A stretch of 63,371 nt of DNA, counting the filler, from Asterionella formosa (taxonomy: Eukaryota): the NCBI GenBank assembly GCA_002256025.1. It is 24 parts of 24 records of this genome, joined end to end, with 100 filler letters (N's around TTAATTAATTAA, not from the genome) between each part and the next. Parts side by side here need not be neighbours in the genome. Positions count along the whole stretch, not along the records: positions 26,556 to 29,098 come from NKIB01015137.1; positions 29,199 to 31,740 come from NKIB01015138.1; 22 more parts are not named here. The stretch is one strand, 5' to 3'. Both the position numbers and the translations under genes were made by a program. How positions within the stretch are numbered: the stretch's first letter is position 1; the number at the start of each line of letters is the position of its first letter. A model generated the notes under the pieces. It worked only from the letters and a program-made list of their open reading frames with translations. It did not search any database and was not told the origin of the DNA. Shown here piece by piece: positions 1 through 63,371 of the stretch.

Positions 1-2
1 TT

Positions 3-2562
3 TTGACGGATACAAGATCAAAGCATGTGCTCATTATTCTAGTATGCAGGAGTGGTGAAGTCAAAGAAGACTCTCCGATGGAAACTTTATTGCACTTGGA
101 GAGCAATTGCAAACTGACGGGTGAAAAATGCTTAGTGTCGACGGGTATTGACCTTGGGAACTTGCAAATCGATACAGTGAACATGATTATTTCCAACCTG
201 ACAGGCTCAGATCTGGAAGTTACGTCGTCGCTTAGCAAAGTGGTCTTTCGAAAGACACTCGGAAACGTTTTCTTTGTTTTTCAATTTCTGGATATGCTGG
301 CATCTCGCAGGCTATTGGTATTCTCCCTAAAGAACCAAAATTGGGAGTGGGATATTGAAAAAATAGAATCCGAAACGACTGTTGCCGACAACGTCGGAGA
401 ACTGATTGTAAGTAAGATACAGCGACTCAATCAAAATGTCTTGGAAGCCCTCAAGGTTGCGTCTTGTTTGGGACGTTCATTTAATTGCACTGTGTTGCGA
501 AAAATTCTTGCCTCGGAGCTTGCCTTCCAAGAAGGCGTCGAATCCAACGAGGCCTCCTCATCAGAGGATTCTGGATGGATAATCTTCAAAGGGAGCGTGG
601 ATCGTATGCTTGAAATTGCAATTAGCGAAGGAATGATTGAGAATAGCGTCCACCGATACAAGTTCACGCACGATAAAGTAAGTGTTTCATTTGTGATTTT
701 TCGGCACATGTACCTACAAGACTCTAACACCTACTTCGAAGATTCAGTCTTGTTTTTATAATATGATCCCAGAGGGGAAGGAGCGTGGTCTGCTTCATTT
801 GAGAATAGGAGAAGTAGTGCTGAAGTGCTGCATGAATGATGAGGATCCTCTACTTTTTCTTGCTGTTGACCAAACAAATCGAGGACTTAATTTTGTGACC
901 GATGAAAGGCAGAAGGTCGACACGGCAAAATTGAATTTGACGGTAGCAAAATTAGCAAAAGCCAGGTCTGCGTACTTTCCAGCCTCGCAATATCTGAGAA
1001 AAGCACGTGGATTGCTAGAGAAAGAATGTAGGTGGCGCAAGTATTACAATCTAGCACTTGAACTCGCGAGCTTCGGGGCAGAGATGGAATATTGTTCAGG
1101 AGATTTCTTGATGTGCAATGAGTTATTTGATGAAGTACTGGCTTTTTCTGTTTCGCGTCGAGATTGCCTTCGTGTATACTACGCAAAAATTGAGTCTCTC
1201 AGAGCACGAGGTTGGCTATTGGATGCATTGGATCTCGGCTTTAAGTTTCTGTTGCAATTCAAAATTTCGTTTCCGAAGAAACCATCAACAATACATATCC
1301 TCACAAGTCTAGTGCGCGCATCATCACTAGTACCGAAGAACATTAGTGACATTGTGAAATTACCAGAAATGAAAGACGAAGATAAGCTGGCATGCATGAA
1401 AATTATGGGCATTTTGGCTTACAGCGCTTTCTTCTTGGAGAAAGGGAGAGAATTCATCTTAGTCTCTCTTGAGATGATGCGCTTCACGTTACGTTTCGGT
1501 TTGTCTGCGATGTCCACACAAGCTGTGGGCACCTTCGGAATGATAAAAACATTCGTTGGGAGATATGACGATGGGTTTGCCTTTGGTAGGCTGGCAATGC
1601 ACCTCTTGGAAACAACGAAATCACAGGAAGTAGGGGCCCGCACAATACTAGTTGTGTGCTGTTATACAAATCATTGGAAAATGCCTCTCGACACTCTTGT
1701 CGCCCCTTTGCATCGGGCTTACACCAATGGACTTGCCACAAGTGAGATCGGAACTGGTCTTCTTGCAGCTTACAATCGCATTTTGGTTCTTGGCAGTATT
1801 GGCACTCCACTAAATCAAATGGATGACGAAATACTAGCGATTGAAGAGCTATGCTTTGAATTTAAGCAGGATGGTATTAAAATAATGCTTGCCCCAACCC
1901 ACCAAGCAGTCTTGAATTTTCAGGGTCGCTCCACATTTCCAATGATTTTGACAGGAACGATCATGGATCAAGTTGCATTCACCGAAGATGCAAAGAATGC
2001 GAAGAACCAGGTTCTCTTGCACAGCATTACATTCGCTCAATTAAAGTTGGGCCTCCACTTTCAGGAATGGAGTACAGTTTCATGTTTACTTCCAGTGATT
2101 GAGGTACATCGAGCGCAGAGTAAGGGTGCCGCGAAGCACTTCACTGTGTACGACTTTATCTTGGTCTCTGGTATCGCCTACGCGGTAATGTGGCAGCAAA
2201 CTGGAAAGAAAAGTAACCTCAGGAAGTTTAAGCGGGCACTGAAGCAGTCACAGCTGTGGCTTGCGTCAGGGCTGAAGCAGTGTCAAGCAAATTGTTCGTT
2301 TTTGGTTGCAGAAGAGAAAGTGTTGCAGAAGGCTGGAGTAGATGCTATAATACAAGCATTCGACAAGGCAATTCTTGACATGGAGCAGGCAAAGCTTATT
2401 CATTTTCAAGCGTTTGCAAATGATAGAGCAGCAACAATCCTGTCAGAACTGAAAGAGCACACTGCTGCTCTTGAATATTATATTGAGGCCCGAGAATTGT
2501 ACTGGCGATATGGGGCTCATGCGAAGGTTGATCGACTGGACAGTAGAATTGAATCACTTCGC
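3..2562 (+). CDS. Partial COG3899-type AAA ATPase/TPR-like protein (the domain found in multi-sensor kinases and cyclases); one intron at 678-741
   Basis: Motifs KTLGNVFFVFQFL, WEWDIEKI, NVGELIVSKIQRL, LKVASCLG. Splicing GTAAGT(678)...AG(741) restores YKFTHDK/IQSCFYNMIP and joins the two ORFs in frame. C-terminal YWRYGAHAKV. Open at both contig ends. Confidence 0.8.
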
Positions 2563-2662
2563 NNNNNNNNNNNNNNNNNNNNNNNNNNNNNNNNNNNNNN
2601 NNNNNNTTAATTAATTAANNNNNNNNNNNNNNNNNNNNNNNNNNNNNNNNNNNNNNNNNNNN
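2563..2662. other. Artificial contig spacer N44-TTAATTAATTAA-N44 (first of 23)
   Basis: Identical 100-nt spacer with stops in all six frames. Others start at 5226, 7886, 10551, 13211, 15866, 18514, 21162, 23810, 26456, 29099, 31741, 34383, 37024, 39664, 42300, 44936, 47571, 50205, 52839, 55473, 58107 and 60740. Intervening contigs shrink from about 2562 to 2532 nt. Confidence 0.98.
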
Positions 2663-5225
2663 CAGTTTCGGTAGATGAGGACATTTTGGTGGTCGTGGAG
2701 GCGGTGCACACAGCAATCCTACGGAAAGCTATCATACTGACACTGCTAACCCTGTGCCTGTTCCACATGCTCGTATGTTAAATACATGGGGTCATAATAC
2801 TCGTCCATCCGGTTGGGGTACCGTGCCCCGTGCCGATCCTACCGAGAATACATCTGCCCAGGAAATTTCAGTGGTCACGAACCCTCCTGCTGGTCAGATA
2901 GTGACTTTTGTCCCTACTACACAACAGCAGATTGCTGATCGCCATTACAGAGGTATGTGCGATAATAGCGATGCTATTTATAATGACTCGTTGAGTATAT
3001 CTCACGTTAGTCATCACCTGAATAATATTGTTTATTTACAGGTTGAATACACTATGGATACCGCTGTTAATGTTATGCGGGATATATATAACTCTATTGA
3101 TGGACATGATGTTCCACATACATATCAGGGCCCAATTCCGGTTTCCTGTTTTACTTCTAAGGATATATTAACATCAATTGATTTGATTCCGATGTCCCTT
3201 CTAGCGCCAAGATTGGTGGATAATATACCGATACATAAAATACTACGAGTATTATTCGATAGTGGAAGATCGTTATCCTTAGTACATGAACGGGTTATGC
3301 CTCAAGGTATTTCTTTGTCTGACGAGACTACCCAACTAATACATACCATAGCTGGTACTTATTCATCTCATGCCAGTGTCATGCTATATGACCTGATTTT
3401 ACCAGAATTTAATCGATCCGCTCATATTTTACAACAAAAGTGTCAAGTCTTTAATGGTCTATGCACATTTGATGTTATTATAATAGGACGTGATTTCCTA
3501 CGTCAAGTTGGTTTAGCCATTGATTTCGTAAATAACACCATGTCCTGTATGGATATGATTGTTCCTATGCATCCTCTCACATTCTTTGATGATAGAGAAT
3601 GTTTACAAGATGTATTATTATATTTCGATGCACCTATGATTGTGGAATCTTAATATGCGCTGGAAATTAAAGCTTCTGAATATAATTACGTAAATATTGA
3701 TACAGTGGTGGATAAACAAATACATTTGACAACATTACAACGATCATGTTTACGATCTATATTGGTTAAATATCAAACATTATTTGATGGCAAATTAAAA
3801 GTCTATAGCCTCACAAACAGGTAAATTTGGAATTATTATCAAATGCTGTCCCTTGTCATCAACGAGCATATCCGGTCGCTCATATTCATTTAGAAGTTTT
3901 CAAAACGGAATTACAACGATTATGTGATATTGGAGTCCTACAAAAATGTGGTGCTTCTAAATGGGCATCTCCCACTTTTATTATTCCAAAAAAGGATGGA
4001 AGTGTCCGATGGGTATCAGATTTTCGTGAACTTAATAAAGTCATCAATCGCAATATATATCCTTTGCCTCGAATACAAACTATTCTCACTAAACTTGCTG
4101 GATATGTATTTTTCACCAAATTGGATGTTTCCATGCAATACTATACTTTTGCATTGGATGTGGAGAGTCAAAACTTGTGTGTTATTTCAACTCCATTTGG
4201 TTTATATAAATATTTACGCCTGCCTATGGGGGTGAAACAATCATCTGACATTGCACAAGAAACTATGGAACAGATCCTTAGTGATTTAGATGATGTGGAA
4301 ATTTATATTGATGATGTGGGTTGTTTTTCAATGAATTTTTCAGATCACCTTCATTTATTGGACACTATTTTACATCGTTTACAGATAAATGGTTTTACAA
4401 TTAATCCATCTAAGTGTGAATGGGCCGTCCAAGAGACAGATTGGTTAGGCTATTGGTTAACTCCTAATGGACTGAAACCTTGGTCTAAAAAAGTCCGAGC
4501 ATTGATTAATATGTCTTCACCTACCAATCTTAAACAAGTTCGATCATTTCTCGGTGCTGTTACTTACTATCGAGACATGTTTCCTAGACGATCGCATGTT
4601 CTTGGACCACTTACGGATTTAATTGGAACTAGTCCCTTTGTCTGGTTACCTATCCATCAACAAGCTTTTGAAGAAATGAAAGCATTGTTAGTTGCAGATA
4701 CACTCATGCGTTATCCTGACCATAATCTCCCTTTTCATATCTTTACTGATGCCTCTGATTATCAATTAGGGTCGGTCATTATGCAAAATGATCTCCCAGT
4801 TGCTTATTATTCTCGCAAATTATCTGCTGCTCAAAAGAATTATACTACTATTGAAAAAGAATTACTTTCTGTGGTAGAAACTTTCAAAGAATTTCGCTCT
4901 ATGTTATTGGGCGCAGTTCTACATGTTCACACTGATCATCGAAATCTTATTTATAATACATTACATACACAACGTGTTCTACGATGGCGACTTTACATTG
5001 AAGAATACCATCCTACTTTTCATTATGTGAAAGGGACTGACAATGCTATTGCAGATTCCATCTCTCGCCTCCCGAGGCTTGAGTCTTTGGTGGAGGATGA
5101 TATTGATATTGGACCGAAATCTCCAACATCAACTTCCACTTCTACTTTTTCAATTGAATTAGATGATGAACCTCTGCTTACATGTTTCCTTAATCATCCC
5201 ATCTTGACAGACAATATTCAATATC
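2663..5225 (+). mobile_element. Ty3/gypsy LTR retrotransposon pol fragment (protease-RT-RNase H), disrupted
   Basis: Protease LRVLFDSG; RT WASPTFIIPKKDGSVRWVSDFRELNK, LPMG and YIDD; RNase H FTDASDYQLG and YTTIEKELL. In-frame stop at 3651-3653 and a frameshift near 3810. Confidence 0.93.
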
Positions 5226-5596
5226 NNNNNNNNNNNNNNNNNNNNNNNNNNNNNNNNNNNNNNNNNNNNTTAATTAATTAANNNNNNNNNNNNNNNNNNN
5301 NNNNNNNNNNNNNNNNNNNNNNNNNTTGAGGGGTCAAGCAACCGCAAAAAGGGCTCAGTAACCTGTGAATGCAATATCAAAAGATTAAATGCAAAATCAT
5401 GACTACCTGATATATTATTCTACTGTAGGTAGGTAGGACAGACGGTAAAAAAAGTTCCTGCCAAATCCAATTCTAGCACAATAGTATTCAAAACGATCAT
5501 GCCACGAATGAAAGATAACCGTTTTCCGAGCCAGCCAGATTATATATTTTAGTATTGGATCTACAGGTTTGTGTATCCGAGATGTCCAAATCGTCA

Positions 5597-5624
5597 TTTC
5601 AGCAATTTTACCGCAACTTGCAGG
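5597..5624. mobile_element. Isolated right TIR of the CCTGCAAGTTGCGG MITE family
   Basis: TTTCAGCAATTTTACCGCAACTTGCAGG matches the right arms of the copies at 13854-13950 and 26744-26839. Confidence 0.6.
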
Positions 5625-6190
5625 CACCAGGGAAACTATGTCATACAGGTCGAGGGTTGTTCGAATGATTAGATACGGAGTACAAGTACCGGTAGGTCGG
5701 TTCCTGATAAAAGGTGCCGAAAACACGTCATCATGGAAAAGAGGAATCTATCTGAAAGGAATCTTAGCCTATCTCTCCCCCACCTTGATCGTTTTTCGAT
5801 ATTTCTTGTGATGTATTATACAATATATCCATTTATACAAATTCATATCTTACCTTGCCGGCGTTTTTTTCCTTTCAAGCAAATTCATATATTACCTTGC
5901 CGGCGTTCCATTCCACAATTTACAGCATAATACTGTATCAGGAAGTTGTCTCAAATTCATTAAAAGTAAATGCTCGACGCTGAACCGCTGCCGCATTGCT
6001 TTGTTCACCATGATCATGGTTCATCCTCTCATGTTCCCCAATGAAGACACAAGGGATTCTCGTAATGAGGACGCTCAGTAACAGCGCCGATGACCCTCAG
6101 TCCAGTCGGGTATGTTGATGTGTCAGATCGCTCGGGTGTGACATTTTTGATAGCAAAATAGACGTCAAGCATTGTGGCAGTGAGAACAAG

Positions 6191-6750
6191 ATGATTGGAG
6201 ATTTCATTGGTGATGAGCCTTCACATAACATCAGTAAACAGGTGCTTGAAGATACCAATAATGTCTACGGCAGCGATGTTGAGGTTGGTGGTGCTACTGT
6301 ACAACTGAAAGATCCCAATGGTACAGTTGTCATGCCAACCATGACTGCCTGCAATGCTAACTTCACGTTGAATGCTTCTCCACCAGGCATGTACCGGTAC
6401 ACAATTGTCAAACAGACACCTCCTGGATTCCTCAAATGTTGGCAGCAGCACAATTTCTGTAAATACAAGTGCTGCAAATGTTTTGAACATTCGTTTCGAT
6501 GACCAGCACCCCATCAGTGCTCCAGTGTGAGTGGCTGCCTCTACAGGTACTTTTTGCTTGGATCAATTTCCAGAAGTGTCAAGGAAGATACCGACAACAA
6601 TGATAGTGAAGACACTGACTTGGTGGGTGTGACTGTTACTCTATAGGGTCCAAGTGGTAATGGCCCTATTCAATTTGCTACTGTTACTGACTTTAATGGT
6701 AACTTTGTGTTCGTGAATTTGCCCAATGGCAATTATTTTGTTAAGACGAT
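6191..6750 (+). pseudogene. Degenerate SdrD-B-like (Cna-B type) repeat protein
   Basis: Two repeats: VLEDTNN..VEVGGATVQLKDPNGTVV..T..NANF..PPGMY and SVKEDTDNNDSEDTDLVGVTVTL*..TVTDFNGNFVFVNLPNGNY, with a stop and frameshifts. Confidence 0.7.
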
Positions 6751-9700
6751 CATCATCCCAGCATTGGCACCACTGCATCTTCCTTGTGACCCAACATGGA
6801 GCAGACCACTTCGGAAACATCTACTCCTTCCTTTTTTACTAACATGATAGCATCATGATGTCTGTCTTGAATGAATCCATCACCTTCATTTTAAGCTGTT
6901 TGTTATCCTCGGATTCCTCTGTATATCTCAATGCTGTCTGTAGTGAAGCTTAATATTTATTTCAAGCAAGTTTACCAGACTCTCCGTTGCATCTTATCCT
7001 GACATTCATATCATAGCAGAAAGATTAAAGCAACTTGTTTGATTTTACAATATCTGTTGCTACGTGTCAGGCTACATAGTACAGTACGAGGAGTCGAATT
7101 TGAGATTGCTTGAGACAAAACCGATTCATACATGCGTTTCCACTTATACCGGTATTCTAGACTCTACACTATGTACTGGTACCAGGTACTACGTAGGCTA
7201 TCTGTTGTTACATCAAATCTGATGAAATCTAAAGAATCTCCTGCATTTACTACCAGTACCCTCGTACCGTAGTAAAATCTGCTGGATCGATGTGACTTGA
7301 TGGATGTATGTGATGCTAACGGTAGTGCAGTACGATACCCAGTGCCAGGGTACCTGGTACCTGGTACCGGCACCAGGGGACCACAGTTTGAACCCCAGTT
7401 TACAAAGCGTTGGGCATGTGCATTGAGGTGGGTAGGCGCAGGTACGAAACTGCACTGTAACAGGACCACTGTATGAACCATTATATACAGAATTGTGCAT
7501 ACGTATTAGATGGGCAGGCGCAGGTCCGAACACTCGTCGTCGCATTGTTTGATCAAGATTCCGTTCCCTCATGTGCTTCCACCTGGAATCTTTTTTTCTA
7601 CGTGGAAAATATACTAGTGACGTAGATGATGATGTGTTTTCAGGACCTTTTATCAGGATCCGGTGCAATGTGGTGCAGCGACAATATGAAGTCAGCAAGG
7701 AGTTAGGGTTAGTATAGCTAGTATTTGGCTGAATGATATAAAGCAGGGTAGAGCACCTATCTAGTGATAAAGTATATGCAAATGTACTACTAGTATATGG
7801 TAATTATTTAATTAAATAGAAAGAATGTGACAAATGAACATTTAGACTTCTTGCAAGTTTCCTGATGCTTCACCACCTTTCAAAANNNNNNNNNNNNNNN
7901 NNNNNNNNNNNNNNNNNNNNNNNNNNNNNTTAATTAATTAANNNNNNNNNNNNNNNNNNNNNNNNNNNNNNNNNNNNNNNNNNNNTGCAAAAATGCAAGA
8001 AGCACAAGTTGAATGCCCATTTATGGATTCAAGTTTCAGTAGTGCAACAATGTAAAATATTAGAAACCGGAAGTCACATTTCATCTAATTACGGTTTTCA
8101 TTAGCTATACTATCTAGTATTGATTGGTGCAAGGAAGCAATGGTAGAATGGCTGCCAAATGGGCGGGGCAAACACAGAGAATCCTACTGATTTTTCTCCC
8201 CAATGATCCCAGACCCTTTTTGAATGTCACTTGCTACAGAAAATGTAGAACAGCCACCATGATCTGTTGATTGTTGCTTTATGGTGCCACTGACCAAGAC
8301 CTCCAGAAATCTCAATGAGTTGCTTGTTTCTTGACTTGAATGCAAAAGGGATCCTCGAAACCAGTGGAAAAATCAAAAGGGAACTAAAAATGCTCTGCAA
8401 ACATCATCAGGACAATTGTGAAAGAGAAATGAAGGTTCTTGGGAGGAGAAGTAGTAAAGGGATAATTGCTTCTGCTGGTCTTGCGGGAACAAGAATAGAT
8501 TGACCCAAAAAATGTTGACAAATAGGTACCTACTACGGGAAAAGGAAGCATTGCATTCAGCATCATCAATCTATACACAAGCCTGCGCCACCTGATGTCG
8601 TCAGTATAGCTACCTCGACTTCATCAATGAAGAAGCAAGTCAATGGGTGTAGCATGTGAGGAAAATCGGGGTTGAGGTTTTCTTGACGCCAACATGGACC
8701 TGCTTGGCTGAACTCCTTGCAGAATAAGGCATTGAGTAACCTGGGCCTGTGAAGCCAAAGGATAAAGAAAAATCTACGACAAGGGTGGTGAGATAGTGTT
8801 TAGGAGGGGGGAGCAAAAGATATCATAGCTGAACGCATTCGAAACTTGTATAGACAATAAATGGTGACATGCCATCATGGCTGCTCTTGGCTGACAGCTG
8901 CCAAGTCAAGTACAAACACAACGAGCGAGGGTGCACAAAGACAGTCCATGACTGGCTGATACTTAGTTGTGAGACTCACCATTCTCCAATGGGGTGGACT
9001 TTGATCATTGCTTCGTTCAAAGCACAATCAATTCGAATGCTGTCCAGTGAAACAGCCAATGAAAACAATTGTAGCGAAAAAGCGCAGAACAGATCAAGAG
9101 ATTTCATAGGAATTCAAATAACAACAGCAGGGCATATATGATGCACTGCTCCTTGTGTAGACTAGCTATATTTGATCATTTCTATATTTCATACTATACA
9201 GGTGCATGGATGACTCTTCCCGCCCTTTCATTAGATATGCAGCCATGTTGCGATAATTTTACAGGACCTATTGGATTGGTAGTCTGGTGGTCATCATTTC
9301 CGCATTGTATATACCAGTAGGAGTCACCATGTATGCATGCATGCTGCGATAATTCTTACAAGACATAAAAATTTGGTAGCTTGGGGGTTATCACTTCCGT
9401 AATGTATACAATGGGAGGAAGGGGTTGCATGCATGAGCAACTACTCCGTTATAAACTATGATCTTTAATCAATTAATTTAGATTCGTTTATCCTATAACT
9501 TTGATCATGAGAACATATTGATCATATGATGAACGGTGTCGTTGATGAGAAAATGAACAATCAAAATTTATTTTCAAGAATCAGGATTAATTGATCTTAA
9601 AAGTATGATCAAATGATCCTACTATACACATGAGCACATTCAGTTTTTCGCTGCACTATTGTGAAATTTCCATGATGGAAGTAATTACCAGCAATTATAC

Positions 9701-10650
9701 AGTACTACCGGTAGGCCATATGAATTTTGGTCAATATGTCTATATACATAAATGTATGATTTCGACCATTTGAAAAATTGGTGATGACTCCCGTTTATTA
9801 AGGGGCTTATTTAAATCAGCCACTGACTTGTAGGTACAAGAATTGACACAACAAAAATTGAAAAAAATCAACAGGTCGTGGAAAACTATGAACTCATCAT
9901 GCATTGTATGTATTTGAATTATGTATAATCAAAATTGATGAAAGTATTCACAGGATGTGCCATAGTATCATGCATGAGGGTGTTTCAAACTATGCAAATG
10001 TTCAACTATATATACATTTAAACTTCTTACAAATCTTTATATATATATAATATATATGTATTCATGGCTGAAACATTTGAAATCATGTTTTCATGTGGTT
10101 CCTTGTCATGCATACAATTTGCTCCTGAATTGAAGGATTAACACAGATGATGACGCGGAAATCGAAAGTGATAATAAAGCACAATGAGCGATACTTGCGG
10201 CTTAGAAGAGAAGGGCGGAATCAATTGATGGTAAGTCAAGAGCAAATGCCTTTCATGTTCCTTGTCATGCTGCATACACTTCCTGAAATGAAGGTTCTCA
10301 ATCAACGCAAAACTGAAGTGACAATACACCATGCGGCTAAGAAGGAGTGAATATGATGGGCGGAGAAGGGCGGAATCAACAAGCTGTGTATAGTATCACA
10401 GCATGTCAAGAGCATATGCCAGGATGATCAATTGTTGAGATTACAATTACGGAATGACTCGTCCCCTTGATTTCAGTGATTCAATAGCTCCTTTTCGATT
10501 TGGTGACTGGCCAACCATCAATGGCTGTGGACAAAAGAAATCGGTAAGTGNNNNNNNNNNNNNNNNNNNNNNNNNNNNNNNNNNNNNNNNNNNNTTAATT
10601 AATTAANNNNNNNNNNNNNNNNNNNNNNNNNNNNNNNNNNNNNNNNNNNN

Positions 10651-12538
10651 ATGGACGAAATGAGGTGGTCCGAGCCACCCCAATCAGAGGACGGGCAGCC
10701 TACTATTAAGAATCATTCCGTGACCCATTTCAATGGTCACCTCTACTGCTTCGGTGGGTACGATGGTAGAAGAAATCACCAGACTCTTCTACTATACAAT
10801 ATAGCCAATCAGCAGTGGCTGCAAACTACGGATAGCGATGTGAAACCACGTTCAGAAGTGAAGGTGGAAGGAACTCCTCCACCGGGACGCAACGGGCACA
10901 CAGCGACATTAGCGACGGACCCAAACGATGAAGAACACGGGAGAATCATAATTATCGGTGGGTGGCTCGGTCAAGGTCCATTGGCAGCCTCCGACATGCA
11001 CGTGCTGGACGTGAGTTCGTCAGGACTGCGTTGGTACCAGCCTGCCGTCAAGGGTTCCACGCCTGGACCCTGCAATATGCATTCAGCTGATTTTGTGCCG
11101 GCCCGTCGAGAAGTGTACGTCTTTCGAGGAGGAAATGGAAGGGAATATTTAAACGATTTACATGCATTGCATGTCGATGCCTATCAGTGGCGAAAGGTAG
11201 AAACCACCGGTCAGCTCCCGCAGCAACGTGCAAATCACTCTAGTGCATACCTCGAAGAAACAGCTGAGTTATTTATCTTTGGCGGGTGGTGCGTATTATG
11301 CTTGCAATGAAGTGCTAATGATACATTACTCTATATTTTATGGTCTCATCAAACTTCTCATTTTTCGCAGGAACGGACGAGAGAGATTGAATGATATTCA
11401 TATTTTGGATACTGCCACTTCAAATTGGACCTGCCCTCATGTCGCTGGTGTTTTACCCCATCCTCGTGCTGGTATGACCTTAACTGCCTTGCGGGGTCGG
11501 CTTTTCCTATTTGGCGGATCTGGAACATCGTCCAAATGTTTTCAAGATTTACAAATTTTGGATCGAAAGGAAATGGCATGGTTGGACGTGAATCAAAGTG
11601 AAGTAACGACAGGTGGAAATAGGGCAGTTGGGTCAAATTATCATGAGGACGATCCTGATAATTCTAGAATGATAGGGAGTGTTTCTGATGTTGAAAACAA
11701 GGGTGGTGGATTTGCTGGTTCTCGGGCTGACTGGAGATCCCGAGATAACATAACAGGCGTAGTTGCATCTCCTAATCCCAACGACGAAGATTCACAGACA
11801 GGTATCCAAATTCAAGGTCCGGGACCAGGGCGCCGTGCTGGTCATACTGCCACTGCCGTTCATCGCAGGCTATTTATCTTTGGAGGATCCTGTGGATCAG
11901 ACTATCTGAATGACTTTTTCGTGCTTGACACGGACCCACCACCACGCGCATGCGTCAATGAACCAGCATCGCTTCAATTGTTTGAAAGACGCCTGAAGCA
12001 TTTCTTTAATGATGAGGAATTTTCTGACGTTCGTTTCGTTGTGGAAGGCCAATATGTTTATGGGCACAAGCTTGTTTTAAGTATTGTGAGTGATTGTTTT
12101 CGCGCCATGTTTACTACTGGCTTTCGCGAATCGGAAGCAGGGGCCGAAATCGAAATTCCGAACACTTCCTGCCAGGCATTTTTGGCGATGATGGAGTACA
12201 TCTATTCAGGTCGCATCCCCAAGCTGGATATTGCGCTTGATGGTAATATCGAAGTGAACCAAGTGGTGGACTTGATGGAACTTGCAGACCAGTTCTTTTT
12301 GGATCATTTGAAGCAAAGGTGTGAAGCCCTTCTGCAATCAACCGTTACTGTTGAGACGGTGGAATACTTGCACCAAGTGGCGCAAAAGACCAACTCGGCA
12401 CAACTGCTAAATATATGTGAACACTTTGAACGGAATCACGATGGGCAAGCTGAACAACCGCAAGCGGGCGAAGGTGAGCCATCAGATGCTGCGCCCGTTG
12501 CTATTGAGTACAACGGCAATGACGACATGCAAGCATGA
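10651..12538 (+). CDS. Kelch-repeat plus C-terminal BTB/POZ protein (LZTR1-like architecture); intron at 11289-11370
   Basis: Several Kelch repeats (YCFGGYDG, PPGRNGHTAT, FLFGG, RAGHTAT). BTB motif FSDVRFVVEGQYVYGHKLVLS..FRAMF. Splicing gives FIFGGW/NGRERLND. The ATG sits at the contig edge, so the 5' end may be incomplete. Confidence 0.9.
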
Positions 12539-12715
12539 TGAGGACGCATTTTGTCCTCTGTTCAGCTTTCGGTGACGCACGGAAGATTTAGAGAGACTTG
12601 GGTGGGATCGCTATTTGTGTGTAGTAGTGAGGGTCTGTGTTCCATTTAAGATTATATTAATATTTAATTGTGTTACCAGGCCCAATATTTGTTCTCAGCA
12701 GTGATGATACAGTAT

Positions 12716-13210
12716 CTATTCGTAATCGCTAAACATATCAATTTCCTTCTTTGATTGCTTCGTATTGGACGCGGCAGTCTCGACAGCAACTGAGAATACA
12801 ACTTCTGGTGCTTCTTTTACAACCTGCCCCACTTCAGGAAGCCGTCCATTGTTCGACTTGACCTTAGAAATAAGTGCCTGTGTCTTTTTCCTTTCTTCTT
12901 CTGAGAGGCCCTTCCAAAATTCTTCATCGTCACTGGACTGTATGTACGAGTCAGCCACGACACTTGCATACAAATCCCCCTTCTCCAATATGAAACCAAC
13001 AATCAAGGCTGATATGAGACCGCCAAACATGACAACGATTCCCCCCGCGAAAACAGGGGCAAACTCGTTGTCGGACAATTTGGCAATGTCCATGTCGATG
13101 GTGGCAAGAGTGGTGGAAGCGGAGTAGATGCTATCGGGGAGGGGCAACATGTACTGTTTCGTTCGAGTTACTAACGTCCGAGGAGCGGATGTTGAGACAA
13201 AAGCAACACA
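12716..13210 (-). CDS. Small single-TM protein, probably plastid-targeted; 5' end truncated
   Basis: The frame is open to the contig edge and reads CVA-FVSTSAPRTLVTRTKQY, like a diatom bipartite (ASAF-type) presequence. One hydrophobic helix (FAPVFAGGIVVMFGGLISALIVGFIL) and an acidic C-terminus. Confidence 0.65.
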   Translation of the reverse strand, partial: CVAFVSTSAPRTLVTRTKQYMLPLPDSIYSASTTLATIDMDIAKLSDNEFAPVFAGGIVVMFGGLISALIVGFILEKGDLYASVVADSYIQSSDDEEFWKGLSEEERKKTQALISKVKSNNGRLPEVGQVVKEAPEVVFSVAVETAASNTKQSKKEIDMFSDYE

Positions 13211-13853
13211 NNNNNNNNNNNNNNNNNNNNNNNNNNNNNNNNNNNNNNNNNNNNTTAATTAATTAANNNNNNNNNNNNNNNNNNNNNNNNNNNNNNNNNN
13301 NNNNNNNNNNTTTTCGTCATGGTCAAGGATGGTGCGACAACATGATGAAGGATTCTCCAGGTGCTCACAGGCACTACCTTTCTTCTCTTGTGTTTTGTAT
13401 GTACAAAAGAATCGCAAAATCCTAGCTAAATAATTATTTACTTGCCTACGAGGACAAAAAGAATTATAGCACGTTACTTTGTCTATGACAAGAAAATTAT
13501 TGGGTGTTTGGTTCCACCTCGAGAAAAATGGACACAATGAAGTACGGTATACGGTACGCAGGGCGAATTTCTTTTCGTTGTTTGGTATACATTTATGTGG
13601 TATCGGAATATTTTAAGGACAACAGCAGGTACTCGGAGCAGTGAAAGATCAACGTCGCAAGAACCAGGTTGCAAGGGACCCTGGTACCTGATACCAGGTA
13701 AACAAAACTTACATACCAGGTATCCCTAGGGCCGACGAGAACCTCGTCACTTGTTTCTTGTTGGCAATTAGTTCATCTGCGAGCTCTTCAGTCGCTCTAG
13801 TTCCGACCTCGCATATGTTTTTGTGTTTTTTATTGCAACTCCTATGAGGGATA

Positions 13854-13950
13854 CTGCAAGTTGCGGCCATTTTGCTTAAACTAACATTTTAATCTGGGAT
13901 AAAGTCAGCTAAAACTTTAGTTTCAGCAAAATTACTGCAACTTGCTGCAG
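13854..13950. mobile_element. About 97-bp MITE, CCTGCAAGTTGCGG family
   Basis: Arms CTGCAAGTTGCGGCCATTTTGCTTAAACTA and TAGTTTCAGCAAAATTACTGCAACTTGC are inverted repeats. Confidence 0.65.
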
Positions 13951-14301
13951 CTGTGGTATTTACTACCTGGTATCTGCAAAATAAAATCATTTAGCCTACA
14001 ACACAGAAAGGCGGCAGCTGACAGGCGCACTCAAAATCGATTCCTTTGGCTGGATTCAAGCTTGTTGGAAGCAATGTTCTTATTGCCCCTGGATGTTCAA
14101 GGTTCCTGCACTTCAACCCTAGTTTAGAGGTAGGGTTGAAAAAATAACGTTGAGTCAGACTAATCAAAAACGTACTTTTCACATATAAATCAAATATGTA
14201 TAACGCTTAATGGAGCTTTCACCAGCATAAACCCTTTCCATACACTCAGATACAGTCATTGACAAAAGTAGGGGTATAGGTCAACACTATATATTGTCAG
14301 G

Positions 14302-14446
14302 ATATAGGATCTGGCAAGAAACTGCAAAAAGGAACTTCAGTTTTTAAACTATGCTATAAAGACAAGAAATTTCGGGGGAAATCACTTTATTTGGCATAAC
14401 AAAAAAATCGAAGTTCCTTTCTGCAGTTTCTGGCCAGAACTTATAT
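14302..14446. mobile_element. About 145-bp palindromic MITE-like element bounded by TATA
   Basis: 14302-14345 (ATATAGGATCTGGCAAGAAACTGCAAAAAGGAACTTCAG) is an imperfect inverted repeat of 14403-14446. Confidence 0.6.
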
Positions 14447-16276
14447 ACTCATGCTATTTGAAGGTTACCTATGTATCTAAATCGCCTTCAGACCCAGCCA
14501 ATGTTGAGCTATCATCATCCGAAAATTCGACAAAATCGGCCTTTTCTACGGTCTCCAAAATATCGGAATCAGAACCACTTAGCGCCGAAACGTCATCATC
14601 ATCTGAATCAGAGTCTTGTGATGCAATATTTAATCTTAAAATATCCTGTACCAAAGATTCCATTGTCAGTGCGTGCAGTATTATATACGTTCTGATTGGC
14701 TATTGCGAAATACTTACCTCCATTTGATTATGCAAGGAATTGAAAACCCACACAGACAACATTGGATACAAATGTAACATTTCCTTTGGCGTACCGGTAG
14801 GCCGGTACATTATCCAGTATGGGTACCAGTAGATGATCATCATTGGAACTCATATGTGTACCACTCGTTGAGTACACTTTCAAATATTTGCTGAGCTGCT
14901 GGGTCATATATACTAAGAAAAATAATTGTTTGTATATACATATATAGCGATGTACAATGTATATATATATATATTAAGCGATTTCAAAAAGGAACCTAGT
15001 ATGTACGCGCAAATTTCCACTGATTTGAATATGTCAAATGGAATCATGTAATTCAAAAATAGCCCCTATAAATTCTTAGTTCCAGGGAATTTCGGCAACC
15101 CTAGGCAATATTTTAATTTTTGCCCAAGGGTTGAAATACAGGAACCTTAATGCCATATCAGAGCTCAAATTCGCTTTGACGAAACGATACTTGCGTGTAC
15201 TTTTCAAGAAGCACACGAACTTCGCAAAAGAACGCCAACTTCTCAGAAGTAGGCAAACTTCGCAGAAGAACTTGCAACTAGAATTTCGCATGATATTTTT
15301 CATGTGATGATTCACAATCATATAATTAATGTAAGACGAAACTATTTAATATTAGAACTGCCTAATTTCTTTCAAAGTTCAAGATGCACTCAATATTTGA
15401 AAAATTCATTGTGACATACAACTTGATTTTAAAAACAATACAAACATGTATGGTGTCAATGTGTTAAATTCTTTTAGTCTGGCTGCAATGCTAGCTCAAT
15501 CCAGACAACCTAAGCTCCGTGTACTAAAACGTTCTGTTTTAATCCCACCTTATTGTGAGCTTTTTTGATCTATCTTGTAATCATTCATACAAACAAACCA
15601 GCAATTATTAAAATTCTCTTTCCAAATTTGTACATAGATATTAATGGTGTTGTTAGACAGCCATTCAACTCTCAACTGACAACTCAACTCCACTTACTTA
15701 GTAGAACAATTGTGAATATTCAATGCTATCTGAATTGTATATATACCTTTCCTTCAGTGAAATATTGATTACTTAAAACATTCTCCTTTCAAATATTTAC
15801 CTTGGTTTGCTTATATAGTTCTTGGCAATCACATGCTGTTCAAATTCTCACAGTATTTTAATACANNNNNNNNNNNNNNNNNNNNNNNNNNNNNNNNNNN
15901 NNNNNNNNNTTAATTAATTAANNNNNNNNNNNNNNNNNNNNNNNNNNNNNNNNNNNNNNNNNNNNATGGTAAGGATGATTGTTGATATGCTTCATGCACC
16001 CACTTGCCAACAACCACATCGCTTCGATTTTCTCCATCAATTCATGCCCAATAGCACTCCGAAGATTTGCAGTCGATAACACACACTAATTCGAATAGAT
16101 ATTTAGTTTAGCATTTCAAATTTAATATTAAATGTTTTGTTCCGTACCTATTTTGTCCTCATTAGGGTTGGTTGTTGCTTGCATCCTCACGAATCATGTC
16201 GCGATATTTCTCGAGATCCATTTCGTTCTGTTTTTCTCAATCAATTCAGGGCAGATTGCAATCAAACAATTTGTAC

Positions 16277-16470
16277 ACTGTCAAATTCTTAAGGAGGTTT
16301 TATCAAGTGCTGCTGAGGACGAATTAGCTGCTTTGTTCCACAATCATGGCAAAGAGGCATATGCTATTCGCAACATTCTTGTTGAGCTTGGTCATCCCCA
16401 ACCTTCTACCCGTATTGTCACCGATAATAGCACTGCCAGTGGCATTGCCAATTAAACCGTCCGCCAAAAA
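16277..16470 (+). mobile_element. Short Ty1/copia RNase H fragment embedded in another element
   Basis: Translates as CQILKEVLSSAAEDELAALF..IRNILVELGHPQPSTRIVTDNSTASGIAN. Confidence 0.8.
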
Positions 16471-16479
16471 CACTCCAAA

Positions 16480-18025
16480 GATTCTTGCTATTTCTATTGC
16501 TGAATTCGCAATGCTCTTTACGTAGTTGGCCCCCTTCGGTAAATCAGGATGAATCAATAAAGACAAAGGTGAATCCTTACTCTGTGATACATGCCCAATC
16601 TTATTAGGGACACCTGATATAGTCCATAGACCATTTGATGATAAAGCAGAGACTTGAACTTTAACAGGAAGGGCTTGGGAATGGATCTTGTTAGTAGGCA
16701 ACATTCCCAAATTATCAGGTGACCTACTAGGCAACATCATTGTATCCGGAATCATTCCTTCGAAATCAATTTCTGTTGAAATACCCTCAGTTACATTGAT
16801 GGTATTTTCTCTACTCATCTTCTTTTGTTTGTTTTCTGTATGTAATGAATCACTTACAAAAACAATTTTTCGTGCCAAGGCAGACTGCCTTGTTTCAGAT
16901 GACCTTGTTAAAATGTCATGCTTTAATCGATGTAATTGTCCGTTGACACGCTTACTGGGTCGTTTCAATTTGTCTTTCAAAAAAGACTCCAAATATCCAC
17001 CAAAGAAATTAAAAGGAGATCCGAACTTCCTAATCAGATGAGGGTAATGTTTCATTCTGTGACATTTTGCCATTCGTAACCCAATTTGAGATATCATTTC
17101 CCATTGGGGACCAATCATAATCTTAGTAACTGACATAAATCCTCTCTTTACCCTTTCCTCTAAAATATCAACACATGTTGATGTATACTGTGGTATGAAT
17201 AAAGTGTCATTGATAGATATACATAACCATAACAGCAATGTGAAATCCTTTTCTAGGTGCATGTTCTCTGAACCCATCTTGCCCTGACATTTTCGACAAA
17301 GCTGTCATCCCAGATCTGTAGTATTTTGACAATTTTGGAATATCACGATCGCTTTACCTTTCCAAATGACTATTGATATATCTAGCACTTTGTTCGAAGT
17401 ATAGTATAGTTTCGAAAATACATTTCTGGTGCTGGTACAAGTGTTGGGTGTTGATTTTTGCCAGTTTAGATATTTTTGGAAACTGGTGCGTGTGTCCTTT
17501 TTGGTCTTTGCCCGATTCTTCGGTTGCTCTTGATCAAGAAAAGCAGAGTCTGTTGTTTCAGTGTATTTGATTGGTCAAATGTTTTCCACCAGCTAATGTT
17601 GGTGGAAATGAAATATTCATGCTTTTTTTCAAAGTCTGGTAGGATGGAGCTTGATACCTTCTTCCATCAAAATATCTCATTGCTTTTGCCTTGAACAGCC
17701 ATTTCATTAAATGATCAAAGTAAACTGGTGGAAGGTAATTCTTGTTGAGGAATAACATGAGTTCTAATTCAATTGGATGCATGTTCAGAGAATGTTTACT
17801 TGGAAGTTGAAATTGAGGAGGAAGGGGCATTTCCACTGCATTTTCAGGGAGAAAGCCGGTGCGATCTTGAAAATCTGAATATTGCATGGTTTCTGAATTC
17901 AACCCTTGGAGAGTTTTAAGTCTCAATTGTTCGTGCTGTTGTGACTGAAAATTGTTATAAACTGAATCGTCGCTGTCTTCATGAAATGAATGATTGTTGT
18001 CACTTGATTCAAGGATAGCACACAT
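16480..18025 (-). mobile_element. Degenerate, internally deleted Plavaka/CMC-like DNA transposase
   Basis: N-terminal ELELMLFL..LPPVYFDHLMKW and C-terminal KCHRMKHYPHLIRKFGSPFNF.GG.LESFLK..LKRPS resemble the KxH..H..I..FG.P.N..ES motif of Plavaka-type transposases (recognised by eye). Frames are broken. Confidence 0.55.
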
Positions 18026-18613
18026 AATCTCTTCTTGTCAAAAACATTTTGCACTCGCCAAAGGATATTATCAATTGATCAATGAACTCAATCACTACAA
18101 GGGTCGTAATTCGGTTCAAAACTCGCCCATACGAGGTTATCAAGACACTTCAATTTCAGCAGCCTTATCAGAGCGTCGTTCTCGGTTAGCTAATTTTGAG
18201 CCATCAATTGTCACAAAGGTTGTGAGTTTTATTTGCTTTCAAGACCAAGAAGTTTTGCTATGAACATGTAAGTTAGATGTTATAGTTCGTGAATTGCAGG
18301 TACTGTAAAACAGAATATCAATCTAATGTGCTTTTTTCTGGTCCCAAAAGAGAATCAAACATCCCGCCCTGCCTATCTGGTCCAAGTAGTATGAAAGGCA
18401 TTTCCAATCACAAACAGGATTGGTTTGCCCAATGTTGCTTGCCTATCTCGGCTATACACAGTGAAACCGGAGTTAGGCAAAGAAGTGGAGAGTGACCCAG
18501 GGCTTGCCAATTTNNNNNNNNNNNNNNNNNNNNNNNNNNNNNNNNNNNNNNNNNNNNTTAATTAATTAANNNNNNNNNNNNNNNNNNNNNNNNNNNNNNN
18601 NNNNNNNNNNNNN

Positions 18614-20009
18614 ATTCACGGTTGTACCAAACCTTACCCAAATTGGGAAAATCTCCTACCATGTTGGAGTCCTGGTAGCCCCCATTTGTGAGCGCCCTGA
18701 GTACGTAAGGGCTACGCCGGATGTTGCTGAGCATGTCGGCATTCTTGAACACGGAGATTGTCGACTGCGAGTCGAGAAGGATCCACTTGGGATCAATCCC
18801 AGGGTCGCCGGTCTGTGCAAGCATGTATGCATACTGCGTCAATGTAGTGCCTGAGGTCGTCGATCCCTGCCTGTCAGGGCAGTCTCCCGCGTAGTGTCCT
18901 AGGCTCTGGCAGTTGTAACAGATGATGCCATCATGTAACACTCCATTGTTTCCTGCGATTTCGCCACGTTGCGCAAACGTCATTGCACTGGCCTCAGGGC
19001 TTCCAGTCGGCTGGGAGCGTGGTGTGTCTGTCCTGACGCTGGTGTTCGTTGGAGTTCTGTAGTTGACGAGAAGGCTTTGGGCTGACAATAAATCGGTGGG
19101 GTACTGATCAATTCCCATTGCATACTGGTTCGACAGGTCAGTAATGAGGGTGCCATACCTGGTGGGGTCAGCACTTCGAATCAAAGCGATTGCAAGGGTG
19201 CGTTCGCGTGCGATCTCCTTTCGCTCTTCAGTGCTACGCCCATTCCCGTCCTGATCCTGGAAGGGTACCAGTTTGTAATTTGCTGCCACGGTGCCACCAT
19301 GGTACTCGATGGTCTCAGCCCATCCTCGCAAACACTCGACGTAGTCTTCTGCAGACTGTCCTTGTAACTGACGACAATTGAGGAAGCTGGTCTGGGCGTC
19401 CAAAAGTGCAATGAAACCGTTCCTGCTCTGATCGAACTGTAGAGTAATTGACTTGATCTGTTTTAGAAGCCAAAAACAATCGTTGTTGACAGTCTTGTCC
19501 TTGTAGTCATCGTGCGTTTTGATCTTTGCCTTCATGTCATCACTACACTGGCCCCAAATCACCGCATACACTGTTGCTAGGTTGCTCTTCAGGGTATGAT
19601 TGCGCTTGACATACGTTTTTACTTCTTCTGCGAAAATCATTTTCATGGTCAGTCCTGCATCGTCATCTAGGTCATCTGGCATGTCTACCATGGGAACCGC
19701 CATGGTGTCGGCAAACAAAGGGGCAAGGTCTTCAGAGTACTTCAGTGTTTTCCTCACATATCCGTCTAGAACTTCTAACGTTTTGGCGTACTGGCGTCTG
19801 TCGCTTTGTTCTTCATAGCATTCAAATACGTTTCCGTTCATGCCCTCTGTGCTACCCTTAAAAATGCCACGGTTGTTGCTTGTCGCTTGTGTCCTTGCCC
19901 GGCCGCCACGGCTCCCACGCGGACGGTTGTCCCTTCGCCCTCTCCCACCGGTGCTGCCGCGTCCACTCGCTAAGCTGCCGCTTGTCGTTGCGTCTGGGGT
20001 GGCGCTCAT
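18614..20009 (-). mobile_element. Ty1/copia (CoDi-like) gag-protease ORF, truncated at contig end
   Basis: RG-rich N-terminus, YAVIWGQCS, zinc knuckle CYNCQSLGHYAGDC, protease WILLDSQSTISVF; open frame of more than 460 codons. Confidence 0.88.
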
Positions 20010-20099
20010 GGGGTTCGTTGGTTCCTTGATTGGTGGCTGCGGCCTTCAGCTGCGCTACTCGAATCTATAAAGTGTTCAAAAAACTTGATTAGATTAAAA

Positions 20100-20817
20100 T
20101 GTTGAAACTCCAGCCTTCCATGTGAATGGCTGTTCCTTTTGTTTTATTTTATCTCGAAACAATGTTGTAACAACTACCGTATTCGACCGTATCGTAGGCC
20201 TTGAACCTAGTACTGTGTTAATCGAATACAGTTGATGAAATTGATAGCAACGAGGAAGTTGTCAAACTTAAACTTTCACTTTACTAACTGGATTGTTTCG
20301 AGATAATGGTCTCGAAACACTCTTATTACTCACACTGCATTTTAACACCATGTACTCTGTCTCCACTACCAGGTAGCTTCATACCGTCGTCTGGTACCAG
20401 GGTATCTGCTACGGTGGACTTCATTTGCGGTACAGTATTGTTGAAAGGTCTCGTACTCCTTCCCGTCTGACGGGTTCCTCTTACGTAGAACTTACCTGCT
20501 ATACCACTAGTATTGTTATCTTCTTTCTGCTGCTAGCCTTCGTGCTAGTTTTCGCAATTGACCTTACTCTGTCAATTCTCACTGTTTCTTAATTATAAGA
20601 TTAAACTAAAACTAAGTTTCAATCCCATTCATCACACTTCGAGAACCTGTTCTTCGTGTTCCCTTTTCGTTGATGTAAACCTTCTTCTGATTGATCTAAG
20701 ACATCAATCTCGTTAGCAAGCTTCTTGACATGGGAACGCACCATTTGACTCATTGGACTATAGTCGAGTCCACAGTCCTTGTGACTCATTATAGCCATTG
20801 ATGCTATATTCTTGACA
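20100..20817 (-). mobile_element. Putative LTR
   Basis: On the minus strand a polypurine tract (AACGAGGAGGA) is followed by TGTCAAG at 20817. The candidate end ...TTTCAACA at 20100 is uncertain. Confidence 0.5.
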
Positions 20818-21161
20818 TCCTCCTCGTTACCATGTTCAAGAAGTTCTAAAATTGTACCACTCAGCACGGGTCCAGATAACCTTGTAAAAATCTGCTCTTT
20901 GACATTCTTCGTCAAAATGTCTGCTGGATTGTTTTCTGATCTTAGAAAAACAATATGCAACTCACCCTCATCTATCATGTTCTTGACATGATGAAACTTA
21001 ATATCAATGTGTTTTGTTCTTGTTCCAAGTTGTTGATTCTTCGCTGTGAATATTGCACCTGTATTATCCTCATGTAAAATGCTTGGTAGGATATTTTTGC
21101 CACCTGTCACTTCGTTGAGTAACATTGCAATAAATTTAATCTCTTGAGCACATTGCGACAT
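20818..21161 (-). mobile_element. Ty1/copia RNase H C-terminus plus PPT
   Basis: Motifs ILHEDNTGAIF..RTKHIDIKFHHVK..SENNPADILTK. Confidence 0.9.
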
Positions 21162-21261
21162 NNNNNNNNNNNNNNNNNNNNNNNNNNNNNNNNNNNNNNN
21201 NNNNNTTAATTAATTAANNNNNNNNNNNNNNNNNNNNNNNNNNNNNNNNNNNNNNNNNNNN

Positions 21262-23670
21262 ACGTCCTCCAGATAAGGTCACTATGTCATTTCATAACAA
21301 AACCACTCAATTTGGTTATCATGGTTTACCAATATTGATTCCCCTACAACTTCATCAATATTCAATCAACACACCATGTTGAACGTCTCAATTCATTGTC
21401 TCATAGTATAGAATAAGGGAATATCAATATGTCATTCATAAAACAAGGAACATCCTCGAGATGAGGTCACTATGTCATTTCATAACAACACCACGAACAC
21501 CATTTGGTAATCATGGCTGGTTTACCAATACTGACTCCCCTTTAACTTCATCAAAATTCCATCAACTTGCCTTGTTTAATGTCTCTATTCACTGTCCAAT
21601 AGTATAAAATAGGGCACTATCAATATATAATCTATACAACAAGAAACATCCTCCAGATGAGGTCACTATGTCATTTCATGACAAAACCACACCATTTGGT
21701 AATGATGGTTTCCCAATACTGATTCCCCTATAACCTCATCAATAGTCAATCAACACAACCTGTTGAACATCTCAATTCATTGGCTCATATATTAGATTAG
21801 GAAACTATCAATATGTCATTCATACCACTTGGAACGTCCTCTAGATGAGGTCACTATGTCATTTCATAACAAAATCACACCATTTGGTAATCATGGTTTA
21901 CCAATACTGACTCTCCTATAGCTTCATCAGTATTTAGTCAACCCACCTTGTTAAACGTCTCAATTCACTGGCCCATAGTATAGAATAAAGTATTATCAAT
22001 AAATAATTAATACAACAAGGAACGTCCTCCAGATAAGGTCGCTATGTCATTTCATAACAAAACCACTGAATTTGGTTATCATGGTTTACCAATATTGATT
22101 CCCCTACAACTTCATCAATAGTCAATCAATTCATCCTGTTGAACGTCTCCACTCATTGGCTCATAGTATAGAAATAAGGTTCTATCAAAATATAATTAAT
22201 ACCACAAGGAACATCCTCCAGATGAGGTCACTATGTCATTTCATGACAACACCAGACCAATTGGTAATGATGGCTTCCCAATATTGATTACCCTGTCACT
22301 TCTTCAATATTCAATCAACACACCATGTTTAACGTCTCTATTCACTGTCCAGGAACTGTCAATATATAATTTATACAACAAGAAACATCCTCCAGATGAG
22401 GTCACTATCTCGCTCATTTCCTAACAAAACCACTCAATTTGGTAATCATGGTTTACCAATACTGATTCTCCAATAACTTCATCAATACTCCATCAACCCA
22501 CCTTGTTAACGTCTCTATTCACTGTCCAATAGTATAAAATAGGGCACTATCAATATATAATCTATACAACAAGAAACATCCTCCAGATGAGGTCACTATG
22601 TCATTTCATGACAAAACCACACCATTTGGTAATGATGGTTTCCCAATACTGATTCCCCTATAACATCATCAATAAACAATCAACACATCCTGTAGCAACA
22701 CACCATATTGAACGTCTCCACTCATGGGCTCATACTATTGAACAAGGGACTACCAATATATCATTTATACAACAAGAAACATTTTCCAGATGAAGTCACT
22801 ATGTCATTTCATAACAATATCACACCATTTGGTAACGATGGTTTCCCAATACTGACTCCCCTATAACTTCATCAATATTTCATCAACCCACCTTGTTAAA
22901 CGTCTCAATTCACTGGCTCATAGTATAGAATAGGGTACTATCAATATATAATTAATACAACAAGGAACGTCCTCCCAATAACGTCACTATGTCATTTCAT
23001 AACAAAACCCCCATTCAATTTGGTAATCATGGTTTACCAATATTGATTCCCCTGTAACTTGATCAATATTCAATCAACCCACCTTGTTAAACGTTTCAAT
23101 TCACTGGCCCATAGTATAGAATATGGTACTATTAATATATAATTAATACAACAAGGAACGTCCTCCAGATGAGGTCACTATGTCATTTCCTGACAAAACC
23201 ACACCATTTGGTAATGATGGTTTCCCAATACTGATTCCCCTGTAACTTCATCAATATTCAAACAACACACCATATTAAACGTCTCTATTCACTGGCTCAT
23301 GGTATAAAATAGGGCACTATCTTATACAACAAGAAGGAACGTCCTTCAGATGAGGTCACCATGTCATTTTCTAACAAAACCAATCAATTTGGTAATCATG
23401 GTTTCCCAATACTGATTCCCCTTAAACTTCATCAATACTTTATCAACACAGCCTGTTGAACGTCTCAATTCATTGGCTCATAGTCTAGACTAAGGGACTA
23501 TCAATATGTCATTCATACCACAAGGAACGTCCTCTAGATGAGGTCACTATGTCATTTCATAACAATACCACACCATATGGTAATAATGGTTTACCATTCC
23601 TGATTCCCCTTTAACTTCATCAATAGTCAATCAACACATCCTGTTGAAGGTCTCAACACATTGGCTCATA
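21262..23670. repeat. 188-bp satellite array, about 13 diverged monomers
   Basis: The (A/G)CTATG anchor of GAGGTCACTATGTCATTTCATAAC recurs at 21281, 21469, 21665, 21853, 22041, 22230 and on to 23546; modal period 188. Confidence 0.95.
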
Positions 23671-23809
23671 CATCTAAGCCGTGAAATACGCCACTTTTCG
23701 AAATTTCGTCTACGTATGAGTGTTAATTATGTGGTACTTCACATGCATTAATGCCACTCTTCACGTAAAAAAGATTACTTTTAACGGTTTCATGTGAAGT
23801 TTTAACGGT
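23671..23809 (+). mobile_element. CATCTAAG-terminus element (type A end) inserted into the satellite
   Basis: The satellite monomer breaks at ..GGCTCATA|CATCTAAGCCG; the following sequence is near-identical to 36470 onward. Confidence 0.75.
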
Positions 23810-23909
23810 NNNNNNNNNNNNNNNNNNNNNNNNNNNNNNNNNNNNNNNNNNNNTTAATTAATTAANNNNNNNNNNNNNNNNNNNNNNNNNNNNNNNNNNN
23901 NNNNNNNNN

Positions 23910-25309
23910 GTGGCAGGGCTTGTAGTGGGCACAGGACTTACTGGACTTAATGTTGGTTCTGGGCTTGATTGCGACGGTCCAGTTGTTGTTCCAGGACTAA
24001 CAGTCGGCGTTGGATTGAGAGCGGAATCAATTGAAACATCAGTTTGGTAGCAGATGTTTTCCAGATTTGCTGTTTGATTTGCTGTCGGCGATGAGCCTGG
24101 TTTGGATCCTTGCACGTTGATTCCATTGGAGTTACCATCTGCCAGAAAATAGTAATTGTTTTGCAACACAAGGGGCAATTCCATAAAATTTGAATTTTGC
24201 CATGTGCTACTCGAAAGGCGATTGACAAAGGTTACATATTCGGACTGATCCAAATAGTCATTCTGATTCCGATCCGATATCGTCAAACTAATAGTACACG
24301 TTGACAAGGATGTTGTGGGTAATGGAGTGGTTGTCGTTGGTATTGGAATGGATGTTGTGGGACCAGATGCCGACGTCGTTGGAACATTCGTTGGCATTGT
24401 GGTTGGACTAACCGACGAACTGGTTGGAACATTTGTCGGTGCAGCTACTGGACGAAGTGGCGAAGTCGTTGGTATTCGCGTTGTGGGCACAGCGGTCGTC
24501 GGAGTTGCTGCCACTGGAGATCCTCCTCCCAAGGCAGCACCAATGGCCGCGGATGTACTCGAGCAAACAGTATCCAAATGGGCTTGTTGCTCCGACGTCG
24601 TGTTAACTCCTGGCTTTGATCCCATGACATCGATTCCGGCACCAACAGTGTACAAAGTAAAGTAATTTTCTTGCAAAACGTCCGGTAAAGTATCAAAGGA
24701 ACTGCCAAAGGCATTTGACGACAATCGATTGACAAAAACAATATATTCTGTTTGATCTAAGAAATCATTCTTGTCCCGATCCGCAATGACCATGGCAATT
24801 TCACATTGTGTAAGTGACGGTGTTGGCGCTGGCGTTGCTTGTCGAACGGACACTTGCGATTTCGTTTCGTAACTCGATGATAAGACTCGACGAATTGTCC
24901 TTTCCAATTGCGTGCAAGTATCGTTCAAGAACTGTACATCGGAAAGGGTCGGAGTTGAATACGGAGATGCTCCTGTAATATCGATGGTGGCATCGCTGTT
25001 GCCGCAGCAATCGCTCACACGGCTGCTTCTGATACTACTACTGCTACTGCTACTGCTACTGCGGCATCGACATCTCAAGTCTTCGAATGTCTGTTGCAAT
25101 ACCAGCGGAATATTGCTGAAGTACTCATCAAAGATATTCAAGGCGCGCCCAGACATAATGTCTGTTGCAATAACATACTCCGATTGATCCAACCGATCAT
25201 CTCGATTGAGATCAGAATGATACAACACGACGGTACAGTTGGATGCTTGAGACGATGTGGGCACTGCCAATAGTCCAAGCAGGAGCAGGGTTATCCGACG
25301 TCTCATCAT
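23910..25309 (-). CDS. Secreted/cell-surface protein with three Cys-flanked EF-hand-like domains and Pro/Thr-rich linkers; 3' truncated
   Basis: Signal peptide MMRRRITLLLLGLLAVPTSS. Repeats SDLNRDDRLDQSEY, ADRDKNDFLDQTEY and SDRNQNDYLDQSEY, each followed by LP.VLQ..(F/Y) and I.(I/V).G..P. Confidence 0.8.
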
Positions 25310-26743
25310 CGTATTTTCCTTTATTTCTGGGTGCGATTTTGCAATTATTTCCTCCCTTCAGACACACTTCTTTGCTGCGACGAGGTGCGCACTGTGCTCA
25401 CACCTATGACACGATTAAAGCAGTAGGTGGACGACGCCTGCGAGTATTTCTTCTTGTCGAGGCTGGGGAGGGGCGGACATACATATAGGCATGGGAAAAT
25501 ACAAACGACGCCCCCGGCGCTGCGCCAACTGCCCTTCATAGAAAACATGGACCACATAAATATTTCACATCTTCACTTATTGCATTAGGCAGTCAATAGT
25601 AGAATTGCCCATTCGATATTTCTCATGTTGTTACATTCTTGATGACCAGATTTCAATAGCCCCCTAATTTTGCCTGCCGAAATAGACTGCCATTATTTCT
25701 GTGTGAAAAAAGAGGAAGGGAGGAGGTTGCAATGAAATTATTTACTGAGAATGATCCGCATCATACATACTATGGATGGATGCAACGGTAACCGGTGCTG
25801 GTACTTAATTACTATTGGAAAACATTGTATACCGGTATTTCCGTTAATTATACGTAGCTATTATGTGACGACTAACGATGTACACAAGTCTGATGATGAT
25901 GGTTTCTTTCCCTACATACAGGACCCTTCTACAAAAAGTAATTAAAACTGGTCCCTGAACGTATATCTGTGTCAAATCTATTATCCTTGACCCTAACAAG
26001 TAACAATGCGACAATTTGTTTGCTTTGATGTGCTCAGCCAACATGGTGTTGGCTGCAGCTCTAGATCATCTTTGTCCTTTCACATGGAGCGCTTGTCGTT
26101 AAGGAGAAGATTTGGATGCCAGGGCAATAGCATTTCATAAGTTGACATACATTACTAAATATGGCCAAATAAATGGTTTCTCTCCTACTCCATCAGAATG
26201 CTGATGGATAATTACCTCTCCATAGCCACCCAAACAATTTTGACTTTCTGAAAAATGGCATTAACTGGTAACCATTCCTAGAGGTTGCAGTTCATGTGCA
26301 TCAGACCTCACATCTAAAGTGGTTACCGCCAGTTAAAGCCATTTTTATGAAAGTTAGTACATCCTGTGGATAACTTCGAAAATGTCATTGTCACATAGGG
26401 GTAACATTTTGTTCTTAAGTAATTTCTTTTTAATGTTATATTAGCCTATATGCAANNNNNNNNNNNNNNNNNNNNNNNNNNNNNNNNNNNNNNNNNNNNT
26501 TAATTAATTAANNNNNNNNNNNNNNNNNNNNNNNNNNNNNNNNNNNNNNNNNNNNCTTGCAGGCATCCGTCGACACGTCCAAGCGATCCCTCCAGTTCCC
26601 ATTAAACGACGGGGAGGGGTACTACCGGTACATGTGATACTGGGGAGCTGCGGAAAAAGACTGTTTTTACTACCGGTAGTAATAATAACAAAGGAAAGGA
26701 AAACTAAGCTTAATTGCTCATTTACCGTAGCTTGCCGCTGGTA

Positions 26744-26839
26744 CCTGCAGGTTGCGGTAATTGTGCTGAAACTAAATAATTATCTATCTTTATCCAATAT
26801 TAAATTGTTTATTTAAGCAAAATGACCGCAACTTCCAGG
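26744..26839. mobile_element. 96-bp MITE with TA target duplication (CCTGCAAGTTGCGG family)
   Basis: TA|CCTGCAGGTTGCGGTAATTGTGCTGAAA...TTTAAGCAAAATGACCGCAACTTCCAGG|TA. Confidence 0.7.
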
Positions 26840-27089
26840 TACCCGGAAGGTAAATGATTATTCAGCAACGGATCATGAGCAATAAGAGGAAATGCAGTCC
26901 CTTTGGTTGAAAACAATTGTGGTGATTTTTAACATTTCTCTGGGGCAATTTTGATTCCAACGATTTTCTCCAGCTCAATTGCCCTAATGTTGACCATCCA
27001 AAAAGCTACAGATCAATGAAAATATAAATGAACTCAATTTAAAATTGGCAACTTCATTTTTTTCTAAATTGTCTTTTTGAATTTCACTG

Positions 27090-28290
27090 TTGCCTATCTC
27101 GAGCAAAATGCCAGGCCCCCATTTATTGCCACAACTCAATCTTAACAAGCATACAAGAAGGGATTTGACAGTACAAGAGCATCAAATGATTCTCGATTAT
27201 GGTTTATGGAACCTCAAAAAAGGACCCGATGGAAGTGAAGAAATAGATGGTTGGCTCATATTGTTGCCTGGAACCGTTAAATTCATGTAACATAGGTTAG
27301 ATGCTAATAAGAACACCATGCAACTTATATGGAATCGCGCGCTCCCCTGTTACTATTCAGAAGATAGTGACAATTTTCCTCAAAAAAGGACCCAATGGAA
27401 GTGAAGAAATAGATGGTTGGCTCATATTGTTGCCTGGAACCGTTAAATTCATGTCACATACTAGGTTAGATGCTAATAAGAGTACCATGCAACATATATG
27501 GAATCGCACGCTCCCCTGTTGCCATTCAGAAGATAGTGACAATTTTGCCTCGCTTTCCCGCAAATACAGGTCCGGTCATTATCAAAAATACAATCGTGAT
27601 GACGTGAAGCGCACTACATATCGTAAGCTAGCGTCAGTACTTAATTTGCCAAAATCCACAGTTTATTCAATTGCAAAAACAAGCGACAGCAAGATGTGAT
27701 AAAACCTCATACAAATGCGCTTGTACCAAAGTTGACCGAAGAATGCAAGACTAGCTAGTCGGTTCTTATATTGCGTTAACCATCTGAAGTTGAATTAGTA
27801 CCCAGAAAAACTTCAATCTTCACCTGACATACTTTTGATCAAGGTAAATTTGGGTTTTACAACAACTTTTACGATCAGGTTCATGTCGATGAAAAATTGT
27901 TCTAATGTTCACGACAAGGCCAGACAGCGATTCTGCTTGACTGCTGAGGGAGAGAGGGGACCCCTTCATAGAACTTAACACAAGGCTAAAATTGACAAAG
28001 AGATGTTTCTCTCCGCAATGCTGGCTTGCCCCAGATATGACAAAAATCGAGTGTGTATGTTCGATGGCAAGATAATTATACTATAGCAGACTCTGGCGCT
28101 TGGGAACTCAATAAACAGACCAGCAGGGACAATGATATCAACAAATCTACAGGTTACAAAGCAGAGCTACACAGAAATGATCATCAACAATGTAATTCCA
28201 GCAATTTGGGAGAAGTGGCCAGTTGGTCTCAATGGCTCTAAGGCAGCAGTACACATCCAACACAACAATTCAAGTAATCATTTTGGGAAG
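27090..28290 (+). pseudogene. Degenerate plant/stramenopile-type mariner transposase with an internal 166-bp tandem duplication (27212/27378)
   Basis: Fragments RTTYRKLASVLNLPKSTV, YDQVHVDEK, KEMFLSA..PRYD..FDGK, VTKQSYTEMIINNVIPAIWEKWP and HIQHNNSSNH; many frameshifts. Confidence 0.8.
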
Positions 28291-31200
28291 CAACAAATGG
28301 GTTGTTCTATGGACAGGTGTAGTGATGGTGATGTGGAAAATTGCGATTTGCAGATGGATTGTTCAGAGATCAAATCTTGGACATGCCATTGTTGCATACA
28401 AAGAATCGCCTAGCAAATGGCCTCCAAATCCATCAGATGGTCAAAGTGCCTCAACACATATGATAGTATCTAATCATTAATTCCTGTAGTTTGTTGTCAT
28501 TATACCTGTTCATTGGTTCACCAATGCAACCAACAAAGCACCACCTTTGTTGATCAACTGGGTTGATTTAATATTGCTAGTGGTTTTCTCATGTTGTGCT
28601 CGAGGGGTACCTTAATGGCCAATTTTTCCAAATCAAGAAAGGACTGACATAAAGTACAACTCTATTGTAGGCATTTGTCCAGAGGCTCCACCAAGACTTC
28701 GGTGAAACTCGAAAAAGAAGTTTTACCTATCATAGGAAGAACAGGCAAAAGCAAACCACCCGGAAAATGCAACGTTTGACTACATACCGTTACGCACGGC
28801 GAAGGTTGCATGTGATTCGTTAGGGCACCAGGTATGACACAGGTAGTACCGGTATATAATACCGGTAGGCAACTATAATGGAAATGGAGTATGGTACAAG
28901 GTATCAGGTATATAACGTCAATAAATAACCCCTTTTGAATTTTGTGGATGACACATCCAAACAAATGGATTTGTTAAAGTATTACCTTTTTGTATAGATC
29001 TATATCGTTAGACAAAGAAGACTATAGATAGAGACGTTCGTTTCTCTTTCCGTTTCTATATTCTTATTGTGAGTTTACTAATCTAGTTTAGGTTGTTCNN
29101 NNNNNNNNNNNNNNNNNNNNNNNNNNNNNNNNNNNNNNNNNNTTAATTAATTAANNNNNNNNNNNNNNNNNNNNNNNNNNNNNNNNNNNNNNNNNNNNTA
29201 CCGTCGCTTTCCCTCTGTTGGTCTGCTTTTTATGGAAGCCAGCAAAGATTATGAGGTCCACAATAATCTTGCCTTTACATGATCATGTAGTAGTATGCTG
29301 AGTGATTTATGTCGTTGATGAGTGAATGTTCAAAGAGCGCAAATGCGCTCTGTATCATCAAATGACAGCGCCGTAGAACGCCTGTATAGGGCCTTCCAGT
29401 CCCTCCTCTGTATTGTCCACTCAATAGGCTCCAACAACTATGGTTGAGGCATTAGAAAGGATTCGAACACAATGATGCTGTGCATGTATGAGTAGTATGA
29501 GTAGCAGCCGTCATGGCAGTGTCATCGAGCCAACTGATTTCCATGTAGCAAAAGATATATTGGTGGTTTCAATGAAGGCTACTATGTAACTATGTAGGCT
29601 AGGGTTTAAAAGTTTGTAAAAAGAGGCGGGGACAAAATATCTTTTTCCAATAAATAAAATAAAATAAATATTAGTTATGATGTCGTTCTGTTGATTTCGA
29701 CATGAAGTATGGCAGACGAACGGATTCTGGATTCCGTCCTGTGGTACACTCGTGTGTAGAATATATATATTGTATGTAGCCTGTTCATATTTGACCTACG
29801 TAAATTTCGAAGTGTCTGGTAAAACTGAAATGCAACTCAACAGCACTACAGGTAGGTTGTATGCCGTACAAAGTACCAGTAGTATATTGGAACAAACACA
29901 TGTCTAATACGTATGCATGTGACAGAGATGAAGACGACGGACATACAACTGGTACAGTACAATGTACTCAGTCATCACTGTCTGCAAGGCATCATGTCTG
30001 ATTTATTGCTGCTGTTGCGCATACATTATATATATCGACGCAAACCCCCAGATGGTGGACGGTGGTGTGCTATTCATCTACATCTCCATCTCCATGTCCA
30101 CGTTGACAACTTTCTGAACAACAAGCTGAAGGAAGGATAAAGGCAATCACAAAATTGATTACGAACTTTACTCTTAAACACTTCAAACCTAAGGACACAA
30201 CATCAAAGTTCCTTAACCGATCTATACAAACCAAAGACCCATTTGCATACTTTTACTTATTGGCGAAAATACATAAGACACCGCTAACAACCCGGCCCAT
30301 CATCAGTGTTAGCGGAAGTATCTGCCATGGGCTAGGCAAATGGACTGATGTCAGTCTTCAAAAAATCACTCAACATCTACCATTTACCCTATCAAGCTCC
30401 TTTGAACTCGTTCATGATTTTCGCTCCATTAATAATGTTCTAACAACCGCAACCTTATTTACTATGGACGCAATTTCTATGTACACTAACATAGACACAA
30501 CCCACACACTTTCCGTCATTAATAAATTCCTACGCATTGACAGACCAGACATCTGCCTCAACAAAGATATTAATATTGATGCACTCATGAATGCACTCAA
30601 AATTATCATGCGACATAACATTTTTAAATTCGGAAATACATACTGGATCCAAACATCTGGAACAGCTATGGGGACACCTCTGGCACCAACATATGCCACT
30701 CTCTATTTTGCAATTCACGAAATACAAAATCCCAACGTTTCCACAAATATCCTTCTATAGAAGGTATATTGATGATTGCTTTATAATCTGGGTCCCTACA
30801 TCAACTACCCATATCAAGGATGAAAAATCACACAACTTGTTTATCAGCTTGATGAATAATTTTGGCATACTAAAATGGAATGCAGAACCACGGAAATTAT
30901 CAACAACTTTCCTGGATCTCACAATTTCTATCAATCAACATACCCGTTCTATTGATACAACACTATTCGAAAAATTTATGAATCCCTATCTCTACATACC
31001 ACAACATAGCGCACACCCTCCTGGTGTCCTTCGCGGCAATTCTTACCTCACTACGGAATTTCTCCGGAAATCAATGTACTATCCAAAGGTTGATAATCGC
31101 TTATAATCGCCCTAAAAATATTGGTAATTATACATCACCACGGAAACTGAGATCAGACACCACTTTAGTCAGTACTCACCTACTTACAACACAACTTGAT

Positions 31201-31339
31201 ACTGAACGGGACACATCAACCTCTACTAGGTCCATACTACCCTCCCCTGCTTCCACTCCTGGTGCAATTTCGCAGCCAAACACATCTGCCCACCCCCCGC
31301 ACGCACCATGACTAAAGTAAAACAAGACTACAGATCCAA

Positions 31340-31396
31340 GCCAACTGATGAAGCCCCTTCAGGCGAAAAGTAACATTAGTCTCATTACTTTTTGGC
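31340..31396 (+). ncRNA. Type I hammerhead ribozyme
   Basis: Stem I GCCAA(31340-44)/TTGGC(31392-96); core CTGATGA(31345-51)+A; stem II GCC/GGC with loop CCTTCA; GAAA(31365-68); stem III AAGTAA(31368-73)/TTACTT(31385-90); unpaired cleavage base T31391. Confidence 0.88.
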
Positions 31397-31442
31397 AACT
31401 TAAGTAGTCACCTCATCGTCGCTTGGATAATAGTCATTGTAG

Positions 31443-31470
31443 CCCTCACCCCTACCCTACCCTAACCCTA
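31443..31470 (+). repeat. Degenerate reverse-complement telomeric repeats (CCCTAA-like) at the PLE 3' end
   Basis: Sequence CCCTCA CCCCTA CCCTA CCCTAA CCCTA. Confidence 0.7.
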
Positions 31471-31841
31471 GCACTAATAGTGCATACGTAATCTCTGAAC
31501 TGACATGGTACTCAACCAGCACATGACTTGCTATTTTGACAGTAACTGCTGCAAAGGCAAATAAGTGGTGGGCAAACAAAAATGCCCTCTAGTGTTGCAA
31601 TATTACATGCTTCTGTTGGAACTGGCCCTGTAAAATTATTCTTTCCAAAAGATAATACAACTGTCAAGAAAGTAAAATTTTAGAACAAATGGTCAAGAAA
31701 TAGAAGTTTCAGATAAGCAAAACTTACTCAATAAAGACATNNNNNNNNNNNNNNNNNNNNNNNNNNNNNNNNNNNNNNNNNNNNTTAATTAATTAANNNN
31801 NNNNNNNNNNNNNNNNNNNNNNNNNNNNNNNNNNNNNNNNG

Positions 31842-32170
31842 CATCTAAGCCGCGTATTACGTGAAGTGACCATCACATAAATAAGCCTAGTTGATTTTGA
31901 ATGCATCACATGAATAAGTTGAATACATCAAAATACGTAGTTGAATATATCTATATATTATCTGAATACGTCACGTTAAATATTTGATCAAAGTATCATG
32001 CATGCATTCCTGATCATCACTATATTATATGATCACCTTCACATAATTATTTGAAATACTTCACATAATTATTTGAAATACTTCACGTAATTCTGTAATT
32101 TCGTTCACATAATTCTAGAATAAAGTTCACTTAATATGTAAGATTTGTTTACGTAATTTTCTGGAGTTCA
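31842..32170 (+). mobile_element. CATCTAAG-terminus element (type B end) with about 22-bp subterminal repeats
   Basis: The first ~150 nt match 44644-44801; TTCACATAATTATTTGAAATAC repeats at about 32039-32090. Confidence 0.7.
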
Positions 32171-33702
32171 TTCAACTAAATTAAAGAGTTTCATTAATGA
32201 AATAAAGCCTGCTCATTCGGAACGGCATGCAAATGCTCCTGCACTGAAAGGGTTTGCTGCAATGTCAATTGAATGTAGAGGAAGATCAGTGTGAGTTTTC
32301 TCAATGTTTATTGTTCCTGTCTCGTCCTTTCCTTCCACTATTCTGAATCATGTGTCAGGCAGTGCCTACTAATGTTACGTCTCTTTCCCTGCTGTTAGTG
32401 TCACTCTGAACTCGCCGACTATTCCGTTGTTTGATTGGTTTTATGGTCCCATGCAGTTACAGACTCAATGAGAAGGAATGATTTGTTAGCTAGTAGTTAT
32501 GTTACATTGAAACAACGACACGCAATTCCATCGTATCCTCTTGCTTCACTTACCACAAATCAATGCAACTGAGGATGCATAAGTCTGTAATAGTAACTTG
32601 GCAGTAAGCCAAATTCTTGAATAAGTAAGTTTCGGATATCCAATGTTGTCGAATAAAACTTACCGGTTCATTTTTGTCATCTTAACTTTGAGAGAAGGTC
32701 AACGTCTTGTCAGTTTTGTTCCAACAGAAGTGCATAGGTCCAACGAGCGACAAGAGCACTTACGCAATTTGGTTTTGTTTTACATTGGTGCTCCCCAACA
32801 AGCGAAACGAGCTGTTGAATCAACTGAGAAAAAAGGAAATGTGGCTGCGTTTAGTTAACAATTTGTTGTTGTGCTGCCTGTCTCCCAACGATTGTCATCC
32901 GAGTACCACATTGATGGCTTCATTACCTTAAACATTCTCCATCCTTCTATTGCGCAATGTGTCGAAGTCACAATGTTTTTCGTTATGTATTGCGTAAACT
33001 TTCTTTGCTTGTCATGTGCTTTACTACGACGTATCTTTTCATGAAGCAGCAGGCATTGTTTGTTAACATGACAGAACGATTTCAAAACTATATATGCCAT
33101 GAATATAGTAATAAAATTTGTAAATATATATATATATTAAGTGTTATACATTTATAAAATTCAAAGGCACTCTCGATATGGAACATCTGATATGGTTGGG
33201 ATGATCATACTCGCATATACATAATTCGAAAATACTCAATGCACCAGATGTCCATTGTTTTCCACGACTACGTGTACCGGTATTGTTTCTGAAATTTGTT
33301 GGCATCGATATTTTCTACGTCCGTTGAAACTAATTATTTAGACCGTTCAATTGCCGCAAGGGTTTTGGTAGCAAATTGTTTAAGCCCCTTTTTTGGTTGG
33401 GAGCTCTTCATGTGTACCGGTACATCATATGACAATAACAATATATCATATATATATACAGAGTACCAGTAGCAGGTAGTAAGTGATATACTGGGGGTAG
33501 TCGGAGTAGTAAACTAGCAACAGAACACCATATGTACAGGACTGTTGCTACTGCAGTGGGACAGTAAATCATCATAGTTTTAGGATCATATGATCGTAAA
33601 ACTAAAAACCAATAGAACACCATATGTAGGACCAGGCTGACGAGTTACTACCGGTACCAGGTAGTACGTCTACATCTTTTGTCAGCACCTTTAAGTAGCA
33701 CT

Positions 33703-33834
33703 TACGGTTATGGTGGTACTATGTTTTTCCCTATTATTTTCTGTCGCAGCTCTGTAAAGGCTGCGATGTACGGTTATGGTGGTACTATGTTTTTCCCTAT
33801 TATTTTCTGTCGCAGCTCCGTAGAGAGGCTGTGA
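33703..33834. repeat. 66-bp tandem duplication
   Basis: TACGGTTATGGTGGTACTATGTTTTTCCCTATTATTTTCTGTCGCAGCTC occurs at 33703 and 33769. Confidence 0.85.
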
Positions 33835-34482
33835 AAGTCAAAGCGCTGCCCCCCCCCCCACCCATTACTGTGCGTTGCAACGGCCCGCAACAGGGTGGCT
33901 GTGGTTATGGAGCAGGGGGTAGAACGCCACAACATGACGAAGTCCCAAGGATCATGAATGGGAAGAAAACTTTGCTGCATTCTGGTGGTACCATTGGACT
34001 TGGGAAACAGCGAGGAAGGTTGTATCCCGCCGTATCAAACGGTTTCGAATAAGAGGAGTTGGAACGACGAGAGGTGACAAGAACTGCCCTGACACTTCTG
34101 TCCCACTTGGTCGATGGATGTCTCCCGCCTATTTGTGACTTCCTACGCAACACAACAAAACTTGCCACAACGACGAATCAAACGGGTTTCGAATATGAGG
34201 AGTGGTTGGAACGAAGAGACTTGTCATAAACATGACACTTCTGTCCGACTCAGTTGATGGAGCAAAAGAAACGACACCAGCGTCCGGTTATTTGCAAATG
34301 GCTGTACTTGATTAAAAACAAATAACCATTTTGTTAGTAACTATTTATGAGTAAATACAAATTCTTACTTCCATCTTTCCCCNNNNNNNNNNNNNNNNNN
34401 NNNNNNNNNNNNNNNNNNNNNNNNNNTTAATTAATTAANNNNNNNNNNNNNNNNNNNNNNNNNNNNNNNNNNNNNNNNNNNN

Positions 34483-35609
34483 CCATTCCGAAGTCAGAAA
34501 TGGACATGGTGCTCGGGGGTTCCGCGCTGGCTGAAACGCTATGCGCTCCCCCATGCACCGGTGTCTATTGTGGAGAGGTACTTGGGTGCTGGATGGCAGA
34601 GCCTGGAACCAAAGGTACTGGCTGAGGTAGTGAAAGCATGCATTTTGGAGAGAGAGTGTGGGATCCGACGGAACTTGACTCGTCCGTCGGGGGCCCGCAC
34701 AGTGTGGTATGAGGGAGCCGGATTTGCCAAGCATCCACTCACACGGTCACGTGTGGGGGGCAGTCCCAAAGACCAAGCAGGACTGGCTTTGATAGTTCGG
34801 TGTCGGATTGGGGCATTTGTAACTGTCCCCACCTTGGTGGGGTGGAAGCGAATGCCTCATAGGTATTTGAGGAAGTGTCCATTTTGTGGTATGGATGAAC
34901 CAGAAACGCTGGAACACTTAGTGTTCACGTGTGGTCGGTGGCGTGTTCTACGTACCGAGCCACACATGGCAGAATTGATCGCGAAAGTTCGGACGTTAGG
35001 GCCGAATTTCGCCCTCGGTTTTGACCAACAACGGTTGGCATGGCTCCTCGGAGGGAGTTGTGATAACCGCTGGGTACATGGATGGATGATGGGTGAACCA
35101 ACCGGAGTCACAGCACAGCAAAACTGTGACTCTTCGGTTGACAGCTCATCATCCAATGGGGACGGTAGCCAGATGGAACGGAACCCGGCAGGGGCCACCA
35201 CCCTTGCCAGGTTCCTGATGAGCGTTGTTAGCCTTCGTGCTAACATAATCAGGTCCCGTTGGGGGTCTTACGCAAGTGAGGCATTTGACGGGGTCCCACA
35301 CACCTCCACGGGCCAACGCCCCGACGGGTAGGGCAGACCGCGTACTGGTCAAGACTGGGGCTGCACACAGGTTTTTAGTGAGTGAAAGTCTCACACTACC
35401 TCGCCCAGGTGAGAGGGGCGGGGTGCCTCACCGGACACTGGGACATGATTGGATGACGGGGTGCCTCAAAAACATTCCTGAACACATGAACTGGTGGGAG
35501 GAGTTCGAATCCTCCCATGATGCCCCCCAAGCACCCCACATCGATGGGGCAGGCGGGCAAAGCGGCCGGATAGGTTTTCTCCTGGCGCCTTGGAACAGCC
35601 AAAAAAAAA
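34483..35609 (+). mobile_element. 3' end of a non-LTR retrotransposon (LINE): CCHC zinc knuckle, 3' UTR and A9 tail
   Basis: LIVRCRIG...CPFCGMDEPETLEHLVFTC; stop at 35331; GC-rich UTR; A-run at 35601-35609. A ~98-bp piece (35108-35205) is duplicated at 36372-36469. Confidence 0.75.
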
Positions 35610-35860
35610 TGGAGGGCAGTGGATATGCCATCAGTAGGCCTGTGGAAGGAGGCACGGATGTTGCCAATGTGTGCCTTGCCATACTTCAACTTGGCCCCCC
35701 TCTCCTCACGTGGTTAAACTATCTCACCAAAATGTGGCAAAACTAGGTGGGTGCCTGGGGCGCCAAGCCACCGGAAATGTGGTTCATCAACTTTCTCACC
35801 GAAATGTGGTTAAACTAGGTGGAAGCCTAGCCTGGGGCGAAGAAGATTGGGTACAAATGC

Positions 35861-35881
35861 AACCCTAACCCTAACCCTAAC
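35861..35881 (+). repeat. Interstitial telomeric repeat (AACCCT)3.5
   Basis: Perfect AACCCTAACCCTAACCCTAAC. Confidence 0.8.
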
Positions 35882-36469
35882 AATGGGTGCGAAAAGAGTT
35901 ATAAAAAAATAGGAAAAAAAAAATAAAAATTGAAAAAATAAGTTAAAAAATAAAATAAAAAAGAGGGAAGAAAAGGAACCCGGCCCTGGGAGGGAAATGG
36001 CAAGTAACAACACAACTTAGTACTGTTTGGTGCTCAACAGTGAAGTGATTGCCACTACCTCCCCCACCGAACAACGGAGAGGGGATAGGATTCTTGATGC
36101 TATGGGTGGCATGCACTGGAGTTCTGTCTCCTACCCCACTCCCACCTGAGTATTCACTATCATGACTACTTGCGGGACCTCTCTCTAAGCCTGGCAGGTC
36201 GAGATGCGGTTCCGGGCAAAGGGAGACCAAAAAAGTGCCAAAACAAACACGTGCTTCGACAAATTATAGGAATCGACGGAGTGTCGTTCCACCTGCAGCT
36301 CCTCGGGGGCTGAACCAAGAAATTGGGACAGCTGAATTTGTGCAGGAGACTGGAGATTCTGCCAGAAACGCTCACAGCACAGCAAAACTTTGACTCTTCG
36401 GTTGAAAGCTCATCATCCGATGGGGACGGTAGCCAGATGGAACGGAACCCGGCAGGGGCCAGCACCCTT

Positions 36470-36870
36470 CATCTAAGACGCGAAATACGCCACTTTTCGA
36501 AATTTCGTCTACGTATGAGTGTTAATTATGTGGTACTTCACATGCATAAATGCCACTCTTCACGTAAAAAAGATTACTTTTAACGGTTTCATGTGAAGTT
36601 TTAACTGTTTCATGTGAAGTTTTCACAATGAATTTTGAACGCGAGACTGAATTAGTTGATGTTTCAAATAATTCATTTGACTTTTCGAAATTTCGTTTAC
36701 GTACGAGTGTTAATTATGTGGTACTTCACATGCATTAATGCCACTCTTCACGTAAAAAGGTTACTTTTAACGGTTTCATGTGAAGTTTTAACTGTTTCAT
36801 GTGAAGTTTTCACAATGAATTTTGAACGCGAGACTGAATTAGTTGATGTTTCAAATAATTCATTTGAAAG
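36470..36870 (+). mobile_element. CATCTAAG-terminus element (type A end) with a 188-bp tandem duplication
   Basis: Matches 23671-23809; duplicated unit starts at 36493 and 36681; 21-bp TAAC(G/T)GTTTCATGTGAAGTTT subrepeats. Confidence 0.75.
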
Positions 36871-37347
36871 TTCAACTAAGATCCTGCTCTTGAGGCTAAT
36901 ACATTCGCAACACGCATTTTACTTAATGAAATAGTAAGGATATTTGTGGTGTCTAATGTCATCCATCTGAGATCAAAGTTTTACGGTTGTACACATCACA
37001 TGAAGAACTCACACTTACCGGTANNNNNNNNNNNNNNNNNNNNNNNNNNNNNNNNNNNNNNNNNNNNTTAATTAATTAANNNNNNNNNNNNNNNNNNNNN
37101 NNNNNNNNNNNNNNNNNNNNNNNCTAAAAATTCTATTTGATATTAGCATTCCAAAGGTTAGACCGAATGAATAACTGATTTGATTTCACGATTACTATCT
37201 TTAGAGCGAACACCAAAACTTTAGTTGATATCAATCATTTTTTTGTATGATCAATCAGTATTTCTGTATGATCAATCAAAAAATAATATGAGATTTTTTG
37301 GGGCAGTGGGTCTTACAGCACAACTATTAGGCCTAACGGTTTTTAAT

Positions 37348-38330
37348 TTACAGACGTTGCACCAACATGAACCAGACATGATTCTGAGATAGGTAGGCCA
37401 CATAGTGCACTCTAGATGCCAGTGTCACTCGGCCCTTTGGAGTCAATGTAAGAACTCCCAATGAACTAGCCACAATATCAAATGATTTCCTACAATGCAA
37501 ATCTGAGATTTCCTGATGTAGCAAACCTTTTTCATGTGCAGCCAAATCTAACCTCCTCATGAGAAGCTTGAATTCCTCCAGCCTTCGCCTTCCATCTGTC
37601 AAAAAATCAACTTACATGGGCTGTAAAAACTTCATGGCACGCTGCCTTGACCCTGTATTATTTGTGTGCCATAGTTTGTATGCAACACCAAGGAGGCAAC
37701 ACTTTGGGAATTTCCAGTTGGGAGAAGCCAGTCTAAACTTTCCCTTGTGAATCCAAATTTTGTGCTCACCTATCAATTCGGTATTATCTGCACCATTGCC
37801 AGTAGCTGACCATGGCATTTTGTTTGCTGTTGTTGGCATCCTTTGATCTAGCTCCTCAACATCCCTTCTTGTTTCCTTGTCAGATTCATTATTGTGCCCA
37901 AGCAGCAACCACATTATGAGTTTCACAACTTCATTCCGATTATTTTCTCTGGTTGATTATGCTCTATTTAGCTTTGTTAATTCATCAGGTAACATCTTCT
38001 TCTTCGTTTCTTCCACCAAGCGATCATGCTCACTTTGTTTTATTTTTGTTGTAGTGCCAGCATCATATCCCACTTGCTGCTCAAACCAATCTCCTCCTCC
38101 CACAAAAAATATTCAAAGTCATCCTTGCCTTCAAATGATCTGCCATATTGCTTGAAGCATCCGAGACAAGTCTTGAATTTGAATTCATCTATCTGCAAAG
38201 GGGATGTATCGCTCTATCAAAGGAAACACATCAGCGGCTAATTGCAGCATGAGGAAATTCATCACTTTCTTTGTGCATCATCTTACAGGCATTGCCTAGG
38301 CAGCATGGTGCGAAGTTGTACGTAGATTCC
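37348..38330 (-). pseudogene. Degenerate transposon-like ORF remnants (possibly a Crypton-associated C-terminal domain)
   Basis: HKGKFRLASPNWKFPK..AYKLWH..FLQP..RRRLEEFKLLMRRLD in broken frames; similarity is from memory only. Confidence 0.3.
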
Positions 38331-38550
38331 ATTCTGTAATCATCAATCTGAAGGCTTTGAAAGTGGAACGATAATTTCTGATCTTATATTTCAATCAAAA
38401 ATTGAATCATCAGTATATACATGTACAGAATCATCGCACCTAGTACTATAGTGCGGCGCATGGTGACTTCATGACACTCTCAGCGCCTATGGGAGGTGAT
38501 CCCTCAACTATTTTACTCTGCGCAAATGTATCAAAAACAGCGAGTAATTA

Positions 38551-38687
38551 TTAGGTTTTTTCGCACCTAAAATTCCAAGAACTGAAAAGGAAGTTTAACT
38601 TTGTCTGTAGCCTTGTACCGGCTTTCATCTGTAGGACAAGAAAATATTCTCAATCATTTTCTGAATTTTAGGTGTGGAATAACCTAA
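38551..38687. mobile_element. About 135-bp MITE-like inverted repeat
   Basis: TTAGGTTTTTTCGCACCTAAAATTC versus GAATTTTAGGTGTGGAATAACCTAA. Confidence 0.5.
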
Positions 38688-39134
38688 AATGAGCGACCCT
38701 CAGGGGCAGGGAGTTGACAGAAAATCCGAAGTATGAAAAATCACTTACAAAAACGGTGTTTATTTAAAATCGGCCTCGCATCACATGTTCGCAAAAGACC
38801 GCAGAAAAACGTCGTATATCCGGATTTTCCCGTTCTTTTGTGGTCTTTTTCTTGAAGAATCCAAATGTTTCCTCCAATCTCAATTTGTCAATAAATCCAT
38901 GCTCCGAAAGTACCTGCAACAGACCCTTTGGTTTATTTGCCCATCCTTCGATAACTTTTGCTTTAGTCTCTTCAATTGGTAAGTTCTTGTTTTCTTGCTC
39001 CTTTGCTTGTTTTGCTTGTTTCTTACCCTTTGCTAAAATTCCTCTTTGTCTTAGATCTTGTTTAAGGAGCTCAGCCTTTATGTGTTATCTTGTGATTGTT
39101 TGCCCTTCCAGTACCAAATCATGGCGCTTTTGAT

Positions 39135-39663
39135 CTCGCTCAGTTTGAGTCATCCAGAATTGTCCGCTGCTGCCATCTGCACTGAATAACATTGATTGCG
39201 TTTGTCCTGGCTGGTTCCAGCTTAGGTAAGTGAGGTCCCAGGTAACAACCATGCGTTTGCTTTATCATTCAATTTCTCAACAGTTTTTGTGCACCTCCAT
39301 AGGACTTAGTCATTTGTTCCAAATTTAACAACAAGCCATCCTCTTTCTGACGGCTGTGCCCTTAGGAGTGATCAAATAGAAGCAAGAAATCGAATCGAGG
39401 GAAGAATACTTTGAGAACATCAACGAAATCTTCGAGCTGCAATACCACATGCTGATAGTACCAGTGGCCTTCTGAGTTTGCCCTATATTGCTCGAATTCT
39501 CTAACAAATGGTGTTGAGGTAAGTCCCGGATTCAATGCACTCCTCCTCATATCTTGTGCGGCTTGCTCGTCCATGTATTTCGTTCCAACCCTTGACTCAC
39601 TCACTATTTTAAAGTCTTGTTCAGTAATTTGTAATCCGAAACCGAATTCTCGATATTGAAAGG
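39135..39663 (-). pseudogene. DDE transposase fragment (probably IS630/Tc1-mariner superfamily)
   Basis: FVREFEQYRANSEGHWYYQHVVLQLEDFVDVLKVFFPRFDFLLLFDHS*GH..EDGL, with an in-frame stop. Confidence 0.6.
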
Positions 39664-40620
39664 NNNNNNNNNNNNNNNNNNNNNNNNNNNNNNNNNNNNN
39701 NNNNNNNTTAATTAATTAANNNNNNNNNNNNNNNNNNNNNNNNNNNNNNNNNNNNNNNNNNNNTGGTTCTAGCTGCTAACGAGACCTGTGCTTCTCTAGT
39801 AGTTTTGTTAGTTTAGGTGAGTCCCCTACCACCTGTAAAATAATACACTGGTTGTCTTAGTGGCTGCAAGACAAGGGGAAACTCTGACCGCCTAAGGCAT
39901 CACATGCTGCTTCTAGGAGGGCAAACCACTTTGTCTTGCACACCAGGCAAGACAATGTGGGATGATAAGGAACTTGCAAGTATAACCCAACAATTGATGC
40001 TCGAAAACATTTCGAGAATCAAACCACACAACGTCAAATCAAAGAACTCAGTCATTCCTTTCAGACCCCTCCCCCCCTGCTGTCACTGGTAAGAAAAAAA
40101 GCCAATTGATCACCAGCGTTTAGTGGAAATTATTAGCATGAGCCATGTAAAATGTGCCATGAATTGTTTACTACTCGTAAGTGAATTACAGTATGGCAAA
40201 CACTACCCAATTGGACCAAATAGATCGGAAAAGTGCATTCCCTTGATGGCAACAAGTATGTTTTTCTTTTAAGTATCAATTAATAGGAGAACATGTGGAT
40301 AATATCACATTAAAAATTCTGTTGTAGATAGTGCAAGTGGGGAAAATTGTTTGTTTTACATTTACTGGAATTTAGCAATGAATAATTCATATTCCAATTC
40401 CAAGCCTTTATGTTCGTGTTGTTCAATCATTGTGTTATAAAAGAACATTTTTTGCAGTCCTCCATCTATCAAAAATGTAGCTTTTGGCTAGACTAACAAC
40501 TGGGACTGATACCTGCTACACAGTAGCAGAAAAGTTGGTCTACTTTGGAGAAGTAGATTAGGCGCTCAATTTGACGTTAAAATAAAATGACAAGTGCCAG
40601 GAGACAGAACGACTTTGTAG

Positions 40621-42197
40621 TTATACTTCACCAGCAAAAATGTTGCCCAGAACTGCCACCACAACAGAAATTACCGCTACTACCAACAAGACCACCAATG
40701 ACACAACTTGACTCCATTTCGAAGTAAAAAATCCAAAGTAAACTTGAATTGATCCCTTGCTTTCAAACTCCAAGACAGTGTGTAGCGCCAACAACAAAGG
40801 AAGAATAAATGCCACAATACTGGTAAACATAACCCCACCCCAAGACAACAGTTCTGTCACGGCTTCTCCTTGATAGAGCAGCCATGCCACGCCAAACGGT
40901 AAATAAACGGCCAATATATTTCCAAAACGCTCACTGCAAAGGCCACTTCCTGTTAAGTTCATTCTCGTTAGGACACTAAAAAGAGGGATGCCCAGTCCAA
41001 CAATCATAAATGCAAAAAAGGACGCCCCCAACTGCATTGACGTTCCAAAGGCCCCTGACATCATACTTTCCAGCATATTTTCGGCCACTGTGGGAATGGC
41101 GAGAGCCCCCAGGATGCCGACTATCATGTACAATAAAATGGCCAAGGCATTTGAGGAGTGAATAACAGTGGGGACATGCACCGATTGGTGTCGTTCGCAA
41201 AGCCAAGCGGGAACGGCAACGACCAAAGAAAAGTTGAAGAGGACAACTCCAACAAGGGTATCCCATGATTCCCCCCATAAACTCAAATTATCCGTGTTCA
41301 ACCCCTTCACGATAAATTCAGCAGCGAATTGTAAACTAACCAATATTAAGACAGCGAAGCCAATTATTTGCCAGGCCGAATTCTCTTTTAAATCCATAAG
41401 TGCCATTGGAAGGAACACAAGAGTTGTTAATACGTATCCTGCAGTCATTAATACCCCTTCAACGCCGGCAAAAGCCACACATATTCCTTGAAATAATTCC
41501 TCATCTGTACAACTTTCAGGATCCCATCGAATCCAGTATGTTCCAGTGGTGTTGAATTGAATCGCCCAACTTCCATCAGGGACTGAATGTCCCAATATGG
41601 TATCGACCACCTGACTATTGTCAACAATGCTTGATATATTTAGACATGTGATACAACAAAAGTAAATAAAATGTGTGACAACGAACCACTTTCGTCCCCA
41701 AAATGTTTGAAATACACCACTAAACTCGACATTTTGTTTGAATTGAAAATTGTTGGGTACTTTGGAAATAGTGTCCGCCATGTGCAGACAACACAAGGAA
41801 CACAGTATTCCAACAAAGACAATGCACATAGTGGTGGGTATGAGCCCAGATCGTTGAAAGGTGGCAGGTAGACTCAACATCGCGGGGCCAGTGAGGGAAT
41901 TTACGGCAATGGCAAGCGATCCCAACACCCCAATCATACCTGTTTCGGTGACGGTAAGTTGAGGCTGTGTACGCGTATATTTACCCAAGAGCAGTCATGG
42001 ACAGACAAAGTATTAATGCCTTACTTACCGTGATGCCTTGCGTCGTGACAGTGGCCTTCGCTCCTTCCCCCATCCGAGATTTCAGAACCATAAGTAATGT
42101 TGACATCTGAAACCAACGATTCCTTGGTAACGAGAGGCGATAATTCCGAAGCATTTGTGCTGCTGTCGCTAGAAACAAGGGGCGGTGCCATGTTCAT
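40621..42197 (-). CDS. Transmembrane amino-acid transporter (Aa_trans/AAAP family); intron at 41940-42028
   Basis: About 11 hydrophobic helices; N-terminal AVNSLTGPAMLSLPATFQRSG. Exon 1 (42197-42029, MNMAPPL...HH) splices GTAAGT...CAG in frame to GMIGVLGS. Confidence 0.88.
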
Positions 42198-42400
42198 GAA
42201 GAATAATCTCTTGTTTCGTTGAAGTAAACTGAATTCAATCAGTTATGTCTAGCAATGAACTGAACAACACGACTTGTTGCTTGTTGCTATTATCGCTCTN
42301 NNNNNNNNNNNNNNNNNNNNNNNNNNNNNNNNNNNNNNNNNNNTTAATTAATTAANNNNNNNNNNNNNNNNNNNNNNNNNNNNNNNNNNNNNNNNNNNNG

Positions 42401-43194
42401 GAGGAGGAGAGTGGTGTGAGTCAATTAACTAACCTGACAAGCTCAAGAGGAGTTTGGAAGGGGGGTATGTTAAAAGAGTGATTATAGTATATTTATAGTA
42501 GACTTTGTAGAGATAGAAAGTAGAGCAAGAACACGAGACAGGCGTTCACGGACATACTCATGAATCTACATCCTGATAGGACAGTGATTCATAACATATT
42601 AGCAATACTATTACTCTGTTCTTAACAGTTTACTTTTTGAGTAAGTTCTAGAAATAAGAAGGCAATTACTCTATCTGAATATATTGACATTGTGATCAAA
42701 AAAGAATTGAAATAGAGTTCGAAATTAAAGAGAAACAGCAGGAAAGAATAATGAGAGCAGCTGTAGAACAGACATATACCAATGACTGATGATAGGTAGA
42801 TGACATCACCAAAGTAGACAAAAATCAATATTCTCATACTCCCTTGTGAAGGAACAGAAAAGGGTAAAATAAGGAAGAGGCGAAAAGAAAATGGAAAGGA
42901 AAAAAATTACCAACCCCTTAACTTCTCCTGGAGATAGAAAAAGGTAACAACAGATAAGGTTTAATGAATATATCCGCAACCTGATCAAAGACCCGAAGTG
43001 ACATGCAAACAGAAATGATGTTATAAATAACTAGCATGTCAGACACTGATGGTTGCTTCTACCCGTGTTGCTGTTCTTTTATGTCCATATCTATTTTCTT
43101 TTACTCTATTATAATCACTCTTGTTAACATACCCCTAACAAACTCCTATTGAGCTTGTCAGGTTCCTTAATTGACTCACCCTGCTCTCCTCCTC
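42401..43194. repeat. About 85-bp imperfect inverted repeats enclosing about 620 bp of non-coding DNA
   Basis: 42401-42486 (GAGGAGGAGA..GAGTCAATTAA..CCTGACAAGCTCAA..GTATGTTAA..GAGTGATTATA) is the reverse complement of about 43109-43194. Confidence 0.8.
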
Positions 43195-44643
43195 TGTCCT
43201 CGTCGTCGTTCACTATCCTATTCTCTTTCACAACAGGTTATGAGCTCAAGCTGTTTCCTTGAACGAAACGACATTTTGATTGTTAATTCGATTTCACCAT
43301 CATTGGCGCCAACCACAAAATCTCATTCGTATTCGCTTGTTTTCACATCGTTCATTTGCCCGCTACATCTGTCTAGATATATACTACACTACACAGCAGC
43401 AGTAGACAATTGCATTGAGTAAAAGAGTTTTATTTGGCATTCTAAGGTTGTCTTCCTTACATTCTTCGCAACACATCGGCGTTTTGTTCTTGGTTTCGTC
43501 GCAAATCCTTCTCATTCTTGAGCATATTTTTGCTGCATCGATCGTCATACGTAAACCTGTGTACGAGTATCTGGTAGATACGTCGTCACAATTGGTTCAT
43601 TCTTGTTGAACCAGATCTTCGTGTAAGGATCTATTATCCGTTCCACCACACATCCGTCATTCTTCGTACTCTTTGTACTAGTAAACCTGCGCACTACTGT
43701 ATTGGCTTACTATAACATAGCACACTTACGTTGCTAATCCTCCTGAGCGTTGTCTGGCTCACGTGTGCACCGGAAGCTCCACCGGCGATCATCCTGCTGG
43801 CTTGTTCGTTTTCTCTGCTTCATCATTGTTCACGATAGAGCAAAAATTGTGCTCAAGAAAACGATAATTTCGCTGGAATCTATTTGTGTACACAGTCCAT
43901 GTTCGCTTGTACATATTTAGGCCAGCCCTCCCCGCTCGTCGGTATCTGTTTTGACCGGCCTTTCTAATATTTAAAATCAACATATTCGTTCGTTTTGTCA
44001 TCGTACATCCTACGGTACAAACTTGCGTAGAGGAATAAACTGCTTTGCACAAGCGAATCATTAATCTTCTTTTGTGCGTTTTACGCGTTTGCCTGGCGGT
44101 CCGATCATAAGTACCGTTGGTCCACATGTAAGTGTCACCGACCGCACCGTCGTCCATACTGTCGTAGAGTACTGCTTACTCAAATATTACAAACGTCCGT
44201 CGTTACATATTTCGGTGTCACCGGCCACACTGTCGTATTGCGTGCTCGTGTACTTCTGCAGAAACATACCTACATTCTCTTGTACTGAGTAAAATACAAA
44301 CGTCCGTTGGTACATACTTAGGCGTCACCGAACAGGCCTGCACCACGTGTGTTTGAAATTTTATATACCTTCATCCTTGTATAGGCATTCCTCCAGTATT
44401 TATATACGTACTCGTGTACGTGCTGTTCTACCACCTCAAAATATACCTTTCTCTCTGTTGCCCTCATTATGTTCTTTTTGTTGAGTATATTTTGTGTTTT
44501 ATTTGTCATGGCTGCTCCCATCATCACACCTACTACATTCAAGCTACCTCTCCTTCTTCCTCTTCTTCTCACAATTTATCAGGGACCCTCATAGACTCAA
44601 GAATCTCATCCTCCCTACACTTGACTCTCCACTTTTGTGGCTA

Positions 44644-44801
44644 CATCTAAGCCGCATATTAAGTGAAGTGACCATCACATAAATAAGCCTAGTTGATTTT
44701 GGATGCATCACATGAATTAGTTGAATATATCAAAATGCGTTCTTGAATACATCTATATATTATCTGAATACATCACGTTAATTATTTGACCAGAGTATCA
44801 T
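44644..44801 (+). mobile_element. CATCTAAG-terminus element (type B end)
   Basis: Homologous to 31842 onward, starting exactly at CATCTAAG. Confidence 0.7.
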
Positions 44802-45035
44802 CGTCTGAAAATAAAAACTATCATATTTCCATGATGCATCATAGGATTGTGATCATCTGATCATAATTTTTCGTTATATCATCTAATAATTTTGATAAAT
44901 GCCCTTGTAATTTAAATAGTAACCCTTTTGACTACNNNNNNNNNNNNNNNNNNNNNNNNNNNNNNNNNNNNNNNNNNNNTTAATTAATTAANNNNNNNNN
45001 NNNNNNNNNNNNNNNNNNNNNNNNNNNNNNNNNNN

Positions 45036-46037
45036 GGATCTTATTGAAAGAAGGAAAGTACAAATCAAGTACTGTCCAACGGATGCAATGTTAGCAAAGA
45101 CTACATCACGAAACCACTGGTTGGAACGAAATTTATTCATTTTCGTCAGCACATTATGAATTCAAAGTGAGCATCTGTGTCCAGCAGGAGTGTGTTGGAG
45201 AAATTACTTTAGGAAAGAAAATCCCGGTATAAATTACCTACTACATATTGCTTTGTCAAAGGAGAAGATTGACAAGATCAACATTAGCATTGGTGTCAAT
45301 TGTCGACATGGTCTACCTACTTCTACTCCTCATCCTTGGCTTTTTGTTGGTTCCTGTCTGCCAGATGCTTCGTACAACCTTTTGCAAGAAAAAATCACTA
45401 GAGAAAGCGATCAACATCTGATATTGGACACGAATACAAAGGCAGCTCTTACTTATACCCTTATACCCGATCCGCTACATGCAAGCTTGCTGTCCTAGTT
45501 GGCCAGGCAGCCAAGCTTGCAACCACGGTCTACATCTTTGCTTGGTTTGGACATTTCCTCCACAGTGAAAGCAGAATTGGTTGGTGTCGATGACATCATA
45601 TCAAAGGTGTTGTGGACGAAATTATTTATTGAAGCACAAGGACACAAGGTGACTACGAATGTCATTTATCATGACAACACTAGCGCAATGAGTCTAGAAG
45701 CAAATGGAAAAGCAAGTTCAGGAAAACGAACACGGCATTTCAACAACAAACATTTTTTAATACGGATCTTATTGAAAGAAGGAAAGTACAAATCAAGTAC
45801 TGTCCAACGGATGCAATGTTAGCAAAGACTACATCACGAAACCACTGGTTGGAACGAAATTTATTCATTTTCGTCAGCACATTATGAATTCAAAGTGAGC
45901 ATCTGTGTCCAGCAGGAGTGTGTTGGAGAAATTACTTTAGGAAAGAAAATCCCGGTATAAATTACCTACTACATATTGAATCGAATGAATCAAGAAAGAA
46001 TATGGTACCAGAGAATTCGAAAACAATCTACGTCAAC
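45036..46037 (+). mobile_element. CoDi-like Copia RNase H end, PPT and LTR start; locally duplicated and degenerate
   Basis: AELVGVDD..VLWTKLFIEAQG..IYHDNTSAMSLEANGKASSGKRTRH, followed by CAGCAGGAGTG|TGTTGG. 45036-45249 is repeated at about 45764-45977. Confidence 0.85.
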
Positions 46038-46040
46038 AGT

Positions 46041-47466
46041 GGGCGCACTCTGATAATAAAAAATTATTATATCATGTGTGTATTATAACACAAATTATTC
46101 TGGTGATCTGCTACATTATATTGTCCTTGCGCTCTGATAATAGAGATTTTTTAGATTACTTCTCTGACATTATATATATTATTAACTTTAATATTCAACA
46201 GTTAAATTTTCATATTGATGCATCCTCTAGTATGCAATGCCGCCTCTTGTTCATTATATGCATGAGTTCTATATATTCATCATCGTCGGTCACTGACCAT
46301 GTCGACTTTCATCCCATCTCCTGATGATGATGATGATGACATTATGATCACATTGCTACTGTTAGCAATGTGCTATCCACCAGTAAACAGGACGCCATCG
46401 TTCAGGGAAAGTTTGACTGTTGATGAGGTCAGAAGAAGAAGTGGCAAAATCCGTCGCCACGCACTAGTACAGCATCCATTATCGAGTCCATTCTGGACTT
46501 TGTTCAACAGCAAACATGATGATGCTCTGATTACCTTGTGTGGGTTTGACCATGCTTCTTTCGAGCTCCTACACCAGCTGTTCAAAACTTGTTTTTATTC
46601 CTTCACTGCCTGTAGGAAAAATACGGATTTCATTGTTAGAAATTCAACAACAAGGGAAATTCTCGTTGTGCTGTGATGCAACAACTTCCCATTCATGGGA
46701 CCCAATCGGCAGGTGAGTAGAAATGGCTTCCAGCAATGAGAGAATCTCATTGATCCTGAACTGTTGACCCCGACTCTGCATGCTTCGGCGAGCTCTTGGA
46801 AACGTTGGTGCTCACCTGGCAGTTGCTGTTCCTGAAACTGAACTAGTAGGAGCACGTGAAAAATCGTTGTTGTTCCTTGATGAGGACTGAGTAACCCCAG
46901 AAACACCAATCTGAGAAACACCTGGGACACCCATCCTACTGTCCTCATCGTCACTGGCAAACTCATCAGCACCAGTGTCATCTTCATTCTCGTCGTCGTC
47001 GTCCTCCTCTTCTTCTGGTTGAGTCTGTTGTTGTTCTTGTTGCTGGTGACGGCGACGTTCAAGCAGCCTTAGAGAGGAAGGGAAGCCCTCCCTGGCTGGT
47101 CTCCTTTGACCAGAAGAAGATGAAGACATGGCCGATATCTAAAAGCGATGACGATCGATTTATTGAGGAGGTTGATTGATATGTAACGATATGCATATGT
47201 ATATTCATACCTATTTTGGCAAGAGCAAGCCATTTTGAATATGAGCAAGCAAGTCTTGAAATATTCCGGGAAATTCTAAATAGTCATTCATGTCTGAACA
47301 TCTTTTTATATAATGCACTGTTATTTATAACTGTAAAAAAATTGTGTTTGTGTTGACCAGGTTTACCAAATTTGGTCAACACAAACACAAATTTTGGGGT
47401 TATGGGTACAACGATTTGTGTTATAATACACATGATATGGTAATATTTTATTATCAGAGCGCGCCC
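46041..47466. mobile_element. Non-autonomous PIF/Harbinger element (about 1.43 kb) with ~55-bp TIRs and an AGT target duplication
   Basis: TIR GGGCGC(A/G)CTCTGATAATAAAA..; AGT at 46038-40 and 47467-69. Plus strand carries a transposase N-terminus (SPFWTLFNSKHDDALITLCGFDHASF); minus strand carries a Myb-like remnant (FRINEILSLLEAISTHLPIGSHEWEVVASQH). Confidence 0.85.
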
Positions 47467-48466
47467 AGTAAAAACCCATAATTCTATTAAAACTCTTAGG
47501 AACGATTACAATCGATCACGGAGACATCGTTGTTCATATCTACAGCCTATTTGGTCCCTGACGTGTCCTTNNNNNNNNNNNNNNNNNNNNNNNNNNNNNN
47601 NNNNNNNNNNNNNNTTAATTAATTAANNNNNNNNNNNNNNNNNNNNNNNNNNNNNNNNNNNNNNNNNNNNCTTCTTTGACAAGGTGATTTGGGAAACAGA
47701 CGGCAGGTGGCGGGCTCGATTCCCGCATTCTGTGGAAGGCGGGGCAATCGGCTTGAACAGCACATCTTGTAATTTACATTTACCAAATTGTTGGGCAAGA
47801 AGATCGATAATGACTCCAACACTACCAACGAGACTCTCTCTGTCATTGAAGGGCAGGATGATTCCAATGATGTCCCATTTATGGCAAGATTGAAAATACA
47901 AATGACAGGGTGCTCAATATTATTGGACCAACGGTTGCCTGTATGACAGTAAGTGTGAAATCAGAACACACATACTAGCTAGACATGGTTGACAGAATGA
48001 ACGATTGGATGACGAGTTGGTGTGGACAGCATCAACAGATGCAATGAAATTCACAGGAATCCACACTGGATGCGCCCAGCAAAGAACAGTCTGTGCGTGT
48101 TCCACAAAGAAGGTTGAAAAACCATTCATGGCGCGAATTTTTTATATTCATTAATTCCGAAAGACTACTTACTACCTGGTACCTTCAAAACTGAAGCGCA
48201 TGTTTCCGTCCACCAGCCATAATATTCGACTCCGGGAACCCTATGCATGTACCGTAAAACCTGGTGTCTCGTATCCCCCCAGATACCTGTACCCCCCTTT
48301 GTACATCTGGCGCAACACTCCCAAATATTTCCTGTGTACAGAAAAAATAACACAACATAAACGTATTCTATTTATTAGTATGTATTTTCGTATATTACCG
48401 GTACCCTACTGTTTCCAGTAAAGTATCATCACCTGTAAAATATCGTCACATATACCGGTTGGCAAC

Positions 48467-48859
48467 ATGATGATTGCGGACAACATTCGTGATGGCGAAA
48501 TCCTTGGCCTCAGAGGTACCACCAATGGAAGAAGCTGTGAGCAGCATGCCTGCTGTGGGGCAATTGTGAGGCCGAATGATTGTGTTCGGTTCAAGGCAGC
48601 AGTGGTCCCGATTGATGGAGTTGATCAGGCAGGTATCAAGGCTGTTCTGATCCTTGATGGGACGGAACTGTGCACGGTTGGTTTCCTTGGCAAGAATATT
48701 GCAGCTTTGAAGAAAACAAGTGACAAGTTTGTCAACAAGTTTGCTCAAGTTATTGAACTCTATGACTCTAGTGAAAATGCTGCCAAAAGGGCAAAAAGCC
48801 ACAATAACCTTGGAGTTTGTTCATTCCGGCTTCTTGAGGACATCCAGATTCAGGAATAG
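48467..48859 (+). CDS. 130-aa Cys/His-containing HIRAN-like protein convergent with a pogo transposase
   Basis: Intact ORF: ILGLRGTTNGRSCEQHACCG..AGIKAVLILDG..CTVGFL. A decayed homologue lies at 60840-61092. The fold is inferred. Confidence 0.6.
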   Translation: MMIADNIRDGEILGLRGTTNGRSCEQHACCGAIVRPNDCVRFKAAVVPIDGVDQAGIKAVLILDGTELCTVGFLGKNIAALKKTSDKFVNKFAQVIELYDSSENAAKRAKSHNNLGVCSFRLLEDIQIQE

Positions 48860-49098
48860 ATGTTATGAAAACTGGACAAGCCTTTGAATACTTCAACCAA
48901 TCTACACTAGAATGTTAATAATAGTATTAGAAATTAGCATTTTCAGCATTAGAATCACTCCGTTTTGGGTTTTTTGTAGTCATCAGCTTAATTTATTTGC
49001 CTATTAGGAAATGCCATCCTGAATCTAATTGACGATAATGATTGTTTCACTAAAACTAAATGTTAAAATAGATTATCAAATAATCCAATCCTTATTGA

Positions 49099-50204
49099 CT
49101 AGTCAACATCAGCAAAGCCCTCATATCCAATGCTCTTCCAGGTATTGGTGATTGTTTGAATTGAGACTCTAGCCCATGCCATCTCTACCCATTGTGCAAT
49201 GTGGTGCCTTTGCACCTTGGGATTATCCACATTGGCAACCATGTAGTCTTCCCAATATCCTCTCATGTAGTCCTTGAAGGGCTTATTAACTCCTACATCC
49301 AACACTTGAAGTCTAGATGTGTAGCCTGGGAGGACGAAATCAATCTCAGTGCCGCAATTTTTAATTGCATCAACACAACGTCCTACCTTGTGGACAGTAA
49401 AATCATCCATAAGAAGGTGAGTAGGCTCACCGCCTTTTCCCAACGCAAATGGTTGCCAAACTTTTTCGATCCATTGTAAAAATATGTCTGTATCAACCCA
49501 AGCTTTGGGTTGACAAGCGTATTTAATACTGACCGGAAAAAGTTGTTGATTGTTGTCTAGTAATCCCAATTGCCTGGAAATACGTCCATCCCTTGTTCCT
49601 GTAAATACAATGAATGGTGGCAACTTCTCACCACTCATTGTCACCCCTAACAACACAGTGCAACGATTCGAATTTCCTGTTGTTCGAAGCCCAATGGTCC
49701 TTTCGCCTCGGGTTGCCAAAGTCTTTGATCCAAACATGTCAAAATTGATGTTTGTCTCATCAATATTGACAATGTTTCCAGCAGGAAATTCGAACGCAGC
49801 AATTTGATTGTTGACGTAGGAAACAAAATCTTGAATTGTCTCCTGATCCAGCCTTGTATTTTGGGCGACACGAGTCACACGCCTAATGACAATGTCCTCA
49901 CGGGCAAGCCAGCGCTTGATCCGTTTTTCAAGTGCCTTCAGCGACACATTTTCGTTCCCAGGTTGCCTCTTAAGCTCAACACTGAGCATCCTGGTGGTGC
50001 AGGCCCTATCTTGAAGCCGCAACTGGTCAAAAAGAGTCTTCAATCCTTCGAAATCAGCAGCACTTTTTGGAGAGCGGCCCGGGTGAGCGATTTTTTTCAT
50101 CAACACCTGCCTCTGAATCACACCTTCTTCCTGCAGAGGAATCTCCGCCACCTCCGCCGGAACCACAACCATTGCACCATCCAGCATGGACTTCCAGCTC
50201 CGGA
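49099..50204 (-). mobile_element. pogo/Tigger-like DDE_1 transposase ORF (5' truncated by contig end)
   Basis: Catalytic motifs NIDET, LLMDDFTVH and LQVLDVGVNKPFK, plus GEKLPPFIVF and KAWVD; uninterrupted frame. Confidence 0.92.
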
Positions 50205-50304
50205 NNNNNNNNNNNNNNNNNNNNNNNNNNNNNNNNNNNNNNNNNNNNTTAATTAATTAANNNNNNNNNNNNNNNNNNNNNNNNNNNNNNNNNNNNNNNN
50301 NNNN

Positions 50305-50713
50305 TGCTAACTCCACTGATGAAGCTTTGGCTGATGGAGAGGTATTTGCAACTGCGGTCTTACCCATTGTTTTTAAATATGACAAGGAAGCTGCCGTTAT
50401 TATTGAAGATAATATGGTCATCCAGGCTGGTATGAAGCCTGTTGTGGATGGTCCGCAAGGTGTTGCAAATGCATTTTATCAGTCTTTAGATGAGTTTGGC
50501 TACTCATGTTCATTAGTGGGTGCAACAAATCAAGCTGATGCATGTCAATTAACTGGAGGGTTTTCTAAGGTCAAGGGAGCAACAAGTACCAGTACATCGC
50601 CTTCGACAGAGCAGTCGGTCCTTACTTCACTGGTCCTCAGTTTGGGTTTTGCTGCATTAGCCCTCGGGGTTATTTTGTTCATTTGCAATTCACCGTTTTG
50701 TTGTTCATTGTAG
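50305..50713 (+). CDS. C-terminal part of an FEA1/ISIP2a-like (low-iron-inducible) protein with a membrane anchor
   Basis: ADGEVFATAVLPIV..AAVIIEDNM...FGYSCSLVG resembles the end of an FEA1 domain; followed by an S/T linker and a hydrophobic helix. Confidence 0.55.
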
Positions 50714-50813
50714 AAATAGTTTTTAAGACTCATCTAACCTACTGCTATTTCGCTATTAGAGAACAGTTTGCATTTGTCGAGCATGTTCACCATGCCATTC
50801 GAATTGAGATATG

Positions 50814-52169
50814 TCATGGCCCACTTGCAATGTTGCTTTGATCCTGCAAACAGCGTTTGACATATTGCAACCTTGCAATCGGGACATTTCGAAGAATCAC
50901 ACGTTGACCTCTAAGATGTGCTTTGCGCTGCAACAAGTTGGCAATGGACTTGTCTGCCATTGCTAAAACATACGGTTCCAGAGATCCTTTTCTAGAAATT
51001 AGTTGGTACGTATCACTCTGAGCATTGAGCAAGTGGACAATGCCGTCCTTACGAAGCGCCGCGAAGGTCTTAACAAAGAGTCGTCGAAGATCTCCAGTTT
51101 CTCCTTTGACGAGAATACGGGCAGCCAAAGCGTCCAAAGTGGGTTCATTAATCAGGGTCTGGTAATGGAATCTACAGGACGAATTCGATTTGGCCTCATA
51201 TTGCAAAAGTCTTGACAAGATGGCATCTCGAAAAACAAAATGAGGGTCGAGAGGTTCAATTGTTGCCTGGCAGTGGCAATATAGTAATGATTCCTTGTAT
51301 GGTAGGTCGCATCGACAGCTAGTTCCAAAAACTTTCCAAGCACCGATAGCATCGTCAGCTGCAGGCAAATCCGTCCGCACCAATGCATTCCTTGTTATAC
51401 TTGGACCAAGTAGTTCAAGAACGTCTTTCCCATTGCGAACAAAGGGGGCTGAAGGCGCTGCGAATTCGGTCACATAATATTCCGTATTTTGACCAGCACT
51501 GTCTGTAGACCGCTCGCAGGTTTGGCAATTATTGTAAAATTTCATACATTTTATCCAGTGTAGAGTCTCTTCACTAGTATCTTGTCTTCGAGGATCAAGA
51601 GGTGTTACTGTTTCTATCAAGTGCACGTGCACTTCTCGAACTGCATCTCGAAACTCCCATTTTTTGTCCCCTACCAACATAGTCTCGCTGACATTACCGA
51701 TTGACAGAACCTTAATTCGTCCCATCACACGAACTATTTGTCCAACTGTTAAGTTATCTGAGAGATGCTCTGTTTTTGTCGATGAGAGAGAGGCGAGACG
51801 ATAATGGTCATTGTCGGTCCACCGAAGGCAATCAACCATGCCAGTTCCGTCATCTACAAGGTATAGAATTGATCCATTCGGTTTGCGCTCTACATTGACA
51901 ATGACACCCACAATATTACACTTGGATACAGGAATGAGCTTGATGGGTGCATTCTGCATGCGTATGACGATGCAGTCGATTCCATCGACCAATGACAAAC
52001 GATGAAACTGATCCACAAGCATTGGTATGTGGGCCCAATACTGTGGTGATAGACCGACCAGAAAGTGCTCTCCACCCGTCAATTTTCCCATATCACTGTT
52101 TATGGCTACTTCATCATCATTCTGGTTTGTCGCAACATCGTCAATGTGTGACGGTGTCTCCTGGTTCAT
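50814..52169 (-). CDS. STN1: STN1/RPA2-like OB-fold protein (probable CST subunit)
   Basis: OB fold IVGVIVNVE..YLVDDGTGMVDCLRW..VGQIVRVMGRI..E.LHW and a winged-helix-like C-terminus (FAALRKDGIV). First in-frame ATG is at 52169. Confidence 0.6.
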   Translation of the reverse strand: MNQETPSHIDDVATNQNDDEVAINSDMGKLTGGEHFLVGLSPQYWAHIPMLVDQFHRLSLVDGIDCIVIRMQNAPIKLIPVSKCNIVGVIVNVERKPNGSILYLVDDGTGMVDCLRWTDNDHYRLASLSSTKTEHLSDNLTVGQIVRVMGRIKVLSIGNVSETMLVGDKKWEFRDAVREVHVHLIETVTPLDPRRQDTSEETLHWIKCMKFYNNCQTCERSTDSAGQNTEYYVTEFAAPSAPFVRNGKDVLELLGPSITRNALVRTDLPAADDAIGAWKVFGTSCRCDLPYKESLLYCHCQATIEPLDPHFVFRDAILSRLLQYEAKSNSSCRFHYQTLINEPTLDALAARILVKGETGDLRRLFVKTFAALRKDGIVHLLNAQSDTYQLISRKGSLEPYVLAMADKSIANLLQRKAHLRGQRVILRNVPIARLQYVKRCLQDQSNIASGP

Positions 52170-52623
52170 TTTCGCAGAAGCCGTTGTTGCGTGATGATGC
52201 GATTTGATATGCAGTTCACTGGTATTCCGATTGGACCCAGACACTTGTGTGCAATGGCGAATCCGATCGATGCTATAATTGCCATGGCATGTCTACCGGT
52301 ACGGCTGTGATAGCTTCCCCGAGATCATACCGGTAAATTGGATTCAAATACGGCATGTCTAATACATAATAGAAGAGGACTATTGCGGCATACCTCTGAT
52401 GAAGTCATTCAATGGTGAACGTCAACTGTACCTGGTACCTGGTAGTATGTTGGAAGATACATACCGGGAACGTAGTCGTAAAAAATTAAACTCCCAGTTA
52501 AACCCGTAGTGGAAGCTAGCACTAGTAGTTCACTCGTACTCCAGTACTGTGCACAAAGGTAGCGACAATACCGGTACTGGTAGCAGGTACCTTGTACCAT
52601 TGCTCCTATCGACTGGTATGGTA

Positions 52624-52793
52624 TGTTGAAATATATGGCGCTACTCTAGCGCGCTCCAGTACTGCCCTGGAATGACCGGTCAAGATCTTTCTCACGCCGC
52701 TCGTCTGCAGATTCTTCTGCTATATAAATCCTGTCTATTTCCGTTTAGACATTCCTCAGACTACCTAGTCTTCGGACACCTGTCGACATCAAC
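52624..52793. mobile_element. LTR-like segment (TGTTGA...TCAACA) containing a TATA-like box
   Basis: 6-bp inverted termini and internal TATATAAA; no matching target duplication. Confidence 0.35.
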
Positions 52794-52980
52794 AGCCTAA
52801 CAGACACACTCTGACACCCTCCCCTGTTGATGCTCGACNNNNNNNNNNNNNNNNNNNNNNNNNNNNNNNNNNNNNNNNNNNNTTAATTAATTAANNNNNN
52901 NNNNNNNNNNNNNNNNNNNNNNNNNNNNNNNNNNNNNNAATCTCGAGCTTCTTTGCATCCAATTACTTGCTTGCGGAGTC

Positions 52981-54602
52981 TCAAACTTCATCACGGAATG
53001 GTGGATCGGCAGTAGCAGTTGTAGAAGGAGAGGGAATAGCAACAGGAGGAGGTGCAGTAACAACAACCACGGCAATAGGAGGTGCATGGAGAGGGAATGG
53101 CGGCTGCTGGTCACCACGAAGATTGGTGTTGTCGAATCGTGTAATCAGAGCTTGCCTTGTTTGTGGAACCGGCAAATCCCCTGATCGTTTGTACCAACGC
53201 ACCATTAATTTCAATTCTGGCACAGACATCTGTTCTTTTGTTTTGTTCTGTTCCTTCAATGTAAGTACTTTTCCGCGAAGTGTATTGAATTCTTGTTGCC
53301 TTTTTGTTTCTTTTGTACTAATGACAATGTCTGAAATTCGCTTCCGTTCCAGTGTAGCAGCAAGAATATTTGGCCCAAGGGCAAAGGTTTGTGCAGAGGC
53401 CAGTAGTCCTGCTGTTATCCTCTTCTTGTGTCCCTCAATGTGTGAATCCGCTGTCTCCTTTCTCTTTCTAGCTTGGGCCTCCTGGTCGATTCCATTTCGC
53501 ACATCCTCGCATTTGCAAAACTCGATAATTCTTCCAACAATTGTTCCAGCAAAGCCAGTTTGGAGGTTTAACTCATCTGGAGGGAGAGTGGCAGTCTCTG
53601 TGGGCGCATTGATGTTCTGTTGTGGTTGGGTTACTAGTTGAATCTCAGGGTGAAGCAAGACATTATAGTTCAGGGGATACCATCCTCGTTCATAAATTGC
53701 TTTCTTGTTTGTGGCAATATTTGCAAAGGAATTGTCCCATGCCGTATTCACCAGTCCAACAATGTCGACCTTGTTAATTGTAAGCTCTTGCCTGTGATCT
53801 GCTTTTAAGGTGAGCAATTTGCGTTTTGCTTTTGTGATGTTCATTTTGAAACAACCGTTTTGCTCACTACTGTCTCCAACCTGCCAGTAGCTTGTACCAT
53901 AAGGAACACCAATACAGACTGTCCAATTGTGTACTGGGTTGTTTATGTATTCAAGGAACAAAATGTCAAATCGAGACCCATGTCCATCAATTTGTTGCTA
54001 ATGGTGGCAGCAATGGTGGCACCTTTGGGCCGTCCACCAACAGTTGTACTACTCATGTCCTCCTTGTTTGTTTTCGTTGTGTTTGTATTTGCCTCCAAAC
54101 TTCCCCAGGTAAGCACACCATTGTTTCCAGTTTCATATGCCAAAGTGCCCATTGTAAACTGACTATCATAATGCTCACTCACACCTTCATTGTTGTCATC
54201 TTCTTCCTCCTCGACAATTTTATGTGAATTATGAATGAGATTGCTGGGAAATAACAAGGCAAAGCTGCCATCAGCATTCAAGAGTTGAGTTTTAGTAGGA
54301 CTGCAATGGTCAGGTGTCAATGTAGACACCATGGTTGCAGTTGATGGTTGAAAGAGGGACGAACCAGAAGAAGTAGTATACATAGTAGCAGTACTATACT
54401 TAACTTCTAGTCTAGCACTTCGTTTTAGTTCATTCTTCACTTGGTTAACAGATATCCAAGGGAAAATGCATTGCTTAGCTGATACTGTCCTAGAAATAGC
54501 ACCATAAGGCATTTTTCCACCATTGTTAGCCTTCTTAGCTTCTAGCTCCCTAATCACATTGTTAAGACAAATCTGAACACTGACCAACTCTTCAGGAGAC
54601 AA
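52981..54602 (-). mobile_element. Internally deleted pogo-like DDE_1 transposase
   Basis: The C-terminal part (VCIGVPYGTSYWQVGDSSEQNG..AW..SF..NKKAI.ERGW.PLN) is joined out of frame to an N-terminal part (NGGKMPYGAI..GGRPKGAT); the first catalytic motifs are missing. Confidence 0.7.
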
Positions 54603-55292
54603 TTTCTTTCAAGGCAAGGCATTGCCTTGTCGAGGCGCTTGCGAGGTTATGGTGTTGGTGTTGTGATGGGTGATGGGTGATGGGTGATTGTTGTGTGTTA
54701 GCATTTAATTTTTGTACTCATAATTCGGGCGCACCAGGAATTCCTATTTGACGTTTTCCATTACTGAAATTATCTCTTTATTAGGGCGCACGAGCGAAAG
54801 CGCAATGCCGTCGTAGTCATATTAAATAAATTTTAGAGGATACTAAATTAGTTTTCTAGCGGAGGAATATTCTCATACCTGAAAACGTATATAAAAGGTG
54901 ATGCTTGCTCAATCGAGTAAACGTGAAAATATCCAATTTCCGCAATTTCACGTCGACAGCAACCTTTGGGCGATAATACCTATTTAACAATGTACACAAT
55001 GCAACAATACAAGTACGGAAGTATTTACTCGCTATATAAATCTGAACAACTCGTTCGTGACAATAAATAGCGTATCTTGTAAACTAAGTTCAAACCGTGC
55101 GTTTACTCCGTTTAGCGGTGGCTTACAGTTCAAAAGTCGCCGTAGCGGTGGCTTACAGTTTTTAAGTGGTACCTGGTTCTAGCTACCGCTATATTCAGAA
55201 GAATAATTCTGCCTTATGGTAAGAAAAACGAAGCAAATATCATACCGGTAGTGCAAATTGGTGGAGTGGTAACAACGAGAAAGGTAACAATC

Positions 55293-55472
55293 ATGACAGA
55301 AACGACAAGCACGACGGCAACGGGGATGCCTACGAGTACTAAAACCTGTTATCGCTGCCTTCACTGCACAACCCCCTGCGCTTCACTCTATCAACAACAG
55401 ACGTCATCATTATCGAGTATTCAACTTACCAAGTGCAGCCATTGCTGCATCTTTGTCGATTCGTACTTGGAA
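55293..55472 (+). CDS. ARV1: Arv1-family protein, N-terminal zinc-binding motif (truncated)
   Basis: YRCLHC..PCASLY....IQLTKCSHC..VDSYLE matches the Arv1 homology domain pattern. Confidence 0.75.
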
Positions 55473-55572
55473 NNNNNNNNNNNNNNNNNNNNNNNNNNNN
55501 NNNNNNNNNNNNNNNNTTAATTAATTAANNNNNNNNNNNNNNNNNNNNNNNNNNNNNNNNNNNNNNNNNNNN

Positions 55573-57870
55573 ATATGTCATTCATACAACAAGGAACATC
55601 CTCGTGATGAGGTCACTATGTCATTTCATAACAACACCAGACCATTTGGCAATGATGGTTTCCCAATACTGCTTCCCCTATAACTTCATCAATATTCAAT
55701 CAACCTACCTTGTTAAACGTCTCAATTCACTGGCCCATAGTATAGAATAAGGTACTATCAATATATAATGAATACAACAAGGAAAGTCTTCCAGATGAGG
55801 TCACTATGTCATTTCATAACAAAACCACTCAATTTGGAAATTATGGTTTACCAATGTTGATTCCGCTTTTACTTCATCAATATTCAAAAAAAACACCATG
55901 TTAGACATCTCAATTCATTGCCTCATAGTATAGAATAAGATACTATCAATATGTCATTCATACAACAAGGAACATCCTCGAGATGAGGTCACTATGTCAT
56001 TTCATAACAACACCAGACCATTTGGCAATGATGGTTTCCCAATACTGATTCCCCTATAACTTCATCAATATTCAATCAACACACCATGTTAGACGTCTCA
56101 ATTCATTGCCTCAAAGTATAGAATAAGATACTATCAATATGTCATTCATACAACAAGGAACATCCTCGTGATGAGGTCACTATGTCATTTCATAACAACA
56201 CCAGACCATTTGGCAATGATGGTTTCCCAATACTGCTTCCCCTATAACTTCATCAATATTCAATCAACACACCATGTTAGACGTCTCAATTCACCGGAAG
56301 GTACTAGTCTAGAATAAGTCACTATCAATATGTAATTCATACAACAAGGAACATCCTTCAGATAAGCGAGGTCACTATGTTATTTCATAACATAACCACA
56401 CATTTTGGTAATGATGGTTTCCCAATACTGATTCCCCTATAACTTCATCAATTTTCAATCAACATACCAAGTTGAACGTCTCCATTCATCGGAACGTAGT
56501 TTAGAGTAAGTCACAATCAATATGTCATTCATACAACAATGAACATCCTCTAGGTGATGTCACTATGTTATTTCATAAGAAAACCACACCATTTGGTAAT
56601 GATGGTTTCCCAATACTGACTCCCCTATAACTTCATCAATATTCAATCAACACACCATGATGAACAGCTCAATTTATCGACACTGAGTATAGAATAAGGT
56701 ACTATCAATATATAATGAATACAACAAGGAACATCCTCCAGATCATATCACTATGTCATTTCATAACAACACCAGACCATTTGGTAATGATGGTTTCCCA
56801 ATACTGATTCCCCTATAACTTCATCAATATTCAATCAACCGACCTTGTTAAATGTCTTTATTCACTGTCCAATAGTATAAAATAAAATACTATCAATATG
56901 TCATTCATACAACAAGGAACATCCTCGTGATGAGGTCACTATGTCATTTCATAATATAACCACACCATATGGTAATGATGGTTTCCCAATACTGAATCCC
57001 CTATAACTTCATCAATATTCAATCAACCCACCTTGTTTAACGTCTCAACTCCTCACTGGTGCATAATAAAGAATACGTTACTATCAATATATAATTAATA
57101 CAACATTGAACGTCCTCCAGATGAGGTCACTATGTCATTTCATAACAAAACCACACCATTTGGCAATGATGGTTTCCCAATACTGATTCCCCTATAACTT
57201 CATCAATAGTCAATCAACAAACCATGTTGAACGGCTCAATTCATCGGAATGTAGTATAGAATAAGTCACTATTAATATGTCATTCATACAACAAGGAACA
57301 TCCTCTTGATGATGTCACTATGGTATTTCATAACAAAACCACACAATTTGGTAATGATGGTTTACCATTACTGTTTCCCCTATAACTTCATCAAAATTCA
57401 ATCAACACACCCTGTTGAACAGCTCAATTCATCGGCACTGAGTATAGAATAAGGTACTATCAATATATAATGAATACAACAAGGAACATTCTCGAGATGA
57501 GGACACTATGTCATTTCATAACAAAATCACACCATTTCGTAATGATGGTTTACCAATACTGATTCACCTATAACTCCATCAACATTCAACCAACAAATCA
57601 TGATGAACCGTACTTTTTTACTGGGACAAAGTATAGAATAAGATACTATCATTATATCATTCATACAACCAGCAAGGATCGTTTTCCAGATGATATCAAT
57701 ATGATATCATTCTTTCATAACAAAACCACACCATTTGGTTATGATGGTTTCCCTTTACTGATTCCTCTATAACTCCATCAATATTCAAGCATTGCATTAT
57801 GTTGAACGTCTCCGTTCACTGGCACAAAGTATAGAGTACGGTACTATTAATTTATCATTCATGCAAAAAG
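55573..57870. repeat. 188-bp satellite array (same family as 21262-23670), decaying toward its right edge
   Basis: About 12 monomers with the same consensus; divergence increases after about 57550. Confidence 0.95.
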
Positions 57871-58206
57871 TACCATCTTCATGATTAGGTGTGTTGGTAT
57901 ACAATTCTATATCAATGCCGCACACCCACCTAATCTTTGCTACTGACTCTTCTGTATCTCTATCAATATGCATCCAATGTATGATGTGGAATGATTCAAT
58001 TTACTGGAAGATATTGTACAATAAGTTACTATCACTATGCAAGTCACTGGAAGATAGTATACAATAAGTTACTATCAATAGCTATATCATTCATGCAATT
58101 AGCACANNNNNNNNNNNNNNNNNNNNNNNNNNNNNNNNNNNNNNNNNNNNTTAATTAATTAANNNNNNNNNNNNNNNNNNNNNNNNNNNNNNNNNNNNNN
58201 NNNNNN

Positions 58207-60739
58207 GGGAGCTCGGGAAAGTCGTGCCTACTCCAAGGCTGGAAGTGTGGCGTACAGTACCGTCTCGGCCATCAAGACGGTGTTGTCGTTGAATGCCATT
58301 CCGGAAATGATTCGTCAATATAAGGACGCCACTTTGGAAGCCTTCAATTTTGCTGTGGGTCCCTTGTGGTTGCAAGGATTTGCGTTTGGTAAGATTGTGT
58401 GGTTTTAAATGATTGGTTTCCAGAAATGAAATTGATTTTCAGTTGCTGAAACAGCATTGCGACTACTCTAACATACTAACCTTTTTATCATCTTGATGCA
58501 GGTTCTATGCTTGGAACTTTTATTATTTTGTACTGCATGTTGGCGCTGTTTGGAACCTACTTGTTATGGTCAGACGTACAAGACTCTGGTTGCGACCCTT
58601 CGGAAGCTGTGGACAATAATGCAACATGTAGCAATACGGGAACGCAAGTATTTGGAGCCATGCTAGGTGTTGCCTTTGCTTCACAGGGTATGTCTCAGGT
58701 TGGAAACTTTGTCGAGACCTTTACAGCGGCTCGTGTTGCTGCCTATCCAGCCCTACAGGCGATTCATCGAAAGCCAGGGGCTCCGGCGGAAAAAATTTAT
58801 GAGACCCAAGAGGAATCGGCAGATGCTTCCAAGTCCGCGGACCGGTCCATGAACAAGTCGACTAAAAGTACAGTAAAAGAAGAGGGTGAACGAAAGCTCA
58901 AGGCTATCTTACCAGCGTACAAAATTGATGCTTTCTCTGATGAGGGCCTAAAACCAACCAACATTAAGGGAAATATCAGCTTCAAGGATGTTGTGTTCAC
59001 GTACCCTACTCGACCAGACAATCGTGTTTTGAAGGGACTTAACTTGGAAATTGAAGCTGGGAAAACAGTAGCTCTCGTCGGACCGAGTGGTGGAGGTGAG
59101 TGAGGCTGTGTATGCATTATGACCAACTGCGGGCAATAAGCTTACTTCCTTTCGCGTACTCCTTTCCATAACTTAGGCAAGTCAACAACAGTGGCGTTAA
59201 TTGAACGATTTTATGACCCATTGAGCGGAACCATCGAGCTCGACGGCATGAACTTGAAGGATATTAATGTGCACCACCTTCGCTCCCTGATTGGGTATGT
59301 TGGTCAGGAGCCCATTTTGTTCGCTACTTCTATTGCTGCGAACATCAAGTACGGCAATCCTAGTGCCACTCAGGAGCAAATTGAGGCCGCAGCCAAGATG
59401 GCCAATGCCCATGATTTCATTTCCTCGTTCCCGGATGGGTACGCTACTCAATGTGGAGACAAGGGAAGCCAAATGAGTGGTGGTCAAAAGCAACGTATTG
59501 CTATTGCTCGTGTTCTTGTATCCAACCCCGAAATTCTCCTTTTGGACGAAGCAACCTCTGCCCTTGACTCTGAATCTGAGCTCGTTGTACAGGATGCGTT
59601 GGACAATGTGGTGGCGAAACAGAAACGTACAACTATCGTCATTGCCCATCGGCTAAGTACGATTCGCAACGCTGACACAATTGCTGTGATTTCTGGTGGC
59701 GTTGTTGCCGAACAAGGTACTCACGATGAACTCATGGCTCTTGAAACGGGCCATTACCGCATGCTTGTTGAGAAGCCAGAGCGTTCTGGCAACTCTTTGC
59801 CATCGTCGCGTTCTAGCAGAGCGGACTTGACTACGCTCGATGATGATTCCGGTATTAAAGTCTCTGTCATTGACAAAGGCAGTTTGCACTTCGAGTTCAA
59901 AGACGTGAAGTTTGCTTACCCTACCCGTCCTAGCAAGAATGTCTTCAACGGGTTCAACCTTTCGATCAACAGAGGAGAAACTGTTGCTCTTGTCGGGCCA
60001 TCTGGAGGGGGCAAGTCCACGACTGTTGCTATGATTGAGCGTTTTTACGACTGCAAAGAGGGATCAATTGAATACATGGGAAATGATATCAAGTCTTTGA
60101 ATGTTCATTGGTATCGTGATCAAATTGGTTACGTCGGCCAGGAACCAACCCTTTTCAACACTACAATTGGTCAGAATATCGCATACGGTGCTCCTGATGC
60201 AAGCAAGAGTGATATTGAAGCCGCTGCTGTTCAAGCAAACGCTCACGATTTCATTATGGGCTTTCCCGACGGCTATGAGACATCAGTTGGCGAACGAGGC
60301 ACTCAATTATCCGGTGGTCAGAAGCAACGTGTTGCTATTGCTCGGGCATTGATTAAAAAACCAAAAGTGCTTATTCTCGATGAAGCGACATCTGCCCTTG
60401 ATACAGAATCAGAAGCTGTGGTCCAAGCTGCTCTGGACAAGTTGATGGCTTCCAGCGAGCGTACCACCATCGTCATAGCTCACCGACTATCCACCATTCG
60501 CAATGTAGATCGCATCGCCTTCATTGCAGGAGGAAAGGTCCTCGAGTATGGAAGCCATGAAGTTTTAATGACAAAAGCTCACGGTCGATACAAACGTCTC
60601 GTTGACGCCCAGAGCAGAGGTGCTAACACTGAAAACCAATCTCTCAAGAAAAGAATGGATGACAAGTCGGCTGATGATGGCGATGACGCGGAAAAACCTG
60701 ATTTTGAGGCTGAACTTGAAGAGCTTGAACAAAAAGCAT
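58207..60739 (+). CDS. ABCB (MDR/P-glycoprotein-like) transporter fragment, TMD-NBD-NBD; introns at 58389-58501 and 59096-59176
   Basis: Two complete NBDs, each with GPSGGGKST, VGQEP, (M/L)SGGQKQR, LDEATSALD and IAHRLSTI. Splicing restores the first Walker A. Open at both contig ends. Confidence 0.92.
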
Positions 60740-60839
60740 NNNNNNNNNNNNNNNNNNNNNNNNNNNNNNNNNNNNNNNNNNNNTTAATTAATTAANNNNN
60801 NNNNNNNNNNNNNNNNNNNNNNNNNNNNNNNNNNNNNNN

Positions 60840-61092
60840 TGCTCAATTGCAAAGGCGGTGCAGCAACTTTCCCACCCAGAAGCCTAACAGTGCAAAGTTC
60901 TGCACCATCGTTGGCTGATGAAGACAGCCTTTATGGTCTCCAACGCCTTGCCTGAAATATCATCAACAGCAGCCAGTTTGAACCGGATCCCATCATCAGT
61001 CATCACTTCCTTCCCACAGCATTCATGTTCCTCTCATGAGTGCCCTTGCTGGAAGCATTCACTCCAAGCAACTCCTCATCGCAGCAACCATT
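60840..61092 (-). pseudogene. Decayed homologue of the HIRAN-like ORF at 48467-48859
   Basis: Manual translation with frameshifts: ELLGVNASSK/GHS*EEHECCGKEVMTDDGIRFKLAAV..ETIKAVFIS/DGAELCTVRLLG. Confidence 0.75.
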
Positions 61093-61249
61093 GATTGTTG
61101 TGGATCATGTTGCTTATATTATAAATATTATATGTACTGGCAGTGGTAGTACTGATATTACTGGTACTTTGTAATCGTAGTCTCACTCAATTTCCGCCAC
61201 AAAAACCAGTATTATATCGAACCAAGTTTTTTTTAAATTCTCTATTTAA

Positions 61250-62345
61250 GGTTGTGGCCCCGGCTTAACCCTACTTTGGAGAAAACGTCGCTAGGGTTTT
61301 AATAATGGCATGGAACAAGGAGTTTGCTTCTATGAATTCCCATGATTCGAGTGTTCATTGAGTATTTGAATTAAATAGGAATCGGCGCCAGATTGATAGA
61401 GTTCCATTTTAAACAAACCAAAACGATATTTAAACGTCTTTGTTATATCTACATTACTGTATGTAGACATATGCAAATCAGGAGTATGCCAATATGTACA
61501 CTAATTGCTCGTTTTTATACGTTTATATGTAATCTTCGTTGCTGTAGGTATTTTTTAATATTACTCTATGCCCAAAGGCATTTATTAAAAAAATACCGGG
61601 GTACTGGTGTACCAGTAGTACATAATCTTGGTTCATGATGATGGAAGACAGGAGGATGAAACCAGAACTGCTGATTTACCTACCGGTATTTGCACAGTAC
61701 ATGTAATACATGTGGTTCAAGTGTGGCTGGCGTGATTTTACAAGACCGGGATACTCCAGTCAATTTGGAACAGGTTCGTAAATTCAATTCAACCAATCAG
61801 AATATATGTAATTACACAGGAACTTAGCTACCATGGAGTCTTTTCGGACAGAGAATTATGCAGCAAAACATACCTACACAAGACTCAAATGTCCACAAGA
61901 GCATTTTCGTTCGTAAAATTCCGATTCCAATATTTAGGTGACTGTTGAAAAAGCCGATAGGGTTGACTTTTTGGAGGAGGATTGCTCTACATCTACGGGG
62001 TTTCATGAAGATTAAAATGAATAGCCGTGTACCCTACATCGTCAGGAGTTCACTTCTGGAGCGAGGTGGCAGTTATCCCTTGTAGATTTTTCAAAAGCTT
62101 CGCAGCCCCTTTTTGGATAGTTACAATTCCTAGTTGGATAACTGCTACTTCTCTCCAGAAATGTGGTCCTTACCATATCTGAGAATAGATCAGACCCCAA
62201 AGGCGAGCAATTACTGTATCTAAGCATATGCAAAGTGGTTATATTGGTGAAAACTAATTTTGCCTTTAACTATTTAATTTTGTTGTGCGTACTGTGTGGA
62301 TTGAAGTAAACAGACCTTGGAATGTGTAACTGCAGGGCCACAACC
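61250..62345. mobile_element. Non-autonomous TTAA-specific element with GG...CC ends (Kolobok-like)
   Basis: TTAA(61246-49)|GGTTGTGGCCC ... GGGCCACAACC|TTAA(62346-49); 11-bp perfect TIR; no long ORF. Confidence 0.65.
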
Positions 62346-62812
62346 TTAAACAATATCAATTAATAGTTCATTGACATTTCAAAATGACTCTTTTGTTTAT
62401 GATTACTGATCCTCAGTTGTTGACTACATATGACTAGAAATATGCTTACAATGACTAGAACTTGCTAACAACGACTAGATGACTAGAAATTTCTAATTGG
62501 TGAACCATCTCATCCGGTAGGCATGGGACTAGCTAGTCATTGGGAGTGAGTCGAAACTGAATAAATGCGCACAAAACGTGCGCCACCAGGCCTTCAAAAC
62601 AGGTGATGCATACCCAGCCGAGCGAGTACCGGTACCTGGTACGGTAACGTGTGGAGGAGGGATGGGAGACGAGTGCATGCAATCCGGTCGAGGACAACGT
62701 GATTTCAAGTAACTGAGGATTTAATTATATTATCTATTTCTGTTGTGTATCGGATATACCGGGATCTGCGCACTCACGTGGATATTAGTAGAGTATACTG
62801 AAGTAACTGGTA

Positions 62813-63000
62813 CATCTAAGACGCCGTTTACGGCACTTTTTCGAATTTATGTGTAAAGTGACGTATTTATGCTACTTTTTTAAAATATTATGTTACTTTT
62901 CTAAAATATTATGTTACTTTTTTGAAATATTATGCTACTTTTTCCCTAATTTATTCGGGTTAAACAAAAATTTATTTCACTTATCGAATAATTATGTGAT
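62813..63000 (+). mobile_element. CATCTAAG-terminus element (third variant) with ~21-bp subterminal tandem repeats
   Basis: CATCTAAGACGCCGTTTACGGCACTTTTTCGAATTT resembles the type A end; ATTATG(C/T)TACTTTT.. occurs about four times at 62876-62943. Confidence 0.6.
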
Positions 63001-63371
63001 CACACCAATAATTATGTGTGTTCGTGACAATATATGTTGACTAACTAGCCATCGCAACAGTTTAAAAGCGAAATTATGCTGCTCTGCCGCAATATTATGC
63101 TGCTTTCACCATATAATGAACGAAAGAGTCGCCAATTCCGATTCACTTATTATTTTTTCCGCTCCGACATATTTCTTTGATCTGAACTGGCAAAGAATAA
63201 CACATGCAAGAGGAAGATTCACACTGTAGAATTCAGCACACGTAGTAGTAGTAGTTGATGTTGTAGACACATAATTAAGTCATTGTTGATTGTAGAGATT
63301 ACAATAGCCTGCCAGATTGGAAATAAAGCACCGTTGGTACTTGTTGAGCATCGTTGAGCATTGCATGTCTC

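Follow-up and report, generated by a model that had tools for sequence, protein, structure and literature searches.

Among mobile elements, the Penelope-like elements (PLEs) devoid of an endonuclease are most closely related to telomerase, and each well-resolved 3' module of such an element thus informs on telomerase-like priming at DNA ends. Coprina elements are described as endonuclease-deficient PLEs of fungi, Selaginella, the kuruma shrimp and the diatom Phaeodactylum tricornutum (PMC13159263). In the accounts given of this group, they contain a DKN motif, the reverse transcriptase (RT) motifs RT1-7 and a thumb but no GIY-YIG domain, a hammerhead in their flanking repeats, direct repeats at both ends and, at the 3' end, short telomere repeats in reverse complement (PMC13159263, PMC8557442). 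The Athena elements and Terminons of bdelloid rotifers are portrayed as endonuclease-less elements with more than one ORF and a hammerhead directly followed by reverse-complement telomere repeats, which occur as 5'-truncated copies and in head-to-tail arrays (PMC6431247). For protist PLEs, too, hammerhead variants have been published, among them a variant of Thalassiosira oceanica (Cervera and de la Pena, 2014, PMC4209133).

The stretch investigated in this study probably represents a dead copy of a PLE with two ORFs and no endonuclease, which comes from a freshwater alga and is of the Athena/Coprina type by design. It has retained the RT from codon 112 on, although broken, and the whole 3' module, consisting of a hammerhead, a tail of 33 nt with a GGATAA motif and four to five CCCTAA-like units. 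The window, by which we refer to the entire analysed DNA of 63,371 nucleotides, is composed of 24 contigs of about 2.5 kb each linked by N44-TTAATTAATTAA-N44, and element, hammerhead and tract are all located on the + strand of a single contig of 2,542 bases (window 29199-31740; Table 1). The sequencing runs containing the stretch are labelled as algae, freshwater or lake metagenomes. An ABC ATPase encoded in the window leads to generic bacterial clusters in the ESM Atlas, which are uninformative on taxonomy. As proposed in the sequence-only reading, a hammerhead is found shortly 3' of the RT stop on the same strand, and the order of RT, hammerhead and C-strand telomere-like repeats fits the Athena/Coprina/Terminon design as it is described in PMC8557442 and PMC6431247. 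Nor is the module new for diatoms, in light of the Coprina element reported from Phaeodactylum (PMC13159263) and the hammerhead variant of Thalassiosira oceanica (PMC4209133). Rotifers, fungi and a diatom are already known to harbour this design, and the window copy is a new example of it and no new principle.

Table 1. Features of the element copy, its flanks and its ribozyme, in window coordinates.
Feature	Position	Strand	Basis or detail
Upstream flank, unrelated high-copy repeat DNA, outside element	29199-30106	.	no RT/ORF1 homology
(CATCTC)n microsatellite, inside upstream flank	30075-30100		tandem repeat listing
RT fragment 1, P0126 residues 112-318	30107-30727	+	tblastn, 90% identity, 207 aa
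RT fragment 2, P0126 residues 320-422, catalytic YIDD	30729-31037	+	tblastn, 84%, 103 aa
C-terminal RT fragment, P0126 residues 529-619	31042-31311	+	tblastn, 80%, 91 aa (31042-31299)
ORF of last RT frame	30982-31311	+	stop TGA at 31309-31311
Type I hammerhead ribozyme variant	31326-31409	+	descriptor match, covariance model, covariation in relatives
Outer stem	31326-31331 with 31404-31409	+	internal loop between outer stem and helix I
Proximal helix I	31340-31344 with 31392-31396	+	
Core CUGAUGA	31345-31351	+	
Extra A	31352	+	
Helix II	31353-31355 with 31362-31364	+	3 bp
GAA (GAAA)	31365-31367	+	follows helix II
Helix III	31368-31373 with 31385-31390	+	6 bp
U17	31391	+	predicted cut between 31391 and 31392
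Tail linking ribozyme and telomere-like tract	31410-31442	+	33 nt; GGATAA motif; shared by other copies in run X1
GGATAA	31425-31430	+	+80 from core start
Telomere-like tract, 4-5 degenerate units (CCCTCA CCCCTA CCCTA CCCTAA CCCTA)	31443-31470	+	alignment score, TRF
Downstream flank, different high-copy repeat	31476-31740	.	contig matches, runs X1, X2, X5
Interstitial (CCCTAA)3, unrelated	35863-35880		

The family to which the window copy belongs shares with Coprina, as described, a DKN-type RT with RT1-7 and a thumb, the absence of GIY-YIG, a hammerhead in flanking repeats, terminal direct repeats and, in the window copy, 3' telomere-like repeats, a likeness that is judged by these features. 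It differs in its two ORFs, where Coprina elements usually contain one, although two are also described for Coprina-1_Alen, and in the extra A after A9 of its hammerhead. With the published features of Athena and Terminons it has in common the missing endonuclease, the presence of more than one ORF, the head-to-tail copies and, in the window copy, the hammerhead followed by 3' repeats and the 5' truncation. The likeness extends to the nearest ESM Atlas clusters, which bear DUF8422, HTH_animal and RVT_1 and whose commonest phylum is Rotifera in the first two and Cnidaria in the last. In contrast, Terminons are described to reach up to 40 kb with many accessory genes, whereas the units of the window family are 3.7-6.9 kb long, and the reported rotifer repeats ACACCC or TCACCC differ from the CCCTAA-like units of the window copy. 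Canonical PLEs (Penelope/Poseidon, Neptune, Nematis) share the RT fold and motifs, but their RT-fused GIY-YIG is absent here, and telomerase RTs, which share fold and motifs and provide the best structural matches, differ from the window family in that the latter is a mobile, multi-copy unit with two ORFs.

The curated Rfam hammerhead models do not match the window contig at E<=10, and in 14 relatives (E<=1) they detect only L057 (Hammerhead_3, 24.4 bits, below the gathering score of 48.5). With a covariance model trained on 8 relatives and not on the window, one strong match is obtained in the 63-kb window (31340-31396, + strand, 44.4 bits, E 4.7e-10), no other exceeding 11.9 bits, and in 88 sources the covariance model has 47 matches at E<=0.01, all on the + strand. 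When applied to 78 related metagenome loci, a strict hammerhead descriptor gives 49 matches in 40 loci, in each case on the RT strand (0.25 expected from shuffles), and the family signature, an extra A following CUGAYGA, gives 58 matches on the + strand in 48 of the 78 loci and none on the - strand. A relaxed descriptor with one mismatch, which returns 22 minus-strand matches and is thus too loose, was used solely to note L007 and L024. Helix cells are paired in 93.2% of cases compared to 68.9% in shuffles, with none of 500 shuffles attaining the observed value, and 11 of the 13 pairs change on both sides across relatives. The fold of the window hammerhead, at -16.3 kcal/mol, lies 2.1 kcal/mol above the MFE of -18.4 kcal/mol. 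Collectively, a hammerhead with strand-specific conservation and covariation is present, whose self-cleavage is predicted. Contigs from the RNA library of run X17 span 31297-31588 uncut, which informs on neither transcription nor cleavage.

The extra A after A9 is the norm of the family (30 of 33 unique relatives), and position H17 is occupied by U in 32 of these 33 relatives and by C in one. An additional A, placed after A9 and ahead of G10.1, which are both conserved, is also described for the plus-strand hammerhead of the chrysanthemum chlorotic mottle viroid, a ribozyme that is reported to remain able to cleave (PMC3705267), although the context is unrelated, a viroid there and a retroelement here. 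The hammerheads of protist and fungal PLEs, in the description of PMC4209133, are likewise of type I with a large helix III and varied helices I and II, and they are likewise found in PLE flanking repeats; that of the window family is characterized by a long interrupted helix I and the extra A.

The GGATAA motif in the tail that follows the ribozyme has counterparts in 12 of 45 unique relatives, 58-78 nt away from where the core starts (3.4% expected, P 2e-8). This tail is also present in other copies of run X1, with a loose end at 31420, and a 20-mer of it occurs a single time in the window. The CCCTAA-like repeats recognized in the sequence-only reading are borne out by a local-alignment score of the tract against (CCCTAA)n of 42, whereas 200 mononucleotide shuffles scored on both strands average 16.4 and never exceed 27. 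TRF assigns a period of 5 with 4 copies, and the tract is located 98-126 nt from the hammerhead core start. At position 31475/31476, contigs of runs X1, X2 and X5, which originate from three studies, match only from 31476 on and have other sequence ahead of it, and the joint is bridged by contigs covering 31420/31425-31588 that differ at 1 position (X2) or at none (X17). Since the joint with a high-copy repeat is at this position, the telomere-like tract ends the insertion, which terminates within 5 bases past it. Another copy, represented by contigs from RNA libraries, departs from the shared tail at 31448 and continues into different sequence, so that not all copies contain the multi-unit tract as a constant internal component.

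An alternative that we regard as unlikely takes the tract as leader or direct-repeat sequence of the element itself, or as a chance interstitial telomere-like tract, which would in either case be uninformative on integration, the element having entered at an interstitial site, for example when a double-strand break within another repeat was repaired. Such an origin would be consistent with the surroundings of the copy, where, as the sequence-only reading had noted, non-telomeric DNA is found on both sides. The two flanks are ordinary high-copy repeats, the 5' joint has the CATCTC microsatellite and telomere repeats are absent from it, and an unrelated interstitial (CCCTAA)3 is found elsewhere in the window. 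It would also be in line with the single telomere-like units found within the hammerhead-to-ORF1 leader of some relatives, and with the lack of such units in most of the relatives. The tract is, however, by far the best telomere-like match of the contig and is placed 5 bases from a joint mapped in three studies, and the divergence of another copy at 31448 argues against its being fixed internally.

The relatives place this tract into context. A conserved CCCTAA tract, as the sequence-only reading expected of genomic copies, is not general in the family. In the 78 related loci, we found no multi-unit telomere array adjoining a hammerhead, and a telomere-like 9-mer is present in 3 of 46 unique hammerhead-downstream regions (with a telomere-like unit in 3-4 of 46 relatives, at a conserved distance). 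In L001, L036 and L083, the unit is located 107-111 nt from the core start, directly before the start codon of ORF1. The telomere scores of 34 downstream regions are overall not above those of random windows (Mann-Whitney P 0.10), with local-alignment scores of at least 16 in 5 of the 34 regions compared to 8 of 340 random windows. Where the 3' direct-repeat edge is readable (L063, L077, L059, L067), the flanks are joined without a telomere repeat, and no such repeat is found between the diverged copies that form a head-to-tail pair in L010.

By analogy to the published class model, the window element may have become attached to telomeres, and the copy may mark a former chromosome end or healed break, as the sequence-only reading suggested. 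Its RNA would, according to this model, expose next to the folded ribozyme a 3' end that is C-rich and complementary to telomeres and could pair with a G-rich 3' DNA end provided by a telomere overhang or a break. The paired G-rich 3' end would prime reverse transcription, and as priming would start from a DNA 3' end, an endonuclease would not be needed. The 5' truncation is proposed to be a consequence of reverse transcription failing to reach the RNA 5' end. Where transcripts are tandem or read-through, a cut made by the hammerhead after U17 would set the RNA 5' end of the next unit. The tract itself might have been copied from the element RNA, might be a remnant of the joined DNA end, or both.

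The decay of the copy is reflected in its RT, which yields three matches, each in a different frame, when P0126, an intact relative of 624 aa, is used as tblastn query. The first fragment, whose motifs include FAYFYLLAKIHK and TSGTAMGT, starts at a truncation point around 30107, next to a stop codon (30104-30106) and with homology absent upstream. The upstream flank matches neither RT nor 55 ORF1 proteins of relatives and exceeds the RT body several-fold in summed contig depth (runs X1, X2). A frameshift is located around 30728, after which other copies in runs X1, X2 and X5 contain 2 extra bases, and the C-terminal fragment directly follows a deletion of 106 codons (P0126 residues 423-528). 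A search of the contig with the 55 ORF1s by tblastn revealed no ORF1 remnant (best E 0.55). The copy is thus dead, being devoid of ORF1 and of the first 111 RT codons, frameshifted and internally shortened by 106 codons. The earlier description of the copy as decayed is justified, whereas that of a complete RT-ribozyme-telomere module is too generous with respect to the RT, which has lost codons 1-111 and the 106 internal ones.

The assignment as RT rests on motifs, homologues and fold, with Pfam RVT_1 and PDB sequence searches remaining silent. A homology search returned 400 proteins at E<=0.001, the best of which are full-length (about 620 aa) and 60% identical, and the closest is 88% identical. 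Motifs visible in the family are TDKNLGP ('DKN'), LAKIHK, FAYFYLLAKIHK and RYIDD. For an AlphaFold model of the relative P0001 (pLDDT 88.5), the top three Foldseek matches are the Candida telomerase RTs 6zd6, 6zdu and 6zdq (E 1e-8 to 2e-8, TMq 0.39-0.44), with further matches to telomerase RTs of Tribolium, Tetrahymena and human, and with group II intron RTs interleaved with telomerase RTs from rank 4. Pfam scans with HMMER found no significant family in the three window ORF pieces, in 11 relative RTs (9 full-length relatives, P0126 and an RT obtained by translating one of the loci) and in 5 ORF1s, using a library that does find families in other ORFs of the window. A PDB sequence profile search with A1 gave only chance-level matches (E>=0.1) and no RT.

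The relatives also bear on the claim that the element is endonuclease-less, which our results sustain. They are abundant in aquatic metagenomes, where at least 585 of the 608 examined matches to a search pattern code for a relative, and searches of viral contigs with the tail pattern and with P0126 were both without a match. Their units of 3.7-6.9 kb, found in tandem or flanked by direct repeats, consist of hammerhead, a leader of about 60-150 nt, an ORF1 of about 320-820 aa without known domain, an RT ORF of about 600-700 aa with a telomerase-like fold and no GIY-YIG, 3' UTR and hammerhead. The search for intact copies and upstream ORFs suggested earlier thus succeeded in metagenome relatives, with intact RTs of 596-695 aa and an ORF1 upstream. 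These intact RTs end at the same place as the window RT, 25-40 residues past a conserved IIAYHRPRN motif. The proposed inspection of intact copies for GIY-YIG, carried out on the same relatives, detected none in the precomputed domains of the 120 relatives listed or in Pfam scans of 18 relative proteins (11 RTs, 5 ORF1s and 2 downstream ORFs of L085), and the 5 scanned ORF1 proteins contain no nuclease domain in Pfam. It is thus very improbable that the window copy derives from a canonical endonuclease-bearing PLE, or from another RT class, that lost its endonuclease during decay, even though a copy so heavily damaged would by itself prove nothing by the absence. The RT contains a conserved C-terminal domain of 90 aa with a beta-alpha-beta fold (pLDDT 76.4 when folded alone), for which a fold search (VIA-align wide) gave no clear match (best Z 3.4), so that a novel nuclease could conceivably reside there.

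Although every part of the contig is multi-copy and 3,207 contigs of run X1 match it, an assembly chimera from a very repetitive metagenome sample is hardly credible as the source of the juxtaposition, since contigs of X17 (same sample) and X2 (another study) bridge 31297-31449 and 31420-31588 with 0-4 differences. The 63-kb window contains no second copy of the element, as judged by all-against-all blastn of the contig against the other 23.

As a large family with two ORFs and a hammerhead variant missed by Rfam models, these elements may provide useful material. Their tail has a GGATAA motif at conserved distance, and a sub-group of them contains a telomere-like unit whose spacing from the ribozyme is fixed. 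Descriptor and covariance model could serve to annotate such elements in algal genomes, and the family offers a defined RNA for assays of cleavage and priming.

A more speculative idea, to which we assign little likelihood, is that the RNA released by the hammerhead, which would begin at the cut, include the GGATAA tail and finish with the CCCUAA-like end, would act as a standalone short template for the RT on G-rich DNA ends. If so, the element would mend breaks or chromosome ends by adding units of tail and telomere sequence and would resemble a retroelement half-way to telomerase with its own template RNA. Two observations touch on this idea. In L059, a tail of 62 nt is duplicated at the 3' joint, with the second copy beginning no more than 2 nt from the predicted cut. 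By summed contig depth, which is a weak measure, hammerhead and tail exceed the RT body 2-10x in three DNA runs.

The window comprises 24 separate contigs of 2,532-2,565 bases, which are sorted by size and separated by N44-TTAATTAATTAA-N44 linkers, and two that adjoin here do not lie side by side in the genome. The element copy is contained entirely within the twelfth of them (29199-31740). Its reverse transcriptase (RT) persists in overlapping open frames, and a tblastn comparison with the 624-residue relative P0126 recovers three segments, each in a different frame, which reveals a truncation, a frameshift and an internal loss: the first 111 codons are missing, the frame shifts near 30728, after which other copies in three sequencing runs contain two additional bases, and 106 codons are gone at 31037/31042. 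The sequence-only reading had described a decayed Penelope-like element (PLE) whose RT frame stops at 31311 with no GIY-YIG endonuclease domain, and this description is borne out. Intact RT relatives end 25-40 residues past a conserved IIAYHRPRN motif, and the frame in the window stops there too (31309-31311). GIY-YIG is absent from the precomputed domains of all 120 relatives listed, and Pfam scans of 11 RT and five upstream-ORF proteins detected no family. The C-terminal 90 residues of the RT form a conserved beta-alpha-beta unit in a predicted structure (pLDDT 76.4), for which a structure search gave no clear match (best Z 3.4) and which may confer an activity of unrecognised kind.

The identity of the enzyme is reflected in its relatives: of 1,017 candidates in a protein search with the first RT piece, 400 passed E<=0.001. 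The top full-length matches span about 620 residues with identities of up to 60%, and the cluster of P0012, which includes 624-residue members, is 88% identical to the first piece. Among the motifs visible in these proteins, TDKNLGP, FAYFYLLAKIHK and RYIDD, the first is the 'DKN' motif of PLEs, whose conserved domains are described as DKN, RT and Thumb (PMC13159263). HMMER assigned no Pfam family to the RT pieces or their relatives, and no match was found among PDB sequences. A confident AlphaFold model of the relative P0001, based on 35 aligned sequences (pLDDT 88.5, pTM 0.82), retrieved in a Foldseek search telomerase RTs as top matches (three Candida entries, E 1e-8 to 2e-8, TMq 0.39-0.44), followed by those of Tribolium, Tetrahymena and human, with group II intron RTs mixed in from rank 4 and a LINE-1 RT at rank 9. 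The nearest ESM Atlas clusters are annotated with DUF8422, HTH_animal and RVT_1, with Rotifera as commonest phylum in the first two and Cnidaria in the third, which provides a lead only. A 438-residue open frame, 33% identical to this eukaryote-type RT (E 2e-57) and covering it from the N-terminus to slightly beyond the YIDD-type motif, is found at 2827-4143 of locus L085, which represents the final 10 kb of a 1.19-Mb contig in a MAG labelled Candidatus Aminicenantes. A set of bacterial-type genes (AAA_2 ATPase, nucleotidyl transferase, GHMP kinase and methylmalonyl-CoA mutase) begins within this frame, which could reflect either a chimera created by assembly where the contig ends or acquisition by a bacterium.

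The decisive evidence for the hammerhead predicted downstream of the RT is supplied by related elements. A scan of metagenome contigs matched at least 608 stretches, 585 of those listed encoding a relative, and 78 loci were kept from the matches listed. A strict descriptor recognised hammerheads in 40 of the 78 loci, 49 in total and every one on the RT strand, where shuffling predicts 0.25. The family signature (CUGANGA, A, G ... C, GAAA) has 58 occurrences on this strand, spread over 48 of the 78 loci, and none on the opposite strand. When run on 88 sources, a covariance model built from eight relatives, with the window left out, returned 47 matches at E<=0.01, invariably on the plus strand. 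In the alignment of these matches, 93.2% of cells pair, compared to 68.9% after shuffling (reached in 0 of 500 trials) and 30-44% with partners slid, and both sides vary at 11 of 13 pairs, although these figures are biased toward pairing since the alignment was fitted to the covariance model. The extra A following the core is the norm in the family (30 of 33 unique relatives) and chrysanthemum chlorotic mottle viroid has one at the same place in its plus-strand hammerhead, which can still cleave (PMC3705267). Many relatives also display, as read by eye, a long interrupted helix I resembling the outer stem in the window.

When applied to the whole 63-kb window, the same model yields a single strong match on the plus strand (31340-31396, 44.4 bits, E 4.7e-10), which substantiates the proposal of a hammerhead following the RT stop. 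An internal loop separates its outer stem from helix I, and the hammerhead fold is calculated at -16.3 kcal/mol vs a minimum of -18.4. An Rfam search produced no match to this motif at E<=10. The second-best hit of the covariance model, at 29529-29564 (11.9 bits, E 0.64), agrees with the hammerhead only over its 10 initial bases (helix I and CUGAU) and is probably due to chance.

Coordinates of RT remains and hammerhead elements in the element copy
Feature	Position	Strand	Basis
RT open frames, overlapping	30107-30760, 30591-31106, 30982-31311		ORF reading
P0126 residues 112-318	30107-30727		90% identity, tblastn
P0126 residues 320-422	30729-31037		84% identity, tblastn
P0126 residues 529-619	31042-31299		80% identity, tblastn
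Outer stem	31326-31331 with 31404-31409	+	hand reading and descriptor script
Helix I	31340-31344 with 31392-31396	+	hand reading and descriptor script
Core CUGAUGA, then one extra A	31345-31351	+	hand reading and descriptor script
Helix II, 3 bp	after extra A	+	hand reading and descriptor script
GAA	31365-31367	+	hand reading and descriptor script
Helix III, 6 bp	31368-31373 with 31385-31390	+	hand reading and descriptor script
U17	31391	+	hand reading and descriptor script

The CCCTAA-like repeats noted earlier at 31443-31470 withstand scrutiny, with a score of 42 against (CCCTAA)n compared to a maximum of 27 in 200 shuffles, as does the non-telomeric character of both flanks. We aligned contigs of four public runs to the element contig, every part of which is multi-copy, with a summed depth that is far higher in the flanks than in the RT body. 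Contigs of three DNA runs from three studies match from 31476 on and differ before, which identifies the flank beyond as a repeat family of its own and places the end of the insertion at 31475, five bases past the tract. An assembly artefact at this joint is ruled out, since 31420/31425-31588 is bridged by contigs from run X2 (one difference) and from RNA library X17 (no differences). The tail is common to other copies (loose end at 31420), and two RNA-library contigs follow the shared sequence only as far as 31448 and then diverge, an indication that the multi-unit tract is a property of the joint in the window copy and not of every copy. The 5' joint carries a CATCTC microsatellite and no telomere repeat, and neither flank contains an ORF1-like coding sequence. 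Elsewhere in the window, a perfect interstitial (CCCTAA)3 at 35863-35880, followed by an A-rich tract and with no hammerhead close by, weakly hints at TTAGGG as telomere unit of the organism.

As a feature of the family, the telomere-like tract would qualify only weakly. A multi-unit array adjoining the hammerhead was found in none of the 78 loci, in short-read contigs that collapse repeats. When 34 unique regions downstream of hammerheads were scored by local alignment, they showed no overall difference from random windows (P 0.10). Scores of at least 16 are commoner downstream of hammerheads (5 of 34 vs 8 of 340 random windows), and telomere-like 9-mers and 8-mers are present in three (0.33 expected, P about 0.005) and four (1.33 expected) of 46 unique regions. 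In three elements with a hammerhead similar to that of the window (L001, L036 and L083), the unit is located 107-111 nt from the core start, right before the ORF1 start codon, at a distance comparable to the 98-126 nt of the window tract. The comparison is weak both ways because the telomere repeats of the relatives' hosts may differ and because repeats collapse in short-read contigs. A GGATAA motif is conserved more widely than the telomere-like unit, being present 58-78 nt from the core start in 12 of 45 unique regions (3.4% expected, P 2e-8) and at 31425-31430 (+80) in the window.

The architecture of the window copy is already known, as it matches published designs. Athena and Coprina elements are described as devoid of an endonuclease and as attaching to exposed G-rich telomere overhangs via stretches of reverse-complement telomere repeats located next to hammerhead motifs (PMC8557442), and in Terminons such repeats directly follow the 3'-terminal hammerhead fold (PMC6431247). 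Coprina is reported from the diatom Phaeodactylum tricornutum (PMC13159263), and type I hammerhead variants with large helix III from protist PLEs, including one in Thalassiosira oceanica (PMC4209133). The source of the window is itself a putative diatom, a placement that draws partly on run labels (algae, freshwater and lake metagenomes). The assignment to an Athena/Coprina-type design stands, whereas its novelty in diatoms had been overstated. Priming at telomere overhangs would be a mechanism borrowed from the Athena/Coprina literature, and a telomere association of the element is inferred from these designs.

In intact relatives, units are arranged in the order hammerhead, upstream ORF, RT ORF, 3' UTR and next hammerhead, with about 60-150 nt between hammerhead and start codon of the upstream ORF, which encodes about 320-820 residues without Pfam domain. 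This layout corresponds to the pseudo-LTR or tandem arrangement known from PLEs (PMC8557442, PMC4209133). Eight contigs (L010, L037, L059, L063, L067, L068, L071 and L077) carry two hammerheads 3.7-6.9 kb apart, L010 comprising two diverged copies arranged head to tail, and where readable (L067, L063, L077 and L059) the 3' direct repeats end 14-62 nt past the ribozyme. In the distant relative L059 (6916-7100), the 62-nt post-hammerhead tail occurs twice in tandem at the 3' joint, the second copy beginning at most 2 nt from the predicted cut, which looks as if the tail RNA, once cleaved, had been copied on its own. The 3' UTR often holds a microsatellite, for example (CAA)n, (GT)n, (AG)n, (GTT)n or (TCA)n, where contigs often stop; in L008, L011, L015, L025, L028, L030, L042 and L047 a long one is located at its start, just past the RT stop.

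Further repeats in the window include a satellite repeating about every 188 bp, which fills nearly all of contigs 21262-23809 and 55573-58106 and whose copies show 74-86% similarity both inside each contig and from one to the other, and other mobile-element genes (3809-5224 and 49102-50202), which encode an LTR-type RT with RNase H domain and a DDE_1 transposase.

Follow-up and report, generated by a model that had tools for sequence, protein, structure and literature searches.

A type I hammerhead, predicted to be slow, in the terminal repeat of a Penelope-like element associated with telomeres in Asterionella formosa

Results

A broken Penelope-like element upstream of a hammerhead

The DNA analysed here (hereafter the window) is a stretch of 63,371 nt from Asterionella formosa, in which 24 parts of the genome assembly are joined end to end with filler between them. 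It contains an LTR-type protease/RT/RNase H element (697-5281), a Kelch-BTB gene (10603-12538), a DDE transposase (49099-50256), an ABC ATPase gene (59140-60795) and a 188-nt tandem repeat in two arrays of ~12 copies each (21262-23670 and 55573-57877). In addition, a broken reverse transcriptase (RT) of a Penelope-like element (PLE) lies upstream of a hammerhead motif on the same strand, and a CCCUA(A) tract follows downstream at 31443-70. The RT is read in two frames:

30107..30760, plus strand: 5'-truncated PLE RT, N-terminal part to GTAMG; the frame ends at a frameshift
30591..31106, plus strand: second frame of the PLE RT, with YRRYIDD

Relative to longer copies, ~315 nt are absent from the window copy at about 31036/37, and this copy is a dead, 5'-truncated, frameshifted and internally deleted insertion.

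The RT contains DKNLGP, GTAMG and YRRYIDD, which we take to be the motifs of PLE-type RTs. The Atlas clusters nearest to it are eukaryotic RTs whose commonest taxon is Rotifera (score 0.96), while Pfam RVT_1 did not match the RT of the element and a PDB search with it gave no match. In the copy L005, the ORF reaches its stop codon before the hammerhead without a GIY-YIG endonuclease domain, and a low-sensitivity search for this domain gave no match in 40 aligned RT proteins. Telomeric repeats in reverse complement lie directly 3' of the hammerhead, 5' truncations are capped by telomere repeats, and repeat-ORF-repeat units occur in tandem, a layout found in endonuclease-less PLEs. The element fits the endonuclease-less PLEs as described in the available text of PMC8557442 and PMC6431247, and the provisional label Athena/Coprina-type follows descriptions in the literature. 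Many of its metagenome relatives have no clear CCCUAA tract.

A genome search with a 281-nt query gave at least 40 matches. Although most of the copies have lost 5' sequence, their hammerhead is intact and joined to the telomere tract. In the locus L072, the two cut sites of a tandem unit are 3,495 nt apart (~3.5 kb). The RNA runs that contain the element come from algal and freshwater samples. In one polyA RNA run, contigs reach a depth of ~20,000 over 31250-31296, each with several differences from the window. The segment 3' of the telomere tract (31476-31510) matches another repeat, and the flanks differ in two runs.

Anatomy of the hammerhead at 31321-31440

Judged from its sequence, the motif at 31321-31440 is a real type I hammerhead, for which self-cleavage is predicted. 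A sequence check and a descriptor search of the window confirmed all coordinates of the original prediction, including the type I assignment, the UUU triplet, the A15.2-U16.2 pair and the cut site at 31391. The parts of the hammerhead and its flanks are as follows:

31322..31330, plus strand: 5' strand of the outer distal helix (GACUA at 31326-30, extendable), partner 31431-40
31334..31339, plus strand: 5' strand of the distal helix, AUCCAA, partner 31423-28; found in both folds (hammerhead and off-fold, below)
31340..31344, plus strand: 5' strand of stem I, GCCAA, pairing with UUGGC at 31392-96
31345..31352, plus strand: core CUGAUGA (31345-51) plus an extra A (31352) between positions 9 and 10.1
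31353..31364, plus strand: stem II, GCC (31353-55) with GGC (31362-64), 3 bp, G10.1-C11.1, 6-nt loop CCUUCA
31365..31390, plus strand: GAAA (31365-68) and stem III (31368-73 with 31385-90; 6 bp, 11-nt loop)
31381..31383, plus strand: CUC in loop III, conserved in the clade (comparison of clusters)
31389..31391, plus strand: UUU triplet, A15.2-U16.2, U17 at 31391; predicted cut between 31391 and 31392
31392..31396, plus strand: 3' strand of stem I, UUGGC, the 5' end of the predicted 3' product
31397..31422, plus strand: 26-nt bulge on the 3' side with the anti-core UCAUCGU (31413-19), predicted partner 31344-51
31425..31430, plus strand: GGAUAA motif, conserved in the clade (comparison of clusters)
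31443..31470, plus strand: C-rich tract of reverse-complement telomeric repeats CCCUA/CCCUAA, predicted to be single-stranded

The window copy contains CUGANGA, GAAA, A15.1-U16.1, H17 and three helices with stem I open, as a type I hammerhead does. The register of the triplet is fixed, since there are five U between C31388 and G31394 and four of them have partners. All three helices pair as had been claimed, but the core is not quite canonical because of the extra A31352 between A9 and G10.1, which the original prediction had missed along with a competing predicted off-fold. The core pattern was expected 0.02 times by chance in the window and observed once, and the descriptor search of the whole window gave this single match. 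The 120-mer folded with z = -5.0, and none of 200 shuffles was equally stable; for the C-tract, the mean predicted unpaired probability over 31444-65 was 0.98.

The check with Infernal and Rfam hammerhead models that had been proposed for this motif gave no hammerhead match at the thresholds used, namely with Rfam 15 over the window at gathering score, over 31100-31700 at E ≤ 10 and over 12 related loci at E ≤ 5. Rfam 15 misses this hammerhead family.

Two features had been presented as more unusual than they are. According to published work, PLE hammerheads of fungi and protists normally have a large helix III, such as the stem III here (available text of PMC4209133). The UUU site is atypical with respect to viroids, not with respect to PLEs, because U17 occurs in 24 of the 56 metazoan rows of Fig. 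S3 of that paper (our own count), with UUU in the Crassostrea row. As a separate observation, ACUUAAGU (31398-31405) is self-complementary and could support dimer contacts; this property is kept with wobbles in the L027-type variant described below and broken in L017 and L018.

Conservation within the genome

The identical core was found at 18 places in the genome, and all 17 that reach the triplet read UUU. Among 9 distinct copies, a set without near-duplicates and truncated copies, the mean pairwise difference was 1.5% in the 57-nt ribozyme (31340-96), against 23.6% in the 30 nt preceding it and 34.7% in the C-tract. The 3' side is conserved too, with 8.3% difference over 31397-422 and 4.4% over 31423-43. 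This comparison of copies shows the predicted hammerhead fold to be under strong selection.

Stems I-III are nearly invariant within the genome, with one compensatory row. The original prediction had also proposed that stem I extends distally, and ATCCAA/TTGGAT and GACTA/TAGTC are indeed able to pair, but this pairing is specific to the family and not clade-wide. Over 15 rows, ATCCAA/TTGGAT was 93.9% paired, with one compensatory pair (U-A in place of A-U, shared by 3 related rows) and wobble changes of two kinds, and GACTA/TAGTC was 87.3% paired, with one compensatory row; at the outer pair of the latter, 5 of 11 rows are unpaired. Each of these changes is probably one event, because the rows are related. 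The distant cluster L088 has the same distal layout with AUCUCA/UGAGAU, although such pairing is not general across clusters. The covariation check suggested for this motif gave a compensatory change in the distal helix among copies, and stems I and III covary across clusters (below). An alternative distal helix, GACUAC/GUAGUC (31326-31/31404-09), is predicted to be possible in short transcripts. The large internal loop had been thought to serve tertiary contacts; none could be shown, and the loop holds the anti-core UCAUCGU.

A pattern search of the genome gave 54 matches, of which 18 are this core and the other 36, matches by pattern only, are at the level of the control (59); no second hammerhead family was found in the genome by this search. 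An amplified hammerhead fragment lies inside another repeat in L027, L028, L030, L058, L060, L062, L064, L073, L074, L076, L077 and L079. The fragment, present in at least 12 copies, is cut in loop II (-35) and has telomere repeats on both sides. Some copies have TACCAGTA in the loop III hairpin and others its reverse complement, and L076/77/79 carry a compensatory change in stem III.

A predicted off-fold in the window family

For the 120-mer, the fold of lowest predicted energy differs from the hammerhead, in that UCAUCGU (31413-19) pairs with the core. In this off-fold, the core GAUGA would pair with 31413-17, stem III would be lengthened via U17-A14 and stem I would be open, while the distal helices are kept. 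Nearest-neighbour folding in full context gave a pair probability of 0.0 for stem I. The ensemble penalty for the hammerhead fold was ~3.5 kcal/mol in RNA ending at 31410-20 and 11.4 at 31440, and the full-context penalty was 6.1-13.6 in 8 of 9 copies (including L014, which has a broken stem I) and 3.6 in L017, all of these energies ignoring tertiary contacts.

The anti-core helix contains wobble changes alone, with no compensatory change of its own. Taken alone, the anti-core goes weakly beyond chance, as the observed value was reached by 18 of 300 shuffles of 31410-20 and 7 of 300 shuffles of 31397-422, and by 0 of 300 shuffles of 31397-443. A clade-wide switch of this kind was rejected, since the 3' extension adds a penalty of 6.3 kcal/mol in the window and at most 3.7 in the other 21 clusters. 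We put forward the modelled off-fold as a hypothesis at the level of the family.

U17 and an extra A are fixed in metagenome relatives

The alignment of 40 RT proteins led to 78 metagenome loci, drawn from the best 80 of 505 confirmed candidates. Using a descriptor that left position 17 and the inserted base free, we found 47 plus-strand hammerheads beside related RTs in 41 of the 78 loci, together with 2 low-score matches on minus strands. The other 37 loci had no hammerhead match; many of them end too early and several have long flanks. U17 and one extra A after CUGAnGA were present in all 47 hammerheads.

The metagenome hammerheads plus the window form 22 clusters at 75% identity, which are not 22 independent trials because of common ancestry; the RTs of 21 clusters are 29-58% identical. 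The triplets are CUU (9), GUU (9) and UUU (4), with an unambiguous register in the clusters without U-runs, and the 15.2-16.2 pairs are G-C (9), C-G (9), A-U (3) and G-U (1). The first three pairs of stems I and III all pair in 22/22 clusters, and both stems covary freely across them, as the helices of a type I hammerhead would. G10.1-C11.1 is invariant and stem II has 2-4 bp across the clade. Loop contacts were sought in the clade hammerheads and none was found. At the level of the aligned sequences, U17, the extra A and the 2-4 bp stem II are shown to be fixed across the clade.

Two further motifs recur. GGAUAA is exact in 11 of the 22 clusters (0.16 expected) and occurs with at most one mismatch in 19 (3.9 expected), mostly 21-44 nt 3' of the cut. 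CUC is present in loop III of 19/22 clusters (6.8 expected), usually 7-9 nt before U16.1. A pseudoknot between loop III and GGAU was considered and found no support: in 19 of 22 clusters (3 without GGAUAA were dropped) the mean helix was 3.58 bp, compared with 3.61 for non-cognate combinations (p 0.64) and 3.58 for shuffled loops, in a comparison to which two invariant motifs would give no signal. Pairing of GGAU was not general either, with p 0.16 against non-cognate and 0.02 against shuffled sequence on the upstream side, and p 0.20 and 0.40, respectively, on the downstream side.

Viral contigs gave 28 pattern matches, with no relative among them. One subclade (L148, L150, L151, L154, L158 and L161) keeps U17 and has lost or altered GGAUAA; its units reach 6.9 kb, and its ORF1 is much longer, with 767-820 aa in L148, L150 and L154. 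The contig L121 (1-60) starts like a 3' cleavage product, with GGATAA ~30 nt in, and its locus has no hammerhead.

Unit layout, telomere junctions and RNA contigs

Where units follow each other in tandem, the ORF of the next unit has the 3' product as its leader, and the ribozyme lies ~80 nt before the next ORF1 ATG. This ATG is 82 nt 3' of the cut in L080, and among 19 metagenome cases with an upstream hammerhead it is at 74-182 nt in 18 and at 33 nt in one. Cleavage would part the RT message from the telomeric tract, as the original prediction stated; what it had missed is that, the 3' product being the leader of the next ORF, the cut would therefore also create an RT message.

In five contigs that represent one event (L023-26 and L029), telomere repeats are joined to the first base of the 3' product, and the piece continues through the C-tract to UACAAAA, where the next unit starts, and from there passes into a repeat-rich gene of the host. 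In L144, which belongs to an unrelated family from another sample, a second short unit lies between telomere repeats and starts at most 1 nt from its own cut. The exact cut-site junctions represent two events, one at 0 and one at -1, which are independent and come from unrelated families. A further telomere-capped start lies at -4 (L022), and the contig L106 begins 2 nt into the 3' product (+2). The junction of L150 at -2 was counted as weak, as it lies within a T-run at a contig end. With the junction at -4 counted as near, four of the six telomere-capped 5' junctions in the genome lie elsewhere (-1021, -891, -755 and -35). The chance of at least one of three short junctions in a 2-nt window is 0.06 and that of two of three in a 5-nt window is 0.009, where both windows were chosen post hoc and the U-run blurs the junction position by a few bases. 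If the RT stalled where stem III begins, the resulting junction would be the same as after cleavage. Junctions of this kind, seen at chromosome ends in two unrelated families, hint at cleavage in the cell.

In L020, L022, L052 and L054, a common short sequence (…CCTAGAGGCGTC…CCCTTT…) precedes the telomere repeats at PLE junctions; a second RNA that attaches to telomeres may have this sequence as its 3' end.

Contigs from all four RNA runs analysed for this span the site uncut; contigs cannot show ends and may contain DNA. A higher RNA depth 3' of the cut in one run was discarded as a sign of cleavage, because the data are contigs and truncated copies add to depth.

Discussion

Comparison with known hammerheads

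Type I hammerheads with a large helix III were described in fungal and protist endonuclease-less PLEs by Cervera and De la Pena (2014; PMC4209133), who reported cleavage of a fungal PLE hammerhead as a monomer and a base between positions 9 and 10.1. According to the available text, these hammerheads are of type I with a large helix III, monomer-competent and without a recognisable loop I-II contact, and they lie in terminal repeats of PLEs associated with telomeres. The hammerhead of the window resembles them in type, helix III and location and is predicted to be of the monomer type; a search for loop contacts gave none here. In the metazoan alignment of that paper, both the extra base and U17 are common, as here. 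The original view of the motif as a monomer-type type I hammerhead belonging to a PLE is supported, and the arrangement of a hammerhead at the 3' end of a PLE, as well as U17 (once as UUU) in a PLE alignment, is already published. The same text does not mention a fixed U17 plus A10, CUC, GGAUAA, the off-fold or cut junctions, although its protist drawings may show the triplet.

In Terminon/Athena and Coprina elements (Arkhipova et al. 2017, via the available text of PMC6431247 and PMC8557442), the hammerhead lies directly upstream of reverse-complement telomeric repeats, and telomere-capped 5'-truncated copies and head-to-tail chains occur, as here. In contrast to these elements, the unit here is small (3.5 kb), and cut-site footprints are not mentioned for them in that text. 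In the PAc Poseidon element of Anolis (PMC11167929, available text), a terminal-repeat hammerhead likewise lies at the repeat-ORF junction and reverse transcription initiates internally. Its hammerhead needs protein to cleave, which is a precedent for a switched ribozyme. Unlike the element here, PAc Poseidon is endonuclease-positive and has a minimal hammerhead without helix III; for this lizard PLE, cleavage was unnecessary for insertion in vitro and no in vivo reads ended at the site.

Outside PLEs, the available text of PMC13725137 describes hammerheads in the 5' UTR of chrysoviruses and fusariviruses that resemble those here in being type I with a long helix III and a short helix II (1-2 bp in the viruses) and in lying upstream of an ORF. 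They lack loop contacts and cleave slowly, and a balance of cut and uncut RNA is proposed to be functional; in contrast to the element here, they belong to RNA viruses without a telomere tract, and that text does not state their position 17. The CChMVd (+) hammerhead also has an extra A10 between A9 and G10.1, which lowers its rate moderately, but it belongs to a viroid and has a GUC site and loop-loop contacts (PMC1636495, available text).

Our literature search, with figures and subscription papers beyond its reach, found no description of a fixed NUU subtype with a tiny stem II, of CUC/GGAUAA motifs in PLE hammerheads, of telomere-capped 5' junctions at a hammerhead cut or of a predicted off-fold for PLE hammerheads. 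The search also gave no measured cleavage rate for a UUU triplet.

A probable, deliberately slow hammerhead

We consider it probable, with moderate confidence, that the terminal repeat of this endonuclease-less (Coprina/Athena-type) PLE contains a functional type I hammerhead that is deliberately slow, with cleavage predicted. A U at position 17 probably slows hammerhead cleavage, for which PMC1636495 gives partial support. The earlier suggestion that slow cleavage could be functional agrees, in the sense of a trait under selection, with the invariance of U17.

Transcripts that read through several tandem units would be cut after NUU at some sites only. A cut in the upstream repeat would set the 5' end of an RNA with leader and CCCUAA tract followed by ORF1 and the RT, whereas an uncut downstream repeat would keep the CCCUAA tract on the message, where, by pairing with the G-rich end of a chromosome, it could prime the reverse transcription that gives long copies. 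If priming takes place in the leader of a cut RNA, the RT would run off at the cut, and the product could be capped by telomerase to give telomere-3' product-telomere units. Cleavage may be damped by U17, which is able to pair with A14 and so zip up stem III, by a short stem II without loop contacts and, in the window family only, by the off-fold once 31413-31440 has been transcribed. By analogy, the mycovirus type I hammerheads with a short helix II would be comparable, being slow yet cutting in vivo (PMC13725137, available text). Several results speak against this reading, namely the four telomere-capped junctions away from the cut, the predicted pair probability of 0.0 for stem I, an off-fold that is confined to one family and has no compensatory change of its own, the 37 loci with no hammerhead match, and the lizard PLE that inserts in vitro independently of cleavage.

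A less likely alternative is that selection maintains the fold chiefly as a scaffold, for presenting the CCCUAA tract or binding the RT, and that it rarely cuts, the junctions being RT stalls at stem III. The predicted off-fold, which buries the core and leaves the C-tract free, would suit such a role, as would the uncut contigs in all four RNA runs. In the available text, PMC6431247 describes the fold as exposing repeats, with cleavage auxiliary, and PMC1636495 excludes a third-position U when the first is A, the needed contacts being unable to form. However, all catalytic bases are kept in 22 clusters while the helices covary freely, cleavage in monomer form is published for a fungal PLE hammerhead with this architecture (PMC4209133), and junctions lie at 0 and -1 in two unrelated families.

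It appears improbable that efficient double cleavage yields RNA of unit length, which would then form circles and be copied into cDNA longer than one unit, with U17 serving ligation or being neutral. This route through circular RNA was proposed in PMC4209133 (available text), and six metagenome loci with two hammerheads around one unit and the tandem 3.5-kb unit of L072 are in line with it. Most copies, however, are 5'-truncated with an intact junction of hammerhead and telomere tract, which a linear uncut template explains directly, and the RNA-run contigs are uncut. Finally, the broken RT of the window copy and the empty Rfam searches notwithstanding, it is hardly credible that UUU is a decay mutation of a dead copy, a reading refuted by UUU in 17/17 genome copies reaching the site and U17 in 47/47 relatives, or that the whole motif arose by chance (expectation 0.02).

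Meaning for the element family

The slow-hammerhead reading refines a known system, as the element and the general type of the motif were already known; the role of the hammerhead in PLEs is called unclear in the available text of PMC8557442. Junctions at the predicted cut are indirect evidence that cleavage takes place in the cell, and they offer an inexpensive test for any set of genomes. Moreover, this natural family, in which a triplet considered poor is fixed and surrounded by compensating changes, would be a ready panel for the tuning of cleavage rate by U17 and A10. More speculatively, and on balance unlikely, the clade may use a protein-gated hammerhead subtype (A10, U17, mini stem II, CUC and GGAUAA), in which the telomerase-like protein of the element would bind the motifs and switch cleavage on, and the cut would bound a leader of ~75-85 nt with a CCCUAA anchor that is copied onto chromosome ends as a unit. 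If this is true, the system would resemble a rudimentary telomerase RNA with a ribozyme-made template boundary.
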